This document shows positions 1-64,000 of a stretch of DNA of 64,000 bases, piece by piece. Each line of letters begins with the position of its first letter. The stretch's first letter is position 1. Source of the DNA: Patescibacteria group bacterium. Its GTDB lineage: Bacteria > Patescibacteriota > Patescibacteriia > UBA2591 > JAQUPP01. The position numbers and the translations under genes were made by a program. Below the pieces are notes generated by a model. That model was not told the origin of the DNA, did no database searches, and saw only the letters and a program-made list of their open reading frames with translations. The stretch lies in contig JAQUPP010000002.1 of NCBI GenBank assembly GCA_028716665.1, positions 203,717-267,716 on the forward strand. The letters are read 5' to 3'.

Positions 1-203
1 AAAACCCTTATTTTTATATTTCAAAACCGTCCCAACCCCGGTAGGGAATAGGAATCGAACCCAACGTAAATACTGGGTTATATGATGATCAAAAATTCGA
101 GTCCAGCTCCAGTCAAAGTCCTTGTTTTATTCAAATTTTGTGATAATATAAATTTATAATAGTCGTTATAGTTTTTACTTAATGATTTAATAAAATAAAT
201 ATT

Positions 204-737
204 ATGAGCAACTATATTTTGCAAAATTTAAATTTTATTATCTTCTCGTCGGTTTTATTTTTAACAATTCTGTTTATTATCATTTTATTCTCAATATTCA
301 TAAAAATAATTCATAAAGATAATATATCCGTAAAATTTAATGAACTCCATTTAAAAATTAGAGAGGAAATTAAGTACGCAGTAACTCCTAAATTTATAAA
401 CGTGTCGGCCGAGGTGAATGAGATTACTGATCTTGCGGTTGAAATATGGCGCATTGAACAGCGTATCGCAAAATCCGCTTCAAGCTTATCAGAACAACAA
501 CTTATGGGATTAGATAATTCAGTTCAAAAATTGAAACGGTATCTTTCAAAATACGATATTGAAATCTTGGATTATAAAAATACAAAATATAACGACGGTC
601 TTAATCTTGATATCCTGTCTATTGAAAAAAATTCTTCTTTACCTGAGCCAATCATAAAAGAAATAATCGAGCCAACTATTATGTGTAAGGGCCAGGTTGT
701 TCGTAAAGCAAAAATTATTTTAATAAACAATCATTAA
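204..737 (+). CDS. Membrane-anchored hypothetical protein (one N-terminal TM helix); possible GrpE-like nucleotide-exchange factor, first gene of the Hsp70 operon
   Basis: ORF is 10 bp upstream of the Hsp70 gene. It has an N-terminal hydrophobic helix and then a long helical region. The C-terminal stretch 'EPTIMCKGQVVRKAKIIL' resembles the GrpE C-terminal beta-domain pattern (GY..GR.lRpA.V.V). The similarity is weak and is my inference. Confidence 0.45.
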   Translation: MSNYILQNLNFIIFSSVLFLTILFIIILFSIFIKIIHKDNISVKFNELHLKIREEIKYAVTPKFINVSAEVNEITDLAVEIWRIEQRIAKSASSLSEQQLMGLDNSVQKLKRYLSKYDIEILDYKNTKYNDGLNLDILSIEKNSSLPEPIIKEIIEPTIMCKGQVVRKAKIILINNH

Positions 738-746
738 TTTGTTAAT

Positions 747-3251
747 ATGGCTAATCAACAAAACATTTCAATAGGTATTGATCTTGGAACAACCAATTCG
801 TCTGTTGCCATCAATAACAACGGTAACATCGAAATCATAAAAAGGGCGGGGGGCGTGGAATATACGCCGTCCGTTTTTGGCTTTAATAGAGATGAAAATA
901 AAGTAGTTGGCCAAAAGGCTTATGAGAGTTTTTATAGATCTGCAGACGTAAAAAACTACAAACCGGAAGTAAAAAGATTGATGGGCTCTTCAGAGAAGTT
1001 TCACTTCGAGAGAGTAAATATAGACATGGGGCCGGAAGAAATATCTGCTGAAATCCTTCAGAGCCTAAAAGAGGACATTCTAAGAAAATATCCAAACTTT
1101 AATACTGTAGCCGCCGTAATTACGGTTCCAGCCGCTTTCTCTGTATTACAGTCGGAGGCAACTAAACGGGCTGGTAATCTTGCCGGATTTAAACACGTAG
1201 TTTTATTACAAGAACCTATCGCTGCGGCTGCTGCTTACGGCTCCACAAATATCAAGAATGAAAACTGGCTCATTTACGACTTTGGTGGTGGCACATTTGA
1301 TGTTGCATTAATTGCTTCCAAAGACAGAGCGCTTTCAGTGCTTGGCCATAACGGTGACAATTTCCTTGGTGGTAAAAACTTTGATTTAGAGATTGTCGAT
1401 AAAATAATAGTACCAAAAATCTTAGAGAAGTTTTCCGTCAAAAACTTCAACAGGAATAATGAAAAGTATATAAGTGCCTTCTCTCGATTAAAGTTCTCTG
1501 CAGAGACGGCTAAAATAGAACTCTCTGAATATAATAAAACCTCAATCGTGGTAGAAAATGTCGGGAAGGACGATGAGGATAAGGAGATTTTTCTCTCCAT
1601 TAATTTTACGAGAAAAGAATTTGAAAATCTTATCAAACCAATGGTTGACCGCACTATCGAGCTTTCTAGGAAAACCCTGAAAGATGCCGGCATTAAGAGT
1701 GGTTCTGTTGCTAAAGTGATTCTCGTTGGTGGTCCGACTCAGATTCCATATATTCGAGAAAGAATAGAGAATGATCTCAAAATAACTGCTGATGCGTCTG
1801 TTGATCCTTTAACTGTCGTTGCGAGAGGTGCTTGCGTGTTTGGTATCGGCCAGAAGATTCCAAAGGAATTCCAAGAAAATGATGGTAAAAAACTCCGAGA
1901 AGGAACTCTTTCTATTGATCTAAATTACGATTCCGTTACTTCTGACACAGAGGCAACGATCGCGGGAATCATAGAAGACCTCAAAGATGCTAAGGATGAA
2001 TATTATGTACAAATTCAATCTGACAGTGGCTTTTATAACGGTTCAAAGAAAAAACTAAAAGGCGGTAAATTTTTTGACACAGTTTCTGTCGAGCCGAATA
2101 AGTCTAATGTTTACTGGATTTATCTTTTTGACAAAGAAGGTAATTCTGTTCCAGTTGATCAAGATTCTTTTACCATTACTCAGGGTCAGACGATATCGGG
2201 TATACCCTTGTCCCATTCGGTAAAAATAGTTGTGGTTCAAAAGGATTATACGAGGAATGTGGCTTTTAATATTTGTGACCTAGTTTTTGATAAAGGGTCA
2301 ATACTTCCTATTAAAAAAACTTTATATGTGTATAAAACATCAAGAAAGCTAAAGAAGGGCGAAGAGAATGATCTTGATATTATAGTGGTTGAAGGAGAAT
2401 CCGATATGCCAGATCGTAATGGATTTTTATGCAAAGTGGGTATCCCTGGCAAGGATCTACCCCATGATCTTCCCGAAGGAACTCCGGTAGAAATAACTGT
2501 TGTGATGAATGAATCACAAGAAGTTTTTGTTACTGCTCATATTCCACTGATTGATTTTACTGTTAATGCTCGCTCCACTTTTCACAATGAGACAATTGAT
2601 CTTAAGAATATCGAACAGGATTTAGAAATTCAAAAAGAAAGAGCAAAGGTTGTCTCTGAAAATTTGTCGCCCGATGAAAGAAAAACAATTGATAATGATA
2701 TTCAATCCGCCCAAACGAGCGTTAATAATTCTTCCATAGACGAAGATGAAAAAATGAAAGCGAATAAACAAATTAAAGATATTAAGATTGCGTTGGATAA
2801 AATTGAAAAAGAAAAGGAAATGCCTCAACTGGTTAAGGAATTTAAAGATGGTATTCAAGATACACAATCGATCATCAATGACTACGCAGATGAAAAAGAC
2901 AAAGATATAAACAATGATCAATTAAATAAGCTCATTAAAGAAGGAGAGAAAGCAATAGCCGATAATGATAAATCTCTTTTGATTCGGACCAATGAACAAA
3001 TTAACGAACTTCGCTCAAAAGCCGTTTATTCTAACCCGGCCACATGGATTCATCAGTTTAAAAAAATTACTGATAGCAAGCCAGACTTTACTAATGAAAA
3101 AGAAGCAAAGTATTATATTGAAAAGGGCAAAAGAGCGATTGAACTTGGTGATGTCGATGAGATAAAACGTTGCGTCCGTAATTTGTCGCTGTTACTCCCG
3201 TCTGATGTACAAGAAAAAATAAAAGATAATCTTTCGGGCATTACCCGCTAA
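747..3251 (+). CDS. Non-canonical Hsp70-family ATPase (DnaK-like nucleotide-binding domain plus about 460 aa of divergent C-terminal extension)
   Basis: Hsp70 NBD signatures are all present: phosphate-1 'IGIDLGTTNSSVA', connect-1 'QEPIAAAAAYG', phosphate-2 'YDFGGGTFDVAL', 'VLGHNGDNFLGG', and the adenosine motif 'VILVGGPTQIPYI'. At 834 aa it is longer than DnaK and lacks a canonical substrate-binding-domain sequence. Confidence 0.85.
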   Translation: MANQQNISIGIDLGTTNSSVAINNNGNIEIIKRAGGVEYTPSVFGFNRDENKVVGQKAYESFYRSADVKNYKPEVKRLMGSSEKFHFERVNIDMGPEEISAEILQSLKEDILRKYPNFNTVAAVITVPAAFSVLQSEATKRAGNLAGFKHVVLLQEPIAAAAAYGSTNIKNENWLIYDFGGGTFDVALIASKDRALSVLGHNGDNFLGGKNFDLEIVDKIIVPKILEKFSVKNFNRNNEKYISAFSRLKFSAETAKIELSEYNKTSIVVENVGKDDEDKEIFLSINFTRKEFENLIKPMVDRTIELSRKTLKDAGIKSGSVAKVILVGGPTQIPYIRERIENDLKITADASVDPLTVVARGACVFGIGQKIPKEFQENDGKKLREGTLSIDLNYDSVTSDTEATIAGIIEDLKDAKDEYYVQIQSDSGFYNGSKKKLKGGKFFDTVSVEPNKSNVYWIYLFDKEGNSVPVDQDSFTITQGQTISGIPLSHSVKIVVVQKDYTRNVAFNICDLVFDKGSILPIKKTLYVYKTSRKLKKGEENDLDIIVVEGESDMPDRNGFLCKVGIPGKDLPHDLPEGTPVEITVVMNESQEVFVTAHIPLIDFTVNARSTFHNETIDLKNIEQDLEIQKERAKVVSENLSPDERKTIDNDIQSAQTSVNNSSIDEDEKMKANKQIKDIKIALDKIEKEKEMPQLVKEFKDGIQDTQSIINDYADEKDKDINNDQLNKLIKEGEKAIADNDKSLLIRTNEQINELRSKAVYSNPATWIHQFKKITDSKPDFTNEKEAKYYIEKGKRAIELGDVDEIKRCVRNLSLLLPSDVQEKIKDNLSGITR

Positions 3252-3256
3252 ACCAT

Positions 3257-4891
3257 ATGTCATCTACACTCAAAAACAACGCATATCACATCCTTGGACT
3301 AGATACTTCTGCTAGTGAGAAAGATATTCTTAAACGCTCAAAGGAGATTATTAATCGTCTTAAGGCTGATGACACTCCTGACTACGATTTAGATATTGGA
3401 TTGTTTAAAGATTTTCGGACAGAGGATGCAGTAAAAGATGCCCTGCAGCGACTCCAAGCTTCCAAGAAACGGATCAAAGAATATTTCTTTTGGTTTCAGA
3501 TAGCAGATAGCGTCGATGAGCAGGTACTGGGTCTGTTTAAATTTAAAGATTACTTGAATGCCATTCGCACTTGGCAGAATGTGGCCGAAGGTCAAAGTAC
3601 GAAAGCTTTCTCTTATAAGAAGAATCTTGCTATTTTGTATTGCCTTGTACTCTCTGCCGAGGATGATAAAGACTATCTAAGAAGTTCCTTAGTTGCATGG
3701 AAAGAACTTATAGACTCAGATAAATTTTGGACTTTTTTTTCTGAAGTCTACAAACTTCATGATGAACAAACTGCCAGCGAAGATATTATTTTTGATTTCA
3801 AAAAGCATGTAGTAAGTTATCTGGCCGATATTTATACGGATTTATATCAAACCCATAAAAATGTAGATTATATTAGTCAATTTCAAAAAGTTTTTTCAGT
3901 AAAAGGTGAGCGAATAGAAAAAAACGTTTTAGAACCAGCATACCAAATGATTAATAATGCCGTTGATGAACTTGAAAAAATGGAAGTGAGTAAGGATAGT
4001 ATATTTGATAAAGAAGAGTCAGAAACAATCAAGAGGCTTATTACTACAATACAGAAGGAACTCAATCAACTGATTGATTTAAGACTCTATGACGATAGTC
4101 AGACCAAAATAATGCGGGATCGCTCGGCTAATGCCTTACGATCTATTGCTTTGGATTTACACAATAACTTAAGCGAGCTTGATAAATCTCGAGGACTTTT
4201 AGAGGTAGCAATTAAGTTCGCTGGTATGGAATCCTTGAAATACGAACTTCAAGGTCAACTCGAACAAATCCAAAAAAATATCAAAGACGATGCAGAAAAT
4301 TCTCTTACCATAGACGTACCGGGCACGTTTGGGAGAGGTACGGTTATTTTTAAGAATAACTATCTTGAATACAATAACAAGAAAATATTCTATAAAGACG
4401 CGACAAGTATTTCTTATCATGCCCATTCGCAGTCAATAAACTTTATTCCGGCTTCACAATCGTTCAGTTACATGGTTGCTTCGCCAAATGAGACTATTTC
4501 ATTCTCATTTGGAACTACCCTCTATATTGGTCACAAAACAATGCAAGAGGTGTGGGGAAAGTTGATTGGGCTTTCAGAGGGACTAATTGAGTCACATATT
4601 ATAGAAAGTATGGTCGATCAAATTTTTGATCGCGATAAACCCATAACCATTGGTCGTATTGAATTCTCCAAACAAGGATATTCACAAACCAAATCCAAGC
4701 TATTTGGCAAGAGCGAGAAAGAGATAGTTTACTGGACGGATACTATTTACACCCCAAAGTTCAGTTCCGGAATGGTAGTTTTATGGAAAGATAAAAACGG
4801 AGTGAGTCAACAATTTACCACAATAGCGATGTCGACGCCAAATGCGGTTGTAATACCAGGGTTAGTTAAAGCATGCATTAATCGTCTATAA
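3257..4891 (+). CDS. J-like domain protein (degenerate HPD->TPD) with a large helical C-terminal domain
   Basis: The N-terminus 'AYHILGLDTSASEKDILKRSKEIINRLKADDTPD' aligns to J-domain helices I-II and the HPD loop, with His replaced by Thr. The gene starts 6 bp after the Hsp70 stop. It has no DnaJ zinc finger or G/F region. Confidence 0.65.
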   Translation: MSSTLKNNAYHILGLDTSASEKDILKRSKEIINRLKADDTPDYDLDIGLFKDFRTEDAVKDALQRLQASKKRIKEYFFWFQIADSVDEQVLGLFKFKDYLNAIRTWQNVAEGQSTKAFSYKKNLAILYCLVLSAEDDKDYLRSSLVAWKELIDSDKFWTFFSEVYKLHDEQTASEDIIFDFKKHVVSYLADIYTDLYQTHKNVDYISQFQKVFSVKGERIEKNVLEPAYQMINNAVDELEKMEVSKDSIFDKEESETIKRLITTIQKELNQLIDLRLYDDSQTKIMRDRSANALRSIALDLHNNLSELDKSRGLLEVAIKFAGMESLKYELQGQLEQIQKNIKDDAENSLTIDVPGTFGRGTVIFKNNYLEYNNKKIFYKDATSISYHAHSQSINFIPASQSFSYMVASPNETISFSFGTTLYIGHKTMQEVWGKLIGLSEGLIESHIIESMVDQIFDRDKPITIGRIEFSKQGYSQTKSKLFGKSEKEIVYWTDTIYTPKFSSGMVVLWKDKNGVSQQFTTIAMSTPNAVVIPGLVKACINRL

Positions 4892-4895
4892 ATAC

Positions 4896-5549
4896 ATGGA
4901 AAATGATAAAAAACATTTGGATATCGACCTTGAATTCCTTGATAAAAAGGAGCCGACTAGAGTTACACCGCCTAAGCTAGAATCTCCTAAGGGTAGCGAA
5001 CCAAACTGGCGATATTACGATAAAGACAAGGCTAATGCTAATTCCGGCTCTGGTAAAAAATATAAATGGAAAAATATTTTAATAATAGGTGGCGTTGTTA
5101 TATTCTTTGGCTGGGTTATTTTTTCAAATAGTAACTCAAAGAATGATACTAATACCGGAAGCTATACACCACCTAGTGTAAATCAAGTGTCGTCGAATAG
5201 TAATACGGTTGTGATAGGTGAATATAGATGTTTAAGTTATAACTACGATAGAGCAGTCGCACTTACTCCCAGTGAAAGTGAACAGCAAATAGATACCGCC
5301 AGAAATGACTTGGAATATAAAAGTAATGAGCTTGATCGTTTGAAAAATAAAATTGATAGTTCTTATGTGGATGAATACTCATCGCAATATGAGATTAATC
5401 AATACAATGAGACGGTGAACGATTATAATATTAAACTTACTTCATATAAGCGAGACGAGGCAAATTTTAATTCGCGGGTTGAAAGATATAATACCCAAAT
5501 TGAAGCCCATAATAATTATTTAAGAAATAATTGCACACTTAATAGATAA
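4896..5549 (+). CDS. Single-pass membrane protein with a C-terminal coiled coil
   Basis: TM helix 'ILIIGGVVIFFGWVIF' is followed by an Asn/Ser-rich linker and a heptad-like helical region. The gene sits in 5-bp gaps between the J-like protein and the AAA ATPase. Confidence 0.55.
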   Translation: MENDKKHLDIDLEFLDKKEPTRVTPPKLESPKGSEPNWRYYDKDKANANSGSGKKYKWKNILIIGGVVIFFGWVIFSNSNSKNDTNTGSYTPPSVNQVSSNSNTVVIGEYRCLSYNYDRAVALTPSESEQQIDTARNDLEYKSNELDRLKNKIDSSYVDEYSSQYEINQYNETVNDYNIKLTSYKRDEANFNSRVERYNTQIEAHNNYLRNNCTLNR

Positions 5550-5553
5550 AGTT

Positions 5554-6630
5554 ATGACAACATTAACGAAACCAATTCTCTATAATGGATTCAAAGTCAA
5601 AGACGGGTTAACCGTCAAAAATCGCATTGAGCGAATTTTCTTTACCGAAGTATATGCGTTATCTGACGGATCTTTTTTATACTTATTTTTTAATCTTAAA
5701 CCAAACGAGATATTTGATCGTCGCGAAAAATACGACCTTGTTAGAATAAAAAAAGAAGGAGAGGAATTACCTGGTGTTATTGTTAAGGATTATTCGAATC
5801 GTCAATTATTAACAGCTATTGAAGATCTAACTACGACAAAAGGTTTTGATTGTGTCGCTGGAATGGATAAATTAAAAACTTTTTTAATTAAAAAAGTTAT
5901 TGAACCACTTCGAAATCCTGAAAAATTTAAGAAATACAGACTCTCAATTCCAAACGGTATTTTACTGTACGGACCACCCGGATGCGGAAAAACATTTATT
6001 GTCAACAAACTGGCAGAAGAATTGGGATACAACTTTGTTGAATTAAAACCCTCATCGGTTGCAGTTCCTTATGTTCACGGTGCTGTTAATAAGATTGCCG
6101 AACTTTTTGAAAGGGCAAAATTACAAGCACCGTCAATTGTATTTATTGATGATGCCGAAGCACTTATACCAAAAACAGAAGAGCTATCATTTAGTGCGGA
6201 TATAAAAAAAGAAGAAATTAACCAATTTAAACTAGAACTAAATAATATTGGAGAGAAGAAAATTCTTGTTGTTTATGCAACAAACTGGCCAGAAATGATT
6301 GATTTAGCAATACTTAGAGGCGGAAGAACGGATTATAAGATATATGTTCCTGCGCCAGATTTTGATGCTAGAAAGGGACTATTTATAAATTTTCTTTCAG
6401 GAAGACCCTGTGGCAAAGAAATTGATATAGAAAAATTAGCAAAGATGACAAATAATTATGCGAGTACCGATATTGAACTTATAGTTAAAAATGCGGCTTA
6501 CGTGGCATTAGAGTTGGAAAAAAATATTGATGAAAAAATGTTAATTAAATCAATAAACAAACTTAATTCATCAATTTCGCCAGAACAAATTCGACATTAC
6601 GAACAACTTAGTGGTATGGAAAGGTGGTAG
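5554..6630 (+). CDS. AAA+ ATPase (classic AAA clade, FtsH/CDC48/Vps4-like ATPase domain)
   Basis: Walker A 'LLYGPPGCGKTF', Walker B 'IVFIDDAEAL', and the second region of homology 'ATNWPEMIDLAILRGGRTDYKIYVPAPD'. An N-terminal domain of about 110 aa is not recognised. Confidence 0.85.
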   Translation: MTTLTKPILYNGFKVKDGLTVKNRIERIFFTEVYALSDGSFLYLFFNLKPNEIFDRREKYDLVRIKKEGEELPGVIVKDYSNRQLLTAIEDLTTTKGFDCVAGMDKLKTFLIKKVIEPLRNPEKFKKYRLSIPNGILLYGPPGCGKTFIVNKLAEELGYNFVELKPSSVAVPYVHGAVNKIAELFERAKLQAPSIVFIDDAEALIPKTEELSFSADIKKEEINQFKLELNNIGEKKILVVYATNWPEMIDLAILRGGRTDYKIYVPAPDFDARKGLFINFLSGRPCGKEIDIEKLAKMTNNYASTDIELIVKNAAYVALELEKNIDEKMLIKSINKLNSSISPEQIRHYEQLSGMERW

Positions 6631-6703
6631 TTTTAGGTGATGACGCACCAATGAAATTGGTACTGGTATCTTTAGGGGAATTAGCATTATAACTTTTAAA
6701 CAA

Positions 6704-7525
6704 ATGAAGAACTGTCAATTTTGTAAAAATTCTATCACCGACAATAATGACATTTGTCCTTATTGTCGGCGGGTTTTGGTTGAAAGAATTTATTCTAATT
6801 CAAAACACACATCACACACTGTCAATCAAGGCGCAAAAATCTCGATTAATAGAAAATTAAAAAATTATTTTAAGCAACTAAGCAATAAATTTAAAAAAAT
6901 AAAATGGAATAATTTTAAAAAATATATTCCAATTCTTGCTCTACTACTGTTAATTATTTTTATCAGCCTCCAAAAAGAAAAAAATAACACGCATACAACT
7001 TATAGTCATACTCCAGTTTCGGTTATTCCAAGCAACGAGAATTCATCGATTAAATTGAGTGATACTCCAGTGGCTCAAATCAAAGATCCCAAAAACTATA
7101 TTTCATTGCCCAATGGCACACCTCTATCCAAAAATACTTATTATTTTAATGGATTGGGACAATTAAAAATAGACAATGGGACGAGCCTAGATGCTATAGC
7201 TAAACTAGTAGATATCACAACCAATAAATCGATTCTTACAGTATATATAAAAGCTAATAGTACTTATGATATTAATAAAATATTAGATGGCAATTATAAA
7301 CTATTCTTTAATCTCGGAAATGATTGGAGCACAGAAGTTAAGGCGTTCGCCGTAAATTCTAGCTATGAAGTTTTTAAAGAAAATTTTGACTTTACTACAT
7401 CAGAGTATAGAGAAGGCGATTATATACGCACACGATATATAACTTTTAGCGTAACATTAAATCCTGTAATTGGCGGACAAGCTAAAACAGAAGAAATTAA
7501 CGCGGTAGAATTCGGTGGCTATTAA
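6704..7525 (+). CDS. Zinc-ribbon / TM / extracytoplasmic-domain protein
   Basis: N-terminal 'CQFCKNS...CPYCRR' zinc ribbon, one TM helix 'ILALLLLIIFISL', and a C-terminal beta-rich domain of about 180 aa. Confidence 0.55.
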   Translation: MKNCQFCKNSITDNNDICPYCRRVLVERIYSNSKHTSHTVNQGAKISINRKLKNYFKQLSNKFKKIKWNNFKKYIPILALLLLIIFISLQKEKNNTHTTYSHTPVSVIPSNENSSIKLSDTPVAQIKDPKNYISLPNGTPLSKNTYYFNGLGQLKIDNGTSLDAIAKLVDITTNKSILTVYIKANSTYDINKILDGNYKLFFNLGNDWSTEVKAFAVNSSYEVFKENFDFTTSEYREGDYIRTRYITFSVTLNPVIGGQAKTEEINAVEFGGY

Positions 7526-7648
7526 AAATAGATAAGAATAAAATAAGATAATACGGTTTACTTTAAAGAGGTGAGATAAAATCTCACCTCTTTAAATTGA
7601 ATAAATACAAAAATCTGCTATAATGAAAACAAAGTTTAGAAAATAAAT

Positions 7649-8761
7649 ATGACAAAAATATATTTTACAAGATATTTTATAGAAACTCCTAACTCTGTTG
7701 GTAATCGTAGAAATATAGAATCAGGTAAGATTTTGGGGTTGAAATTTAAGCTAGGTAGTAATGAAATATCTTTCTATGATCATGATAAAGGTCTTTCTTC
7801 TGATTGTTATATTGAAGCAGACTCCTTGAACGATGCTGAGAATAAATCGAAGGTTTTTATAGAAAACATTTTAAACTTAATTGATCTCTCAATGTCATCT
7901 GCCTCAGCATCTCCCCAATTTATAACATCTTATAATGCTTCTTCTAATTTGCCCATCAGAGAATATAAGCAAATTTTATATGTTCCTATACGAGAAAGAA
8001 ATATCGCAGTGATTGATCAAGATTTCTTCGGCAAATTATTTAACCTTCTTGATAAAAATAAAGACAAAAGAACGGAAATGGCTATATCTTGGTTAAGAAA
8101 GGGGTACCTTGAGCAAAAACATGTTGATAAATTTATTGCTTTTTGGACTGGATTAGAATCTATAAATGAGTTATTATGTGATTTATTTATTATTCCTCAG
8201 GAGGAAAGGAAATTAAAATGTAAAAAATGCGGTGAAGTCCTTCATCCAATTACAACCGGAATTAAAAAATTATTTATTGATGAGATAAAAATTAACGATA
8301 AAAAATTTGAAGATATAAGAAAAGCAAGGGGCAAACTTTTACATGGTGGTCCATTAGATAATATTTTTATTAATGAAATTAAAGAATATAATCCTATTGT
8401 TAAAAAAACTTTAATAGTGGGATTAGGTAAATTATTAGGGATGGAAGGAAAAGATATAGATAAAATAATTAAACAAAAATCTAATTTATATAATGAAACA
8501 ATCAGATTTATTATTAAGGCGAATTTAGTAAATTTTGAACCGCCCAAAATTAACGAATTTGGCAAACAACCTAAAATAGATTTAATTGAGGAAAATTTAT
8601 TAAATCGTATAATAGATAGCAAAGGAAAACTGAGTTTAAAATTAGAAACAACGTTAAAATTAAATGCCAATTTTAATAATATAACCTTTGAAGTATGGGG
8701 CGAGGATAATACTTGTATAAAAAGTATCAAGATTGATGATATCAAGAAAGTAACTGAATAA
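7649..8761 (+). CDS. Hypothetical protein with a candidate HEPN-like Rx4H motif and a CxxC pair
   Basis: 'DIRKARGKLLHGG' contains R-x4-H, and 'CKKCGEVLHP' is present. The gene has its own promoter (TTGAAT-16-TATAAT at about 7596-7623) after a terminator hairpin, and the region is very AT-rich. Confidence 0.5.
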   Translation: MTKIYFTRYFIETPNSVGNRRNIESGKILGLKFKLGSNEISFYDHDKGLSSDCYIEADSLNDAENKSKVFIENILNLIDLSMSSASASPQFITSYNASSNLPIREYKQILYVPIRERNIAVIDQDFFGKLFNLLDKNKDKRTEMAISWLRKGYLEQKHVDKFIAFWTGLESINELLCDLFIIPQEERKLKCKKCGEVLHPITTGIKKLFIDEIKINDKKFEDIRKARGKLLHGGPLDNIFINEIKEYNPIVKKTLIVGLGKLLGMEGKDIDKIIKQKSNLYNETIRFIIKANLVNFEPPKINEFGKQPKIDLIEENLLNRIIDSKGKLSLKLETTLKLNANFNNITFEVWGEDNTCIKSIKIDDIKKVTE

Positions 8762-8786
8762 ACAATAGAAAAATATATTAAGTAAT

Positions 8787-9404
8787 ATGACCATAGAAAA
8801 TTCTTTAAAACATTTAGAATCTTTAAAAGAAAGTTACATCAAGATAACCAAGGAGATGCTACAAGCGAATAATGGTAATTTATACTCATTTGATTTGTTT
8901 ATTCTTGGAATAATCAAGAGGTCTATTTTGTTGACAACGGGATTTTGTACATTAGTGCGACAGAATAATTTTTTAAGCGCAGCCCCGCTTATTCGATTAC
9001 ATCTAGACAATCTATTACAGATGCACGCGGCTTTTATTGTGAAAAATTCAGATGATTTTTCGTTTAAAAAGATAAAGGGAGAGCAAACAAATAATTTAAA
9101 AGACTTAAAGGGGAATAAAATGACGGATAATTACTTAGCAATGTCACTCTCAGAAATAAAAGAAACTTCGTGGGTTTTAAATTTATACAAAGAAACATCA
9201 AAATTTGTGCACATCAGTGATAAACATATTTTGAGTGTAGTAGAGAAATTAGATGAAGGCGGTGTTATTGATTTTGTTATTTCAGATAAACAAACAATCC
9301 CAGAGAAACACGCCACTGAAGCTGCACAAGCTATGATAAGTATTACTGAACAATTATTTCGGTATGTGTATGGATGGATACATGTAAAAAATAAAAAGTC
9401 ATAA
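8787..9404 (+). CDS. Hypothetical protein
   Basis: ORF in the AT-rich block with no recognisable motifs. Confidence 0.45.
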   Translation: MTIENSLKHLESLKESYIKITKEMLQANNGNLYSFDLFILGIIKRSILLTTGFCTLVRQNNFLSAAPLIRLHLDNLLQMHAAFIVKNSDDFSFKKIKGEQTNNLKDLKGNKMTDNYLAMSLSEIKETSWVLNLYKETSKFVHISDKHILSVVEKLDEGGVIDFVISDKQTIPEKHATEAAQAMISITEQLFRYVYGWIHVKNKKS

Positions 9405-9455
9405 GTGTTTTATGGCTGACTGGCCAACAAAAAATAATTAAATAATTTAAGACAT

Positions 9456-10211
9456 ATGAATATACAAAAACCATTTTATAAGATGTTTAGGCCAAATAAA
9501 CAGAAGGATGGATATTTTGGGGATTACGTTATTGATTATAGAAACATTTTGGATTGGAGTTCCCCGATTAGGGCCTTTAATTTAATAATTGAAGATTTTA
9601 AAAAAATTTGTGAATATATTGATCCAAGTGATGAGAATACTGCGGTTTATTCTCATAGATTATACGAAATATTTATTAGAACTTGCACGGAATTAGAGTC
9701 CAATATGAAGGCAATATTAAAGGCAAATGGATATGTAAAAACTGGGAGATGGTGGGATATGACTGATTACAAAAAGTTAGAACCTGTATTAAAATTATCT
9801 GATTATGAAGTGTTAATAAATTTTTGGAACAATGGTAGGGGAATGAGTGGTGGTTGCGTCCCTTTTAGAAATTGGGCACAGAGCAAGAGTGGTATACTAG
9901 TTTGGTATCAAGATTACAATAATGTAAAACACTCTAGGGAAGAAAACTTTCATTTAGCTTCTTTGGGTAATTTACTTGACTCAATCTGTGGGTTATTTAT
10001 AATTTTGTTTTCTCAATATGGTGTTCAAATTTTTAATCCCTACCAAATTGTAAAGAGTTATGACGAAGATGATTTGGGTAAAATAATTTCTAAAGATTCC
10101 TTTATATTTAGTATCAAACCACCCGAATGGCGCGAAAACGAAAAATACGATTTTGATTGGGATATAATTAGAGCAGAGAAAAATCCTTTTCAGGAGTTTA
10201 AATCATTTTAA
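9456..10211 (+). CDS. Hypothetical protein
   Basis: ORF in the AT-rich block with no recognisable motifs. Confidence 0.45.
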   Translation: MNIQKPFYKMFRPNKQKDGYFGDYVIDYRNILDWSSPIRAFNLIIEDFKKICEYIDPSDENTAVYSHRLYEIFIRTCTELESNMKAILKANGYVKTGRWWDMTDYKKLEPVLKLSDYEVLINFWNNGRGMSGGCVPFRNWAQSKSGILVWYQDYNNVKHSREENFHLASLGNLLDSICGLFIILFSQYGVQIFNPYQIVKSYDEDDLGKIISKDSFIFSIKPPEWRENEKYDFDWDIIRAEKNPFQEFKSF

Positions 10212-10231
10212 AAAAATAGTAAAATAAATTT

Positions 10232-10957
10232 ATGATCGAAATATATTTTGATGGTGCTTGCGAGCCAGTAAATCCCGGTGGTACTGCAAGTTATGGTTAT
10301 TTAATTAAGAGGGACAATCAAATTATTGAGCGCGGTTCAGGTATTATAGGCAAAGGAGAAGGAATGACAAACAATGTGGCCGAGTATTATGGTTTGATCG
10401 AAGGAATAAAAGCTCTTAAAAAATTAAGAATTGAAGAAAAGGTAATGATTTATGGTGATAGTAAAATGGTGTGTTGTATTGTTGCGAAAGAATGGGGATG
10501 GAAAAAGAAAAAGACGGTATGGATGCCCCATGAAACAGCTTTACATTTAAAAAAGTTACTTGATGAAGCCTTAAAATATTTAGAGGGTATGGATTATAAT
10601 ATTCAATGGGTGACGAGAGAGAAGAATCAAGAAGCTGATGATTTATCGAAAGAACCACTTATTAAAGCGGGTATTATTAAATCTATTTACCCTAAATATA
10701 ATTTTACAAAGAAAATAGATAAAGAAAAGGAAAAGCATATCATTAAATCTAAAATTAAGAAAAAACCCCAAGAAGGGGATGCTTGTCCTAAAAATTGTGG
10801 TGGAATTCTTTATTGGGCAAACAGCAAAATGACCCCCAAAAAAATGCGGAGGATTTATCATTTTGAAAAATGGCTTAAGTGTAATAAATGTAGGACTGTT
10901 TTCTTTGATGAAAAATATAAAATTATTCATCAAAATGAAACTAAATCATTATTTTAG
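10232..10957 (+). CDS. RNase H-like (RNase HI fold) protein with a C-terminal zinc ribbon
   Basis: 'IYFDGACEP' supplies the catalytic Asp. 'AEYYGLIEGI' supplies the Glu. 'IYGDSKMV' supplies the second Asp. 'QEADDLSK' contributes the last acidic residue. The C-terminus carries 'CPKNCGG...CNKCR'. Confidence 0.7.
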   Translation: MIEIYFDGACEPVNPGGTASYGYLIKRDNQIIERGSGIIGKGEGMTNNVAEYYGLIEGIKALKKLRIEEKVMIYGDSKMVCCIVAKEWGWKKKKTVWMPHETALHLKKLLDEALKYLEGMDYNIQWVTREKNQEADDLSKEPLIKAGIIKSIYPKYNFTKKIDKEKEKHIIKSKIKKKPQEGDACPKNCGGILYWANSKMTPKKMRRIYHFEKWLKCNKCRTVFFDEKYKIIHQNETKSLF

Positions 10958-11091
10958 TACTTCTCTTATTTTGTTTATTTAAAACAATAGTGAGTAACGC
11001 GGTGGGGTAGACTAACTTCTCGGATTCAAATCCGGTATATAAACATATCCAGTTTGTCTTTGAATTATGGTTCTAACGTCCTCTACGATGC

Positions 11092-11158
11092 GGAGCCAAA
11101 AAAATAACCGCTTATTTAAGCGGTTATTTTTTTATATCCATCGTGGAAGTTAGAACTT
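11092..11158. repeat. Direct repeat copy A: terminator hairpin plus downstream sequence ('ggagccaaaaaaataaccgcttatttaagcggttatttttttata..gtggaagttagaactt')
   Basis: About 90% identical to 14594-14660. It contains the hairpin AACCGCTTA-n-TAAGCGGTT followed by a T-tract. Confidence 0.8.
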
Positions 11159-11182
11159 GTTTTAAATTAGAAAAACAATTGA

Positions 11183-11210
11183 TTGATAAAAAGTCAAATT
11201 ATGATATAAT
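11183..11210 (+). promoter_or_regulatory. Sigma70-type promoter for xseA (TTGATA-16-TGaTATAAT)
   Basis: -35, extended -10 and -10 elements read directly from the sequence. Confidence 0.6.
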
Positions 11211-11348
11211 AAAAAATAAGTGTACGGACAGCTGTCCTGCCTTACTAAATCAATTTTACAATACAGACCTTTACTGAACTGACTAAAAAATGTATTGGTA
11301 TTTGTTCGTGGATAGAAAAGTATAATAATAGAATGAATAATCTAAAAA

Positions 11349-12920
11349 ATGGATAATAACTTATTACAAAAATTAAAAGATTGGCGGAAAGCGAAAGCTG
11401 AGGCAGAAGGAGTCCCAGTTTTTAGAGTTTTTTCTAATGCTGTCATAGAAGCTATTGCTCAATTTAAACCAAAAGACAAAGAAGCTCTTTTCTTGATAAA
11501 AGGTATCCGTGATAGAAAATATAATAAATATGGTGAAGCTATATTGGCTTTAGTTAATGGAGGGCAAGAAGGGCCGGAATTTTTTGCGGATAATTTTATA
11601 AAAGACGAAGAAAGTAAGCCATTTTCAGTTAGTGACTATCTTAATTTTCTTAATAATCAATTGAGTAAAGATACAGCGCGAATTCAAGGAGAGATTAGTA
11701 GTTTAGATATAAGAGACAAAGTAGTTTACTTTTCTTTAAAAGATTCTAAAGATGAAAGTGTTATTAACTGCCTTATTTGGAAAAATGTTTACGAATTAAA
11801 CGGAGTTGAATTTGAAGTAGGAATGGAGATTATATTAAGTGGTTGTCCAGATATCTATAAACCCAGTGGCCGTTTATCATTTAAAGCTTCGTCTGTAGAA
11901 TTAGTTGGTGAAGGGGCATTAAAAATTGCATATGAAAAACTTAAAGCGAAATTACAAAAAGAAGGCTTATTTGATGAAGCAAGAAAGAAACCTATTCCTT
12001 TATATCCTAATAAGATTGGCTTAATTACTTCGAAAAGTGGTGCTGTGATAGCAGATTTTTCTACTAACATAGGAAGATTTGGATATAAAATATCTTTGAT
12101 AGATTCAAGAGTTGAGGGTCAGTTGGCAACAGAAGAATTATTAAACTCTATAAAAACATTTAGAAATAAAGATATTGATGTTCTTGTTATTATTCGAGGT
12201 GGAGGTTCCATGGAATCTTTTTTACCATTTAATAATGAAGTTCTTATTAAAGAAATAGCGAGTTTCCCCGTCCCAGTTCTAGTTGGAATTGGACACGAAA
12301 AAGATGTTTCTCTTTTGGCATTGGCGTCTGATATGATGTTTTCTACACCCACAGCCGTTGCCAATTATCTAAATGAATCATGGGAGAAAGCAGAATCAGT
12401 AATAATCTTATCAGAACAAAAAGTCTTTAGAAAATTTCAAAATACAATTCAAGAAAATAAAGATTATATTAGAGACAGTTTGGATATAATGAAAAATACT
12501 TTCCAAAAAATATTTAATGATTTTTCAAAGGCCCAAGAATCATTAAAAATTGGCTTTAAATCAATTAAGGATCAGATGGTTGATATTGATAGAAGAATTA
12601 ATGGAGTTCTTATACCAGTATTTAGAAAAATAAACTTTTCCATATCAGGCATTAGAAATAACATATCCGATTCCATTATAAAAGAAATTTTTGAAGGATT
12701 TATAGATGCTAAAAATAAAATTAAGGAATCACTAATATCATATCAAAAACAACTCATCAATAATAACCCTAAAAGACAATTAAAATTAGGATATAGTATC
12801 GTAACAAAAAATGGTCGAATTTTGAAAACAACCAGTCAAATACAAAAAGGAGATATTGTTAGCGTTGGATTAAGTGAGGGCGTATTTGATTCAGAGGTCA
12901 AAATTATTAAAAATAATTAA
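11349..12920 (+). CDS. xseA: Exodeoxyribonuclease VII large subunit with an N-terminal HRDC domain
   Basis: OB-fold region 'VYFSLKDSKDESVINCLIWKN' and catalytic core 'LVIIRGGGSMESFLPFNNE...VLVGIGHEKDVSLLALASDMMFSTPTAVA' match XseA. The first 75 aa or so, 'LLQKLKDWRKAKAEAEGVPVFRVFSNAVIEAIAQFKP...KYGEAILALV', align well with the RecQ/RNase D HRDC domain. Confidence 0.85.
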   Translation: MDNNLLQKLKDWRKAKAEAEGVPVFRVFSNAVIEAIAQFKPKDKEALFLIKGIRDRKYNKYGEAILALVNGGQEGPEFFADNFIKDEESKPFSVSDYLNFLNNQLSKDTARIQGEISSLDIRDKVVYFSLKDSKDESVINCLIWKNVYELNGVEFEVGMEIILSGCPDIYKPSGRLSFKASSVELVGEGALKIAYEKLKAKLQKEGLFDEARKKPIPLYPNKIGLITSKSGAVIADFSTNIGRFGYKISLIDSRVEGQLATEELLNSIKTFRNKDIDVLVIIRGGGSMESFLPFNNEVLIKEIASFPVPVLVGIGHEKDVSLLALASDMMFSTPTAVANYLNESWEKAESVIILSEQKVFRKFQNTIQENKDYIRDSLDIMKNTFQKIFNDFSKAQESLKIGFKSIKDQMVDIDRRINGVLIPVFRKINFSISGIRNNISDSIIKEIFEGFIDAKNKIKESLISYQKQLINNNPKRQLKLGYSIVTKNGRILKTTSQIQKGDIVSVGLSEGVFDSEVKIIKNN

Positions 12921-12929
12921 TATAAAAAT

Positions 12930-13136
12930 ATGACAGATCCAAAAATTAATTTAAAAGAGTCATTAGGTAGGTTAAATAATATCGTTGAATGGTTTAATGA
13001 ACAAGAAGAAGTAGATGTTGAAATTGGTTTAGAAAAAGTTAAAGAAGGAGCAGAGCTAATAAAAGTTTGCAGAAAAAGATTATCAGAAGTCGAAAATGAG
13101 TTTACGGAGATACAGAGAGAAATAGACAAAGAGTAA
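12930..13136 (+). CDS. xseB: Exodeoxyribonuclease VII small subunit
   Basis: 68-aa helical protein immediately downstream of xseA. 'LEESLGRLNNIVEWFNEQ...GAELIKVCRKRLSEVE' matches the XseB pattern. Confidence 0.8.
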   Translation: MTDPKINLKESLGRLNNIVEWFNEQEEVDVEIGLEKVKEGAELIKVCRKRLSEVENEFTEIQREIDKE

Positions 13137-13213
13137 TTTTTAAGTGGCAGAAAGAAATTGAGCAGGAGCTTGTGGAAATGTTCTAAAATAGGCAAATTAT
13201 AAACTGAAATTTT

Positions 13214-14467
13214 ATGAATAAACATACAACAACAATTATTCCTATTGAGCCATGGCTTTATCATTCGCCTAAACTAAAACTCAAAGGATCAATTATAGAT
13301 ATAGGATTAATATGTGAATCTTTAATTTATTATGAAAAAATATTTATTAATATAGATATCCTTTCTAAAAACTTTTTATTTAATGAAATTATAAAATGGT
13401 TTAAACAACAGGATGCATATAAAGATTTTTTACGACTTTTGGACGAGGGTATTATAAATTTTGTTTATCATTCTTTTTTTACATCTCCTATTTTTGATCC
13501 TAGAAATAATACTTATAGTATCTGGAATCTTGAGGACGAAGAATCAAAAGAAAAAGATATTTTTAATTCTAGAGTTTTATATAACGATGAATTGAATAAA
13601 ATAATTAAAGGAAGAGAAAGACAACAACTATATAGAGTAATTGAAAATAAAGTCATTGAATTTAGGGCAGACAAATTCAAAGATGCAGTTGAAAATGCTA
13701 GAGCTGATTACGAAAAAGTAGATACTTGTAATATTATTGTTCAAAGTTTTGTTGATGAATTATATAAAGAATTTGATTTCGGAAAACCACCTGTTATAAG
13801 TAGTAAAATAAATAAAATGGGAGAAAAAATTAATATTTCCTGGAATATTAATTTTGATGAATTAAATAAAAAAACGAATAATAAATTTAAAATAAATCCA
13901 GGGATTCCACTTCATGGAATTGCTCATTGCAACAGGATAATTAAAACAGCGTCGCTTATAGAATCGGATATATGTTTGGGAGAAGTTATGAGCAGTTTAG
14001 TCAATAATAAATTATCTGAAATTAACTTAAAGAATAATGATAAAGTTTTGAATATTATTAAAGAATTAAATCAAGAAGTAGAATTTCCAGATATTAGGGG
14101 TTTGGTAAATAATAACTTAATAACCTTTAAGGATATTCTTGAAATCCGGAAAAAAGCATTGAAGTTTAGGAAATGGCTACAGTGTGAAGGAGAAAGAGAT
14201 AGGGATGCAATAATTGCTTATCATAACGAGGTGGCAGAGGAAGCTAAATTAGAAAAATTTGGCAAAAGTATTTTATCGTTAACAGGTGTAGTGACAGGAG
14301 GATTAATAGGGACAATTGGTGGTCCTATTGGCGGAATAGCGGGAGCAACGATGGGGTATGGAGTAGATAAATTTATTTCTTTAATAAATCAAGAATGGAA
14401 GCCAATAGTTTTTGGAAAATGGCTAACAAAGTATTCTGATAAAATTCAAAAAACGAGACATCCATAA
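13214..14467 (+). CDS. Hypothetical protein with a C-terminal glycine-zipper segment
   Basis: 417-aa ORF. The C-terminus 'GVVTGGLIGTIGGPIGGIAGATMGYGV' is a glycine zipper. No other motifs recognised. Confidence 0.5.
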   Translation: MNKHTTTIIPIEPWLYHSPKLKLKGSIIDIGLICESLIYYEKIFINIDILSKNFLFNEIIKWFKQQDAYKDFLRLLDEGIINFVYHSFFTSPIFDPRNNTYSIWNLEDEESKEKDIFNSRVLYNDELNKIIKGRERQQLYRVIENKVIEFRADKFKDAVENARADYEKVDTCNIIVQSFVDELYKEFDFGKPPVISSKINKMGEKINISWNINFDELNKKTNNKFKINPGIPLHGIAHCNRIIKTASLIESDICLGEVMSSLVNNKLSEINLKNNDKVLNIIKELNQEVEFPDIRGLVNNNLITFKDILEIRKKALKFRKWLQCEGERDRDAIIAYHNEVAEEAKLEKFGKSILSLTGVVTGGLIGTIGGPIGGIAGATMGYGVDKFISLINQEWKPIVFGKWLTKYSDKIQKTRHP

Positions 14468-14593
14468 TTTCCTTTTATATTGTCTCATTTTGTTTGTTTG
14501 AATCCGACCCGTCCCTGTCAGTAGAATCATTAGGCCGACCCTCAGGAACGCTTGCGTGGTCTAGATGCGAAAGCGTTCTGAAACCCGAGAGGG

Positions 14594-14660
14594 GAGCCAA
14601 AAAATAACCGCTTATTCAAGCGGTTATTTTTTTATACTCGTTGTGGAAATTAGAACTTTT
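14594..14660. repeat. Direct repeat copy B (terminator module, paralogous to 11092-11158)
   Basis: Sequence identity read directly. Followed by the promoter TTGACA-17-TGcTATTCT at 14670-14698. Confidence 0.8.
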
Positions 14661-14740
14661 TTAATGAAATTGACAAAAGTGAAAAAATATGCTATTCTAA
14701 TAATAGATAAATAATCAATTAAAAGATTTTTTAAATAAAA

Positions 14741-15190
14741 ATGATACATATGACGCTACAAAACAAAGTAAAAGATAACGAAGGTTCGGTGATGAAGGGC
14801 GGAGGAATTGTTGCTAAAAAAGAAGATGGCAAAATTTATATTCTGATGCTTTATCGCGGCAATCATGAAGACTGGTCATTTCCCAAGGGCCATACAGAAC
14901 ACGGCGAAACTGTTCAACAAACGGTTATTAGAGAAGTGGAGGAAGAAGGTGAAATAAAATCAGAAATTATCAAAGAAATTACTCCCTTTAAATATTTTAA
15001 TACTAACAGCAATGAAGAAATTATTTGTTATATGTATTTATTAAGACCAATATCCGGCGAGATCAAACCGGAGTATAAAGGCGATAAGGTGGAATGGGTG
15101 CCATTGGCAGAAGTCGGGAAAAGAATCAGTTACGCAAACCTTAGGGATTATTTTAATAAAATCGTTGGAGAAGTGGTTGATTTAATTTAA
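14741..15190 (+). CDS. NUDIX hydrolase
   Basis: Nudix box 'GHTEHGETVQQTVIREVEEEGEI' (GX5EX7REUXEEXGU). Confidence 0.8.
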   Translation: MIHMTLQNKVKDNEGSVMKGGGIVAKKEDGKIYILMLYRGNHEDWSFPKGHTEHGETVQQTVIREVEEEGEIKSEIIKEITPFKYFNTNSNEEIICYMYLLRPISGEIKPEYKGDKVEWVPLAEVGKRISYANLRDYFNKIVGEVVDLI

Positions 15191-15199
15191 ATTTTTTAT

Positions 15200-15664
15200 A
15201 TGATTAAATTTCGTCCGCATTCCAAGGAGGAGATACCGTTTCGACTCAAATGGCTTAATGATAAAAAAGTCGTTAATTTTATTTTTGATAATTTTAAACA
15301 ACCTACGACACTGGCAAAACAAAAGGTGTGGTTTAAAAATTACGAAAATAATCCTTGTAAGAATTTTTTTACGATTTTAAACGATGATAAACCTATTGGT
15401 TTTATGGGTTTATCAAAAATTGATACGAAAGAAAAAAGAGCAGAAGTTTTTATTTTAATCGGAGAAGGGGAATATCGTGGTAAGGGCGTAGGCAGAATTT
15501 CCATGAATTATCTTATTGATATTGCTTTTAAAAAATTGAAACTCAAACGTTTGATTTTAGAGGTTAATAAGCTGAATGATCCCGCCATTAATCTTTATCA
15601 GTCGCTTGGTTTTAAAAAAACAAAAGAAAAAGGCAAGGAGATTGAAATGATATTAAAAAAGTAG
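15200..15664 (+). CDS. GNAT family N-acetyltransferase
   Basis: Acetyl-CoA-binding motif 'YRGKGVGRISMNYLIDIAF'. Confidence 0.7.
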   Translation: MIKFRPHSKEEIPFRLKWLNDKKVVNFIFDNFKQPTTLAKQKVWFKNYENNPCKNFFTILNDDKPIGFMGLSKIDTKEKRAEVFILIGEGEYRGKGVGRISMNYLIDIAFKKLKLKRLILEVNKLNDPAINLYQSLGFKKTKEKGKEIEMILKK

Positions 15665-15678
15665 TATAATTAAAAAAT

Positions 15679-17322
15679 ATGAAAATTGCCATTTGTCAGT
15701 TAAACCCGACGATCGGGGATTTCAAAGGAAATCTAGCCAAAATGAAAAAAGCCTTGTCTCAAGCGAATAAAGAGAAGGCCGATTTGGCTGTTTTTTGCGA
15801 ACTTTTTATAACCGGCTATCCGCCGCGCGATTTTTTAGAAAAAAAAGAGTTTATTGAAAAAGCCGAACAAGCCAATCAAGAGGTTATTATATTTTCCAAA
15901 CAATATCCTCAATTAGGCATTCTTTTCGGCAATATCACGACTCGCAAGGCGAAGACCGGCAATCAGCTTTATAATTCGGCTATTTTGGTTCATGGCGGAA
16001 AAATAGTTTTTCAACAACATAAATCTTGCTTGCCAAGAAGAGATGTTTTTGACGAGCCGAGATATTTTGAACCGACCTCCGAAATAAAAATGTGCACTTT
16101 TAAAAAAGAAAGATTGGGTATTTCCATTTGCGCTGATATTTGGACCGGTCTGCAATGGTTGGAACAGGAATATTCATCAGAACCGTTGAAAGTATTGGCG
16201 AAAATGAAACCGTCTTTATTTTTAAATCTTTCCGCTTCGCCATTTTATGCCGGAAAAGAAAAAATCAGATTTAAAATTTTACACGACCAGGCGAAAAAAT
16301 ATAAACTTCCGATTTTTTACGTTAATCAAGTCGGAGGCAATGATGAATTGATTTTTGACGGTCGAAGTATGGTGGTTAATCAAAAAGGGGAGTTAGTTGA
16401 TATTTGTCCGGCTTTTAAAGAAATTGTCAAAATTGTTGATACGACAAAATTTAATCAGACGATGGTTTACAAACCTGATTTGGAAATGGAAACTATTTAT
16501 CAAGCTTTGATTTTAGGTCTTAGAGATTATGTCCAAAAAGTCGGTTATAAAAGCGTGATTCTCGGATTTTCCGGAGGAATAGATTCCAGTGTTACCGCCG
16601 CCTTGGCCGCGGAAGCTTTGGGTTCAAAAAACGTTTTTGGCGTGAGCATGCCTTCTTCCTATTCTTCGAAGGGCAGCAAAACAGACGCTCAAAAATTAGC
16701 GAAAAATTTAGGCGCTCATCTTGAAACAGTTGCTATTGCTAAAATTTATGATGCTTATTTAATTGCCTTGAAAAAACTTTTCGGGAAAAGCGACAAAGTG
16801 GTCGTGGCGCAAGAAAATATTCAAGCCAGAATTCGCGGAAATATTTTAATGGCTTATTCAAATAAAAATGGTTATTTGGTTCTTTCTACCGGAAATAAAA
16901 GTGAGTTGGCTGTCGGGTATTGCACTTTATATGGAGACATGAGTGGCGGACTGGGAGTCCTTTCCGATTTGCCGAAAAATAAAGTTTATGAATTGGCTCA
17001 TTACATTAATCGAAATAAAGAAATAATTCCGAAAGAAGTTTTAGAAAAAAAACCTTCGCCGGAATTAAGACCGGATCAGTTAACCGAGAAAGATCTTATG
17101 CCTTATCAAATTTTAAATCCGATTATGGAATTTTATGTTGAAGAAAAACTTTCAACCAAAGATATTGTTAAAAAAGGATTTGACGAAAAAATAGTTAAAT
17201 GGGTTATTCATAAAATTGACCGCAATGAATTCAAAAGAAGACAGGCGGCGCCCGGTTTAAAAGTAACCAATAAGGCCTTCGGTATGGGCCGTAGAATGCC
17301 GATCGCGGCTAAATTTGATTGA
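15679..17322 (+). CDS. nadE: Glutamine-dependent NAD+ synthetase (nitrilase domain plus NAD synthase domain)
   Basis: N-terminal CN-hydrolase domain 'IAICQLNP...CELFITGY' and C-terminal PP-loop 'GFSGGIDSSV'. Confidence 0.9.
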   Translation: MKIAICQLNPTIGDFKGNLAKMKKALSQANKEKADLAVFCELFITGYPPRDFLEKKEFIEKAEQANQEVIIFSKQYPQLGILFGNITTRKAKTGNQLYNSAILVHGGKIVFQQHKSCLPRRDVFDEPRYFEPTSEIKMCTFKKERLGISICADIWTGLQWLEQEYSSEPLKVLAKMKPSLFLNLSASPFYAGKEKIRFKILHDQAKKYKLPIFYVNQVGGNDELIFDGRSMVVNQKGELVDICPAFKEIVKIVDTTKFNQTMVYKPDLEMETIYQALILGLRDYVQKVGYKSVILGFSGGIDSSVTAALAAEALGSKNVFGVSMPSSYSSKGSKTDAQKLAKNLGAHLETVAIAKIYDAYLIALKKLFGKSDKVVVAQENIQARIRGNILMAYSNKNGYLVLSTGNKSELAVGYCTLYGDMSGGLGVLSDLPKNKVYELAHYINRNKEIIPKEVLEKKPSPELRPDQLTEKDLMPYQILNPIMEFYVEEKLSTKDIVKKGFDEKIVKWVIHKIDRNEFKRRQAAPGLKVTNKAFGMGRRMPIAAKFD

Positions 17323-17344
17323 TATATTATTTAAAATAGTGCGT

Positions 17345-17370
17345 AAAAACGAGCTTTTCGGCTCGTTTTT
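17345..17370 (+). terminator. Rho-independent terminator of nadE
   Basis: Hairpin AAAACGAGC-tttt-GGCTCGTTTT followed by a T run. Confidence 0.7.
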
Positions 17371-17399
17371 ACTATAATGGATTTTGTCCACCAAAAGGG

Positions 17400-17553
17400 C
17401 TCTTGACCCCCTCACAAGGAAAATTATTGTCTTTTTTAAAAATTACGATTTAATTAAGTATAAACTTAAAATAAACATCTAATCTTAAGATATGTATATA
17501 AAAGAACAAAAGACAAGTAATTTTATAATTTTCCCCATGTGAGGGGGTTGACA
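17400..17553. mobile_element. MITE-like inverted-repeat element copy 1 (TIR GGGGGTCAAG.../...GTGAGGGGGTTGACA) carrying an outward promoter at 17548-17576
   Basis: The left arm 'cttgaccccctcacaaggaaaattattgtc' is the inverse of the right arm 'tgtgagggggttgacaaaa'. Homologous copies lie at 19174, 25891 and 35326. Confidence 0.75.
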
Positions 17554-17576
17554 AAAACCGAAAAATCTGATATTAT
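17548..17576 (+). promoter_or_regulatory. Promoter TTGACA-17-TGaTATTAT inside the MITE right arm, driving the 17685 gene
   Basis: Consensus spacing. A G-rich tract lies immediately upstream of the -35. Confidence 0.65.
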
Positions 17577-17684
17577 AATATTAAATAATATCCGAGTTAT
17601 AAAGATAACTTATGGATATTCCCTACACGAGGGTAACGTGGATAGAAGAAAGAAGGTCTTTACAAAAGACAAAAGGAGGAAAAG

Positions 17685-19082
17685 ATGAAAAAAGTCTTTT
17701 CATTTTTGGCGATAGCTGCAATTCTTTGCAGCTCGATGGCTTATGGTACCTGGCCAATGTTCCAAAGAAATGCAAAACACGATGGAAGTGGACCAGCCGG
17801 ACCGGAGACAAATAATGTCAGTTGGTCTTTAAATTTAGGGACCACCTGCGGATTATTTTCTTCACCGATCAGTGATTCGTTTAATGGTGATGAAAGAATA
17901 TTTCTCGGCACCCAAAAGGGTGTGTATGAAATAAGTTCTCAGGGAGGTCTGATTCAAAAAATAGATACCGGTTATGGAACAGAAGTGTCAGTGGCTGTCC
18001 ATGATAGTACGATTTTCTTTTGCTCTAAAGATTCTTTGATTAAAAAGAATCTGACAGACAGCACAAAGAATTGGTCATATTATTTGGGAGCCAACCCTTC
18101 GGCACCAACTATTTTCGGCGGAAATATTTATGTTTACGCCAATAATAAACTCTGGTGTTTTGTTGATACCGGACTTAGCTGGGTGACCGTAACTTTAGAC
18201 AAAGGAAATGATAAAAGCGTTTCACCGGCAGTTGATGACAGTGGTAACATTTATGTTGCTACTCTCTCAAATCCGGCCGCTTATTATGATTTTCTTTTAT
18301 ATGTCTATAATCCAAACGGAACAATGAAATGGGGATATACAGCCTTAACAGGTGAACCAACGGGTGTTCATGGAACACCAACAATTGGTCCTCATGGTGA
18401 AGTTCTAGTTTGGACTTATCCAACACAGAGTTGGCCTTCAAGTCTGTACTGCATAAATGAATCAGGGAGACTTTGGCAAAAATCATCGCCGAAAATTCGT
18501 TATTCAAGTGTAGGAATATTTGGAGACACGATTATTTATTGCGGAGATAACGGAATTACGGCTTGTCTTTTGTCTGATGGTAGCACTGTTTGGAACTATG
18601 CTTTAGCAGGTCCGATCACAATTTCTTCCCCAGCCATTGGTGCTGATGGAACAATTTACGTCGGCAATGATGCAGGCAAAGTTTTGGCAGTTTCCAAAAA
18701 TGGAACTTTGTTATGGGAATATGACACCAAACAAGGACCTCTTGGAAGCCCGTCTATCGGTCCCAATAAGACGCTCCGCATCAATTCTTTAAGCGGCATA
18801 TTGTATGTTTTTAAACAAGCAGTAGGGGTCGCAGAAAAAGAAAAAATTGAAAAAATGGTAACAGTGTCTCCGACCGTTTCAGCCACTAACTTTGAAATTC
18901 AAGCTCCGGAAAGAGCTATAAAGAAAGTGTATGATATAGCCGGTAAACTGGTTAAAACCATAGGGAGCTCAAGTTGGGATGGGACAAACGAATTAAACAA
19001 GAAGTTATCGAACGGAATGTACTTTATTAACGTAAGCGTAGGTGGAGCTACGGTTACGAAGAAGATAATATTGATGAGATGA
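17685..19082 (+). CDS. Secreted PQQ-like beta-propeller protein with a C-terminal T9SS-type/FlgD-Ig-like sorting domain
   Basis: Signal peptide 'MKKVFSFLAIAAILCSSMA' and repeated 'G.iY.g..dg.l.a' propeller blades. The C-terminus 'VYDIAGKLVKTIGSSSWDGTNELNKKLSNGMYFINVSVGG.TVTKKIILMR' matches the secretion C-terminal sorting-domain pattern. Confidence 0.7.
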   Translation: MKKVFSFLAIAAILCSSMAYGTWPMFQRNAKHDGSGPAGPETNNVSWSLNLGTTCGLFSSPISDSFNGDERIFLGTQKGVYEISSQGGLIQKIDTGYGTEVSVAVHDSTIFFCSKDSLIKKNLTDSTKNWSYYLGANPSAPTIFGGNIYVYANNKLWCFVDTGLSWVTVTLDKGNDKSVSPAVDDSGNIYVATLSNPAAYYDFLLYVYNPNGTMKWGYTALTGEPTGVHGTPTIGPHGEVLVWTYPTQSWPSSLYCINESGRLWQKSSPKIRYSSVGIFGDTIIYCGDNGITACLLSDGSTVWNYALAGPITISSPAIGADGTIYVGNDAGKVLAVSKNGTLLWEYDTKQGPLGSPSIGPNKTLRINSLSGILYVFKQAVGVAEKEKIEKMVTVSPTVSATNFEIQAPERAIKKVYDIAGKLVKTIGSSSWDGTNELNKKLSNGMYFINVSVGGATVTKKIILMR

Positions 19083-19095
19083 TCTTATCAATCAC

Positions 19096-19130
19096 AAGGC
19101 AGGTGTAAAATTACACCTGCCTTTTTTATT
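19096..19130 (+). terminator. Rho-independent terminator
   Basis: Hairpin AGGCAGGTGTAA-aat-TACACCTGCCT followed by TTTTTT. Confidence 0.75.
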
Positions 19131-19173
19131 CTTTAGAAAGGACTATTAAAGAGTGGGGGAATAGCTTATCCAC

Positions 19174-19410
19174 AGCAGAAGGATTGACCCCCTCACAAGG
19201 AAAATTATTGTCTTTCTTAAAAATTATTACCTCCTTAAATATAAGTCTCTTAATTAAAATAAAATCAGTATATATATAAAATAATAAGAAACAATCAATT
19301 TTTATTGCCAAGCGAGTGAGGGAAAAGAAAATTTATTTTCTTTTCCGAGCGAGTGCGGGCAACACAAGGTTAATATCTTTTATAATTTTCCACATGTGAG
19401 GGGGTTGACA
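19174..19410. mobile_element. MITE-like element copy 2 (longer internal region with internal 'gcgagtgaggg/gcgagtgcggg' repeats), with an additional solo promoter module at 19432-19475
   Basis: Same terminal inverted repeats as copy 1. The right arm ends at TTGACA 19405-19410, and a second 'aaaagggggcTTGACA' module lies 35 bp downstream. Confidence 0.75.
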
Positions 19411-19583
19411 AAATGTTAATTTTTGTTTTATCCCCAAAAAGGGGGCTTGACAAATTCTCATTTTTATGATATATTATATAAATAAATAAAAGGACAGACC
19501 TATAACATAGATTTAAAGCTCTTTATAGCAATAATGTAAAATCAAGAAAATATAATTTATTTCGCATAATTAATTTATTTTAA

Positions 19584-22500
19584 ATGTTTATCATTATGAA
19601 AAATATGAAAAAGTTAAGTTTATTTCTCACAGTCTGTTTAGCAAGTTTTATTATCTTAGGCAATTCTCCATTGCCTGCTTTTGCATTAACTGAATTTAAC
19701 ACAGTGTATGTTTCTACAAACGTAGAAATAGGGGGTACTGTTTATCCTTATTTGGCAACTGTTTATGCCAGTGATGCAAGTTCTGTTAAAGTAATCGTGG
19801 AAGATCCAAGAGGAACTCAGTTTGAAAATGATTTATCTATGCATCAGGGAACAACATGGTTTGGTCCGATATCAATTTCACCTAATAATGAAGGAGGACT
19901 TTGGAAAGTGGCAAGAGTTGATATTGTAGATAATGGAGGCGCGTCTACTTCTTATTCCGAACAAACCGATCCGGGTATTTTTGCCATGTCCGGCACAACT
20001 TTTAATGTTTATAATTCACCCAAATATATTGATTCTTTTACTTTTGAAGGATTAAATCCAGCGGTTGCCGGTGTTATTAATGAAGAAACTCATAAAATTA
20101 CCGCAACTGTACCTTCTGGCACGGATTTACTTACACTTGCGCCAACCGTCGTTTTTCACGGATCATCTATTAGTCCGATAAGCGGTACTGCTCAAGATTT
20201 TACCGATTCAGTTGCTAACCCGGTAATTTATACTGTGACTGCGGAAGATAATGCAACCAAGGATTATGAAGTCACTGTTAATGTGGCGGCTAGTACTGAT
20301 AAAGCGATTACTTCTTTTACTATTCCAGGTCAGGTAGGCGATACAACTATAAATGAAGCTGATGAAAATAATTATACTATTAATTTAAATATGCCTCATG
20401 GCACGAAGGTAACTGCTCTCACCCCAACCGTTATTATTAAGGGTAATGAAGTTGAACCAAAATCGGGCATAACTCAAAATTTTGCTAATCCACGAGTTAA
20501 ATATACAGTTACATCTGCGGTTGATTCCGGTGATACTCAAGATTATTTCGTTACCGTAAATGTTCTTAATAGAATTGATGATACACTACCATATCTTAAT
20601 AATGACCAGAACAACCCTGATGGCGTGACAATTAATCCATCAATTATACATATAGGAAATTCTGTCACCGCAACTGTCAAAGCTCATGATGTGGGATCGG
20701 GTGTTGAATTTGCTAAAGTAACTATTGCCAGTCCGTCAGGAAATCAAACAGTTGAGTGCACCACTCAAGACTCAGAATTCTCTTGTGATTTATTAATTCC
20801 ATTAAATGGCGAGCTTGGAATTTGGGAAGTAAAAAAACTTGATATTAAAGATTACGCGGGAAATATTGCGCATTTTAATTATCCAGAAGGTAATCCTTCC
20901 AAACTTCCTACATTCACTGTCACCAGTTCAGCCAAAGATATTACTTCTTTCAGTTTCCCGGAAGGCGTAGGTGCTATTACCGGAACTGATATTGCCGTGA
21001 CTGTCCCATTTGGAACACTTCCTTTACTTACTCCGACAATTACGGTTTCCGAAGGAGCAACAGTCAGTCCTTGGAGTGGAATACTTCAAGATTTTACCGA
21101 CCCGGTAACTTATACTGTTACTGCGGCCGATTCTTCCACAAAAGTTTATACTGTGACTGTAACTGTCGCAGCCAATCCAACCAAATCAATTACATCTTTT
21201 AATTTTAATGAATTAAATCCGGATGTTATTGGTGTTATTAATGAAAATAACCACACTGTCGCTTTAACTGTTCCTTTTGGAACAGACGTGACAATGTTGA
21301 CACCAACCATTGCTATTACCGGATCATTTATTAATCCATTGAGCGGCATACCTCAAGATTTTACCAATCCGGTAACCTATACTGTCACTGCCACGGATAT
21401 GACAACTCAAGATTATACTGTCACTGTTGCTGTGGCTCCTAGCCCGGCGAAAGCGATTACTGCTTTCAGTTTTGTGGCTCCGGAAGCCAATGGCGTTATC
21501 AACGAAGCCAATCACACTATTGCCGTTACTGTTCCTTTTGGAACTAACGTGACAATGTTGACACCAACCATTACTATTACCGGACAATCAGTTTGGCCGA
21601 TAAGCGGCACTGCTCAAGATTTTTCAATTCCGGTTGATTATACTGTTACTGCGGCTGATATGACAATTCAAACTTATACTGTTACGGTTGTTGTCGCCGC
21701 CACCAGTTCTGAAAAAGAAATTACATCTTTCATTTTTAATGAATTAACTCCGGCAGCTGTTGGTGTTATTAACGGTGATGTTATCACAGTAATTGTTCCG
21801 TTTGGAACCAATGTGACAATGTTGACTCCAACCATTGCGCATACCGGATTATTTGTTAATCCATTCAGCGGTATAGCTCGTGATTTTACAACTCCGCAAA
21901 CTTATACTGTCACGGCCGCGGATTTTTCACAAAGAGTTTATACTGTGAATGTTACTGTGGCTCTTAATCCGGCCAAAGCAATTACTGCTTTTACAATTCC
22001 TAACCAAGTAGGTACTACAACTATCAATGAAGCTACTCATAATATTCATTTGACTATGCCGTTTGGCGCAGACGTGACAATGCTTGTGCCGACCATCGTG
22101 CATACCGGATTATTTGTTAATCCATTAAGTGATACTGCTCAAGATTTCACCAGCCCGGTAACTTATACTGTTACTGCTGCTGATTCTTCTACTCAAGCTT
22201 ACACGGTAACTGTTGCCGCAGCCACCAGTTCAGCTAAAGCAATTACTTCATTTATTATTTCTGATCAAGCAGCGGCTATTAACGAAACCGATCACACGAT
22301 CACTTTAACCATGTCTTATGGCACGGTTGTGACCGCGCTCGTTCCGACTATCACGGTTTCTGCCGGAGCAACGGTTAATCCCGCTTCTGGCGTAGCTCAA
22401 AATTTTTCCAGCCCGGTAACTTATACTGTTACTGCTGCTGATAATTCCACTCAAACCTATACTGTTACCATAACTGTTAGAGGCGGCGGTGGAGGCGGAG

Positions 22501-22961
22501 GCGGCGGTGGAAGTTCTTATACTTACAGCTCTGCCAAGGCAATCACAGCTTTCAGTTTTGATGGATTAAAACCAATCGTAGGCACTATTAATGAAACAAA
22601 TTATACAGTTCTTTTGGTTGCTCCTTATGGCACAGACGTAACTCATTTAGTGCCGACTATCACGGTTTCTGATAAAGCAAAAATTTCTCCAGTTTCAGGT
22701 GTTGCTCAAAATTTCACCAATCCTGTTGTTTACACAGTCACTGCCGAGAGCGGCGCAATGCAAACTTATACTGTGACCGTAGCCTTTACTCAAAATATTA
22801 AAACAGGTGATATTAACAAGGATGGAAAAGTTGATAAATATGACTTCTCAATATTGATGGCAAATTGGGGACAGACAGGTTTAAACATTTGCGATGTCAA
22901 TACTGACAGCAAAGTCGATAAATATGATTTCTCATTATTAATGTTAAATTGGTCTCTATAA
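19584..22961 (+). CDS. Giant secreted surface protein with about ten roughly 88-aa Ig-like repeats, a poly-Gly tract and a C-terminal type-I dockerin
   Basis: Signal peptide. Repeat unit 'AKAITSFxF..LNPAV.GVINE..HTI.VTVPFGT.VT.LTPTI...G..V.P.SG.AQDFT.PVTYTVTAAD.STQ.YTVTV'. Poly-Gly tract 'GGGGGGGGGG'. Dockerin segments 'DINKDGKVDKYDFSIL' and 'DVNTDSKVDKYDFSLL'. Confidence 0.8.
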   Translation: MFIIMKNMKKLSLFLTVCLASFIILGNSPLPAFALTEFNTVYVSTNVEIGGTVYPYLATVYASDASSVKVIVEDPRGTQFENDLSMHQGTTWFGPISISPNNEGGLWKVARVDIVDNGGASTSYSEQTDPGIFAMSGTTFNVYNSPKYIDSFTFEGLNPAVAGVINEETHKITATVPSGTDLLTLAPTVVFHGSSISPISGTAQDFTDSVANPVIYTVTAEDNATKDYEVTVNVAASTDKAITSFTIPGQVGDTTINEADENNYTINLNMPHGTKVTALTPTVIIKGNEVEPKSGITQNFANPRVKYTVTSAVDSGDTQDYFVTVNVLNRIDDTLPYLNNDQNNPDGVTINPSIIHIGNSVTATVKAHDVGSGVEFAKVTIASPSGNQTVECTTQDSEFSCDLLIPLNGELGIWEVKKLDIKDYAGNIAHFNYPEGNPSKLPTFTVTSSAKDITSFSFPEGVGAITGTDIAVTVPFGTLPLLTPTITVSEGATVSPWSGILQDFTDPVTYTVTAADSSTKVYTVTVTVAANPTKSITSFNFNELNPDVIGVINENNHTVALTVPFGTDVTMLTPTIAITGSFINPLSGIPQDFTNPVTYTVTATDMTTQDYTVTVAVAPSPAKAITAFSFVAPEANGVINEANHTIAVTVPFGTNVTMLTPTITITGQSVWPISGTAQDFSIPVDYTVTAADMTIQTYTVTVVVAATSSEKEITSFIFNELTPAAVGVINGDVITVIVPFGTNVTMLTPTIAHTGLFVNPFSGIARDFTTPQTYTVTAADFSQRVYTVNVTVALNPAKAITAFTIPNQVGTTTINEATHNIHLTMPFGADVTMLVPTIVHTGLFVNPLSDTAQDFTSPVTYTVTAADSSTQAYTVTVAAATSSAKAITSFIISDQAAAINETDHTITLTMSYGTVVTALVPTITVSAGATVNPASGVAQNFSSPVTYTVTAADNSTQTYTVTITVRGGGGGGGGGGSSYTYSSAKAITAFSFDGLKPIVGTINETNYTVLLVAPYGTDVTHLVPTITVSDKAKISPVSGVAQNFTNPVVYTVTAESGAMQTYTVTVAFTQNIKTGDINKDGKVDKYDFSILMANWGQTGLNICDVNTDSKVDKYDFSLLMLNWSL

Positions 22962-22983
22962 GAATAAATAAATAATTATAAAT

Positions 22984-24264
22984 ATGAAAAATATGAAAAA
23001 TATAAAAATGAAAATTGTATTATTGACAACTGTCCTCTTATTGTCGGTTGCCGGTTTTATCGGAACAGCAGATGCTGCCAGTACTTTCTTGTACGTCTCT
23101 CCGACAAACGTCAGCAAAACTGCCGGAAGCGTATTTAACGCAACCGTAGGACTTAATAATGCCGGTGATAAGGTTTGCACCATTGAAGGTACTTTGGTTT
23201 TTAACAATTTAACTTGTCAGGGCATAACTCTTTCAAGTGGTTTGCAAGCGTTATCTTCTCCAAGTTGTTCAAGTCCTTATTTCTTAATCGGTATACCGAG
23301 TTGTACAGTGTCGGATAGAACATTAATGACTGTATCTGTTAAAGCGGAAAATGCCAAACCGTCTTCAATCAGTTTCAAAGGTGTTGATATTATCGGTGAA
23401 GGAACTTCAGTTTCTAATACTTCCGTAGCCGGAAATTATAATGTCGCTCCTGTTGTCAAACCGACTCCTGTTGCTCCGGCTCCTGTCGTGAAAGAAACTC
23501 CTAAAACAACTCCGAAAACTACAACTCCTTCAACAAAAAAAGAAACCACGCCTGCTCCTGTTGTAAATTCAGCCAAAGCTATTACTTCGTTTGACTTTGC
23601 AGCTTATGCGGTCGTAGGTGCTATTAATGAAGATACAAAAACAATCGTGGCCACCTTGCCCTATGGCACTGATGTCACCGCGCTTGTTCCAATGATTACT
23701 ACAACCGGAAAATCAGTCAGCCCGGCTTCTGGCGCGGCTCAGGATTTCTCTGATCCGATCGCTTACACAGTCACGGCTGAAGATAAATCCACTCAAACTT
23801 ATACTGTTGCCATAACCGTTGCCGCTAATCCGGCTAAAGCAATCACTGATTTCAGCTTTAAAGGTTTAGGCGCGGGTGTTATCAATGAAACAAATCATGT
23901 CATTACCGTAACCGTTCCTTTTGGAACCAAGGTTAACGCTCTTACTCCGACCATCGTTATTAACGGAGTGGCGGTCAGCCCGGCTTCCGGAATGACGCAA
24001 GATTTCACTCATTCAGTTATTTACACTGTTACCGCTGCCGACGATACAACTCAAGCTTATACTGTTACCGCAACTGTTGCTGCTAAAAAAGTTGCGAAAT
24101 CAAGTTTGTTGGGTTCAATGGCAAATGTATTATCTCTCGGAACCGGTAAAGTGTGGTTAGGTGTAATAGTGACTTTGATCATACTCGGTGTTATTGGCTA
24201 CTTCATTCTTAAAGGAAAAAAGAAAGTTAAGAAAGAAGTAAAACAAGAACCGTTGATAAAATAA
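22984..24264 (+). CDS. Membrane-anchored cohesin-like scaffold protein: signal peptide, cohesin-like beta-sandwich, Thr/Pro linker, two Ig-like repeats shared with the 19584 protein, C-terminal TM anchor
   Basis: N-terminal domain of about 130 aa with a cohesin-like pattern. Linker 'PTPVAPAPVVKETPKTTPKTTTPSTKKETTPAPV'. Repeats 'AKAITSFDF...YTVAITV' and 'AKAITDFSF...YTVTATV'. C-terminus 'VWLGVIVTLIILGVIGYFILKGKKKVKK'. Confidence 0.65.
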   Translation: MKNMKNIKMKIVLLTTVLLLSVAGFIGTADAASTFLYVSPTNVSKTAGSVFNATVGLNNAGDKVCTIEGTLVFNNLTCQGITLSSGLQALSSPSCSSPYFLIGIPSCTVSDRTLMTVSVKAENAKPSSISFKGVDIIGEGTSVSNTSVAGNYNVAPVVKPTPVAPAPVVKETPKTTPKTTTPSTKKETTPAPVVNSAKAITSFDFAAYAVVGAINEDTKTIVATLPYGTDVTALVPMITTTGKSVSPASGAAQDFSDPIAYTVTAEDKSTQTYTVAITVAANPAKAITDFSFKGLGAGVINETNHVITVTVPFGTKVNALTPTIVINGVAVSPASGMTQDFTHSVIYTVTAADDTTQAYTVTATVAAKKVAKSSLLGSMANVLSLGTGKVWLGVIVTLIILGVIGYFILKGKKKVKKEVKQEPLIK

Positions 24265-24287
24265 TTAAGTTTTAATTGAACCTCGGA

Positions 24288-24322
24288 AAGGCGGATGAGA
24301 TTTTCATCCGCCTTTCATTTTG
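24288..24322 (+). terminator. Rho-independent terminator
   Basis: Hairpin AAAGGCGGATGAG-atttt-CATCCGCCTTT followed by a T-rich tail. Confidence 0.7.
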
Positions 24323-24400
24323 TTAAAAATATTTGACAAATTTTTAAAAATTTGCTAATCTATTAAATCAAGCATTGCAATTATATAATTTAAATTTTTT

Positions 24401-25882
24401 ATGGCTGAAGAAGTAGTTTTGCGTTTTGATAAAGTTATTTTTGAATATGTCCATAAAAAGCCCGTGTTGAACGAGGCCAGTTTTAGCGTGCGAAAAGGCG
24501 CGAAAATAACTTTAATGGGTCAGAACGGATCGGGGAAAAGCACGATTTTTAATTTAATTAAAGGAGATATCAAACCGAAGGGCGGTCAAATATCGGTTTC
24601 TTTGGGTGCTACGGTAGGTATTGCCAGTCAAACTATCAACAGAAGTGATTTGGATTTAAGCATAGAAGATTATTTTTCCAAAGCTTTTTCCATTGTGCCG
24701 GCTGATTTGCGCAGTCAGATAGCCAAAGTTATGGATGCGGTTAATATGTCCATCGGCCCCGAAGAAAGCAGCGGAGCGATCAGTTTGAAGAGGCGAGTCG
24801 GCGATCTTTCCGGTGGCCAACAAGCTCGGTTATTATTGGCTTTTGCCATGATTAAAAATCCTGATATTTTATTATTGGACGAACCGACCAACAATTTGGA
24901 CAAAGAAGGCATTGATCACTTGTTGGGATTTTTGATTATGTATCCGAAAACCGTGATTGTTATTTCTCATGACGCTGATTTTTTAAATTGTTTTACCGAG
25001 GGCGTAATTTATCTTGATATTTTTACGCATCAGACAGAAATGTATTTGGGAGATTATTATTCAGTGGTTGAGGAAATTTCAAAGCGAGTGGAAAGAGAAC
25101 AAATGAAAAACGCTCAATTAAAAAAACAAATTCTTGATCGCAAAGAAAAAGTTAATTTTTTCGCCAATAAAGGTGGAAAGATGAGAAAATTGGCCAGCAA
25201 GCTTCGCGAAGAAACAGAAGAATTGGAAGAAAATATGGTTGATGTCAGAAAAGAAGACAGGGTCATCAGAAAATTTTCAATTCCGGTGCAGGAAGATTTA
25301 ATCGGCAATATCGTGGAAATCAGATCTGTCAAAATTTTTAAAGATAATAAACTGGTTGTCAAAAAAGTTAAAAAAGATATTAATAAAAAAATTCATCTCT
25401 CGGTGGTCGGGCCGAATGGAATCGGCAAAAGCACTTTTTTGCGCTCGCTGGTTTCGGAAAAACACGAGGGTGTCAAAATCGCCGACGATATCAGAATCGG
25501 TTATTACAGCCAGGATTTCTCAAATCTTAATTTTCAGGAAACCGTACTTGATTCATTGAAAAATGTTGTGTTTGACAATTCGGATTCCCAACATTTGCGA
25601 ACAGTGGCGGCCGGATTTCTTTTAACAGGGGATATTATGGATAATCTTATTTGCGAATTATCCGAAGGGCAAAAAGGACTTTTGACTTTTGCTCGGCTTG
25701 TTTTAATGCGGCCCGGTTTATTGATTTTGGACGAGCCGACCAATCACATTAATTTTCGTCATTTGCCTTTAATCGCCGAAGCAATTAATAATTTTCACGG
25801 ACCTGTTATTTTGGTCAGCCATATGGAAAAATTTGTTGAATCATTGAAAATTAACGAAGAACTTGATCTAGGCAAATTATAA
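24401..25882 (+). CDS. ABC-F family ATPase (two tandem ABC domains, no TM domain)
   Basis: Walker A 'GQNGSGKST' and 'GPNGIGKST'. Signature motifs 'LSGGQQARL' and 'LSEGQKGLL'. Walker B 'LLLDEPTNNLD' and 'LILDEPTNHIN'. Confidence 0.85.
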   Translation: MAEEVVLRFDKVIFEYVHKKPVLNEASFSVRKGAKITLMGQNGSGKSTIFNLIKGDIKPKGGQISVSLGATVGIASQTINRSDLDLSIEDYFSKAFSIVPADLRSQIAKVMDAVNMSIGPEESSGAISLKRRVGDLSGGQQARLLLAFAMIKNPDILLLDEPTNNLDKEGIDHLLGFLIMYPKTVIVISHDADFLNCFTEGVIYLDIFTHQTEMYLGDYYSVVEEISKRVEREQMKNAQLKKQILDRKEKVNFFANKGGKMRKLASKLREETEELEENMVDVRKEDRVIRKFSIPVQEDLIGNIVEIRSVKIFKDNKLVVKKVKKDINKKIHLSVVGPNGIGKSTFLRSLVSEKHEGVKIADDIRIGYYSQDFSNLNFQETVLDSLKNVVFDNSDSQHLRTVAAGFLLTGDIMDNLICELSEGQKGLLTFARLVLMRPGLLILDEPTNHINFRHLPLIAEAINNFHGPVILVSHMEKFVESLKINEELDLGKL

Positions 25883-25890
25883 ACAATAAC

Positions 25891-26051
25891 CTTGTAAGGG
25901 GGTTGACCCCCTCACATAGTAAATTATAAAAATTACTGTCTTTCGTTTTTACATATACTGATTTTATTTTAATTAGACATCTATTTTAACTTTTGACCTA
26001 TTAAATCGTAATTTTTAAGAAAGACAATAATTTCCTTGTGAGGGGGTTGAC
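25891..26051. mobile_element. MITE-like element copy 3 (perfect palindromic left end GGGGGTTGACCCCCTCAC; right-arm promoter TTGACA at 26046)
   Basis: The internal sequence near the right end, 'attaaatcgtaatttttaagaaagacaataatttccttgtgagggggttgac', is the reverse complement of the copy-1 left arm. The TIR is therefore about 45 bp. Confidence 0.75.
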
Positions 26052-26156
26052 AAATATTATCAATAGTGTATACTTATATAGTTACAAAAGATGCGGAAAC
26101 ATAGTCGAGTTTTTCTGTATTAAAAATTATTAAAATTAAAATAAAAGTTTAAACGT

Positions 26157-26354
26157 ATGAACGGAACTATTAAAACTCTTACGGATAGAGGATTTGGATT
26201 TATTTCTCGCGAAGGCGAAACAAAAGATCTATTTTTTCATTCCAAAAACTTGGTTGGCGTTACTTTTGCCGAATTAAAGGTTGGCGATGCCGTCACCTTT
26301 GAAGTCGAGCAGGGCGATAAAGGCCCAGCTGCCATCAATGTAGCACGCGCATAG
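26157..26354 (+). CDS. cspA: Cold-shock protein (CspA family)
   Basis: 'GTIKTLTDRGFGFISREGETKDLFFH' contains the RNP1 and RNP2 motifs. 65 aa long. Confidence 0.9.
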   Translation: MNGTIKTLTDRGFGFISREGETKDLFFHSKNLVGVTFAELKVGDAVTFEVEQGDKGPAAINVARA

Positions 26355-26370
26355 TCGTCGTGAGCAAAAA

Positions 26371-26406
26371 AGACCACTTTCGTTTGAGAGCGGTCTTTTT
26401 GTTTTT
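26371..26406 (+). terminator. Rho-independent terminator of csp
   Basis: Hairpin AGACCACTTTCG-tttgaga-GCGGTCT followed by TTTTTGTTTTT. Confidence 0.75.
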
Positions 26407-26506
26407 AATTTTTTTATAAGGGTCCCGCCCTTAATATTTAAATTTTTTATTTATTTTTTTTCTTATCAACTTATTTGCTTATCAACTTATTAACTGAACA
26501 CGGGGG

Positions 26507-26535
26507 TTGACATTTTTACTAAAATATGATATAAT
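26507..26535 (+). promoter_or_regulatory. Solo 'GGGGGTTGACA' promoter module: TTGACA-17-TGaTATAAT
   Basis: Perfect consensus -35, extended -10 and -10. Preceded by the tandem direct repeat 'cttatcaacttatt' x2 (26462-26492). Confidence 0.7.
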
Positions 26536-26588
26536 TTTTAACAGTAGTTTAAAATAAAAAATTAAAAATTAAAAAAGGGGAGGGGAAA

Positions 26589-26891
26589 ATGGCAAAATGG
26601 AAATTTCCTTACTGGGGCATCATTGGTTGTTATATAGTCAGAATTGATGCAGAAAGCGATGATCTTGTTTTTCCTAAATATAAAGAAGGACAAGCAGCGC
26701 TGGAGCCAGTGAGTAAGTCGAACGAGATGTTTAAAGTATTAAAGTTTAAAACAGTAGAAGCGGCAATAAAAGCAATGGCTAAGATCAAAAATAAAACTGA
26801 AAAAGAAATTTTGAAAGAAGTACAGGATAATTTCCCTAGCATGGAAATTACTCTGAAAAAAAGAAGCTTTTTCTTTTTCTGGAAAAGGTAA
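26589..26891 (+). CDS. Hypothetical small protein (100 aa) with its own consensus promoter and a very strong SD (GGGGAGGGG)
   Basis: ORF with an RBS 8 bp upstream. No recognisable motifs. Confidence 0.5.
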   Translation: MAKWKFPYWGIIGCYIVRIDAESDDLVFPKYKEGQAALEPVSKSNEMFKVLKFKTVEAAIKAMAKIKNKTEKEILKEVQDNFPSMEITLKKRSFFFFWKR

Positions 26892-26942
26892 AATAACAAA
26901 AACTGGGGCAGATTATTCCCCAGTTTTTTCTTTATTCGGAAA

Positions 26943-28040
26943 TTATTGTTTTTTGTCAATAATAATTCCTCCGCCAAGAACCATATCTTTGTCGTAAAAA
27001 ACAATTGATTGGCCCGGAGTAACCGCGAATTGCGGTTTTTTAAATTTTAAAACAGCGCTCTTGTTTGTTTTTGATAAAAATACGGCTTCGGCGAATTCGG
27101 CGCCGTATCTTATTTTGGTTCTGACTTTATTGGTTTTTATCAGTTTTAACGGAACGATCCAATTGATTTTTTTCACAAATGCTTTATCTGAAAAAGCGAG
27201 ATTTCTCGGCCCCGCAACAATGATATTTTTTTTGACGTCTATTTTTAAAACATAATAAGGTTCTTTTAATCCGCCGATATGGAGATTTTTTCTCTGACCC
27301 AAAGTGTAATTTGATATTCCTTTGTGCTGTCCTAAAATATTTCCCTGCCAGTCAACTATTGATCCGATTTTTCCGGCCGGCAGTAAGACCGAATAATTGT
27401 CGCATTCAATGAAATTTTGGCTTTCGTCTTTTTCCGCGTAATCGGCAAACCCGTTTTTTTGAGCGAATTTTTTAATATCATCTTTTCTTTTTTCTCCAAG
27501 AGGAAAAAGAATTTTTTTCAATTGTTTTTGTTTTAATCGGTATAAAAAATAAGACTGGTCTTTGTTTTTATCAAGACCGGTCTTTAACAAATAAATATTA
27601 TTTTTTTTATCAAAGCTTGTTCTGGCATAATGTCCGGTGGCGAAATAATCAAATTTTATTCCGCTGTTAATCGCTTTGTCTATCAATAATCCGAATTTTA
27701 TTTTTGAATTGCACATCACGCACGGATTGGGAGTTTTTCCTTTTTGGTATTCTTCTTTGAAATAATCAATGACGCTTTTGTGATATTCTTTTCTGAGGTC
27801 TATTACGTAGTGGGGGATATTCATTATTCTGGCCGCTTTTTCCGCTTCGGCAATATCTTTAATTTCTCCCGGTCCGTAACACCCGCTTCGGTTGCCTTTA
27901 ATCAGGGGATTATTATCCCAAATTTTCATTGTTAACCCGACAATGTCATATCCTTCATTTTTGAGCATCAAAGCGGCGATTGTGGAATCAACTCCACCAC
28001 TCATTCCCACTGCGATTTTTGTTGTTTTTTTATTTTTCAT
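26943..28040 (-). CDS. mnmA: tRNA-specific 2-thiouridylase MnmA
   Basis: PP-loop 'KIAVGMSGGVDSTIAA', 'GHYAR', and 'CNSKIKFG'. I placed the start at the internal Met of the ORF (MKNKKTTKIAVG...) because the upstream 32 codons are not conserved. Confidence 0.85.
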   Translation of the reverse strand: MKNKKTTKIAVGMSGGVDSTIAALMLKNEGYDIVGLTMKIWDNNPLIKGNRSGCYGPGEIKDIAEAEKAARIMNIPHYVIDLRKEYHKSVIDYFKEEYQKGKTPNPCVMCNSKIKFGLLIDKAINSGIKFDYFATGHYARTSFDKKNNIYLLKTGLDKNKDQSYFLYRLKQKQLKKILFPLGEKRKDDIKKFAQKNGFADYAEKDESQNFIECDNYSVLLPAGKIGSIVDWQGNILGQHKGISNYTLGQRKNLHIGGLKEPYYVLKIDVKKNIIVAGPRNLAFSDKAFVKKINWIVPLKLIKTNKVRTKIRYGAEFAEAVFLSKTNKSAVLKFKKPQFAVTPGQSIVFYDKDMVLGGGIIIDKKQ

Positions 28041-28127
28041 TGAATTAATTTTAAATCTTTTTTTGATTATTGACAAGGTTCTAAAATATGATATATTTAA
28101 AATAAATATTTTAAAAAGGAGGAAAAA

Positions 28128-28346
28128 GTGAATCAAAATAGAATTAAAGCATTGACAAAAGTAGGAGGAATATTCGGACTCGGTATTGGAATTATGAATG
28201 GAATTGCATTTGGGTTTGGGTCCGGCGTTGGGGTTGGGATTGAATCGGGTCTTGTAAATGGAATCGTATTTGGGCTTATGATCGGATTTGTGGGTGGATT
28301 AGCAACTTTTTTATTATTAGGGTCTTTAACAAACAGGGCCCAATAA
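28128..28346 (+). CDS. Small glycine-zipper membrane peptide (72 aa, GTG start)
   Basis: 'GGIFGLGIGIMNGIAFGFGSGVGVGIESGLVNGIVFGLMIGFVGGLATFLLLG'. Its own promoter is TTGACA-17-TGaTATAT, with a 'AAGGAGG' SD. A terminator hairpin follows at 28362-28392. Confidence 0.55.
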   Translation: MNQNRIKALTKVGGIFGLGIGIMNGIAFGFGSGVGVGIESGLVNGIVFGLMIGFVGGLATFLLLGSLTNRAQ

Positions 28347-28464
28347 TGAAAAATAAATTAAAAAGGCGGTGAAATAATTTTAGCCGCCTTTTTTATTTTT
28401 AATCAGTCGTCAATCATTGACAAAATTAGAAAATATGATATTATATGAAGAAAGGAGGAAAAAA

Positions 28465-28665
28465 ATGGGAAAAAAGAAAAATTACTATTTCAAAATAAAG
28501 ACTGTTGTAAACGGTTGTGATACAATTATTTTCCATATTGATACTAGGCCTCATCTCAAAGAGAAGGGAAAGTGTTTAACAGTAACTGCTCACGACAAAA
28601 AGGAGTCCATTTCTATATTAAAAGGAGAAACAGGAAAAGTACATGGAGGAATTATTAGTTTATAA
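28465..28665 (+). CDS. Small basic hypothetical protein (66 aa)
   Basis: Start chosen at the ATG downstream of 'AGGAGGAAAAAA'. The promoter is TTGACA-17-TGaTATTAT, and a terminator hairpin follows at 28676-28700. Confidence 0.45.
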   Translation: MGKKKNYYFKIKTVVNGCDTIIFHIDTRPHLKEKGKCLTVTAHDKKESISILKGETGKVHGGIISL

Positions 28666-28742
28666 TTGTATCATAATGAGGCGCTAAAACCGCCTCATTA
28701 TTTTATCTTGAAATTTTTGCGAAAATATGCCATAATGTATTT

Positions 28743-29336
28743 ATGCCGGAAATAAATGACGAGCAACTGGTTAAAAAATATTTAAAAGGCGATGAAAAGT
28801 CGTTGGAAATTTTAATTCAACAATATCTCAAACCCGTCTATAACTTTATCTATCATTATGTAAATAGCGCTTCGGACGCCGAAGATATAACCCAAGAGGT
28901 ATTTGTAAAAATGTGGAGAAATCTTAAAAAACCTGCCCTGAGCTTGTCGAAGGGGTTTGATCCTGAAAAAGGAAAGCTTAAAACTTGGCTTTTCAGTATT
29001 GCCAAAAATGCTTCGATTGATTTTCTTAGAAGAAAAAAAACATTGTCGTTTTCCGTATTCACAGATGAAAAAGGGGATAATATTATTACAGATACATTAA
29101 AAGATAGTTCTCTATTGCCTGATGAAATTTTTGAACAAAAAAATGCAACTCAATCTCTTTTTTCGGCTATAAAAAAACTTTCTCCGAAATATCGTTTAGT
29201 GCTTGATAAACATTATAATGACGATCTTACTTTTCGTGAAATCGCCCAATCTCTTAATGAACCGCTTCATACCATAAAAAGCCGATACAGACGCGCCCTG
29301 ATTTCTCTTAAAAAATTTCTTGTTGAATCAATATAA
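28743..29336 (+). CDS. ECF-type sigma-70 family sigma factor
   Basis: Region 2 'YNFIYHYVNSASDAEDITQEVFVKMWRN' and region 4 HTH 'LTFREIAQSLNEPLHTIKSRYRRAL'. Confidence 0.8.
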   Translation: MPEINDEQLVKKYLKGDEKSLEILIQQYLKPVYNFIYHYVNSASDAEDITQEVFVKMWRNLKKPALSLSKGFDPEKGKLKTWLFSIAKNASIDFLRRKKTLSFSVFTDEKGDNIITDTLKDSSLLPDEIFEQKNATQSLFSAIKKLSPKYRLVLDKHYNDDLTFREIAQSLNEPLHTIKSRYRRALISLKKFLVESI

Positions 29337-29400
29337 ATAAATTTTTTTTCAGAAGACAAAGGGATGCACCAAAATGCATCCCTTTGACGTATTATATAGT

Positions 29401-29799
29401 ATGAATAATCAGGAAAAATTATTTAAACCCTCGGATGGTCTTTTTGACCAAATAATGTCTCGTATTCACGAGGAGCAAAAAATAATAATGGTTAAGCGCA
29501 GATTTGCGATATTTTTTGTCGGCTTGATCGGTTCTATGGCGGCTTTTATGCCTGCCTTTAAAATGATGCAAACTGGATTTAATGAATCCGGTTTTATTAA
29601 TTTTTTCTCTTTATTTTTCACTGATATTGGAATGGTCATGACTTATTGGCGCAGTTTTGCCATGACGCTTTTAGGAACACTGCCCCTGATGAGCGTGGCC
29701 ACTTTTCTGGTTATTGTTTTCATATTCCTCGAATCGCTCAAATTTTTAACGCAAGATATGAGAATTATTTTAAAGCACGCGCAAATATTTAATCATTAA
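29401..29799 (+). CDS. Putative anti-sigma factor / membrane protein
   Basis: Immediately downstream of the ECF sigma. It has a cytoplasmic N-terminus and then TM helices. I moved the start to 29401 because the ATG at 29374 lies inside the hairpin AAAGGGATGCA-ccaaaa-TGCATCCCTTT. Confidence 0.45.
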   Translation: MNNQEKLFKPSDGLFDQIMSRIHEEQKIIMVKRRFAIFFVGLIGSMAAFMPAFKMMQTGFNESGFINFFSLFFTDIGMVMTYWRSFAMTLLGTLPLMSVATFLVIVFIFLESLKFLTQDMRIILKHAQIFNH

Positions 29800-29813
29800 T
29801 ATTAAATAATAAT

Positions 29814-30335
29814 ATGGATTTTAATAAAATTGATTTCAATAAATTTTTTCGATCAAAATCATTTAAGATCATTACTCTGATAATAATCGGAGTGATTGTT
29901 TTTTTACTTATTTTTAATCTTGGAATGATCATCGGGTTCAGAAAGGCTAATTTTTCTTACAAGTGGGGAGAAAATTATCATCAGAATTTTGCCGGTCCCC
30001 GCGGCGGTTTTTTCAGAGATTTCGGCGGCAGAGATTTTATAGAACCGCACGGAGTTTTTGGGCAAATTATTAAAATTGAAGACTCCACGCTTATTATCAA
30101 AAGTCCTGATAATGTGGAAAAAACTGTAATTGCCAAAGACGATACTGTAATTGAGCGTTTTAGAGAAACTATAAAATTAACCGATCTTAAAATTGATGAT
30201 CAAATCGTGGTTATAGGCGAACCGAACACCAGCGGACAAATAGAGGCGAAATTTATCAGAATCATGCCTCAACCAAAAAAAGAAATGCCGATGGGAAAAT
30301 TGCCTGATTTTCAAATGCCCGGCCGCCAGCGCTAA
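29814..30335 (+). CDS. Membrane-anchored hypothetical protein
   Basis: One N-terminal TM helix 'IITLIIIGVIVFLLIFNLGMIIGF' and a soluble domain. Confidence 0.5.
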   Translation: MDFNKIDFNKFFRSKSFKIITLIIIGVIVFLLIFNLGMIIGFRKANFSYKWGENYHQNFAGPRGGFFRDFGGRDFIEPHGVFGQIIKIEDSTLIIKSPDNVEKTVIAKDDTVIERFRETIKLTDLKIDDQIVVIGEPNTSGQIEAKFIRIMPQPKKEMPMGKLPDFQMPGRQR

Positions 30336-30370
30336 ATTATATTAATTATTCTTTTATTATATTTATTATG

Positions 30371-30579
30371 CCAGGTAGTGGACTTTGACTTGTCCTCTCA
30401 CAGCTAAAAAGTTTTATCTGGTATATATTTCGCGCATCTAACATATTGTTGAAGATTTAATTTGTTGATTTTTGGTCGGACAAAAAATCATAAGATAAAC
30501 AAAGGTTTCCTAAAATAATTTAATTAATAATTTAAAACTTTGGTAATTTTACAAAAATTGTCAAAGTTCTACTACCTGG
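30371..30579. promoter_or_regulatory. Pair of 19-20-bp inverted repeats (CCAGGTAGTgGACTTTGAC ... GTCAAAGTtCTACTACCTGG) bracketing the 5' leader of the ABC exporter operon; the right arm abuts the start codon
   Basis: Read directly from the sequence: 30371-30389 and 30560-30579. Confidence 0.6.
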
Positions 30580-30580
30580 T

Positions 30581-32461
30581 ATGAAGAAAAAAATTACATC
30601 AAAACAAAAATTTATTATCGCGCTGATTATTATTTTAATAGCCGGCGGAAGTTATTTTGTATATAAAAAAAATAAAAGCAACACAACTGAAATTCGTTAT
30701 ACATTAACCAAGGTTGAAAAGGGGACGTTGATTACTTCTGTTTCCGGAAGCGGACAAATTTCAGCCTCCAATCAAGTGGATATTAAAGCAAAAGCATCGG
30801 GCGACGTGGTTTATTTGGGAGTAAAATTAGGCCAAGAAGTTAAAAGCGGGACCTCTCTTGTCAGATTGGATCCCAGTGATGCTCAAATAAATGTACGGAA
30901 CGCCGAGACAGCTCTTGAAACAGCCAAGCTTCAATTGGAGGATCTATTGGCTCCGGCAGACAAGCTTACAATGTTGCAAGCGGAAAATTCTCTTGTTCAA
31001 GCCAAGGACAGTTTGACTAAACTTAAATTTACTCAAGCGACTAATTATCAGAATGCTTTAGACGCTAAACAAAACGCCAAAGATGATCTTCAAAAAGCTT
31101 ATGAGGATGGTTTTAATAATGTATCGAATACATTTCTTGAACTTCCGAACATTATAACCGGACTTCAAGATTTATTGTTTGGTTTTAATTTTTCAACAAC
31201 TCAATACAATCTTGATTACTATACAAGTATTTCTCAATTATATGACGAAAAAGCGACGCAATACAGAGATGACACTTATACGAAATATCAATCTGCCCGC
31301 ACAGCCTATGATAAAAATTTTTTGGATTACAAATCCGCGGACAGGTCTTCGGATAAAATCGTAATTGAATCACTGATCAGTGAAACCTACGAAACCACCC
31401 GAAGTATTGCTGAAGCGTTAAAAAGTGTCACTAATTTAATTCAATTTTATAAAGATAAATTAACCGAGCGCAGTTTAAGACCACAAACACTTGCCGATAC
31501 TCATCTCTCCACTCTCAGCACTTATACCGGAAAAACAAACACATATCTTCTTAACCTTCTTTCAATCAAGAGTACTTTGCAAACAGACAAAGATACAATT
31601 ATTGATAAAGAGAGAGATTTGAAAGAAATGGATCAAAATTATCCTCTTGATTTGACAGCCAGTGAAGAAAGTATAAAAGAAAAAGAACAAAAATTGGCCG
31701 ATTTGAAAGCCGGTGCCACTGATCTTGATATTAGAAATCAAAAAATAACTATTCAGCAAAAGCAAGATGCTTTAACAAGCGCGAAACAAACTCTTGCGGA
31801 TTATTATATTCAGGCCCCTTTTGACGGAGTGGTTGCAGAGTTAAATGTTAAAAACGGAGATTCAATTTCTTCCGGTGCCTCGGTTATTACCTTTATCACC
31901 AAGCAAAAAATGGCTGAGGTTACTCTTAACGAAGTTGATATTGCTAAAGTGAAAATAGGACAAAAAGTAACCATCACTTTTGACGCAATTGAAGATTTAA
32001 GTATCAGCGGTGAAGTGATAGAAACCGACGCAATCGGAACGGTTTCTCAAGGAGTGGTGACTTATAACGTAAAAATCGGATTTGACACTCAAGATGAACG
32101 TGTGAAATCAGGAATGAGTATGTCTGCGACAATAATTACGGATGTTAAACAAGACGTTTTATTAATTCCCAACTCCGCGGTAAAAACTTTGGGCGACACG
32201 TCTTACGTGGAAATATTTGATTCAACAATTAATCCAAAAAATTCAACGACAAATACTGCGACTGTTATTGTAAAAAATTCTCCCGCTCAGCAATCAATTC
32301 AGACCGGTTTGATAAATGATTCGTCCACGGAAATTATAAGCGGTCTTAAAGAAGGCGATTGGGTGGTCAGTGGGACCAGCAGCAGTTCTTCTGCCACGCA
32401 AACAAAAACAACCAATACAAGAAATTTATTTCAAATGGGAGGCGGCGGACCGCGCGATTAA
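30581..32461 (+). CDS. HlyD/MacA-family periplasmic adaptor (membrane fusion protein)
   Basis: N-terminal TM helix, long coiled coil, and lipoyl/beta-barrel motifs 'YIQAPFDGVVAELNVKNGD'. Confidence 0.8.
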   Translation: MKKKITSKQKFIIALIIILIAGGSYFVYKKNKSNTTEIRYTLTKVEKGTLITSVSGSGQISASNQVDIKAKASGDVVYLGVKLGQEVKSGTSLVRLDPSDAQINVRNAETALETAKLQLEDLLAPADKLTMLQAENSLVQAKDSLTKLKFTQATNYQNALDAKQNAKDDLQKAYEDGFNNVSNTFLELPNIITGLQDLLFGFNFSTTQYNLDYYTSISQLYDEKATQYRDDTYTKYQSARTAYDKNFLDYKSADRSSDKIVIESLISETYETTRSIAEALKSVTNLIQFYKDKLTERSLRPQTLADTHLSTLSTYTGKTNTYLLNLLSIKSTLQTDKDTIIDKERDLKEMDQNYPLDLTASEESIKEKEQKLADLKAGATDLDIRNQKITIQQKQDALTSAKQTLADYYIQAPFDGVVAELNVKNGDSISSGASVITFITKQKMAEVTLNEVDIAKVKIGQKVTITFDAIEDLSISGEVIETDAIGTVSQGVVTYNVKIGFDTQDERVKSGMSMSATIITDVKQDVLLIPNSAVKTLGDTSYVEIFDSTINPKNSTTNTATVIVKNSPAQQSIQTGLINDSSTEIISGLKEGDWVVSGTSSSSSATQTKTTNTRNLFQMGGGGPRD

Positions 32462-32497
32462 CATAATAAATAGAAATAGAATCATTAAAATATAATT

Positions 32498-33211
32498 ATG
32501 ATTGAATGTAAAAATATTTCAAAAATATATCAAGTCGGTGAATTCGAAACTGCTGCTTTGCAGAAAGTGTCATTTACCATTAATGATGGCGAATTCGTGG
32601 CGATTATGGGACCGTCCGGTTCAGGTAAATCAACTTTGATGCATATTTTGGGCGCGCTTGATACTCCGACCAGCGGTCAATATTTTTTAGACAATCATGA
32701 TGTTTCCACTCTTTCTGATGATGAATTGGCGGATATCAGAAAAAATAAAATCGGTTTTATTTTTCAATCATTCAATCTTTTGCCGCGCGCGACGGTTTTG
32801 CGAAATGTCATGCTGCCGCTTATTTATTCAAACGTCCCCAAAGCGGAGCGCGAAATATTGGCGCGACAAGCTTTAAAAAATGCAGGATTGGATGAATCGC
32901 ATTTTAATCATCTTTCCAATCAGCTTTCCGGTGGTCAAATGCAAAGAGTGGCCATTGCCCGCGCCTTGGTTAATAATCCGGCTTTAATTCTTGCCGACGA
33001 ACCAACCGGAAATTTGGATACCAAAACCGGTGATATTGTTTTGGAGGCTTTTCAAAAATTAAATCAAGAACAGCATCGCACGATTATTTTAATTACGCAT
33101 GAACGATATGTAGCTGAACACACGGACCGGATAATTTTTATCCGCGACGGCGCTATTGTGGAAGATTCAAAAAATAAAAACAGATTAACTATTAATCACG
33201 ATCATTTATGA
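32498..33211 (+). CDS. ABC transporter ATP-binding protein (MacB/LolD family)
   Basis: 'GPSGSGKST', '[15 protein letters not shown]', '[11 protein letters not shown]'. Confidence 0.9.
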
Positions 33212-34431
33212 AAGTACAAGACTTATTTGAAGAAACATATTTTGCTTTGCTCGCCAATAAAGCGCGAACAGGTTTAACTGTTCTTGGCATTGTAATCGGT
33301 ATCGGATCAGTGATTGCCATGATTTCACTCGGTCAAGGCGCGACAGGTTCCATAGAATCAAGTATTCAATCAATCGGTTCAAATTTAATTATCGTAATGC
33401 CAAGTTTTCAAAGAGGAGTCGGCACTCAAGTAAGCGCGGGTCGGGGATCTGCTCAAACGCTCAAGCCGGCGGACGCAGAAGCCATTCAAGAACAAATTAC
33501 TCTTGTGAAAGCTGTTGCTCCTGAACTTTCAGGCCGCTATCAAATTACGACAAAAGGAAAAAACACCAATACTTCGGTTATCGGGACTACGGCCGCATAT
33601 TCTTCGGTTCGCAATGTTGAAGTTGATATTGGTTCTTTTATTTCAGATCAAAATGTGCAGGGTTCATCAAAAGTGGCGGTTATCGGTCCAACGGTCAGAG
33701 ATGATCTTTTTGGCGAAAATGTAAATCCGGTCGGACAAACGATTCGCATCAAAAAAATTGAATTTAAAGTTATCGGTCTTACCAAAACAAAAGGCGGAAG
33801 CGGTTTCAGCAATCAGGACGATCAGATTTATGTTCCTTTGTCCACGGCTCAGCGTTTCTTGGCCGGTAGCGAATATGTAAGTACAATCAGCGTGCAGGCA
33901 GTTGATCAAAAATCAATGACTGAATTGCAAAGTCAAATTACAACATTATTATTAAGCCGTCACAATATTTCAGATGCTGCCTTGGCTGATTTCAGTACTA
34001 TGAATCAATCTGATATTGTGGAAAGCGCATCTTCAATAACTAAAACTTTAACCATGCTTTTGGCCGCGATTGCCGGAATTTCTTTGATTGTCGGCGGTAT
34101 TGGTATTATGAATATGATGTTGACTAACGTTACTGAGCGAACAAGGGAAATCGGTTTGCGAAAAGCCATTGGTGCCAAAAGATCGGAGATTAATCTTCAA
34201 TTTTTAACTGAGGCGGTGATGGTTACTTTCCTTGGAGGAGTTATCGGCGTTTTATTCGGCTGGCTTATTTCACTTGGCATTTCTCAATTTAGCAGTATTG
34301 CCACCAAGATGTCATTATCGTCAGTTTTGTTGGCCTTTGGCGTATCGGCCGCGATTGGAATTATATTCGGTTATTACCCGGCCCGCCGTGCTGCAGCCCT
34401 TAATCCTATTGAAGCACTGAGATACGAATAG
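33208..34431 (+). CDS. ABC transporter permease (MacB-type periplasmic domain plus FtsX 4-TM domain)
   Basis: N-terminal TM helix, a periplasmic domain of about 220 aa, then three C-terminal TM helices. 4-bp overlap with the upstream ATPase gene. Confidence 0.85.
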   Translation: MKVQDLFEETYFALLANKARTGLTVLGIVIGIGSVIAMISLGQGATGSIESSIQSIGSNLIIVMPSFQRGVGTQVSAGRGSAQTLKPADAEAIQEQITLVKAVAPELSGRYQITTKGKNTNTSVIGTTAAYSSVRNVEVDIGSFISDQNVQGSSKVAVIGPTVRDDLFGENVNPVGQTIRIKKIEFKVIGLTKTKGGSGFSNQDDQIYVPLSTAQRFLAGSEYVSTISVQAVDQKSMTELQSQITTLLLSRHNISDAALADFSTMNQSDIVESASSITKTLTMLLAAIAGISLIVGGIGIMNMMLTNVTERTREIGLRKAIGAKRSEINLQFLTEAVMVTFLGGVIGVLFGWLISLGISQFSSIATKMSLSSVLLAFGVSAAIGIIFGYYPARRAAALNPIEALRYE

Positions 34432-34482
34432 AATAAGCTAATAAGTAAATAAGTTAATAAGCTAATAAGTAATTAAAAAATT

Positions 34483-34935
34483 ATGAAAAAAATATTACCA
34501 ATTATTATAATATTGGTTGTCGTAGTAGGCGGAGGAGCTTTTTTCGGAGGCATGAAATATGCTCAAAGTAAACAATTAAAAAATGGTAATTTTGGCAATC
34601 TCTCGGCAGCAGAACGGCAACAGCGTTTTCAACAAATGGGGAACGGTATGGCTCCAACTGGAAATAGACAAGGCGGTGTAAATTCTATCAGCGGAGAAAT
34701 TATTTCTCAAGATGATAAAAGCATTACCGTCAAATTAAACGATGGCGGATCAAAAATTATTTTTTATTCCGACACGACTCAAGTTATGAAATTTTCTCAA
34801 GGATTAGCTGCTGATTTAAAAATAGGGGAGAATGTTATGGTGAATGGTTCTTCTAACTCAGACGGCAGTATTACCGCCAAATCAATTCAGCTAAGACCGG
34901 CTACACCGCCGGCTCAGCCGCAAATTCAAAAATAA
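34483..34935 (+). CDS. Small secreted protein (signal peptide/anchor, Gln/Pro-rich C-terminus)
   Basis: '[23 protein letters not shown]'. Terminator at 34951-34982. Confidence 0.5.
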
Positions 34936-35041
34936 AAGAGTTTCTATAATCAAAAAGCGTTGTTTTTAAACAACGCTTTTTGATTTGACAAAAACAAAAA
35001 AAATGTTATTATAAAATCAGTAAATAAAAAAGGAGGAAAAA

Positions 35042-35302
35042 ATGAAATTATTTATCTGTGATGAGTGTCGCAGAGCAATAGTTTTAACCGGTGAATGGCA
35101 AAATTGTGGATGCGGAAAGGTTGGCGGTAAAAATGTTGAAAATGGCATAGAAATAATAATCGCTGTCAAAAATAAAGAAACCGCCAGAATATTGGATATA
35201 CCGGAAAGTGTTGTAAGTGGAGGCGCCCAGGAAGGAAAAGTTTCAATTATTCCATGGGCCAGTAAGGCTATAATTTTCAAAAAAAACAAACAGAAGGCTT
35301 AA
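35042..35302 (+). CDS. Small Cys-rich (CxxC...CxC) putative zinc-binding protein
   Basis: 'CDEC...CGCG'. Promoter TTGACA-17-ATTATA and a strong SD 'AGGAGG'. Confidence 0.45.
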   Translation: MKLFICDECRRAIVLTGEWQNCGCGKVGGKNVENGIEIIIAVKNKETARILDIPESVVSGGAQEGKVSIIPWASKAIIFKKNKQKA

Positions 35303-35325
35303 AAACCTTCTGTTTTTCTATATTT

Positions 35326-35486
35326 TAGGGGGTTGACCCCCTCACCAAACGTTGATATATGTATTAAACAAGAAGTCCATATTTGTTTATATTTAAAGTA
35401 TTTTTATTTATATTAAATTTTAAATTTATGGATTTGATAAATATAAAACTGAGTGTTTATCAGCGTTATAGGTGAGGGGGTTGACA
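35326..35486. mobile_element. MITE-like element copy 4 (GGGGGTTGACCCCCTCAC ... GGTGAGGGGGTTGACA; promoter TTGACA-17-TATATT at 35481-35509)
   Basis: Terminal inverted repeats, plus the direct repeat 'aaacgttgat' next to both arms. Confidence 0.7.
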
Positions 35487-35562
35487 AAACGTTGATTTTG
35501 TGCTATATTTATACTATATAAAATGGATCTTTAAAAAAAACAAAGAAAAAAAGGGAGGAAAA

Positions 35563-36453
35563 ATGGCAACAAAATTGAATGAGACGGAAAGAAGCGAATT
35601 TATAAGTAAACTTATTGATACGGTTCTACCGCAATGTAAGGATTTATCCATGAATCAATTATTAGGCGACGGGATTGTTGAGGGTCTAAAAGAAGGAATT
35701 GTGGAGTATTTGATGACTGAACAAAAAGAATATCTTTCGGAGTGGATTAATTCTAAGATGAAAATATATCGGGACGCAGGCATATCTGGAAAGATATCTG
35801 ATCTATGGCTTGATCAGATAGAAAGTATCTTAGGGGTAATTGAAGGAGAAATTGTCAACAAAAGACCTGATGGAATTGTTATCAGAGGATTAGTCGTCGG
35901 AGATGATAATATCCCTTTGATTCCTCGTATTCCGGTAAGTCGGAAAAGTTTGGATGACCAAGTAGAGATACTTATGGATAAAAAAAACGGGAGCAATAAT
36001 ATTGATCCCGAAATGATAAAGGGGTTGTTTCAATCACCAAAATCATTTTGGATACTCGATATAGATTTAGGGGAAAAATTTAGGGGAAAGTCTCCTCAAT
36101 TTGCCCTGAATGTGATCGCTACTGAACATCCAAAATTCGTACAGTATTTCAGGAAATTATCGTCTATGACTGACGAAACCGATAAGACCAATGAAGCTCA
36201 AGAAGAGAAAAAAGAAAATCAGCCATCCTTTGCGATAATGCCGAACAGAACAGGTCTTACGATTGAGGAGGTAATTTCTCTTGCTATCCAACAAGGTAAC
36301 TTGGACTATGGTATGTATGCCATAGCTTCGGAAACAGTGGACGGAAAAATCCCATGTCTAAAATTAATTGATGGGGTCCCCACGCTTTTCGCGGTAGACA
36401 AGGACAATCAAGATGAAAATTGTCAGACTCCGTTTTGTGTTCGTTTGAGGTGA
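35563..36453 (+). CDS. Hypothetical protein
   Basis: Start placed at the ATG after 'AAGGGAGGAAAAATG'. No recognisable motifs. Confidence 0.5.
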   Translation: MATKLNETERSEFISKLIDTVLPQCKDLSMNQLLGDGIVEGLKEGIVEYLMTEQKEYLSEWINSKMKIYRDAGISGKISDLWLDQIESILGVIEGEIVNKRPDGIVIRGLVVGDDNIPLIPRIPVSRKSLDDQVEILMDKKNGSNNIDPEMIKGLFQSPKSFWILDIDLGEKFRGKSPQFALNVIATEHPKFVQYFRKLSSMTDETDKTNEAQEEKKENQPSFAIMPNRTGLTIEEVISLAIQQGNLDYGMYAIASETVDGKIPCLKLIDGVPTLFAVDKDNQDENCQTPFCVRLR

Positions 36454-36542
36454 TCTATATAAATAGCCAGGTTGGTAATCAACCTGGCTATCTTTTTTTA
36501 AATGGGATTGACAAATGACATTTTTTATGTTATTATAATAAT

Positions 36543-38012
36543 ATGAAAAAATATAAATTTATAATTATTTCAATTATTTTTTCTTTTATTTTAACCCCTT
36601 TGCAAGGGGCTCTTGCTGATTATCTTCCACCCAGAGGAGCGGCGCCGATTGAAACAGGCAGTTGGAAAACTGATTTTGGTTCCCAATCTGCCATTGATAC
36701 CAAGCAAAGCACTGTTAAATGGGCGAAAAATAGCATTACATTGGCAAAAGAAGGCGACGGTTATATGTCTAATGGTGTTTTCTGGACCAATGAAATCAGT
36801 TTTAAGCAAGATATTCTTAATGTGACATTGGATGGTAATTTTGATCGTCCGACCGGAACCACTATTTTAGGTTTTGTCACTTTTGAAAATAGCGTTAGAG
36901 AATATCCTTTGAATCCTTTTGAGTGGGGAGATTTATATCAACCTGATGGCAGGGTCAGAAAAATGCGTTTAAGAATATTTCTAGCCAGCGATAATCCGGC
37001 TTTGACGCCGGTGGTTCATGAATTAAGGGTGAAGGTGGAGTTGGAAGATCGTTCCGACAGCGGACCGATTAATCGAGATAATACCAGAGTCTCGGATTTA
37101 AAAAAGATAAGAAATGTCGTTAATAATTTTTACAAAGATTTTATTATATATCCGGCTGTAAGTATATCTAATGATAATAAAGAAAACAAGGATTATCAAT
37201 GGAAATTATTAAAAGATGTTTTGGATTCCGCATCGTTAACCTGGCATAAAAGTTATACCAATGGATTTGTCGCACAACCGAAAGTGTTAGGCAATGATTT
37301 TAAATATGGATATTTAACGGGGGATTCAGGCGCTTATTATTTGATGTGGACCAGATTAGAAGATGTAAATTCCAAACATTTTGCCGGATCTGATTCGTGG
37401 AAGGGCAGTATTTTGGGAGTAAATTGTACTCCGCCAATTTATTGTTTTTCATCAAAAGGTATTCCCGGTCAAACGGAAATAATTGCCAAAACTTTTGAAA
37501 CCAATAAAAATAAAGCGAATAAAATCAAAGGCACGGTTTTTGCCAGAATTAAAAATGATCCGAAGGTTTGGTTTGTATTGAATAACCGCCGGTTTTGGAT
37601 AAGAGATCCTAAAATTTTGGATAAACTTAACGCCACTTCAAAAGATGTGGTAATTAACTCAAATATCAGTAAAGTTCCTTTATTCAAATTTATCAGAGCC
37701 AAGGACGATAAAAAAATTTATTTAATTTCTGAATCGGGATTTAAAAGATATATACCTGATATTAAAGTTTTAAATTTCTACGGCCGCACGACCGAGGTTG
37801 TCACTTTGCCGAATGATATACTTAACGCTATTCCTGATAATTGTTTAATCAGAGCCAAGGGAGACACAAAAGTTTACTTTCTTGATCAGAAAATAATCAG
37901 ATGGGTGACTTCGCCGGATGTCATTAAAAAATTGGGATTTACCACTTCAGATATAGTTAATATTGATACCAGAGAATTGAAATATTATACTGAAGCCAGT
38001 CCTATATTCTAA
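36543..38012 (+). CDS. Secreted hypothetical protein (signal peptide)
   Basis: 'MKKYKFIIISIIFSFILTPLQGALA'. Promoter TTGACA at 36508 with -10 TATTATAAT. Upstream terminator at 36463-36500. Confidence 0.6.
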   Translation: MKKYKFIIISIIFSFILTPLQGALADYLPPRGAAPIETGSWKTDFGSQSAIDTKQSTVKWAKNSITLAKEGDGYMSNGVFWTNEISFKQDILNVTLDGNFDRPTGTTILGFVTFENSVREYPLNPFEWGDLYQPDGRVRKMRLRIFLASDNPALTPVVHELRVKVELEDRSDSGPINRDNTRVSDLKKIRNVVNNFYKDFIIYPAVSISNDNKENKDYQWKLLKDVLDSASLTWHKSYTNGFVAQPKVLGNDFKYGYLTGDSGAYYLMWTRLEDVNSKHFAGSDSWKGSILGVNCTPPIYCFSSKGIPGQTEIIAKTFETNKNKANKIKGTVFARIKNDPKVWFVLNNRRFWIRDPKILDKLNATSKDVVINSNISKVPLFKFIRAKDDKKIYLISESGFKRYIPDIKVLNFYGRTTEVVTLPNDILNAIPDNCLIRAKGDTKVYFLDQKIIRWVTSPDVIKKLGFTTSDIVNIDTRELKYYTEASPIF

Positions 38013-38099
38013 TTTTTTATTTTTAGCAGAATACCTCGTGGTTTACTGCGAGGTATTTTATTAAATTTTTCATTTTGATTTTTACATTTTTAATTTTTT

Positions 38100-38906
38100 A
38101 TGATCGATACTCATAGTCATCTCAATTTTAAAGTTTTTGATAATAATTATAAAGAAGTAATCAAAAGAAGTCTTGATAACGGCGTCCAGGCGATTATTAA
38201 TATTGGCACTGATTTGGAGAGCAGTAAAAAAGTTGTGGCTATTGCCAATGAATTTCAGAATTGTTATGCCGCTGTCGGACTTCATCCGACTGATATTGAA
38301 AAAGAAAATTTTGATCCCAAAAAATATATTAATTTGGTTAATTTAAATCAAGATAAAATTAAAGCAATAGGGGAGACAGGACTTGATTATTATCACATAA
38401 CGAATAATGCCGAGCGCGACAAACAAAAAGAAATTTTTAAAAAACATTTGGAATTGGCTCAAAAATTAAATTTGCCGATAATAATTCATTGTCGCGGCAG
38501 TAAAGAAAATCCAAAAGACGCCTATTTGGAAATATTGTCAATTCTTAGTTCTTTGTCGTTTATACCCCGAGGCGTGATTCATTGTTTCACGTCTGATTTG
38601 GAAATCGCTCAAAAATTTTTAAACCTTGGTTTTTATTTGGGATTTACCGGAGTTATTACTTTCAAGAATACGCATTCTCTTTTTGAAGTTGTTAAAAATG
38701 TTGATTTGAACAGAATATTAATTGAAACGGATTGTCCGTTCTTAGCACCCGAACCCCATCGGGGAGAACAAAATGAACCTTCTTATGTCCGTTTTGTAGC
38801 TGAAAAAATTGCCGAAATTAAAGAATTGTCATTGGAAGAAATCATAAAAATAACCACTCAAAACGCAATTAAATTATTTAATTTACCCCGCACCCAGAAT
38901 TTATAA
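38100..38906 (+). CDS. tatD: TatD-family metal-dependent DNase
   Basis: 'MIDTHSHLNF', 'GETGLDYY', 'PIIIHCR', 'ILIETDCPFL'. Confidence 0.9.
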   Translation: MIDTHSHLNFKVFDNNYKEVIKRSLDNGVQAIINIGTDLESSKKVVAIANEFQNCYAAVGLHPTDIEKENFDPKKYINLVNLNQDKIKAIGETGLDYYHITNNAERDKQKEIFKKHLELAQKLNLPIIIHCRGSKENPKDAYLEILSILSSLSFIPRGVIHCFTSDLEIAQKFLNLGFYLGFTGVITFKNTHSLFEVVKNVDLNRILIETDCPFLAPEPHRGEQNEPSYVRFVAEKIAEIKELSLEEIIKITTQNAIKLFNLPRTQNL

Positions 38907-39139
38907 TGCTCAGCATTTTTTAAAAATTTGTATAGAAAACATTATAGAGTATCTTTTTTTAGAGATACTTTATTTTTTTTAAGAGATATAGCTTCGCATT
39001 TAAAAAATAAATAAATTCTGGGTGCGGGGTTTAAAACAAGATTTAATAAAAAAAGAAGATTATTAATAATCTTCTTTTTTATATATTTTTTAAATTACTA
39101 ACTCATTTTAGACGGCCGTCCGAAATGAGTTAGTAATTT
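38885..39139. repeat. Palindrome-rich intergenic region. Contains a 20-bp perfect inverted repeat pair (38885-38905 / 39010-39030), 'aatgctcagcatt', 'agagtatct..agatactt', a terminator hairpin at 39052-39080, and a 48-bp near-perfect palindrome at 39092-39139 with a GC core GACGGCCGTC
   Basis: All symmetry elements read directly from the sequence. Confidence 0.7.
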
Positions 39140-39315
39140 AAAAAATAGATATTTGAGGCGAGTTTCGTAATACTCGTTGCCATTCGATATTTTTTGTGGT
39201 AAAATGTTAAACATGCCCGCCCAAATTTTTTATTTATCCATATTTCTGCATAATCAAGGGGCTGGGTAGAAATTATATTAAAAAAATTATTTAAATATTA
39301 TAAATTTAGGCGGGT

Positions 39316-42315
39316 ATGCCAGAAAACGAAATTATTTCTAAAATTATAGAAGAATTGAATCCTCGGCAAAAAGAGGCTGTTACTCATGTTAACGGCCCCT
39401 TAATTATAATTGCCGGAGCAGGTACGGGAAAAACCAGAGCCATTACTTATCGCATTGCTTGGTTGATTTTAAGCGGACAAGCAAAACCGGAAGAAATTTT
39501 GGCCGTTACTTTTACTGATAAAGCCACTCAAGAAATGGAAGAACGGGTGGATAAATTATTGCCTTATGGTTATGTTGATATTTGGATTTCCACTTTTCAT
39601 TCTTTTTGCGAAAGAGTTTTGCGAGATTATGCCATAGAAATCGGCCTGCCTATTGATTTTAAATTGCTTGATACGGCCGGGCAGTGCTTTTTGGTCCAGA
39701 AAAATTTTGATCGTTTTGATTTGGATTATTATCGTCCGCTTGGCAACCCGACCAAATTTATTCGCGAACTGGTAAAACATTTCGGCCGGGCCAAAGATGA
39801 GGTTATTTCGCCGAAAGAATATTTGGAATATGCTCAAGGTTTGGAAATGGATAACGATAGATCAATGTCTGACAATTTGGTCAAAGGAGAGGCAGGCAGA
39901 ATCAAAGAAGTGGCCAATGCTTATTACACTTATCAGCAATTATTATTGGATAACGGCGCTTTGGATTTTGGCGATTTGATTAATTACACCATTGAATTAT
40001 TTTCAAAACGCCCGGAAATTTTGGAAAAATACCGCAAGAAATTCAAATATATTTTAGTGGATGAATTTCAGGACACCAATTGGGCGCAATATAAATTGCT
40101 TCAAATGCTTGCCCAACCGGAAAACCTGTCTGACCGGCAGGCAGGTAATATCACGGTCGTAACCGACGATAAACAGGCGATTTACCGATGGCGCGGCGCG
40201 GCTTATAATAACGTGTTTCAATTAAAAAAAGATTTTCCAAAATGCAAAATTGTTTTCTTGGATGAAAATTATCGTTCTCGGCAGGCGATTCTTGATTTGG
40301 CTTATAAATTTATTGAACAAAATTATCTTGAAGACAAAGATTCAGGCGTAAAATTCAAGGGCTTGTTAAGCAAAAATTTAAAATCAACCCGAAAAGGAGA
40401 AGCGGAAATCGCGCATATTCACGCCAAAACGCAGGAAGAGGAAGCAAAAGAAACAGTTAAAAAAATTATAGAACTAAGAAAATTAAACCCAAAAGCGAGT
40501 TGGAACGACTTCGCCATTTTGGTCAGAGCGAATAATCAGGCGGAAATTTTTTGCCAAACTTTGCGTTGGAATAATATTCCTTATCAATTTTTGGCCAGGA
40601 CCGGATTATTTTCAAAACCGATTGTGATGGATATTTTGGCTTATTTGAAACTTCTTGATAATTATCACGAAAGTCCGGCTGTTTACCGCATTTTAACTTC
40701 GCCGATTTTTTTTGATGAACTTCCGAATCAAGATTTGATTAATTTGACTTATTGGGCAAATCGAAAAAATTGGTCAATTTATGAAGCCATTGCCAAAGTT
40801 TCAACTGTTCCGAATATTTCACCAAAAGGAATCGAAGAATTGAATAAAGTTTTGGTCTGGATTGAGAAACACACTCAGCTGGCAAAAAAAGAAAATGCCA
40901 GCAAAGTTATTTACGCTTTTTTGGAAGACACCGGTTATTTGAAACTTTTATCCGAATCGGCCGAAAAAGGCAATGAACAAAATATTGAAAATATTTTTTG
41001 GCTGCGGCAATTTTTCAATAAAGTTAAAAATTTTGAAGAAGTCAATTTGGATAAATCAATTTCCAATTTTATCCAGATGATTGATTTGATGCTGGATGCG
41101 GGGGACACGGGTGCGGTCGCGACTGAGGCCGAAGAGAGCGGTCCGGAAACAGTCAAAGTTATGACCATTCACGCCGCCAAAGGATTGGAATTTAATTGGG
41201 TTTTTGTCGTTAACTTGGTTGATCGCCGTTTTCCAACCACCGAACGGCACGAAGCCATTGAAATACCGCCGGCTCTGATTAAAGAAATTATTCCCGAAGG
41301 CGATATTCATTTTCAGGAAGAACGGCGTTTGTTTTATGTCGCCATGACCAGAGCCAAAGACGGATTATTTTTAACTTCTGCTGAAAATTACGGCGGCAAA
41401 ACAGTTAAAAAGTTTTCCAGATTTTTACATGAATTGGGTTTGATTGATAAAAAATTTCCGCCCGAGCCGATTCCTTCTGTCAAAGATTTGCGCCAATTTT
41501 TGGCTCCGAAAGAAATAATGGTTTCATCAAAAAGTGATTATCAATTGCCGACCAAATTCAGTTTTACTCAGTTAATGGCTTTTGAAACTTGTCCGCTTCA
41601 ATATAAATTCGCTCATATTTTAAAAATTCCCAGAAAAGGAAAAGGTAGTTTGGTTTTTGGCCAAAGCATTCACAACACACTTCAGAAATTTTTACAAAAG
41701 TATCTGGAATTAAAAGATGTGAAACAGGCGGAATTGTTTGTCACGTCCGGCAAAAAGAAATCAAAAAAAGAAATAACTTTCAAAGATTTAATTCAAATTT
41801 ATAATGAATGTTGGATTGATGAATGGTATGAAGATAAAAATAATCAGGATGAATACAAAGAAAGAGGAAAAAAGATTTTGAAACTTTTCTACGATAATTT
41901 CATGAAAAATCCGCCAAAAATAAAATCATTGGAACTCCCGTTTAATTTTAAATTGGGGGAATACGCGTTGAAAGGAAAAATAGACCGAATTGACGAAGTT
42001 GAAGGCGGAATAGAAATCATTGATTATAAAACAGGCAATTTAAAAGAAAAACTGAATGCGAATGAAAAGTGGCAGCTTTTGATTTATCAATTGGCTCTTA
42101 GATCTTTATTTCGCGAACCGGCAGTGCGTTTGACTTATTACTATTTGGAAACAGGGGATAAGATTTCATTTTTAGGCGATGAAAAAGAACTTGAAGAAAT
42201 TGAGGAAAAAATCAAAAAAATTATTAAAGAAATCAAGCAAAGCGAATTCCCGCCTAAAGCTACTAAGTGCCAATGGTGCGATTTTAAAGATATCTGTGAA
42301 TACAAAGCTGTTTAA
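39316..42315 (+). CDS. UvrD/PcrA-family SF1 helicase fused to a C-terminal RecB/Cas4-like PD-(D/E)xK nuclease with Fe-S cysteines
   Basis: Walker A 'IIAGAGTGKTRAIT', 'ILVDEFQDTN', 'VMTIHAAKGLEF'. C-terminal nuclease 'DRIDEVEGGIEIIDYKTG'. Cys ligands 'ETCP...CQWCDFKDIC' (C-x2-C-x5-C). Confidence 0.85.
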   Translation: MPENEIISKIIEELNPRQKEAVTHVNGPLIIIAGAGTGKTRAITYRIAWLILSGQAKPEEILAVTFTDKATQEMEERVDKLLPYGYVDIWISTFHSFCERVLRDYAIEIGLPIDFKLLDTAGQCFLVQKNFDRFDLDYYRPLGNPTKFIRELVKHFGRAKDEVISPKEYLEYAQGLEMDNDRSMSDNLVKGEAGRIKEVANAYYTYQQLLLDNGALDFGDLINYTIELFSKRPEILEKYRKKFKYILVDEFQDTNWAQYKLLQMLAQPENLSDRQAGNITVVTDDKQAIYRWRGAAYNNVFQLKKDFPKCKIVFLDENYRSRQAILDLAYKFIEQNYLEDKDSGVKFKGLLSKNLKSTRKGEAEIAHIHAKTQEEEAKETVKKIIELRKLNPKASWNDFAILVRANNQAEIFCQTLRWNNIPYQFLARTGLFSKPIVMDILAYLKLLDNYHESPAVYRILTSPIFFDELPNQDLINLTYWANRKNWSIYEAIAKVSTVPNISPKGIEELNKVLVWIEKHTQLAKKENASKVIYAFLEDTGYLKLLSESAEKGNEQNIENIFWLRQFFNKVKNFEEVNLDKSISNFIQMIDLMLDAGDTGAVATEAEESGPETVKVMTIHAAKGLEFNWVFVVNLVDRRFPTTERHEAIEIPPALIKEIIPEGDIHFQEERRLFYVAMTRAKDGLFLTSAENYGGKTVKKFSRFLHELGLIDKKFPPEPIPSVKDLRQFLAPKEIMVSSKSDYQLPTKFSFTQLMAFETCPLQYKFAHILKIPRKGKGSLVFGQSIHNTLQKFLQKYLELKDVKQAELFVTSGKKKSKKEITFKDLIQIYNECWIDEWYEDKNNQDEYKERGKKILKLFYDNFMKNPPKIKSLELPFNFKLGEYALKGKIDRIDEVEGGIEIIDYKTGNLKEKLNANEKWQLLIYQLALRSLFREPAVRLTYYYLETGDKISFLGDEKELEEIEEKIKKIIKEIKQSEFPPKATKCQWCDFKDICEYKAV

Positions 42316-42316
42316 A

Positions 42317-42358
42317 ATAAAAAATAGGCCCTGTTTCATTACAAAACAGAAGCCTATT
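42317..42358. terminator. Bidirectional terminator hairpin between the helicase gene (+) and the small minus-strand gene
   Basis: AATAGGC-CTGTTT-cattac-AAACAG-aa-GCCTATT. Confidence 0.6.
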
Positions 42359-42368
42359 TGGGATCTCA

Positions 42369-42644
42369 TTATTCAATGGTTTCAATGTAGATAATATTGC
42401 TAAAATCAAAGTAATCTGATCCTACAAAGACTCCATATTTATCGACGGTTAATTTTCCTCTGTATTCCTTCATCTCAGGTTGAAATCCACTTTGACGTTT
42501 ATTGTCTTTATTGGATCTAAGCATTACTTCCTTCCCATCGAAAGGCTTAAGCCATTTATGTGACTTTTTTTTAAGTTGTTCGTAAAGCCGCTCGGTAAGT
42601 TTTTTTTGAAGTTTTTCAACTTCAAAGGCAAGACCTATTTTCAT
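42369..42644 (-). CDS. Hypothetical small protein (91 aa)
   Basis: ORF on the minus strand with an upstream RBS 'AAAGGAGGG'. Confidence 0.45.
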   Translation of the reverse strand: MKIGLAFEVEKLQKKLTERLYEQLKKKSHKWLKPFDGKEVMLRSNKDNKRQSGFQPEMKEYRGKLTVDKYGVFVGSDYFDFSNIIYIETIE

Positions 42645-42789
42645 TTTATTACCCTCCTTTTATTATAAATAATAGCACATTTTTTTGTTCTTGTCAAGAG
42701 ATATTGGAGTGCTATAATAATGTTATTATTTTAAATTCTATATTCTCCGCCCAAGGCGGACCAGCCTCGGGCTGGTAACTTTTAAACTT

Positions 42790-43173
42790 ATGACCCTAAA
42801 AAAATATCTCAATTTAATGACAATTCTAACCATTATTTGTTGGCTGGCTTGGGTGGCGGTAATTTTTTTTATCAATCCGAGAGGGCTGGGACTGGTTGGT
42901 TTTATTTTATTCTATTTCAGTTTATTTTTGGCTATTTTGGGCGCGGCCTCACTTCTTGGTTTTATTATCAGAACAAGATTGAATTTAAAACCGATTTTTG
43001 TTCAAGTGGAATTGGCTTTTCGCCAGGGGATTTGGCTGGGACTAGTGATTGTCTCCATGCTGATTTTGAAAGGGCTTGATCTTTTGCGTTGGTGGAATTT
43101 TTTATTTTTAGTTTTGTTCTTCGTTGTTTTGGAATTTTTCTTTTTATCTTCTCAAAGGAAATATAAGATTTAA
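42790..43173 (+). CDS. Small polytopic membrane protein
   Basis: Three to four hydrophobic helices. Confidence 0.5.
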   Translation: MTLKKYLNLMTILTIICWLAWVAVIFFINPRGLGLVGFILFYFSLFLAILGAASLLGFIIRTRLNLKPIFVQVELAFRQGIWLGLVIVSMLILKGLDLLRWWNFLFLVLFFVVLEFFFLSSQRKYKI

Positions 43174-43179
43174 AATAGT

Positions 43180-43587
43180 ATGAAGTTAATTTATAATTGG
43201 CTTAAAAAAATTTTACAGAGTTTGAAATTGACACCCAGAAAATCGGTTAAAGGATTAGAAAAAGTTATTGCCGTGAAAATCATAGATATTAAACCGCATC
43301 CAAATGCCGACCGATTAAGAATTGTCACTGTGGATACGGGCGAGCAAAAAATGGAAATAGTTTGCGGCGCGCCAAATGTGGAAATAGGCCAAATGGTTCC
43401 TTTGGCTCTTAAAGGAGCGAAATTGCCTTGCGGCATTGAAATTAAAGAAAGCGTTATTCGGGGCGTCAAATCAGAAGCAATGCTTTGCGCCAAAGACGAA
43501 TTAGGCTTGGGCCAGGATCATACCGGTATTTATATTTTGCCTCAGAAGGCGAAAATAGGCGAGAGAGTTGATAAATTTTTAAGATAA
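43180..43587 (+). CDS. Stand-alone tRNA-binding domain protein, homologous to the PheT N-terminal (B1/Myf-like) domain
   Basis: 'HPNADRLRIVTVDTGEQ..EIVCGAPNV..G..V..A..GA.LP.G.EIK...IRGV.SEAMLCAKDELGL' aligns with E. coli PheT residues 40-150 or so. Confidence 0.75.
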   Translation: MKLIYNWLKKILQSLKLTPRKSVKGLEKVIAVKIIDIKPHPNADRLRIVTVDTGEQKMEIVCGAPNVEIGQMVPLALKGAKLPCGIEIKESVIRGVKSEAMLCAKDELGLGQDHTGIYILPQKAKIGERVDKFLR

Positions 43588-43600
43588 GTAAATAAAAAAT

Positions 43601-44743
43601 ATGCAAAGAAATATTATAATAAAAAACGAAAAAGAAAATACTTTAATTGAAGAAATTAATAAAAGAAGTGATATTAAAGCCGAAAGAATTAAAAGATTAT
43701 TAAAGCTTCCGGATTTGACAAAAAAAGAAAATTCTCCTGTTAAAATTTTGGTTGATCAGATATTGAAGCTGCCCAGATTCAAAGATTTTGATTTGGTTGA
43801 TTTTCCAAGAATTGTTACGGTTAAAGATAATTTTGACCTTTTAAACACCCCAAAAGACCACCCGAGCAGAAAAGAAACAGATACTTATTATGTTACAGAT
43901 GAGTATGTTTTAAGAACGCAGATGACGGTCATGTGGTCTTTTTACTTGAAAGACCCCGAAGTTTTGAAAAAATTAGAAACAGATGGCCAAATAGAGGCTC
44001 TCTCAACAGGAATAGTTTTTCGCAAAGACGCAATTGATAGAAGCCATTATCCGGCATTTCATCAGATCGACGGATTGGGTATTTATAAAAAATCTCAAAA
44101 AATTATTACGGTGAAGGAGTTAAAGGATGTTCAAATTGATTTGGCAAAAGGTATTTTTGGTCCGGATATTGAATATAACTTTATTGTTGATTCTTTTCCT
44201 TTTACAACTCCGTCAGTTGAAATGGATATTAAATTTAACGGGGAGTGGATGGAAGTGAACGGAGCAGGCCTGGTGCATCCGCAAGTTTTAAAAAATTTTG
44301 GATTGGATCCGGAAATTTATAACGGTTGGGCTTTTGGATTTGGAGACAGACTAGCGATGATAAAAATGGGAATTCCTGATATCAGAATTTTGTGGTCAGA
44401 TGATCCGAGAATCACCAGTCAATTTAAAGACATAAACAGCAAGTTTAAAGAAGTCAGCAAATATCCCGCAACCACAAGAGATATTTCATTTGTCATTGAT
44501 AAAAATATAAATTTGAATAATTATTACGAAATTGTAAGAGATTTTGCCGAGAACTTGATTGAAGAAGTAAAATTTTTGGATAGCTACGAAAATGAAGAAA
44601 AATTCGGCAAGGATAAAAAAAGTTATACGTTCAGAATCGTGTATCGTTCACCGGAAAAAACTTTAACCAATGAGGAAATAAATAAAATACAAGATGAGAT
44701 CAGACAGAAGACTGTACAAGATTTAAACGCAGTCTTGCGCTAA
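43601..44743 (+). CDS. pheS: Phenylalanine--tRNA ligase alpha subunit fused to a C-terminal PheT-type FDX-ACB anticodon-binding domain (monomeric-type PheRS architecture)
   Basis: Motif 1 region 'HPSRKETDTYYV', motif 2 'FHQIDGLG', and motif 3 'GWAFGFGDRLAMIKMG'. The C-terminal 95 aa 'YPATTRDISFVIDKN...KSYTFRIVYRSPEKTLTNEEINKIQDEI' matches the PheT B8/FDX-ACB domain. Confidence 0.85.
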   Translation: MQRNIIIKNEKENTLIEEINKRSDIKAERIKRLLKLPDLTKKENSPVKILVDQILKLPRFKDFDLVDFPRIVTVKDNFDLLNTPKDHPSRKETDTYYVTDEYVLRTQMTVMWSFYLKDPEVLKKLETDGQIEALSTGIVFRKDAIDRSHYPAFHQIDGLGIYKKSQKIITVKELKDVQIDLAKGIFGPDIEYNFIVDSFPFTTPSVEMDIKFNGEWMEVNGAGLVHPQVLKNFGLDPEIYNGWAFGFGDRLAMIKMGIPDIRILWSDDPRITSQFKDINSKFKEVSKYPATTRDISFVIDKNINLNNYYEIVRDFAENLIEEVKFLDSYENEEKFGKDKKSYTFRIVYRSPEKTLTNEEINKIQDEIRQKTVQDLNAVLR

Positions 44744-44781
44744 TTTTTAAATTTTTAGTTTTTTAGATTTTTAAATTTATT

Positions 44782-45732
44782 ATGTACGATATAGTTACAA
44801 TTGGCGGAGCCATACGCGATATTATTTTTTACACCAACGAAGGATTAGTGGTTAATAATCCGAATCCTTTGTGTGAAAAATTAATCGCTTTTGAATTAGG
44901 GGCTAAAATCTATACTGATGAAGCATATTGGTCATGGGGCGGTGGAGCCGATAATACGGGCGTTGGCGTGGCTAAATTAGGGCTAAAAACAGCTATTATT
45001 GTCAGAGTCGGCGCTGATGGGGAAGGCGATGAGCTGGTGAAATATTTTAAAAAACAGGGCATAGAAACAAAATTTATTCAACGCGACAAAAATATCCGCA
45101 CCGGTTTTTCGCTTGTTACGACTCTGAAAAATAAAAAAGCCCACACTATTTTTGTTTATCGCGGACCGGGCGAGAATCTTAATTCTTTGCCGAAAAATAT
45201 TTCCGCAAAATGGATTTATATTTCTTCTTTAAGCGCCAAATATTGGGAAAAAATGCTGAATCAGATTTTAAAATATAAAGCGATTAAAGCCTGGAATCCT
45301 TCAATTGTTCAACTGAAGACCGGTTATTCAAAGTTGGCCAAGTTTTTGAAAAAAATTGATGTTTTGATTCTTAATGAAGACGAAGCGAGAGAATTGGTTT
45401 TATCAGCCCAAAAAACAAAAGATTTGTCAATTAAACATTTATTAAAAAGAATTTATCAGATGGGGCCGAAAATTGTCGCCATCACTGCCGGACCAAAAGG
45501 AGTTTTTGCTTATAACGGCGATAAATTTTATTCGCACAAAATCAAAAAAGCTAAAGTCATAAATACGGTTGGGGCGGGTGATGCTTTTTCTTCCGGTTTT
45601 ATTGCCGGTTTGTTTTATGACAAAAATGATATTCAAAAAGCGCTTCATTGGGGAATTATAAACAGCGCTTCAGTGATTGCCAAGGTTGGCGCTCAGGAAG
45701 GATTATTAAATAAATCTCAAATTAATAAATAA
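44782..45732 (+). CDS. PfkB-family carbohydrate kinase (ribokinase-like)
   Basis: 'NTVGAGDAFSSGFIAGL' (GAGD anion hole) and an N-terminal Gly-rich motif. Confidence 0.8.
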   Translation: MYDIVTIGGAIRDIIFYTNEGLVVNNPNPLCEKLIAFELGAKIYTDEAYWSWGGGADNTGVGVAKLGLKTAIIVRVGADGEGDELVKYFKKQGIETKFIQRDKNIRTGFSLVTTLKNKKAHTIFVYRGPGENLNSLPKNISAKWIYISSLSAKYWEKMLNQILKYKAIKAWNPSIVQLKTGYSKLAKFLKKIDVLILNEDEARELVLSAQKTKDLSIKHLLKRIYQMGPKIVAITAGPKGVFAYNGDKFYSHKIKKAKVINTVGAGDAFSSGFIAGLFYDKNDIQKALHWGIINSASVIAKVGAQEGLLNKSQINK

Positions 45733-45733
45733 T

Positions 45734-46312
45734 ATGATTATAGAAATTCCAGTTGAAGTTTCAGCCAGACATATTCATTTAAGCCGCGAACATTTGGACG
45801 CGCTTTTTGGCGTTGGTTATGAATTGAATAATTTAAAAGAACTTTCTCAAAAAGGGCAATTCGCCACCACGGAAACGATTACCATTCAAACAGAAAAAGA
45901 TAAAATTGAAAAAGTGAGAATTTTAGGTCCGGTAAGAAAACAAACCCAGGTGGAAATTTCCAAGACTGATGCAAAGAAATTGGGTATTAATCCGCCCATC
46001 AGGCACTCCGGAGATTTAAGCAGTTCTGCCGGTTGCATGTTAATCGGGCCAAAAGGCACGGTTTTATTGAAAGAAGGAATTATTATCGCATGGCGGCATA
46101 TTCACGCTACACCGAAATATATGCAAGATTATAATTTGGACAGCAGAAAATTTGTCTCGGTAAAAATCAGCACTCCTTCAAGAAGCGTTACTTTTAATCA
46201 AGTTTATCTCCATATTGACCCGAGCTTTACGCCGGTTTTATGTTTGGATACTGACGAAGCCAATGCAGCCGGAATTGAAGGACCGATTTCGGGAGAAGTT
46301 ATTTTGGATTAA
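45734..46312 (+). CDS. pduL: Phosphate acyltransferase PduL (phosphotransacetylase-type)
   Basis: 'PVEVSARHIHLSREHLDALFG', 'VRILGPVRKQTQVEISKTDA', 'GIIIAWRHIHATP', and 'LHIDPSFTPVLCLDTDEANAAG' match the two PduL repeats. Confidence 0.85.
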   Translation: MIIEIPVEVSARHIHLSREHLDALFGVGYELNNLKELSQKGQFATTETITIQTEKDKIEKVRILGPVRKQTQVEISKTDAKKLGINPPIRHSGDLSSSAGCMLIGPKGTVLLKEGIIIAWRHIHATPKYMQDYNLDSRKFVSVKISTPSRSVTFNQVYLHIDPSFTPVLCLDTDEANAAGIEGPISGEVILD

Positions 46313-46315
46313 ATT

Positions 46316-47386
46316 ATGTCTAAAAAAATCGCAATCATAATTGTTTGTTATAACGGCCGGGAATATCTCCCGGATTTGTTAAATAGTTTGAAAAATCAAA
46401 CTTTAAAACCGGCGGAAATTATTTTTGTTGATAATAATTCAAAAGATGATTCTGTTGATTATGTTCGGAAAAATTTTCCGGAAGTGATTTTAATTGAAAA
46501 TAAAAAAAACTTGGGTTTTGCCCAAGCTAATAATCAGGGGATAAAAGAAGCTTTTACCCGCCAAAGTTTTTCTTCGGAAAATTTAGGCGGGCTAGATTTT
46601 ATTTTTTTATTAAATCAGGATACGATTTGTGATAATAATTGTTTAGAAGAATTGGCCAGAGTGGCGGATAATGAAAATGCCAAAACTTTTGCTTTTCAGC
46701 CGCTTGTTCTTTGCTGGCCGGAAAAAGATAAAATTCAAACTTCCGGCGATAAATTTCATTTTTTGGGTTTTGGTTATTCCGGCGGTTACAAACTGCCAAT
46801 CGCGAATAGTCAACTGCAATCCAGGGACATTACCTACGCTTCCGGAGCGGCAATGTTTATTAATACTCAGGCCTTAAAAGAAGTTGGCTTATTGGACGAA
46901 GATTTATTTATGTATCATGAAGACCTGGATCTTTGCTTAAGAGCGCGTTTCTTGGGTTATAATATATTTCTAGCGCCTCAATCTTTGGTTTATCACAAAT
47001 ATAGAGCCGGGGTTTCACCTCATCGCTGGTATTGGTCGGAGAGAAACAGGGGATTAACTTTGCTTAAATTTTATAAACTGCCGACTTTAATTTTGATTTT
47101 TTTACCTTGGTTATTTATGGAATTGGGAGTTTTGGGTTATAGTTTAATGAGCGGCTGGTTTTCTTTGAAAATAAAAAGTTATTTCAGCGCTCTGCGTCTT
47201 ATTCCTAAAACCTTGGTTAAACGGGCAAAAGTTCAAAGAACCAGAAAAATCAGCGACCGACAATTTTCCAAATATCTGGAAGCGAAATTTAATTTTGCCG
47301 GATTTGAGCACCCATTATTGAAATATTTGGTTAATCCCATTTTCGGCTTATATTGGAAAATATTTAGAAAAATAATTTTTTGGTAG
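46316..47386 (+). CDS. Family-2 glycosyltransferase with a C-terminal membrane region
   Basis: 'IAIIIVCYNG', 'VDNNSKDDS', 'YHEDLDLC'. Confidence 0.8.
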   Translation: MSKKIAIIIVCYNGREYLPDLLNSLKNQTLKPAEIIFVDNNSKDDSVDYVRKNFPEVILIENKKNLGFAQANNQGIKEAFTRQSFSSENLGGLDFIFLLNQDTICDNNCLEELARVADNENAKTFAFQPLVLCWPEKDKIQTSGDKFHFLGFGYSGGYKLPIANSQLQSRDITYASGAAMFINTQALKEVGLLDEDLFMYHEDLDLCLRARFLGYNIFLAPQSLVYHKYRAGVSPHRWYWSERNRGLTLLKFYKLPTLILIFLPWLFMELGVLGYSLMSGWFSLKIKSYFSALRLIPKTLVKRAKVQRTRKISDRQFSKYLEAKFNFAGFEHPLLKYLVNPIFGLYWKIFRKIIFW

Positions 47387-47400
47387 AAGAGGTAAATTTA

Positions 47401-47440
47401 AAAACGGTGTATAATTTTTTATACACCGTCTTTTTTATTA
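47401..47440. terminator. Bidirectional terminator (ACGGTGTATAA-tttttt-ATACACCGT flanked by A/T runs)
   Basis: Read directly from the sequence. Sits between convergent genes. Confidence 0.7.
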
Positions 47441-47734
47441 CCATTTCATGTATGTATACTGAAATTTTATCCATCCCCAGGCTATCCCGAGGAGAGCAAG
47501 AAATAAAATCATCGCTTGCCACGCCGCGGGCATTCTATTTAGCCACTCTCTGATTTTTTTGAAAAAAGAACAAATCGATTGGAATTCTTGGATTAGAATT
47601 TTTATTGAACAGACTATTAATTCTAAAATTCCCAAGATTGCAAGGATAATAGAGAGAATAACCAGCATGACAGAATCGTATATTTTCCCGCCCAATTTTT
47701 TCATTATTTCCTCCTTTGTTATTGTCAACGCCAA
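47438..47734 (-). CDS. Small membrane protein (98 aa, 2-3 TM helices)
   Basis: Hydrophobic helices. RBS 'AGGAGGAAATAATG' identical to the neighbouring gene. Confidence 0.45.
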   Translation of the reverse strand: MALTITKEEIMKKLGGKIYDSVMLVILSIILAILGILELIVCSIKILIQEFQSICSFFKKIREWLNRMPAAWQAMILFLALLGIAWGWIKFQYTYMKW

Positions 47735-47796
47735 TATTTAATTTTAACCAAATCCAGCCAATAATTATTTTTTAAAAGTACAGAGAATATAATTAT

Positions 47797-47994
47797 TTAG
47801 CCCTCATCTCCTAAGGGTATTTTTCTTAGACATTTTTTGACGTTTTTTATTAGCAACCAAATTTTATAAATAATCATTGCCATTCCTACTATTAGCCACA
47901 TTATTGCCAAACTAGCCGGAATAAAAGGAAAGACAATAAAGATAAAAATTACTCCTACATTTGACAGCTTGGGCCATTTATATAATTTTTCCAT
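47797..47994 (-). CDS. Small membrane protein (65 aa, 2 TM helices, basic C-terminus)
   Basis: RBS 'AGGAGGAAATAATG'. The upstream minus-strand promoter at 48064-48092 (TTGACA-17-TAAAAT) has the same 'ggggTTGACAaaaaccgaaaaat' module as 17548. Confidence 0.45.
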   Translation of the reverse strand: MEKLYKWPKLSNVGVIFIFIVFPFIPASLAIMWLIVGMAMIIYKIWLLIKNVKKCLRKIPLGDEG

Positions 47995-48187
47995 TATTTC
48001 CTCCTATCTGCGCGGGCAGATTATTTAATTTCAATGAACTTATTTTTAGCTTTTATAAAAAATATTTTAGCGTATTTTTCGGTTTTTGTCAACCCCGTCT
48101 TAATTAACTTGACAAAAATCAAAAAATTTGTTATTTTTACTTTATATAAAGTTCATTAAATTAAAAGAAAAAAAAGGGGGGGGATCT

Positions 48188-48493
48188 ATGGGAAAAAAGA
48201 AAGAAAATAAAATATCTCCGTTGGTGGTTAAGGAATTAGTAAAGAATAGAGAAGAGCTTTACGAAAAAATAAAGAAAGAATTAACACCGGTGATGCTGAA
48301 GGCAATTGGGTGCGCCGAGAAAGCTAAAGGATACAAGGATTATTGGGATCTTTTTAAGGAGTTGGGAATCATTTTTGACCTGAGAATGGACGATTACGAA
48401 AGGATAATCGCAGAACTAGAAAAGGAAGGGGCTATAAAAAAGGGTTGGGCGGCTTGTAGGGGCGGTTTCTTAACAATAAAAAATGATAAATAA
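48188..48493 (+). CDS. Hypothetical small protein (102 aa)
   Basis: Start at the ATG after 'AAAGGGGGGGATCTATG'. Terminator at 48506-48540. Confidence 0.45.
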   Translation: MGKKKENKISPLVVKELVKNREELYEKIKKELTPVMLKAIGCAEKAKGYKDYWDLFKELGIIFDLRMDDYERIIAELEKEGAIKKGWAACRGGFLTIKNDK

Positions 48494-48564
48494 AGATTAA
48501 ATTAAATGGGAGCAAATATATTTGCTCCCATTTTTCTTTTCTCTCTGAGTCCCAGTACCCCTTT

Positions 48565-48900
48565 TTAATTTAAAATATCTAACATTTCCAATAATTCTTG
48601 TTTTATTTCATCCGGCGGTACGGTATTTCTGTCCGGATATTGCTGTTTCAAATCAAAAAGTTTTTGTTTCAAAATTTCCAGTTTTTCTTGAGCAGTATTA
48701 TATTTTTCCAATCCAAGTTCATCTTCAACTTTTTTATCAGACATCATAATTTCAATCGCGAAAACCCGGCTGGTAAAACAGGCGAGCCATGAATTTACTG
48801 TTCTTTGAAATTCTTTTTCGATTCCTTCTGAGGATTTTGAAATAGTATTTTTGATTTCATTAATTCTGTTTTCAGAAGATTGTTTTTCAAAATTTTCCAT
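48565..48900 (-). CDS. Hypothetical helical protein (111 aa)
   Basis: Last gene of the five-gene minus-strand cassette. Confidence 0.45.
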   Translation of the reverse strand: MENFEKQSSENRINEIKNTISKSSEGIEKEFQRTVNSWLACFTSRVFAIEIMMSDKKVEDELGLEKYNTAQEKLEILKQKLFDLKQQYPDRNTVPPDEIKQELLEMLDILN

Positions 48901-48909
48901 ATAATTTTT

Positions 48910-49278
48910 TTAAGAAATTGATGCGAGTCTCATAAGAATATTTTTGTCAATTATTGTATAAGCCCAAAGCGCGGCCGGCAGGGGAGGATCTTTCTGCATC
49001 ATAGGAATTTCAGCGGAGCAGAGATAGGTTAAATTGCGTCTCATTTCGTTTTCGTCAACAGTATCAGGCAGATTAATAATTTCTTTAGTCGCCGAATAAA
49101 GGTCCGGGATGGTCCAGGCGTCTATAATTTTACCAATCGCCGGTTTATATTTATTTTTAAATTCTTCAAATTCTTTGGGATCCGAAGGAATTTGATCGAA
49201 AATAGAAGAATAACCCATGATAATTTGCTTATCGGATTTTTCCGGCGAAAAACTTTTTTCTCTAAATTGCTCGGTCAT
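48910..49278 (-). CDS. Hypothetical protein (122 aa)
   Basis: ORF in the cassette, packed with 2-10 bp gaps. Confidence 0.45.
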   Translation of the reverse strand: MTEQFREKSFSPEKSDKQIIMGYSSIFDQIPSDPKEFEEFKNKYKPAIGKIIDAWTIPDLYSATKEIINLPDTVDENEMRRNLTYLCSAEIPMMQKDPPLPAALWAYTIIDKNILMRLASIS

Positions 49279-49279
49279 A

Positions 49280-50122
49280 TTATTTTTTTGTTAAAACTAA
49301 AATTTCTTGGTTCATTGATTCGTTGCCTTGATTGTCTTGTTTGACAAAATCTTTCCAATCACCAAGAAAAATGTCAAAACCCGAAGATTCGGCAAGTTGT
49401 TTAATTTTTTCCGCAGAGTAAAAATATTTTACTGTTTCCGCTCCTTCCAAATAACCGGAATTAGGATCGCCCGACACTTTGAAAAATTTGACTGTAAAAT
49501 TATCTCCGTCTTTTAATATCCTGATTTCATTGTCGGGAAATTGTTCGCCGTTATATAAAAAGCGTGCGTTTGTTGAATAACTTTTTAATTCCGGACTTGA
49601 ACTGCCGATCGTGGCGATAAGCTTGCCGCCATTTTTTAATTTCAGCGCAAGCAGTTTGAATAATTCATTAAGATTATTTAGGTGATCAATTGTGTATTTC
49701 ATCAAAGCCAGATCAAGTTTTTCATTCTCAAGGCCTTGTAAATATTCTAATATTTCGCTTTTGACAAACGATATAACTTCTTTTCGATTCTGATATTTTT
49801 CGTCAGAAATATATTTCCCCGCCAATTCAAGCATATATGGCGAAATGTCCACCCAATCAATATGGCCGCGCGGTTCTTTTAGTAACTTGTTGAAAAATTC
49901 ATGATATCTGTCGGGATGCGCGCCTCCGCCCAATTCAGCAGCGTAAATCGGATCAGGTATATCTTTTATTTCCTGTATAATCGTTCGATCAACGATTTCC
50001 GCGACTTTGAAATTTTTATCGTTTTGCTCAAGCTCGGCGAATTTTTCGGCAATTTCCGGCGAGAAATACATTTCTAATCCTTTGTGATTATTGAAATGAT
50101 TTTTTATTTTTTCTTGATCCAT
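49280..50122 (-). CDS. Putative class-I SAM-dependent methyltransferase
   Basis: Motif I-like 'AAELGGGAHPD', post-I 'WVDISPYML', and 'LKNGGKLIATIG'. The assignment is moderate. Confidence 0.55.
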   Translation of the reverse strand: MDQEKIKNHFNNHKGLEMYFSPEIAEKFAELEQNDKNFKVAEIVDRTIIQEIKDIPDPIYAAELGGGAHPDRYHEFFNKLLKEPRGHIDWVDISPYMLELAGKYISDEKYQNRKEVISFVKSEILEYLQGLENEKLDLALMKYTIDHLNNLNELFKLLALKLKNGGKLIATIGSSSPELKSYSTNARFLYNGEQFPDNEIRILKDGDNFTVKFFKVSGDPNSGYLEGAETVKYFYSAEKIKQLAESSGFDIFLGDWKDFVKQDNQGNESMNQEILVLTKK

Positions 50123-50128
50123 AAAAAA

Positions 50129-50638
50129 TTATAATTTTTTTCCAAAAATATAACGGCCTTCAACTTGATTTTTTTCTAATACTTTGTCAAAAGGATATTT
50201 TTTCAGATCCTCGTCGGATAAAATTTGATAATTATTTTTTTTATAAAAATTTGTGGCCCAGACCGCCTTTTGGTCAGTTTCTAATACCAACACTAATGCG
50301 TTTAATTTTTTCGCGAATTCTTCTATTTTATTCAAGAAAATACTGCCAAAACCTTTCTTCTGATATTTGGGATCAATATATATCATACTTAACCATACGG
50401 TTTGGGGATTTTTTAAACGAAAAGATGAATATCCGATAATAGCGCCGTTCTCATTATAAGCGCACAAATATTCTCTACTTTTTTCTCCCTTTATTAAATT
50501 ATCAATTGATTCGGAAGCGCAATCATATTCTTTGAATTCTTGCGGAGAAAAAATATTGAGATAAATTTGATCGGCATTATTTACCAAATTAACTATTTGA
50601 GGATATTCAGATTTTTGAGGTTTATCAAATTTTATCAT
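50129..50638 (-). CDS. GNAT family N-acetyltransferase
   Basis: 'YQKKGFGSIFLNKIEEFAKK'. Confidence 0.7.
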   Translation of the reverse strand: MIKFDKPQKSEYPQIVNLVNNADQIYLNIFSPQEFKEYDCASESIDNLIKGEKSREYLCAYNENGAIIGYSSFRLKNPQTVWLSMIYIDPKYQKKGFGSIFLNKIEEFAKKLNALVLVLETDQKAVWATNFYKKNNYQILSDEDLKKYPFDKVLEKNQVEGRYIFGKKL

Positions 50639-50647
50639 ATTAATTTT

Positions 50648-50965
50648 TTAAGAATGTTTTTCATTCATTTTATCCCAATCCCAATCTCTTTTCTTGTTTG
50701 AATTTATTTTTTTTAATATTGATTTCTCAACATCTATATTTAAAACACCGCAAAGATGCAGAATGCGCTGAACAGCATCGCCCAATTTTTCTTTAAGACC
50801 GTTTTTGCCGTTAATATTTTTATGGCGATAAGCCTCAAATGCTTCGGAAATTTCCGAATGAATTAAAGCGATTTTTTCCGCCACATTAATTTCTTTTGGT
50901 TTTACGCCAAATCCTTTTTGTTTGGCTTGCTTCATAATTAAGTCTGTTAATTGTTGTATTGTCAT
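50648..50965 (-). CDS. MazG-like all-alpha nucleoside triphosphate pyrophosphohydrolase
   Basis: 'KIALIHSEISEAFEAYRHKN...LGDAVQRILHLCGVL' is an EExxE/D metal-binding helix pair. About 105 aa. Confidence 0.6.
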   Translation of the reverse strand: MTIQQLTDLIMKQAKQKGFGVKPKEINVAEKIALIHSEISEAFEAYRHKNINGKNGLKEKLGDAVQRILHLCGVLNIDVEKSILKKINSNKKRDWDWDKMNEKHS

Positions 50966-51058
50966 AAAAGTATTTTAATAAATTTTGTGCCAAATTATTG
51001 ACTTTAGCTCTTAATTATAGTAAAATTATAGCATAATTAAGGCTTTCGTAAAGAATCT

Positions 51059-52201
51059 ATGAATATCGCTCATATTGTTTCAACATTTCCTCCTTATTTC
51101 GGCGGAATGGGTAATACCTGTTATTCCCAGGTTAAAGAATTCGCAAAAAGGGGACATAATGTTTTAGTTTTAACGCCAAGATACGGAGGTAAGAAATTAC
51201 CAGCTCAAAGTCCTGATTTTCGGGTTATTTATTTAAAACCGTTTTTAAAATTCGGAAATGCCGCCATGGTGCCGCAAGTTACTTGGCATCTGAAAGATTT
51301 TGACATTATTCATCTTCATTGGCCGTTTATCGGGGCTGAATTTATTATTTTCGCCAAACTTTGCGGTTTGATCAAGAAATCGTTGGTTGTTCAATATCAA
51401 ATGGATTTGGTTGATCGCGGCTGGCGCGGAATATTTTTTAAACTTTACAGTTTAATTTTTATTCCTTTATTGGCCAGAGCGGCGGACAAAATTTTAGTTT
51501 CTTCGTTTGATTACGCCCATTATTCCCATATCAGACGATATGTTGATCGTTTTGAAAAAAAATTTATTGCCGTGCCGCTGGGAGTGGACACCAGCAAATT
51601 TTATCTTCAACCCAAAGACGAAGAATTATTGAAAAAATATAATTTGTCTTATCGCGAGAAAATTGTTTTATTTGTCGGCGGACTGGATCGGGCGCATTAT
51701 TTCAAGGGGATTGATGTTTTAATCAAGGCCATCGCTGATATAAATTGCAAATTGATTATTGTCGGCGAAGGCGATTTGAAACCGAAATATCAAGCGCTGA
51801 CCAATAATTTAAATATAAAAGAAAAAGTTATTTTTGCCGGCCATGTTTCAGATGAAGATTTGCCTAAATATTATAACTTGGCCGATGTTTGCGTTTTGCC
51901 GTCAATCGGCCGTTCCGAGGCATTTGGTTTGGTCTTGGTTGAAGCCATGGCTTGCGCCAAGCCGATTATTGTTTCCGATTTGCCCGGACCGAGAACCTTG
52001 GTTCAAAATAACGGCTTTAAAGTTAAAATTCGTGACGTTAATGATTTAAGGCAAAAAATATCTTTAATTTTGGAAGATCAAGTTTTAGCCAATCAACTCG
52101 GCGCTCAAAGTTTTAAATTGGTGAAAGAACAATATAATTGGCCGACCTCGGTTCAAAAATTAGAACAAATTTACCATGAAGAAATTGTTTTTAAAAATTA
52201 G
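51059..52201 (+). CDS. Family-1 (GT4) glycosyltransferase
   Basis: 'GGLDRAHYFKGIDVLIKA' and 'EAFGLVLVEAMACAKPIIVSD'. Confidence 0.85.
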   Translation: MNIAHIVSTFPPYFGGMGNTCYSQVKEFAKRGHNVLVLTPRYGGKKLPAQSPDFRVIYLKPFLKFGNAAMVPQVTWHLKDFDIIHLHWPFIGAEFIIFAKLCGLIKKSLVVQYQMDLVDRGWRGIFFKLYSLIFIPLLARAADKILVSSFDYAHYSHIRRYVDRFEKKFIAVPLGVDTSKFYLQPKDEELLKKYNLSYREKIVLFVGGLDRAHYFKGIDVLIKAIADINCKLIIVGEGDLKPKYQALTNNLNIKEKVIFAGHVSDEDLPKYYNLADVCVLPSIGRSEAFGLVLVEAMACAKPIIVSDLPGPRTLVQNNGFKVKIRDVNDLRQKISLILEDQVLANQLGAQSFKLVKEQYNWPTSVQKLEQIYHEEIVFKN

Positions 52202-54458
52202 AGAAGACAAAAATTTTGTTTTTACGTTAATTGCGATACTCTGCGCAGTCGGTTGGTTTTTAAATTTTCAGTTTTGGCACATTTCGGGATTTTATTTATT
52301 GTTTTCTGTTTTTTATTTTCTAATCAATTCCGTTTGGTTGGGGAAAATTTTAGCGCGTTTTGGTTTTGAAAAAGAGTTTCAATTTATTTTCGGATTATTT
52401 TTGTTGTTTTTTTTAATCGCTTTCGGCATGGCCGTGCCGATTGTTCTTTATAAAATAACGCCGATTTATTTGGCGTTATTATTGATTTTACTGACAATTA
52501 TCATTTCTTTATCAAGCCGTTTGAAAAGAAAAGGGGAGGACGAAGAAATGGAAAAAGAATTGGTACTGGTTGAAAATAAAGAAAAAATTAAAATTCCAAA
52601 ATTTGTTTATGGTTTATTCGGCCTTGCTTATATTTTTTGCTGGTTTTTACTTTTCAGGGCGAGAACAGGGGCTGATATCCGTTCGCCGTGGACAGTAATT
52701 CATCCTTTTTATCTTTATGGCTGGCTGTTCATAATTTTTGTCATCGGGCTTTTTATTTTTTCAAAATGCCGTTTAAAGACATTTTTATTTTTCATTATTT
52801 TAACTTCTTTGCTTTTGCATTCTTATTTGTTGATAACATATCAAACCGGTTTTGGCGGCGATAAATGGCGGCATCTTGGCGCTGAACAATGGCTGATGGA
52901 CGGTCATATTTACACGCCGTCTCTCTTTGGCGAACAGATTTCTTACAAGCAATTGGGGCCGATAAAAATTCCCGAAGTTTTGATCGCGGGCAATAAAACT
53001 TCTTACGCCAATATGTGGGGGATAACAATCGCTCTTTCTTGGCTGACGAAAATTGATATTTTTTATATTGATCTTTTTTTGGGTTTATTGTTGTTCTCAA
53101 TATTTTTGCCGTTTTTACTTTTGAAAATCGGCAGTTTATTCTCCAAAAAGAAAGAATTTTTGTGCTTGTTGGTTTTATCGCCGGTTTTATTTTTTCCTTT
53201 TCAAATTTACGGCAGTATTACTGTGCCGCAGGCTTTCGGCTTTCTGCCATTTTTATTTTCTCTGATTTTTCTTTTGGAATATTTCATGGATAAATTTTCT
53301 TTTCGCCAGCTGCTCAAAAGACTGGTTTTTTTAATTCCATTTTTATATTTTAATTACGTTCTTTATTTGGTTGTTTTCGTGGAAATATTTATTTTAGTAT
53401 TTTTGCTTAAGAATTTTTATAAATTCAAACGCGGCAAAATGATTTGGCTGGCCCTGATTTTTATTTGTTTTTTGGCCTTAGTGTTTTTAATTCCCTTGCT
53501 TGATACGAATAATCAATATTCATCTTTTAAAAAGAATTTAACTTCAACTGATTTTAAAAGCGCTTTGATAAATTTTCCGATTAGAATTTTAACTTCAGAC
53601 GCCATCTTTCCGCGTCTTTATCGGATGGAACAGGATAATTGGCTTTATTCACAGACGGGCGAATATCTTTCCAGGGCAACTCTGTTGAAGGCCTTGCCTT
53701 GGCATTTGATACTTACGCCGATAATTTTATTTTTAATAATTTTGGGAATTATTAATTATCGTAAATTATTTCAACCGAAAATCGGACATCTTTTTGTTTT
53801 AGTTTTGGTTATTTTTTTGCTGAACCAATTTATCAGTTCTTATTTCATGGAGGGCAATCATATTTTTTCCAAGCGATTGGTGATTTTAACTTCTTTCTTG
53901 ATGATGATTCCGTTGGCATGGGGGATTTATTGTTTAACCGAATATTCCAAATCTGTTTTTTCGCGCAAAGTTATAATTTTTGCTTTGATAATTATAATCG
54001 GTTTAACCTCCACTACCGTTTATGCTTCCGGACCGAAGTCTCAAACCGTTTCTTCGGATGAATTGGCGGCCGCCAAATATGTTTGGGGAAAAATCAATTC
54101 AGGTGAATTGGCGAATAAACACTGCGTTTTAGCCAATACTTGGCCACTTTTGGCCTTAGAGGCGGCTTCGGGAAAACAAATCGTTACGGGCGGATTTCCT
54201 TATTATATTGAATATCGCCAGCCCGAAAGAGTTCAATTGTTTGACAACATGAATACTGCTCCGTCAATTCGTTATATTGAAAAAGCCATGGAAGTAACCG
54301 GCGCAAATCAGTGTTATTTTATGACTGAAGGAAGATGGATGTTGTTTAATCGCAAAGATCAAATTATTAATCAGCTTGATTCCATATTGGGTAATCATCA
54401 AAATATCGGACAGGTGATGATTTGGTTGTATCAGCCCAATATAGTCAATAGTTATTAG
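52176..54458 (+). CDS. Large polytopic membrane protein (at least 12 TM helices plus a C-terminal soluble domain), possibly a GT-C-type glycosyltransferase
   Basis: Hydrophobicity pattern. Overlaps the GT4 gene by 26 nt. The GT-C assignment is my inference. Confidence 0.65.
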   Translation: MKKLFLKIREDKNFVFTLIAILCAVGWFLNFQFWHISGFYLLFSVFYFLINSVWLGKILARFGFEKEFQFIFGLFLLFFLIAFGMAVPIVLYKITPIYLALLLILLTIIISLSSRLKRKGEDEEMEKELVLVENKEKIKIPKFVYGLFGLAYIFCWFLLFRARTGADIRSPWTVIHPFYLYGWLFIIFVIGLFIFSKCRLKTFLFFIILTSLLLHSYLLITYQTGFGGDKWRHLGAEQWLMDGHIYTPSLFGEQISYKQLGPIKIPEVLIAGNKTSYANMWGITIALSWLTKIDIFYIDLFLGLLLFSIFLPFLLLKIGSLFSKKKEFLCLLVLSPVLFFPFQIYGSITVPQAFGFLPFLFSLIFLLEYFMDKFSFRQLLKRLVFLIPFLYFNYVLYLVVFVEIFILVFLLKNFYKFKRGKMIWLALIFICFLALVFLIPLLDTNNQYSSFKKNLTSTDFKSALINFPIRILTSDAIFPRLYRMEQDNWLYSQTGEYLSRATLLKALPWHLILTPIILFLIILGIINYRKLFQPKIGHLFVLVLVIFLLNQFISSYFMEGNHIFSKRLVILTSFLMMIPLAWGIYCLTEYSKSVFSRKVIIFALIIIIGLTSTTVYASGPKSQTVSSDELAAAKYVWGKINSGELANKHCVLANTWPLLALEAASGKQIVTGGFPYYIEYRQPERVQLFDNMNTAPSIRYIEKAMEVTGANQCYFMTEGRWMLFNRKDQIINQLDSILGNHQNIGQVMIWLYQPNIVNSY

Positions 54459-54459
54459 T

Positions 54460-54545
54460 TGGTGGTTTTAGTTTATGGTTTTCAGTTTAACACTTAACCG
54501 AACAACCATAACTATCAACCAAAAACTATAAACCATTAAATGGTT
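54460..54545. repeat. Intergenic repeat family 2, copy 1 ('..ggttttagtttatggtt..caaccataactatcaaccaaaaactataaaccattaaatgg')
   Basis: About 75% identical to 62650-62728. It has internal inverted symmetry, and both copies abut the downstream start codon. Confidence 0.65.
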
Positions 54546-54547
54546 AT

Positions 54548-55165
54548 ATGAAAATTATTTTAAAAATTTATACTATTTTATTAATCATCGGCGTGCTTTT
54601 CTTTTTTGGTTGGCTGGTTTATAAAAATTTGGTAGTTACGGGAAAACTTTTTTTGGTCAATGATTTTTGCAATGAGTCTCAGGTTGTTTCCAATCTTTAT
54701 CCGGAAAATAGGGTAGGGGGCGTGGAAAAAGAAAATGATATTTGTTCTCAGCGCATTTTTACCGAACCGGTTTATTTTAAAGTGAAAATTTCACGAACTT
54801 TTTCCAAAGCGAAAATTAAAGTTGTCTATGAAGATGAAGGACAATCGCTTGTTCAACTTGGCCTGATGAAAAGAAAAATAACTCCTCTTGATTGGCGATT
54901 TGATTTACAATCAACCGAAGATCAAATTATTAATCATATTTCAAAAGATAATTTGGAAGAGCAGAGCGCGGAATTTTCTGTCAGCTTGGACGATATCACG
55001 GATCATTCTCTGGAATTCATTATTTCCGTGCCCGGTTTGACTGACGGCCGCCATCAAATAAAAATCAGAAGAATAGAAGTTGAACTGAGCCGATCAACTC
55101 AAGATTGGAAAACTATTTTTGCGGACTTGAAAAATTATTTGCTTAGAAAAATAAATAAATTTTAA
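54548..55165 (+). CDS. Membrane-anchored hypothetical protein
   Basis: N-terminal TM helix. Confidence 0.5.
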   Translation: MKIILKIYTILLIIGVLFFFGWLVYKNLVVTGKLFLVNDFCNESQVVSNLYPENRVGGVEKENDICSQRIFTEPVYFKVKISRTFSKAKIKVVYEDEGQSLVQLGLMKRKITPLDWRFDLQSTEDQIINHISKDNLEEQSAEFSVSLDDITDHSLEFIISVPGLTDGRHQIKIRRIEVELSRSTQDWKTIFADLKNYLLRKINKF

Positions 55166-55166
55166 A

Positions 55167-55382
55167 ATGAATATATTATTTAAAAAAATTGCCGGGATTG
55201 CTTATTATTTTTTGCGTAATACTTTTATAATCGTGGGTATATGTTTTTTGTTGCTTATAATTGCCGAAGATCTTCAGCCGGGTTTTTTCTCATTTTGGTT
55301 TGATATAAAAGGCCTGACTATCGGAGTAATAGCCAGCGGCATTTTGGCTCTGTTTTCTTCTAAATTTGTTAATCAATCTTAA
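55167..55382 (+). CDS. Small membrane protein (71 aa)
   Basis: Two hydrophobic helices. Confidence 0.4.
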   Translation: MNILFKKIAGIAYYFLRNTFIIVGICFLLLIIAEDLQPGFFSFWFDIKGLTIGVIASGILALFSSKFVNQS

Positions 55383-55422
55383 TTTTGACATTTTAAGGAT
55401 AATAATTTATACTTATACTATT

Positions 55423-56457
55423 ATGAATACCTTACTCATTGTTTTAATCGTAGTTTTTATCGGCGGATTCATCGGCCTGGCTGTTTTTTTGAACAAGCGT
55501 TTCGGAACAGGGAAGGGCGATCAGAGTTTTTTATTGATTCAAAACCAGATTAATGAATTGAATAAAACCATAGATAATAAGCTTGGCCAGTCAAATCAGA
55601 TATTGCAGCAGCAATTCAGCCAAAGCGCTCAAATTATCAGAGAGGTTACTGAGCATTTGACCAAATTGGACGAGACCAATAAGCAGGTTATAAATTTTAC
55701 CGAACAATTGCAGAGCCTGCAGGATATTTTAAAAAATCCGAAACAAAGAGGAATTCTCGGTGAATATTATTTGGAAACGCTTTTGAAAAATATTTTGCCG
55801 CCCGACACTTATAAAATGCAATATAAATTTTTGGACGGGGAAATTGTTGACGCAGTCGTATTTGTGGGAAATAAAATAATTCCGGTTGATTCAAAATTCA
55901 GTTTGGAAAATTATAATCGTATTATTGAAGAAAAAAATCAAGCGGAAAAAGATAAGCTGGAAAAACAATTTGTCAGTGATCTGAAACAAAGAGTCACGGA
56001 AACAGCGAAATATATTCGGCCGAACGAAAATACGATGGATTTCGCTTTTATGTTCATTCCTCACGAGGCGATTTATTATGATCTCTTGATTAATAAAATC
56101 GGCAGCATAACAGGGGATACAGAAAGTATTATTCAGCGGGCAGCCGGCAAATATCACGTGATTATTGTTTCACCGACGAGTTTTCTCGCTTATTTACAAA
56201 CCGTCTTACAAGGTTTGAAAGCGCTTAAAATTGAGGAATCAATTAAAGAAATTATTAAAAATGTCGGCGATGTCGGCAAGCATCTTTTAAGTTATGAAGA
56301 ATATATGAAAAAATTGGGCAATAATCTCGGAACGACAGTTGGCATGTATAATTCCGCATACAAAGAATTTAAAAAAATTGACAAAGATATAACGAAAATT
56401 GCCGGAGGAAAAAGCGGCGTTGACCCGCTTGAACTTGAAAAACCGAGTAATGAATAA
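55423..56457 (+). CDS. rmuC: DNA recombination protein RmuC
   Basis: N-terminal TM helix, a long coiled coil, and the conserved C-terminal RmuC domain 'FMFIPHEAIYYDLL...VIIVSPTSFLAYL'. I placed the start at the internal ATG to avoid overlap with the upstream gene. Confidence 0.8.
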   Translation: MNTLLIVLIVVFIGGFIGLAVFLNKRFGTGKGDQSFLLIQNQINELNKTIDNKLGQSNQILQQQFSQSAQIIREVTEHLTKLDETNKQVINFTEQLQSLQDILKNPKQRGILGEYYLETLLKNILPPDTYKMQYKFLDGEIVDAVVFVGNKIIPVDSKFSLENYNRIIEEKNQAEKDKLEKQFVSDLKQRVTETAKYIRPNENTMDFAFMFIPHEAIYYDLLINKIGSITGDTESIIQRAAGKYHVIIVSPTSFLAYLQTVLQGLKALKIEESIKEIIKNVGDVGKHLLSYEEYMKKLGNNLGTTVGMYNSAYKEFKKIDKDITKIAGGKSGVDPLELEKPSNE

Positions 56458-56460
56458 AAT

Positions 56461-57594
56461 ATGAAAAATAAAAAATTTTTCGAAGCTATTGCTGTTTTAA
56501 TCGGAACAATTGTCGGAGCGGGAATTTTTGGCTTGCCGTATGCTTTTAATAAATCGGGCTTTATGGTGGGCCTTTTTTATTTATTGATTTTAGGCGGAGT
56601 ATTTTTAATAACCAGTTTTTGTTATGGTGAGATAGTCTTGCGCACCAAGGATCAATTGGAAATGTCAGGTTATACCGAACGTTATTTGGGCAAAAAGGGC
56701 AAGATTATAATGACTGTTTCTTTAATATTGGGAATCTATGCCGCCTTAGTGGCTTATATTATCGGCGTCGGTCAATTTTTACAAGCGATTTTAGGGCCGA
56801 TTTTGGGGGGCAGTCAATTTTTTTGGTCTTTGATTTTTTGGGCTTGCGTCAGCTTGATTGTTTTAAAAGGTATCGGCATTGTCAGTAAAATGGAATTATT
56901 AATGACCGGCGGTCTTATTTTTATCGCTTTGTTTATTTTTATTTTCAGTTTTCCTTATATCCATCTTGATAATCTCAAAACATTTCATCCCGCGAATTTA
57001 TTTTTTCCTTACGGCATAGTTTTATTCGCTTTGGGTGGAGCAACCGCTATTCCGACAATGCGCCGTTTGCTTAATGAAAAAACCAAATGGCTTAAACCAA
57101 CGATATTTTTGGGTCATCTTATTCCGATTATCGTTTATATTATTTTTACTTTTGCCGTGATCGGAGTGTGCGGAAAAGATACTTCCGAAACTGCCATTCT
57201 CGGACTGGCTGCCAAAACAAGCAACTTAATACTTCTTGTCTGCGGAATTTTCGGCGTTTTAGCCATAAGCACTTCTTTCTTGTCTTTGAGTTATGTTTTA
57301 AAAGAAGTTTTCCAAAGAGATTATAAAATTCCCGTTTTATCAAGTTGGGGATTAACGGTTTTTATTCCGCTGATTTTATTTTTATTCGGATTAAACAGTT
57401 TTGTGAGTGTCATTGGTTTTTCCGGCGGCATTCTTTCAGGTATTCAAAGTATTATTTTAATAACAATTTTTTACAAAGCGAAAAAAATGGGCGACAGAAC
57501 ACCGGAATATAATTTTAATCTGGCTAAGCCCTTGGCTTGTCTCATTTGTTTGATGTTTGTCGGAGGAATTATTTATCAAATTATTTATCATTAA
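56461..57594 (+). CDS. Amino-acid transporter (APC/HAAAP-type permease, about 11 TM helices)
   Basis: 'AVLIGTIVGAGIFGLPYAF' together with the polytopic topology. Confidence 0.7.
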   Translation: MKNKKFFEAIAVLIGTIVGAGIFGLPYAFNKSGFMVGLFYLLILGGVFLITSFCYGEIVLRTKDQLEMSGYTERYLGKKGKIIMTVSLILGIYAALVAYIIGVGQFLQAILGPILGGSQFFWSLIFWACVSLIVLKGIGIVSKMELLMTGGLIFIALFIFIFSFPYIHLDNLKTFHPANLFFPYGIVLFALGGATAIPTMRRLLNEKTKWLKPTIFLGHLIPIIVYIIFTFAVIGVCGKDTSETAILGLAAKTSNLILLVCGIFGVLAISTSFLSLSYVLKEVFQRDYKIPVLSSWGLTVFIPLILFLFGLNSFVSVIGFSGGILSGIQSIILITIFYKAKKMGDRTPEYNFNLAKPLACLICLMFVGGIIYQIIYH

Positions 57595-57602
57595 TAAACG
57601 AT

Positions 57603-58649
57603 ATGGCCTTAATTTTAGTTTTAAATGCCGGCAGCACTTCTCTGAAATACAAATTATTTGATTATCAGACGCTTAAAGTTGTCAAAAAAGAATCTTTTGA
57701 AAATTTGCCGATCAGCGGTGACGCTCACTTAAGCGCTGTTGTTTCTGTTTTAAAACAAATCGGTAATTTAACCGATATTAAAATAGTTGGTCATCGAATA
57801 GTGCATGGCGGAACTGAATTTCAAAAGCCGACCTTGCTTGATGATAAAAATTTAAAAAATTTGGCCAATTACAGCAGTTTGGCTCCTCTTCATAATCCTT
57901 ATAATTTAAAAGTGGCGCAATTGGCCAGGGTTTATTTAAATGACATACCGCACGTAGGGTGTTTTGACACCGGTTTTTTTATTGACTTGCCGCTGCAGGC
58001 CAAGCTGTATGCCATTCCGCTTGAATATTACAGAAAATATAATATTCAACGTTTCGGGTTTCATGGTATTTCTCATCAATACGTAGCCAACCAAGCGGCA
58101 AAAATTTTAAAAAAGAATTTGAATAAAATAAATTTAATCACTTGCCATTTGGGCGGGGGATGCAGCATGGCGGCGATTAAAAAAGGCAAGGCGGTTGATA
58201 CCAGTATGGGTTTTACTCCGCTTGAAGGATTAGTGATGATGACACGTTCGGGTGATATTGATCCGGGTCTTATTAATTATTTTAATAAAGAATGCGGCTT
58301 ATCTATGGATCAGGTAAACGATCTGTTAAATTATGAATCCGGAATGAAAGGTTTGTTTGGAACAAGTAATTTCAGAGAAATTTTAAAAGCCGCAAAAAAG
58401 GGAAACAAAAAGGCAAAATTGGCTTTTGAAATTTTTATTTATAGAATTCAAAAATATATCAGTTCTTATTTTGGAATTCTAGGCGGCGCTGACGCGATTG
58501 TTTTCACCGGAGCAATCGGCGCGGGAGATTCTTATACTCGAAAAAATATTTGCCAAGGATTAAAATTTATCAAGTCCGCAAAAATTTTAGCCATTGAAAC
58601 CGATGAAGAATTGGCGATTGCCCAAGAGTGTCAAAAAATTCTAAAATAA
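57603..58649 (+). CDS. ackA: Acetate kinase
   Basis: 'ILVLNAGSTSLKYKLF', 'HRIVHGG', 'GFHGISHQY', 'ITCHLGGGCSM', 'DTSMGFTPLEGLVMMTRSGDIDPG'. Start set at the Met of MALIL. Confidence 0.85.
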   Translation: MALILVLNAGSTSLKYKLFDYQTLKVVKKESFENLPISGDAHLSAVVSVLKQIGNLTDIKIVGHRIVHGGTEFQKPTLLDDKNLKNLANYSSLAPLHNPYNLKVAQLARVYLNDIPHVGCFDTGFFIDLPLQAKLYAIPLEYYRKYNIQRFGFHGISHQYVANQAAKILKKNLNKINLITCHLGGGCSMAAIKKGKAVDTSMGFTPLEGLVMMTRSGDIDPGLINYFNKECGLSMDQVNDLLNYESGMKGLFGTSNFREILKAAKKGNKKAKLAFEIFIYRIQKYISSYFGILGGADAIVFTGAIGAGDSYTRKNICQGLKFIKSAKILAIETDEELAIAQECQKILK

Positions 58650-58663
58650 AAATTTAGTTTAAA

Positions 58664-58690
58664 AAATAAAAAGACTCAATTTTTTGGGTC
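58664..58690 (+). terminator. Rho-independent terminator of ackA
   Basis: AAGACTCAA-tttttt-GGGTCTTTTTTT. Confidence 0.65.
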
Positions 58691-58929
58691 TTTTTTTGTT
58701 ATTCAACCCTATCCTAATTTTGCGAATGAAAAATTTTAGGCGAGGCGCTGCGCCCAACAAGGAATGTCCCTATTCGGGACACGCGCCTCGCGAGAATTTT
58801 ATAAAATTTATTTTTAAATTTTTATTTTTAAAAAGAAAATTTGGCAAAATTAGGACGGGGTTTCGCTCTTTTTAGTCGCTCAAAGTTATCCACAATCAGG
58901 TGGTTGCCTAGTGGGAGAAAATGGATTAC

Positions 58930-58985
58930 AATTGATTCGTTGTGTAGGAAAGTGGATAAATGTGGGGATAAGCCAGTTTTTATGT
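58930..58985 (+). promoter_or_regulatory. Candidate MraZ operator: GTGGG/GTGGA/GTGGGG direct repeats with roughly 10-nt spacing upstream of mraZ
   Basis: 'aGTGGGAGaaaatggattacaattgattcgttgtgtaggaaaGTGGATaaatGTGGGGAtaag'. MraZ proteins are known to bind direct GTGG[G] repeats. Confidence 0.45.
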
Positions 58986-59195
58986 GAATAACTAATAAAT
59001 TTTGTCTCCGGACGTTAAGTCGGAGCTACAAAATTATTACCGAGCACTCAACACAGTTTATTTAAAATATTTCAAATATAATTATTATAACGAGTAATTC
59101 AGTAAAAATTTATAAATTATACTGAGTGCTCGGTACTCAAAATTATAGTTAAAAATTTTGCGTTTTGCGAACTTAAATTTTTAAATAATTTTTGT

Positions 59196-59627
59196 ATGTT
59201 TATTGGTGAATACCATTATACAATAGATGAAAAAAATAGATTGGCCGTTCCGGTCAAATTTAGAGCAAGCATTTTAAAGGGAGCAGTAGTGACTCGCGGA
59301 ATAGATGCTTGTCTTTTTTTATATCCTAAAAAAGAATGGGATAATTTAGCCGCTAAGTTGGCGGCAATGCCGATTAATAAATCCAAGACCAGAGCTTTTT
59401 CCAGATTAATGTTGGCTGGTGCGATGGAAGTGGAGCTTGATAAACAAGGAAGAATAAATTTACCTGATTATTTAAAACAATACGCGAGTATTAATAAAAA
59501 AATAGTTATTGCCGGACTTTATAATCGCTTGGAAATTTGGGATGAACAAGCTTGGGAAGAATATAAGAAAAAATCAGAAGAAGAAAGCACTGATATTGCC
59601 GAAGAGCTTGGGGGTTTAGGCGTGTAA
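59196..59627 (+). CDS. mraZ: Transcriptional regulator MraZ
   Basis: 'MFIGEYHYTIDEKNRLAVPVKFR' and the duplicated DXXXR motif. Confidence 0.9.
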   Translation: MFIGEYHYTIDEKNRLAVPVKFRASILKGAVVTRGIDACLFLYPKKEWDNLAAKLAAMPINKSKTRAFSRLMLAGAMEVELDKQGRINLPDYLKQYASINKKIVIAGLYNRLEIWDEQAWEEYKKKSEEESTDIAEELGGLGV

Positions 59628-59628
59628 T

Positions 59629-60498
59629 ATGGCACACACACCGGTACTTTTAAATGAAGTCATTGCATATCTGAATCCGCAAAAAAATAAAAATTTTATT
59701 GATTGCACGGTTGGCGGCGGGGGACATGCTTTAAAAATTTTATCTTTAACAAAACCTAATGGCAAGTTATTAGGTTTAGATTTGTCTCAAGAAGCAATTT
59801 TAAAACTTCAGCAAATAGAAGAACAGAGATTAATTTTAGTTTGCGACAATTTTGCTCATTTAAAAACAATTGTTGAACAGTATAATTTTGGTCCGATAAA
59901 CGGTATTTTAATGGATTTGGGACTTTCGTCTGATCTTTTAGAGACAAGCGGAAGGGGATTCAGTTTTGCGAAAGACGAACCATTGGACATGAGATTCAGT
60001 CCGACTACTCAAGATTTCACCGCTCAAATGATTATCCGCCAATATCCAAAAGATAAATTAACGGAAATTTTCAGGAAATTCGGCGAGGAAAAATTTTCTC
60101 GTCAAATAGCAGAGGCGATAGTCAATATCAGAAAAAAAGAAAATATTACTTCAACTGTTCAATTGGCCGGTTTGATTGAAACAACTTTGGGAAGAAGGTT
60201 TCATATCAAAAGTTTGGCCAGAGTTTTTCAAGCTTTAAGGATTGAAGTCAATAATGAATTGGAAATTTTAGAACAAACATTAAATCAGGGGATGGAGATA
60301 TTAAGTCCGGGAGGCAGATTGGCAGTGATCAGTTTTCATTCTTTAGAAGACAGGATTGTCAAATTATTTTTTAAAAAATTCAAGAAAGAGGGAATGGCGG
60401 AAATTATAACCAAGAAACCGCTTATTCCGACGGATGAAGAAATTAGAATCAACTCGCGCAGCAGAAGCGCCAAATTAAGAGTTGCAGAAAAAATATAA
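59629..60498 (+). CDS. rsmH: 16S rRNA (cytosine1402-N4)-methyltransferase RsmH/MraW
   Basis: 'HTPVLLNEV', 'DCTVGGGGH', 'LGLDLS'. Confidence 0.9.
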   Translation: MAHTPVLLNEVIAYLNPQKNKNFIDCTVGGGGHALKILSLTKPNGKLLGLDLSQEAILKLQQIEEQRLILVCDNFAHLKTIVEQYNFGPINGILMDLGLSSDLLETSGRGFSFAKDEPLDMRFSPTTQDFTAQMIIRQYPKDKLTEIFRKFGEEKFSRQIAEAIVNIRKKENITSTVQLAGLIETTLGRRFHIKSLARVFQALRIEVNNELEILEQTLNQGMEILSPGGRLAVISFHSLEDRIVKLFFKKFKKEGMAEIITKKPLIPTDEEIRINSRSRSAKLRVAEKI

Positions 60499-60519
60499 TT
60501 ATTATTTTATTTAAATTTT

Positions 60520-60849
60520 ATGACTTCTTACAAAGTAATATCACAATCTAATTTAAGACAGGAGTCAGATAAATATTTTATTTTTAATGCTGTTGGGGCA
60601 GGTATTGTTTTGTTGATGGTAATTATTTCATTGACCCAAGTTAACGCCGGTATTTTTTACAGTTTAAAAATTAAACAAGCTAATTTTAGATTAACGACTT
60701 TAAGAACTGAGAATGAGCGTTTAGCCCAAGAAGTGTCTCAGCTAAATTCTCTTGCTAATATTGATCAAAACATTTCCGTTTTAGGCATGGTTAAAACTAC
60801 TAAAATCAATTATCTTTCCCCAACAGAACAAACCCTTGCCAGACGTTAA
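60520..60849 (+). CDS. ftsL: FtsL-like cell division protein (TM helix plus coiled coil)
   Basis: Position between rsmH and ftsI, size, and one TM helix 'AGIVLLMVIISL' followed by a coiled coil. Confidence 0.55.
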   Translation: MTSYKVISQSNLRQESDKYFIFNAVGAGIVLLMVIISLTQVNAGIFYSLKIKQANFRLTTLRTENERLAQEVSQLNSLANIDQNISVLGMVKTTKINYLSPTEQTLARR

Positions 60850-60873
60850 TTATTTAATGTTTAATAAGATATT

Positions 60874-62619
60874 ATGCCCCGGCTCAAAATCTTGATAGTC
60901 GTTGTTTTTATTTGCGGATTTTTGATAATTGGCAGGCTTTTTGAGCTGCAGGTTTTGCGTCATGATTTCTATACCACTTCGGTTGAAAACAGGGGAGGGG
61001 TTAATGAAATAATTCCCGTTGAAAGAGGCAGAATCTTAATTGAAGACGGAGGCGAGACCTATCCGCTTGCCACAAATATTAATACTTATAATTTAATCGC
61101 TGTTCCGGCCAGAATTACCAATCCGGAAGAATGGCTGGAAAAAATGGCGCCTTATTTGAATTTCCATGATAATATTACCGGCGATCAAATAATTGAAGAA
61201 GGTGAAAAAACGGATGAATATAAAGCGATGATAGAGCGCCTTTCTCGCGAAAAAGATTTTTACGAATTATTAAAAAAAGAATTGACTATTAATGAAGTCA
61301 ATGCCATTAAGAAGCTAAATTTAGAAGGTATTGATTTTGAAACAATTTCTAAAAGATATTGGCCGGAAAAAAATCTTTTCAGTCATGTAGTCGGTTTTGT
61401 TTCTCCATCAGACAATAAGCCAAGCGGTCAATATGGCATAGAAGAATTTTTTAATCAAGAATTAGAAGGCGTTCCTGGCCAAATGAAGGGTGAAAAAGCG
61501 CCGGGAGGATATTTAATCAGTTCTTCTTATCAAGAAATTAAAAAAGCGGAAAAAGGGGAAGATATAGTTTTAACTCTTGACCGATCTATACAATTTTTCG
61601 CTTGCCAGTTAATACAGCAAGCGGTAAAAGATTACGGCGCGGAAAGAGGTTCTATTATTGTTGAAGATCCTGAGAGCGGAAGAATATTGGCTTTATGCAA
61701 TCAACCTGACTTTGATCCCAATCAATATTCAAAAATTAAAAATTTGGAAGTATTTAAAAATTCAGCCATTGATTATTCATATGAACCAGGTTCTATTTTT
61801 AAGGTGATCACCATGGCTGCCGCGCTTGATGCCGGAAAAGTTACTCCAGACACTTCGTACGTTGATACAGGATCTCTGACAATAGACGGACATGTTATTA
61901 AAAATGCCGCAGACAGAGTTTTTGGCAAAGCAACTATGACTAATGTTCTGGAAAGATCAATCAACACAGGAGCGGTATTTGCCGCCAAGGCCACGGGAAA
62001 AGAATCATTTAGAAATTATGTTAAGAAATTTGGTTTTGGCAGATTGACTGAAATAGAATTAAGCGGAGAGGCAAGCGGTAATATTGACAATTTGGAGCAG
62101 AAAGCGGAAATATATTTGGCCACCGCTTCATTTGGGCAAGGTATCAGTGTTACGCCGATTCAGATGATTAATGCCGTAGCTGCCATCGCCAATCAAGGTA
62201 AATTGATGAAACCTTATATTGTTGATAAAATTATTAAAAATGGTGAGACTATTCAGCGAGAACCGGTTTTTGTTCGCCAAGTTATTTCTTCATCAACCGC
62301 CGCTACTTTAACGTCAATGATGGTTTCAGTTTTGGAAAACGGCTGGCGAATAGGGGCGGGAGTGCCGGGATATTTTACGGCTGGCAAAACAGGAACTGCT
62401 CAAGTGGCCGGAACAAGCGGTAATTATTCTGAAAAAACCGTTCATTCTTTTATCGGATTTGCACCGGCAACCAATCCTAAATTCATAGCTTTGATAAAAA
62501 TTGATAATCCGGCAACAGGGCATTTTGCCGATACGACAGCCGCGCCGACTTTCGGCAAGCTATCGGAATTTATTTTAAAATATTATAATATTCCACCGGA
62601 CCGGCCAAATACAAAATAA
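60874..62619 (+). CDS. ftsI: Penicillin-binding protein (FtsI/PBP2-type transpeptidase)
   Basis: SxxK 'GSIFKVIT', SxN 'ERSINTG', KTGT 'GKTGTAQV'. Confidence 0.85.
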   Translation: MPRLKILIVVVFICGFLIIGRLFELQVLRHDFYTTSVENRGGVNEIIPVERGRILIEDGGETYPLATNINTYNLIAVPARITNPEEWLEKMAPYLNFHDNITGDQIIEEGEKTDEYKAMIERLSREKDFYELLKKELTINEVNAIKKLNLEGIDFETISKRYWPEKNLFSHVVGFVSPSDNKPSGQYGIEEFFNQELEGVPGQMKGEKAPGGYLISSSYQEIKKAEKGEDIVLTLDRSIQFFACQLIQQAVKDYGAERGSIIVEDPESGRILALCNQPDFDPNQYSKIKNLEVFKNSAIDYSYEPGSIFKVITMAAALDAGKVTPDTSYVDTGSLTIDGHVIKNAADRVFGKATMTNVLERSINTGAVFAAKATGKESFRNYVKKFGFGRLTEIELSGEASGNIDNLEQKAEIYLATASFGQGISVTPIQMINAVAAIANQGKLMKPYIVDKIIKNGETIQREPVFVRQVISSSTAATLTSMMVSVLENGWRIGAGVPGYFTAGKTGTAQVAGTSGNYSEKTVHSFIGFAPATNPKFIALIKIDNPATGHFADTTAAPTFGKLSEFILKYYNIPPDRPNTK

Positions 62620-62649
62620 TCTTCAAGTTACAAGTAGTATTTAAATAGT

Positions 62650-62728
62650 TTTTGGTTATTGGTTTTTAGTTTTTAAACTGACAACCAGACAACCATAACC
62701 ATTAACTAAAAATCATAAACCATTAATT
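62650..62728. repeat. Intergenic repeat family 2, copy 2
   Basis: 'tggttattggtttttagtttttaaactgacaaccagacaaccataaccattaactaaaaatcataaaccattaattaa'. Confidence 0.65.
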
Positions 62729-62730
62729 AA

Positions 62731-63987
62731 ATGAAAAAATTTATTCAAACATTATTAAAATTTTTTGCCAAACAGGCGATTATTAAATATAAACCGCTGA
62801 TTATTGGTATTACCGGAAGCGTCGGCAAATCGTCCACCAAGGAGGCGATTTATCAAGTTCTTAAAAATCATTTTGTCTGCCGGCGAAATTTTAAAAATTA
62901 TAATAATGAAATCGGCGTACCCTTAACAATTTTGGGTCAAGACGCGCCGGGTAAGAATTTAATCAGTTGGTTCAAAGTTTTTTTTAACAGCTTGGGAATA
63001 ATTCTTTTTTTTCAAAAGTCTTATCCTAAAATTTTAATTTTGGAAATGGCCGCTGATCATCCGAGTGATATAAAATATTTAACCAAAATTGCGCCTTGCA
63101 ATATCGGTGTTGTCACGGCTATCGGTTCTTCGCATTTGGAATTTTTCAAAAGCATAGAAAATGTGGCCAAGGAAAAACAAGAAATTATCAGTCATTTATT
63201 GCCAACTGGTTGGGCTATTTTAAATTCTGACGATGAGAGAGTAATATCGATGAAAAATAAAACAGAAGCTAAAATTTTAACTTATGGTTTGTCGGAAAAA
63301 TCAGATGTTAAGGCTATAGAAATTATTTTAGATCAGGAGTGGGAGGACGGTAAATATAAAATTGAAGGATTAAGATTTAAGGTAAACTACAAGGGATCTA
63401 TCGTACCGGTGTTTTTACCGAATATTATTGCTCGGTCTCAAGCTTATTCTGCTTTGGCGGCCATTGCGGTTGGTATTATTTTAGATCTTAATTTAATTGA
63501 AATATCTGAAGCTTTGAATGATTTTAGTCCCTTGCCCGGTCGGATGAAAGTGATAAAAGGCATTAATAATAGTTTGATTATTGATGATACGTATAATTCT
63601 TCTCCGGTTGCCGCTCAAAGCGCTTTAGAAACATTGGCTGAAATAAAAAAACAGCCGGATGCCAAGAAATGGGCTGTTTTGGGTGATATGTTGGAATTAG
63701 GCGCGGCAAGCCGCGGAGAGCATTTAAATTTAGGTAAAAATGTCGCTAAAGCAGGAATAGATTATTTGGTTTTTATTGGGAAAGAAGCTGAGACGGTTGT
63801 TGAAGCGGCTCAAGAAGCAGGATTAAATCAAGATCAAATTAAAATTTATCAAAATTCTGTTCTAGCCGGAGAGAGTATAAGTCAAGAAATTGAAGAAGGG
63901 GATATTGTTTTAATAAAAGGTTCTCGCGGCATACACATGGAGGAAATAGTGAAAAGGGTAGTGGCAAAAATCGGTGATATAGAATAA
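62731..63987 (+). CDS. murF: UDP-N-acetylmuramoyl-tripeptide--D-alanyl-D-alanine ligase
   Basis: 'GITGSVGKSSTKE', Mur ligase central and C-terminal domains, and position in the dcw cluster. Confidence 0.85.
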   Translation: MKKFIQTLLKFFAKQAIIKYKPLIIGITGSVGKSSTKEAIYQVLKNHFVCRRNFKNYNNEIGVPLTILGQDAPGKNLISWFKVFFNSLGIILFFQKSYPKILILEMAADHPSDIKYLTKIAPCNIGVVTAIGSSHLEFFKSIENVAKEKQEIISHLLPTGWAILNSDDERVISMKNKTEAKILTYGLSEKSDVKAIEIILDQEWEDGKYKIEGLRFKVNYKGSIVPVFLPNIIARSQAYSALAAIAVGIILDLNLIEISEALNDFSPLPGRMKVIKGINNSLIIDDTYNSSPVAAQSALETLAEIKKQPDAKKWAVLGDMLELGAASRGEHLNLGKNVAKAGIDYLVFIGKEAETVVEAAQEAGLNQDQIKIYQNSVLAGESISQEIEEGDIVLIKGSRGIHMEEIVKRVVAKIGDIE

Positions 63988-64000
63988 GTTGATAAGTAAA

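Follow-up and report, generated by a model that had tools for sequence, protein, structure and literature searches.

Two neighbouring genes in the window (the whole stretch of DNA analysed here, 64 kb of a 334 kb contig) quite probably represent a working phenylalanyl-tRNA synthetase (PheRS) of the mitochondrial type, likely serving as the housekeeping enzyme (ORF B), and a pheT remnant that likely acts as a tRNA-binding helper (ORF A). ORF B joins a PheS-type catalytic core and an FDX-ACB anticodon-binding domain in a single chain, and ORF A is a free-standing PheT N-terminal OB-fold. The features of the locus are as follows:

39316..42315, + strand: UvrD/PcrA-type helicase with a PD-(D/E)XK nuclease domain, the upstream syntenic anchor
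42691..42718, + strand: promoter-like site (TTGTCA, 16 nt spacer, TATAAT, extended TG; 11/12 consensus match)
42790..43173, + strand: 127-aa hydrophobic protein (small membrane-protein gene), the second syntenic anchor
43180-43587, + strand: ORF A, 135 aa, free-standing PheT N-terminal OB-fold (Pfam tRNA_bind, B2/EMAP-like domain)
43601-44743, + strand: ORF B, 380 aa, putative single-chain mitochondrial-type PheRS, PheS catalytic core plus FDX-ACB
43715..44425, + strand: class II catalytic core of ORF B (aa 39-275, Pfam PF01409)
43740..44340, + strand: mosaic segment of ORF B (about aa 47-247), a dip in nucleotide identity to relatives
44456..44740, + strand: FDX-ACB anticodon-binding domain of ORF B (aa 286-380, Pfam PF03147)
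44782-45732, downstream of ORF B: PfkB kinase

The gene for the 127-aa protein, for which a Pfam search returned no family, ends 6 nt upstream of ORF A, and ORF A and ORF B lie 13 nt apart on the same strand. No terminator-like sites were found between 42250 and 44900, and the promoter-like site is, by its consensus match, a weak candidate for the start of a transcript spanning both ORFs. No Rfam elements, including tRNA and T-box, were detected within the window. The gene that follows ORF B encodes the PfkB kinase and not pheT, as the initial annotation of the region had stated.

Domain structure of ORF B

The catalytic region of ORF B (aa 39-275) matches Pfam tRNA-synt_2d with an E-value of 2.6e-55, and aa 286-380 match FDX-ACB with an E-value of 2.3e-26 over profile positions 1-94 of 94, in agreement with the earlier proposal that the last 95 aa of this PheS-like protein form such a domain. 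The C-terminus also matches positions 692-798 of the NCBIfam pheT_bact model (84.6 bits), and no match to PF02912, the PheS N-terminal coiled-coil, was found in ORF B. Among solved structures, human mitochondrial PheRS is the best relative; the alignment runs over the whole length and takes in the linker between the domains (E 7e-55, 190 bits vs 135 bits for bacterial PheS), and ORF B was aligned full-length to 3CMQ/5MGU. The mitochondrial enzyme was also ranked first by Foldseek with a model of ORF B that was predicted from a shallow alignment (pLDDT 71) and used for a coarse fold match only. The end-to-end alignment and the Foldseek ranking bear out the suggested architecture of the monomeric mitochondrial PheRS.

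With 241.3 bits, ORF B narrowly misses the curated cut-off of TIGR00469 pheS_mito (258.35), which its relatives P0241, P0254, P0255 and P0262 pass. Against TIGR00468 pheS, it scores 178.3 bits and does not reach the cut-off of 237.45, whereas the canonical PheS of a CPR genome (L010) scores 323.6 bits. Neither gene attains the cut-off of TIGR00472 pheT (402.65), to which ORF A corresponds at positions 42-154 and the tail of ORF B at 692-798. The best-scoring NCBIfam model for ORF B is SrmL ('PheS-related mystery ligase', NF051887), with a full-length alignment of 257.7 bits that stays below the cut-off of 300, and the PGAP label of ORF B is 'hypothetical protein'.

Functional residues and comparison with known enzymes

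A key question is whether the residues required of a PheRS are retained in ORF B. Its catalytic core contains motif 2 Arg141, FHQxD (153-157), FPFT (199-202), Ala244 and motif 3 Arg250; the roles of the Phe-pocket and catalytic residues, including the alanine equivalent to Tth Ala314, have been described (PMC3275996). Among 186 distinct family members, the FHQxD residues, F199, P200, T202, A244, R141 and R250 are invariant, and position 201 is F or Y. In human mitochondrial PheRS, G34 of tRNA-Phe is read by Asp364, Phe366, Ser375 and Arg414 (PMC7540514), with which Asp327, Tyr329, Ser341 and Arg380 of ORF B align. Across the 186 sequences, D327 and S341 of this tetrad are invariant, R380 is present in 185, and position 329 is Y or F. 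The catalytic, Phe-pocket and G34-tetrad residues of ORF B are identical to those of eukaryotic mitochondrial enzymes; position 157, in contrast, is Asp in all family members vs Glu in the mitochondrial and canonical enzymes. In the mechanism that we propose, the PheS-like core would activate Phe and transfer it to tRNA-Phe, and the fused FDX-ACB domain would read G34 of the GAA anticodon. The protein is probably monomeric and, because it has no beta subunit, is predicted to lack the B3/B4 editing site.

The closest known system is mitochondrial PheRS (human FARS2, yeast MSF1, 'PheRS-M', TIGR00469; PDB 3CMQ, 3TUP). The two share a single chain composed of a PheS-type catalytic module and B8/FDX-ACB, without a coiled-coil N-terminus, beta subunit or editing domain, as well as the Phe pocket (FPF-T, Ala) and the Asp/aromatic/Ser/Arg tetrad for G34. 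Unlike the mitochondrial enzyme, ORF B is bacterial and cytosolic and has no presequence; the insertion by which the eukaryotic alignment is divided into two stretches is missing, Asp stands for Glu in FHQxE, and proteins of this type often follow a free OB-fold gene derived from PheT. In a rough neighbor-joining (NJ) tree, the CPR proteins form a separate bacterial clade with an Oligoflexia protein, prokaryote-sized proteins and the SrmL group, and this clade is not nested in eukaryotes. 

SrmL, the nearest sister group in this tree, has the same overall layout as ORF B. The two are distinct: unlike ORF B, the SrmL group carries F199H, F153P and G221E and no longer has the G34 tetrad, and in one genome (L066), a true SrmL (400 bits vs the cut-off of 300) coexists with the fusion 7 kb away. 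Because of the pocket changes and the missing tetrad, SrmL probably has a substrate other than that of ORF B.

The canonical bacterial (alpha-beta)2 PheRS (TIGR00468 plus TIGR00472) has a homologous catalytic core, OB-fold and FDX-ACB and occupies the same locus in syntenic relatives. Compared with it, the alpha N-terminal coiled-coil PF02912 is missing here, the ~800-aa beta subunit survives as two pieces (the 135-aa OB-fold and the B8 domain fused to the alpha core), and the B3/B4 editing, B5 and B6/7 domains are absent at this locus.

ORF A as a free PheT OB-fold

ORF A matches Pfam tRNA_bind (E 1.4e-18) and positions 42-154 of the 798 of pheT_bact (135 bits), in line with the initial annotation, according to which the gene upstream of pheS encodes only the N-terminal part of PheT, ~135 aa. 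In the PDB, it matches E. coli PheT best (residues 44-151, E 3.5e-22) and 3BU2 as well, and in Thermus nomenclature it corresponds to the B2 (EMAP-like OB-fold) domain with a shortened N-terminal stub. It is 65% identical to the N-terminus of a partial canonical CPR PheT (P0134), stopping exactly at the domain boundary, and 54-58% identical to the PheTs of L010 and L009. Standalone homologues of 125-165 aa number more than 100 among the matches listed; in a metagenome scan with the tRNA_bind alignment, 76 of the 80 matches listed are canonical full-length PheTs from assorted bacteria.

Consisting of a single tRNA_bind domain and comparable in size, ORF A resembles free tRNA-binding OB-fold proteins (YtpR, Trbp111/CsaA/YgjH, Arc1p/EMAPII type); unlike them, it is most PheT-like and keeps the MKxxxNWLK start of PheT. 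It exceeds the cut-off of the YtpR model NF045760 (110.2 vs 100 bits), matching only profile positions 72-184 of 185; the N-terminal half of YtpR is absent, and the pheT model outscores YtpR. Its homologues also exceed the YtpR cut-off, and their best NCBIfam score is always with the PheT N-terminus. The model for TapR, the TyrS-associated PheT N-terminal domain-related protein (NF045867), gives 68.5 bits for ORF A, below its cut-off of 120. The homologues in L006 and L174, located downstream of TyrS (directly in L006, after an intervening 75-aa ORF in L174), also stay below this cut-off with 57-71 bits. The YgjH-type model gives 30.7 bits for ORF A (cut-off 150).

Distribution of the fusion and its association with ORF A

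Homologues of ORF B, all of ~380 aa and 67-83% identical to it, are present in at least 80 Paceibacteria species (one representative genome per species), which answers the call of the initial annotation to look for the fusion in related genomes. The carriers are Nealson-, Staskawicz-, Moran-, Taylor- and Wildermuthbacteria, and closed or near-closed genomes with the fusion include OY969557.1 (876 kb), JBBTWE010000001.1 (702 kb) and JAUXUT010000149.1 (649 kb). The median identity is 75%, vs 35-55% for neighbouring genes in distant relatives.

A tRNA_bind gene lies directly upstream of the fusion on the same strand in 12 of the 80 species listed and, in addition, in L006-L008 and L174, with a gap of 10-22 nt in most cases. 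Whenever it occurs within 10 kb of the fusion, it is arranged head to tail and never elsewhere in that range; in the other 68 of the 80 species listed, no tRNA_bind was found within 10 kb. Conversely, two loci (L171 and L172) keep the order helicase, small protein, tRNA_bind, and no fusion was found within 4 kb of the tRNA_bind gene. A relic tRNA_bind gene is present in OZ173682.1 (917 kb). Owing to these 68 species and two loci, a partnership of ORF A and ORF B is not obligatory in cis, and their adjacency may be only inherited gene order.

A separate observation concerns the catalytic core of ORF B, where the mosaic segment diverges far more from close relatives than do the gene ends and flanking genes. 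Nucleotide identity to L012 and L048 is 57-85% in this segment vs about 90-97% in the flanks; at the protein level, ORF B is 74% identical to its L012 counterpart in the core and 93% at the ends, and the best match of the core is in a different genome, L011 (87%). The core has apparently been exchanged by recombination between lineages, which points to an unusual swapping of alleles in a translation gene that would be essential. Two allele classes are distinguished in the core, F201/D203 and Y201/(V/I)203.

Synteny with canonical pheS-pheT loci

ORF A and ORF B occupy the pheS-pheT position of related CPR genomes in two synteny comparisons. In L010, the gene order is helicase, a 144-aa protein, pheS, two genes and pheT; in the window, the orthologous helicase (43% identity) and the 127-aa protein (42% identical to the 144-aa protein) are followed by ORF A and ORF B. 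In L009, the order is SecD, SecF, a small protein, pheS and pheT, and in L006 and L174, the same anchors (66/57/45% identity) are followed by TyrS, tRNA_bind and the fusion. The two ORFs differ in their relation to the resident genes: homologues of ORF A share 54-73% identity with the PheT N-termini of the syntenic CPR relatives, whereas between the fusion core and the PheS of the same relatives, identity reaches only 26-34%. Because of this difference, the locus is best read as one at which an old fusion-type enzyme would have displaced the resident pair, and not as a local rearrangement; a resemblance to a leftover of the resident pheT, retained as a gene in its own right, is seen for ORF A alone. 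The term 'rearranged', used in the initial annotation, is misleading, as the fusion belongs to an old family that mitochondria and other bacteria also have and did not arise from a local reshuffle.

Canonical pheS, B3_4 and B5 were found neither in the 64-kb window nor in 1.21 Mb of flanks around 80 loci, an absence that is weakly informative at about 15 kb per locus, with roughly 1.5 matches expected under random co-occurrence. Together with the synteny with pheS-pheT loci, the lack of B3/B4 and B5 in the window and flanks favours the previously suggested minimised, editing-free PheRS. A free-standing editing module was considered and rejected: the short proteins of the 'tRNA_bind plus B3_4' type, recovered in a profile search with partial CPR PheTs whose listed matches are all short or partial, are frameshifted, split or contig-end-truncated canonical PheTs (L009, L010 and L175).

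Discussion

We propose that ORF B is most likely the housekeeping PheRS of this Paceibacteria lineage, having displaced pheS-pheT at its own locus, and that ORF A would be the remaining N-terminal OB-fold of the resident pheT, maintained by selection as a small protein of its own. Is it possible, instead, that ORF B is an accessory PheS-like paralogue comparable to SrmL, acting on a different substrate or in regulation, and that the real PheRS is an alpha2-beta2 enzyme encoded elsewhere? We regard this as unlikely. Other Patescibacteria, among them bins carrying the labels Parcubacteria and Moraniibacteriota, do have canonical pheS and pheT, and ORF B, a 'hypothetical protein' for PGAP, scores below all curated PheRS cut-offs. 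However, its Phe pocket and G34 tetrad are intact, unlike those of SrmL, it stands at the pheS-pheT position in both synteny comparisons, and the very high conservation of the family (median 75% identity) fits an essential enzyme; in addition, ORF A resembles a truncated resident pheT, which implies that the full-length pheT was lost. Less probable still is a recent capture of the fusion from a eukaryote, as the nuclear gene for mitochondrial PheRS. The human enzyme is indeed the best solved relative, and eukaryotic sequences are among the top representatives, but the CPR clade is not nested in eukaryotes in the rough NJ tree, the CPR proteins lack the eukaryotic insertion and share E157D with the bacterial clade (Oligoflexia, prokaryote-sized proteins and the SrmL group), and the family is spread over many Paceibacteria orders.

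An assembly artefact or a decaying, frameshifted pheS-pheT operon has practically no probability left. Frameshift-split pheT genes exist in the assemblies L009 and L175, but here neither ORF is broken, and both keep their length in independent assemblies that stem from many studies, there are no B3/B4, B5 or B6/7 remnants between or after them, and the order PheT N-terminus, then PheS core would not be expected from a broken pheS-pheT. The presence of a 380-aa protein in at least 80 species, with a core only 26-34% identical to CPR PheS, likewise defeats the misassembled or frameshifted pheT that the initial annotation had named as a possible explanation; its other counter-argument, a C-terminal extension without FDX-ACB hits, falls away with the Pfam match.

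The role of ORF A is less certain. In the reading that we prefer, it is most likely a non-specific tRNA-binding helper in trans, for ORF B or generally, comparable to Trbp111 and Arc1p. The competing view, that ORF A is a general YtpR/Trbp111-like tRNA-binding protein whose adjacency to ORF B is a remnant of the old pheS-pheT locus, has a considerable chance of being correct, even if we do not favour it. It accords with the YtpR cut-off being passed by ORF A and its homologues, with the 68 of 80 listed fusion loci that have no tRNA_bind nearby and with the tRNA_bind genes of L171 and L172. Nevertheless, the head-to-tail arrangement with mostly 10-22 nt between the genes is found even in lineages with different other neighbours, and the YtpR match covers the C-terminal ~110 of 185 positions, with the PheT N-terminus always scoring best.

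According to a 2010 review, heterotetrameric PheRS is conserved in all known prokaryotes, and mitochondrial PheRS is the only monomeric synthetase with a class II core (PMC3275996); our literature search found no paper on a bacterial monomeric PheRS or on SrmL. A broader, tentative and rather doubtful proposal is that Paceibacteria use a monomeric editing-free PheRS alone, that the fusion is the old bacterial source of both SrmL and the mitochondrial enzyme, and that the OB-fold is a subunit acting in trans. If this were true, the rule that prokaryotic PheRS is always (alpha-beta)2 would be broken, ORF A and ORF B would together constitute a 'split minimal PheRS', and eukaryotes would have obtained the mitochondrial PheRS as a finished fusion instead of building it themselves. 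A bacterial lineage that depends on the single-chain form would inform the origin of the mitochondrial enzyme and explain why PheRS is missed by standard marker sets and annotation pipelines in these genomes, as the pheS and pheT models fail on ORF B. With its 380 aa, such an enzyme would be a small scaffold from which to engineer a PheRS. For the organisms themselves, the locus would allow PheRS without editing to be studied in a bacterium where it occurs naturally, with relevance to mistranslation involving Tyr and meta-Tyr in symbionts of ultra-small size.

A free PheT OB-fold gene next to a PheS-FDX-ACB fusion gene

Two intact genes on the same strand, separated by a gap of 13 nt, form the core of the locus in the window, whose GC content is ~34%. 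The relevant features are as follows.

42691-42718, + strand: promoter-like site upstream of the gene for a 127-aa protein
43180-43587, + strand: ORF A, 135 aa, intact (locus tag PHE59_02690, 'hypothetical protein')
43601-44743, + strand: ORF B, 380 aa, intact (locus tag PHE59_02695, 'hypothetical protein')
44782-46312: PfkB-family sugar kinase, then PTAC (phosphate propanoyltransferase-family), directly after ORF B

ORF A consists of a single Pfam domain, tRNA_bind (E 1.4e-18). Its top NCBIfam match was the PheT model (positions 42-154 of 798, 135 bits), and the closest solved relative was E. coli PheT, residues 44-151. The PheT signature MKxxxNWLK opens the protein, its N-terminal helix carries a 17-residue deletion, and it ends at the exact point where canonical PheT runs into the next domain. 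Identity to a partial canonical Parcubacteria PheT (P0134) was 65%. More than 100 free-standing homologues of 125-165 aa (45-58% identical) were present among the matches listed, in bins labelled as Moran-, Falkow- and Parcubacteria, and their best score was always to the PheT N-terminus; they exceeded the YtpR cut-off but over only half of that profile, and fell below the TapR cut-off. A 100-aa antisense ORF within ORF A (43191-43493, - strand), 60% identical in loci L006-L008, was rejected as a gene because its apparent conservation mirrors that of the coding region.

In ORF B, a PheS catalytic core (aa 39-275, E 2.6e-55) is followed by a complete FDX-ACB domain (aa 286-380, E 2.3e-26), and the domain search revealed no PheS N-terminal coiled-coil. 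These domain matches and the PfkB gene downstream show that the initial annotation was correct in describing a free PheT N-terminal domain, a PheS with a C-terminal FDX-ACB domain and a following PfkB kinase. The likeness to monomeric mitochondrial PheRS that it proposed was also borne out: the human mitochondrial enzyme was the best solved relative (E 7e-55, 190 bits), aligned over the core, linker and anticodon domain, while bacterial PheS alpha chains reached 135 bits at most. Foldseek with the AlphaFold model of ORF B, a modest one (pLDDT 71), likewise placed human mitochondrial PheRS first (E ~6e-24, ~390 aligned columns). Among NCBIfam families, ORF B lies between models and under every cut-off: 257.7 bits for SrmL, the 'PheS-related mystery ligase' (cut-off 300), 241.3 bits for pheS_mito (258.35) and 178.3 bits for pheS (237.45).

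The ORF B family is very large and uniform, with the best 120 database clusters comprising proteins of ~380 aa that are 76-86% identical. In related genomes, where the initial annotation had proposed looking for the same split or fusion, at least 80 GTDB species representatives contained a fusion locus (67-83% identity), in bins labelled as Nealson-, Staskawicz-, Moran-, Taylor- and Wildermuthbacteria and Paceibacterota. Some of the contigs with a fusion, at 71-83% identity to ORF B, have titles such as Nanoarchaeota archaeon, Bdellovibrionales, Gammaproteobacteria or Saccharibacteria (L018, L022, L023, L024, L051, L052, L063 and L090), and many further records are titled 'Candidatus Saccharibacteria'; these labels are probably coarse or wrong.

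In 12 of the 80 species loci, the fusion is directly preceded by a tRNA_bind gene in the same orientation, with a gap of 10-22 nt in most, and such a gene never occurs elsewhere within 10 kb; the arrangement is also present in L006-L008 and L174. Co-transcription of the 127-aa gene with ORF A and ORF B would fit the promoter-like site and the fact that no terminator-like site occurs up to 44900, although the evidence for it is weak. No PheRS link is evident for the PfkB and PTAC neighbours, which L012 and L048, two close relatives, keep at 90-96% identity. Canonical pheS, B3/B4 and B5 were absent from the 64-kb window and from 1.21 Mb round the 80 loci, which says little because only ~1.5 events would be expected if canonical genes co-occurred with the fusion at random positions.

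History of the locus

Other genomes of the candidate phyla radiation (CPR) do carry canonical pheS and pheT (L009, L010 and L175), and two of these three loci are syntenic with fusion loci. The gene orders are given below.

L010: helicase, 144-aa protein, pheS, NIF3, NUDIX, pheT
Window: helicase (43% identical to L010), 127-aa protein (42%), ORF A, ORF B
L009: SecD, SecF, 79-aa protein, pheS, IVP, pheT
L006 and L174: SecD, SecF, small protein (66/57/45% identical to L009), TyrS, tRNA_bind, fusion

The title of the initial annotation implies a local rearrangement. The resident PheT N-terminus and the free OB-fold share 54-73% identity in the syntenic pairs, equal to or above the similarity of the flanking genes. 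The fusion core shares only 26-34% identity with the resident PheS, which speaks against a local rearrangement, and the FDX-ACB domain shares ~27% with the resident B8. The simplest reading of these comparisons is displacement: a pre-existing fusion-type PheRS would have taken over, pheS and most of pheT would have been lost, and the pheT OB-fold would have survived as a gene of its own at the old locus. In L171 (Falkowbacteria, 3610-4411) and L172 (OZ173682.1, a 917-kb chromosome, 3597-4378), a helicase and a ~130-aa protein precede a free-standing tRNA_bind gene, which is followed by a LysM/M23 peptidase; no fusion or other PheRS gene was found within 4 kb, and the pheT relic therefore appears to persist alone at the ancestral locus.

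Several peculiarities accompany these loci. The L010 helicase (1-2188) contains an intein (Hint/Intein_splicing). In L009 (3482-7277), a 23S-rRNA-IVP-family gene separates pheS from pheT, which is split into four ORFs, and the WWE3 locus L175 (5001-7246) retains the classic gene order thrS-infC-rpmI-rplT-pheS-pheT, its pheT being divided into two ORFs. In the Moranbacteria-like contigs, a synthetase cluster lies downstream of secDF (L006, 3779-6592; L174, 2521-8147), its tRNA_bind genes score below the 'TyrS-associated' TapR cut-off, and in L174 a 75-aa ORF separates TyrRS from tRNA_bind and LeuRS follows the fusion.

Mosaic catalytic core

Proteins neighbouring the fusion in L012 and L048 are 90-97% identical to those of the window, but the fusion proteins themselves are only 83% and 74% identical. 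The divergence falls in one segment (window ~43740-44340, ORF B aa 47-247), in which nucleotide identity to the fusion genes of L012 (4031-5176) and L048 (10001-11203) drops to 57-85%; the gene ends and flanks mostly stay at ~90% or above. ORF B and the L012 protein are 93% identical at the ends and 74% in the core, the core being 68-74% identical at the protein level in close relatives. The best core match was L011 (2562-3704), with 87% in the core and 78% at the ends. Over 186 sequences, core and end identities were nearly uncorrelated (Spearman 0.16); 28 pairs combined ends >=0.9 with core <=0.78, and 17 showed the reverse pattern. Core alleles fall into F201/D203 and Y201/(V/I)203 classes, and the states at these residues follow the core clusters. 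Such discordance suggests repeated homologous exchange of catalytic-core alleles between lineages.

A ~200-nt AT-rich element with a perfect 13-nt inverted repeat (TACCGAGCACTCA ... TGAGTGCTCGGTA) lies at 59000-59197, upstream of ORF 59196-59627. In L012, an 81.5% identical copy (3415-3610) is inserted ahead of the tRNA_bind gene, separating it from the 127-aa gene, and a partial copy occurs in L048 (9207-9240 and 9520-9582). The element had no Rfam match; it may be mobile or regulatory.

Relationship to mitochondrial PheRS and SrmL

According to a 2010 review (PMC3275996), all known prokaryotes share the heterotetrameric form of PheRS, and no class II-core synthetase other than mitochondrial PheRS is monomeric. 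Our literature search turned up no publication about SrmL or about such an enzyme in bacteria, although its coverage was incomplete and an earlier description is possible. An exhaustive sequence search among 50%-identity representatives yielded 275 clusters at E <=1e-30. The nearest non-CPR relatives were metagenomic proteins such as P0241 (390 aa), an Oligoflexia protein (P0242, 52% identical) and eukaryotic organellar enzymes (Salpingoeca, Pteridium, Vitrella); several prokaryote-sized proteins passed the pheS_mito cut-off. In a rough, indicative NJ tree of the core rooted with canonical CPR PheS, the CPR fusion and the SrmL group shared one clade with P0241 and P0242, sister to eukaryotic enzymes together with many 330-390-aa proteins. 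A recent transfer from eukaryotes to CPR is unsupported by this tree.

Functional residues were counted over 186 distinct family sequences, with catalytic and Phe-pocket roles taken from PMC3275996, G34-reading roles from PMC7540514, and human structure-chain numbering converted to paper numbering by adding 8 (verified for Thr235, Asp364, Phe366 and Ser375). The residues conserved in the family are listed below.

Motif 2: Arg141
F153-H-Q-x-D157
Aromatic pair F199-P-F/Y201 with Thr202 after it, matching mitochondrial PheRS
Ala244, the equivalent of Tth Ala314
Motif 3: Arg250
G34-reading residues: Asp327, Tyr/Phe329, Ser341, Arg380

The sole systematic departure from the mitochondrial and canonical enzymes is Asp instead of Glu at position 157. 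The second aromatic of the 'FPF' pocket, residue 201, is dimorphic (95 Tyr, 91 Phe), and residue 203 co-varies with it (Asp where 201 is Phe, Val or Ile where it is Tyr); one conceivable effect would be on Tyr or meta-Tyr discrimination. In ORF B, residues 150, 201 and 203 correspond to 44048-44050, 44201-44203 and 44207-44209.

The SrmL group, in contrast, carries F199H, F153P and G221E relative to the ORF B family and no longer has the G34 tetrad. A genuine SrmL (NF051887, 400 bits) is encoded in a Paceibacteria genome (L066, 17916-19031, - strand) 7 kb from a 380-aa fusion. These losses and this coexistence argue that ORF B, not SrmL, is the PheRS-competent protein as judged from its residues; SrmL is likely a further diverged paralogue derived from the fusion family, a ligase for another substrate. 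ORF B has the architecture and residues of mitochondrial PheRS but falls short of the TIGR00469 score. It is built like the mitochondrial enzyme and predicted to work like it; the rough tree places it in a bacterial sister clade, and it is not an SrmL.
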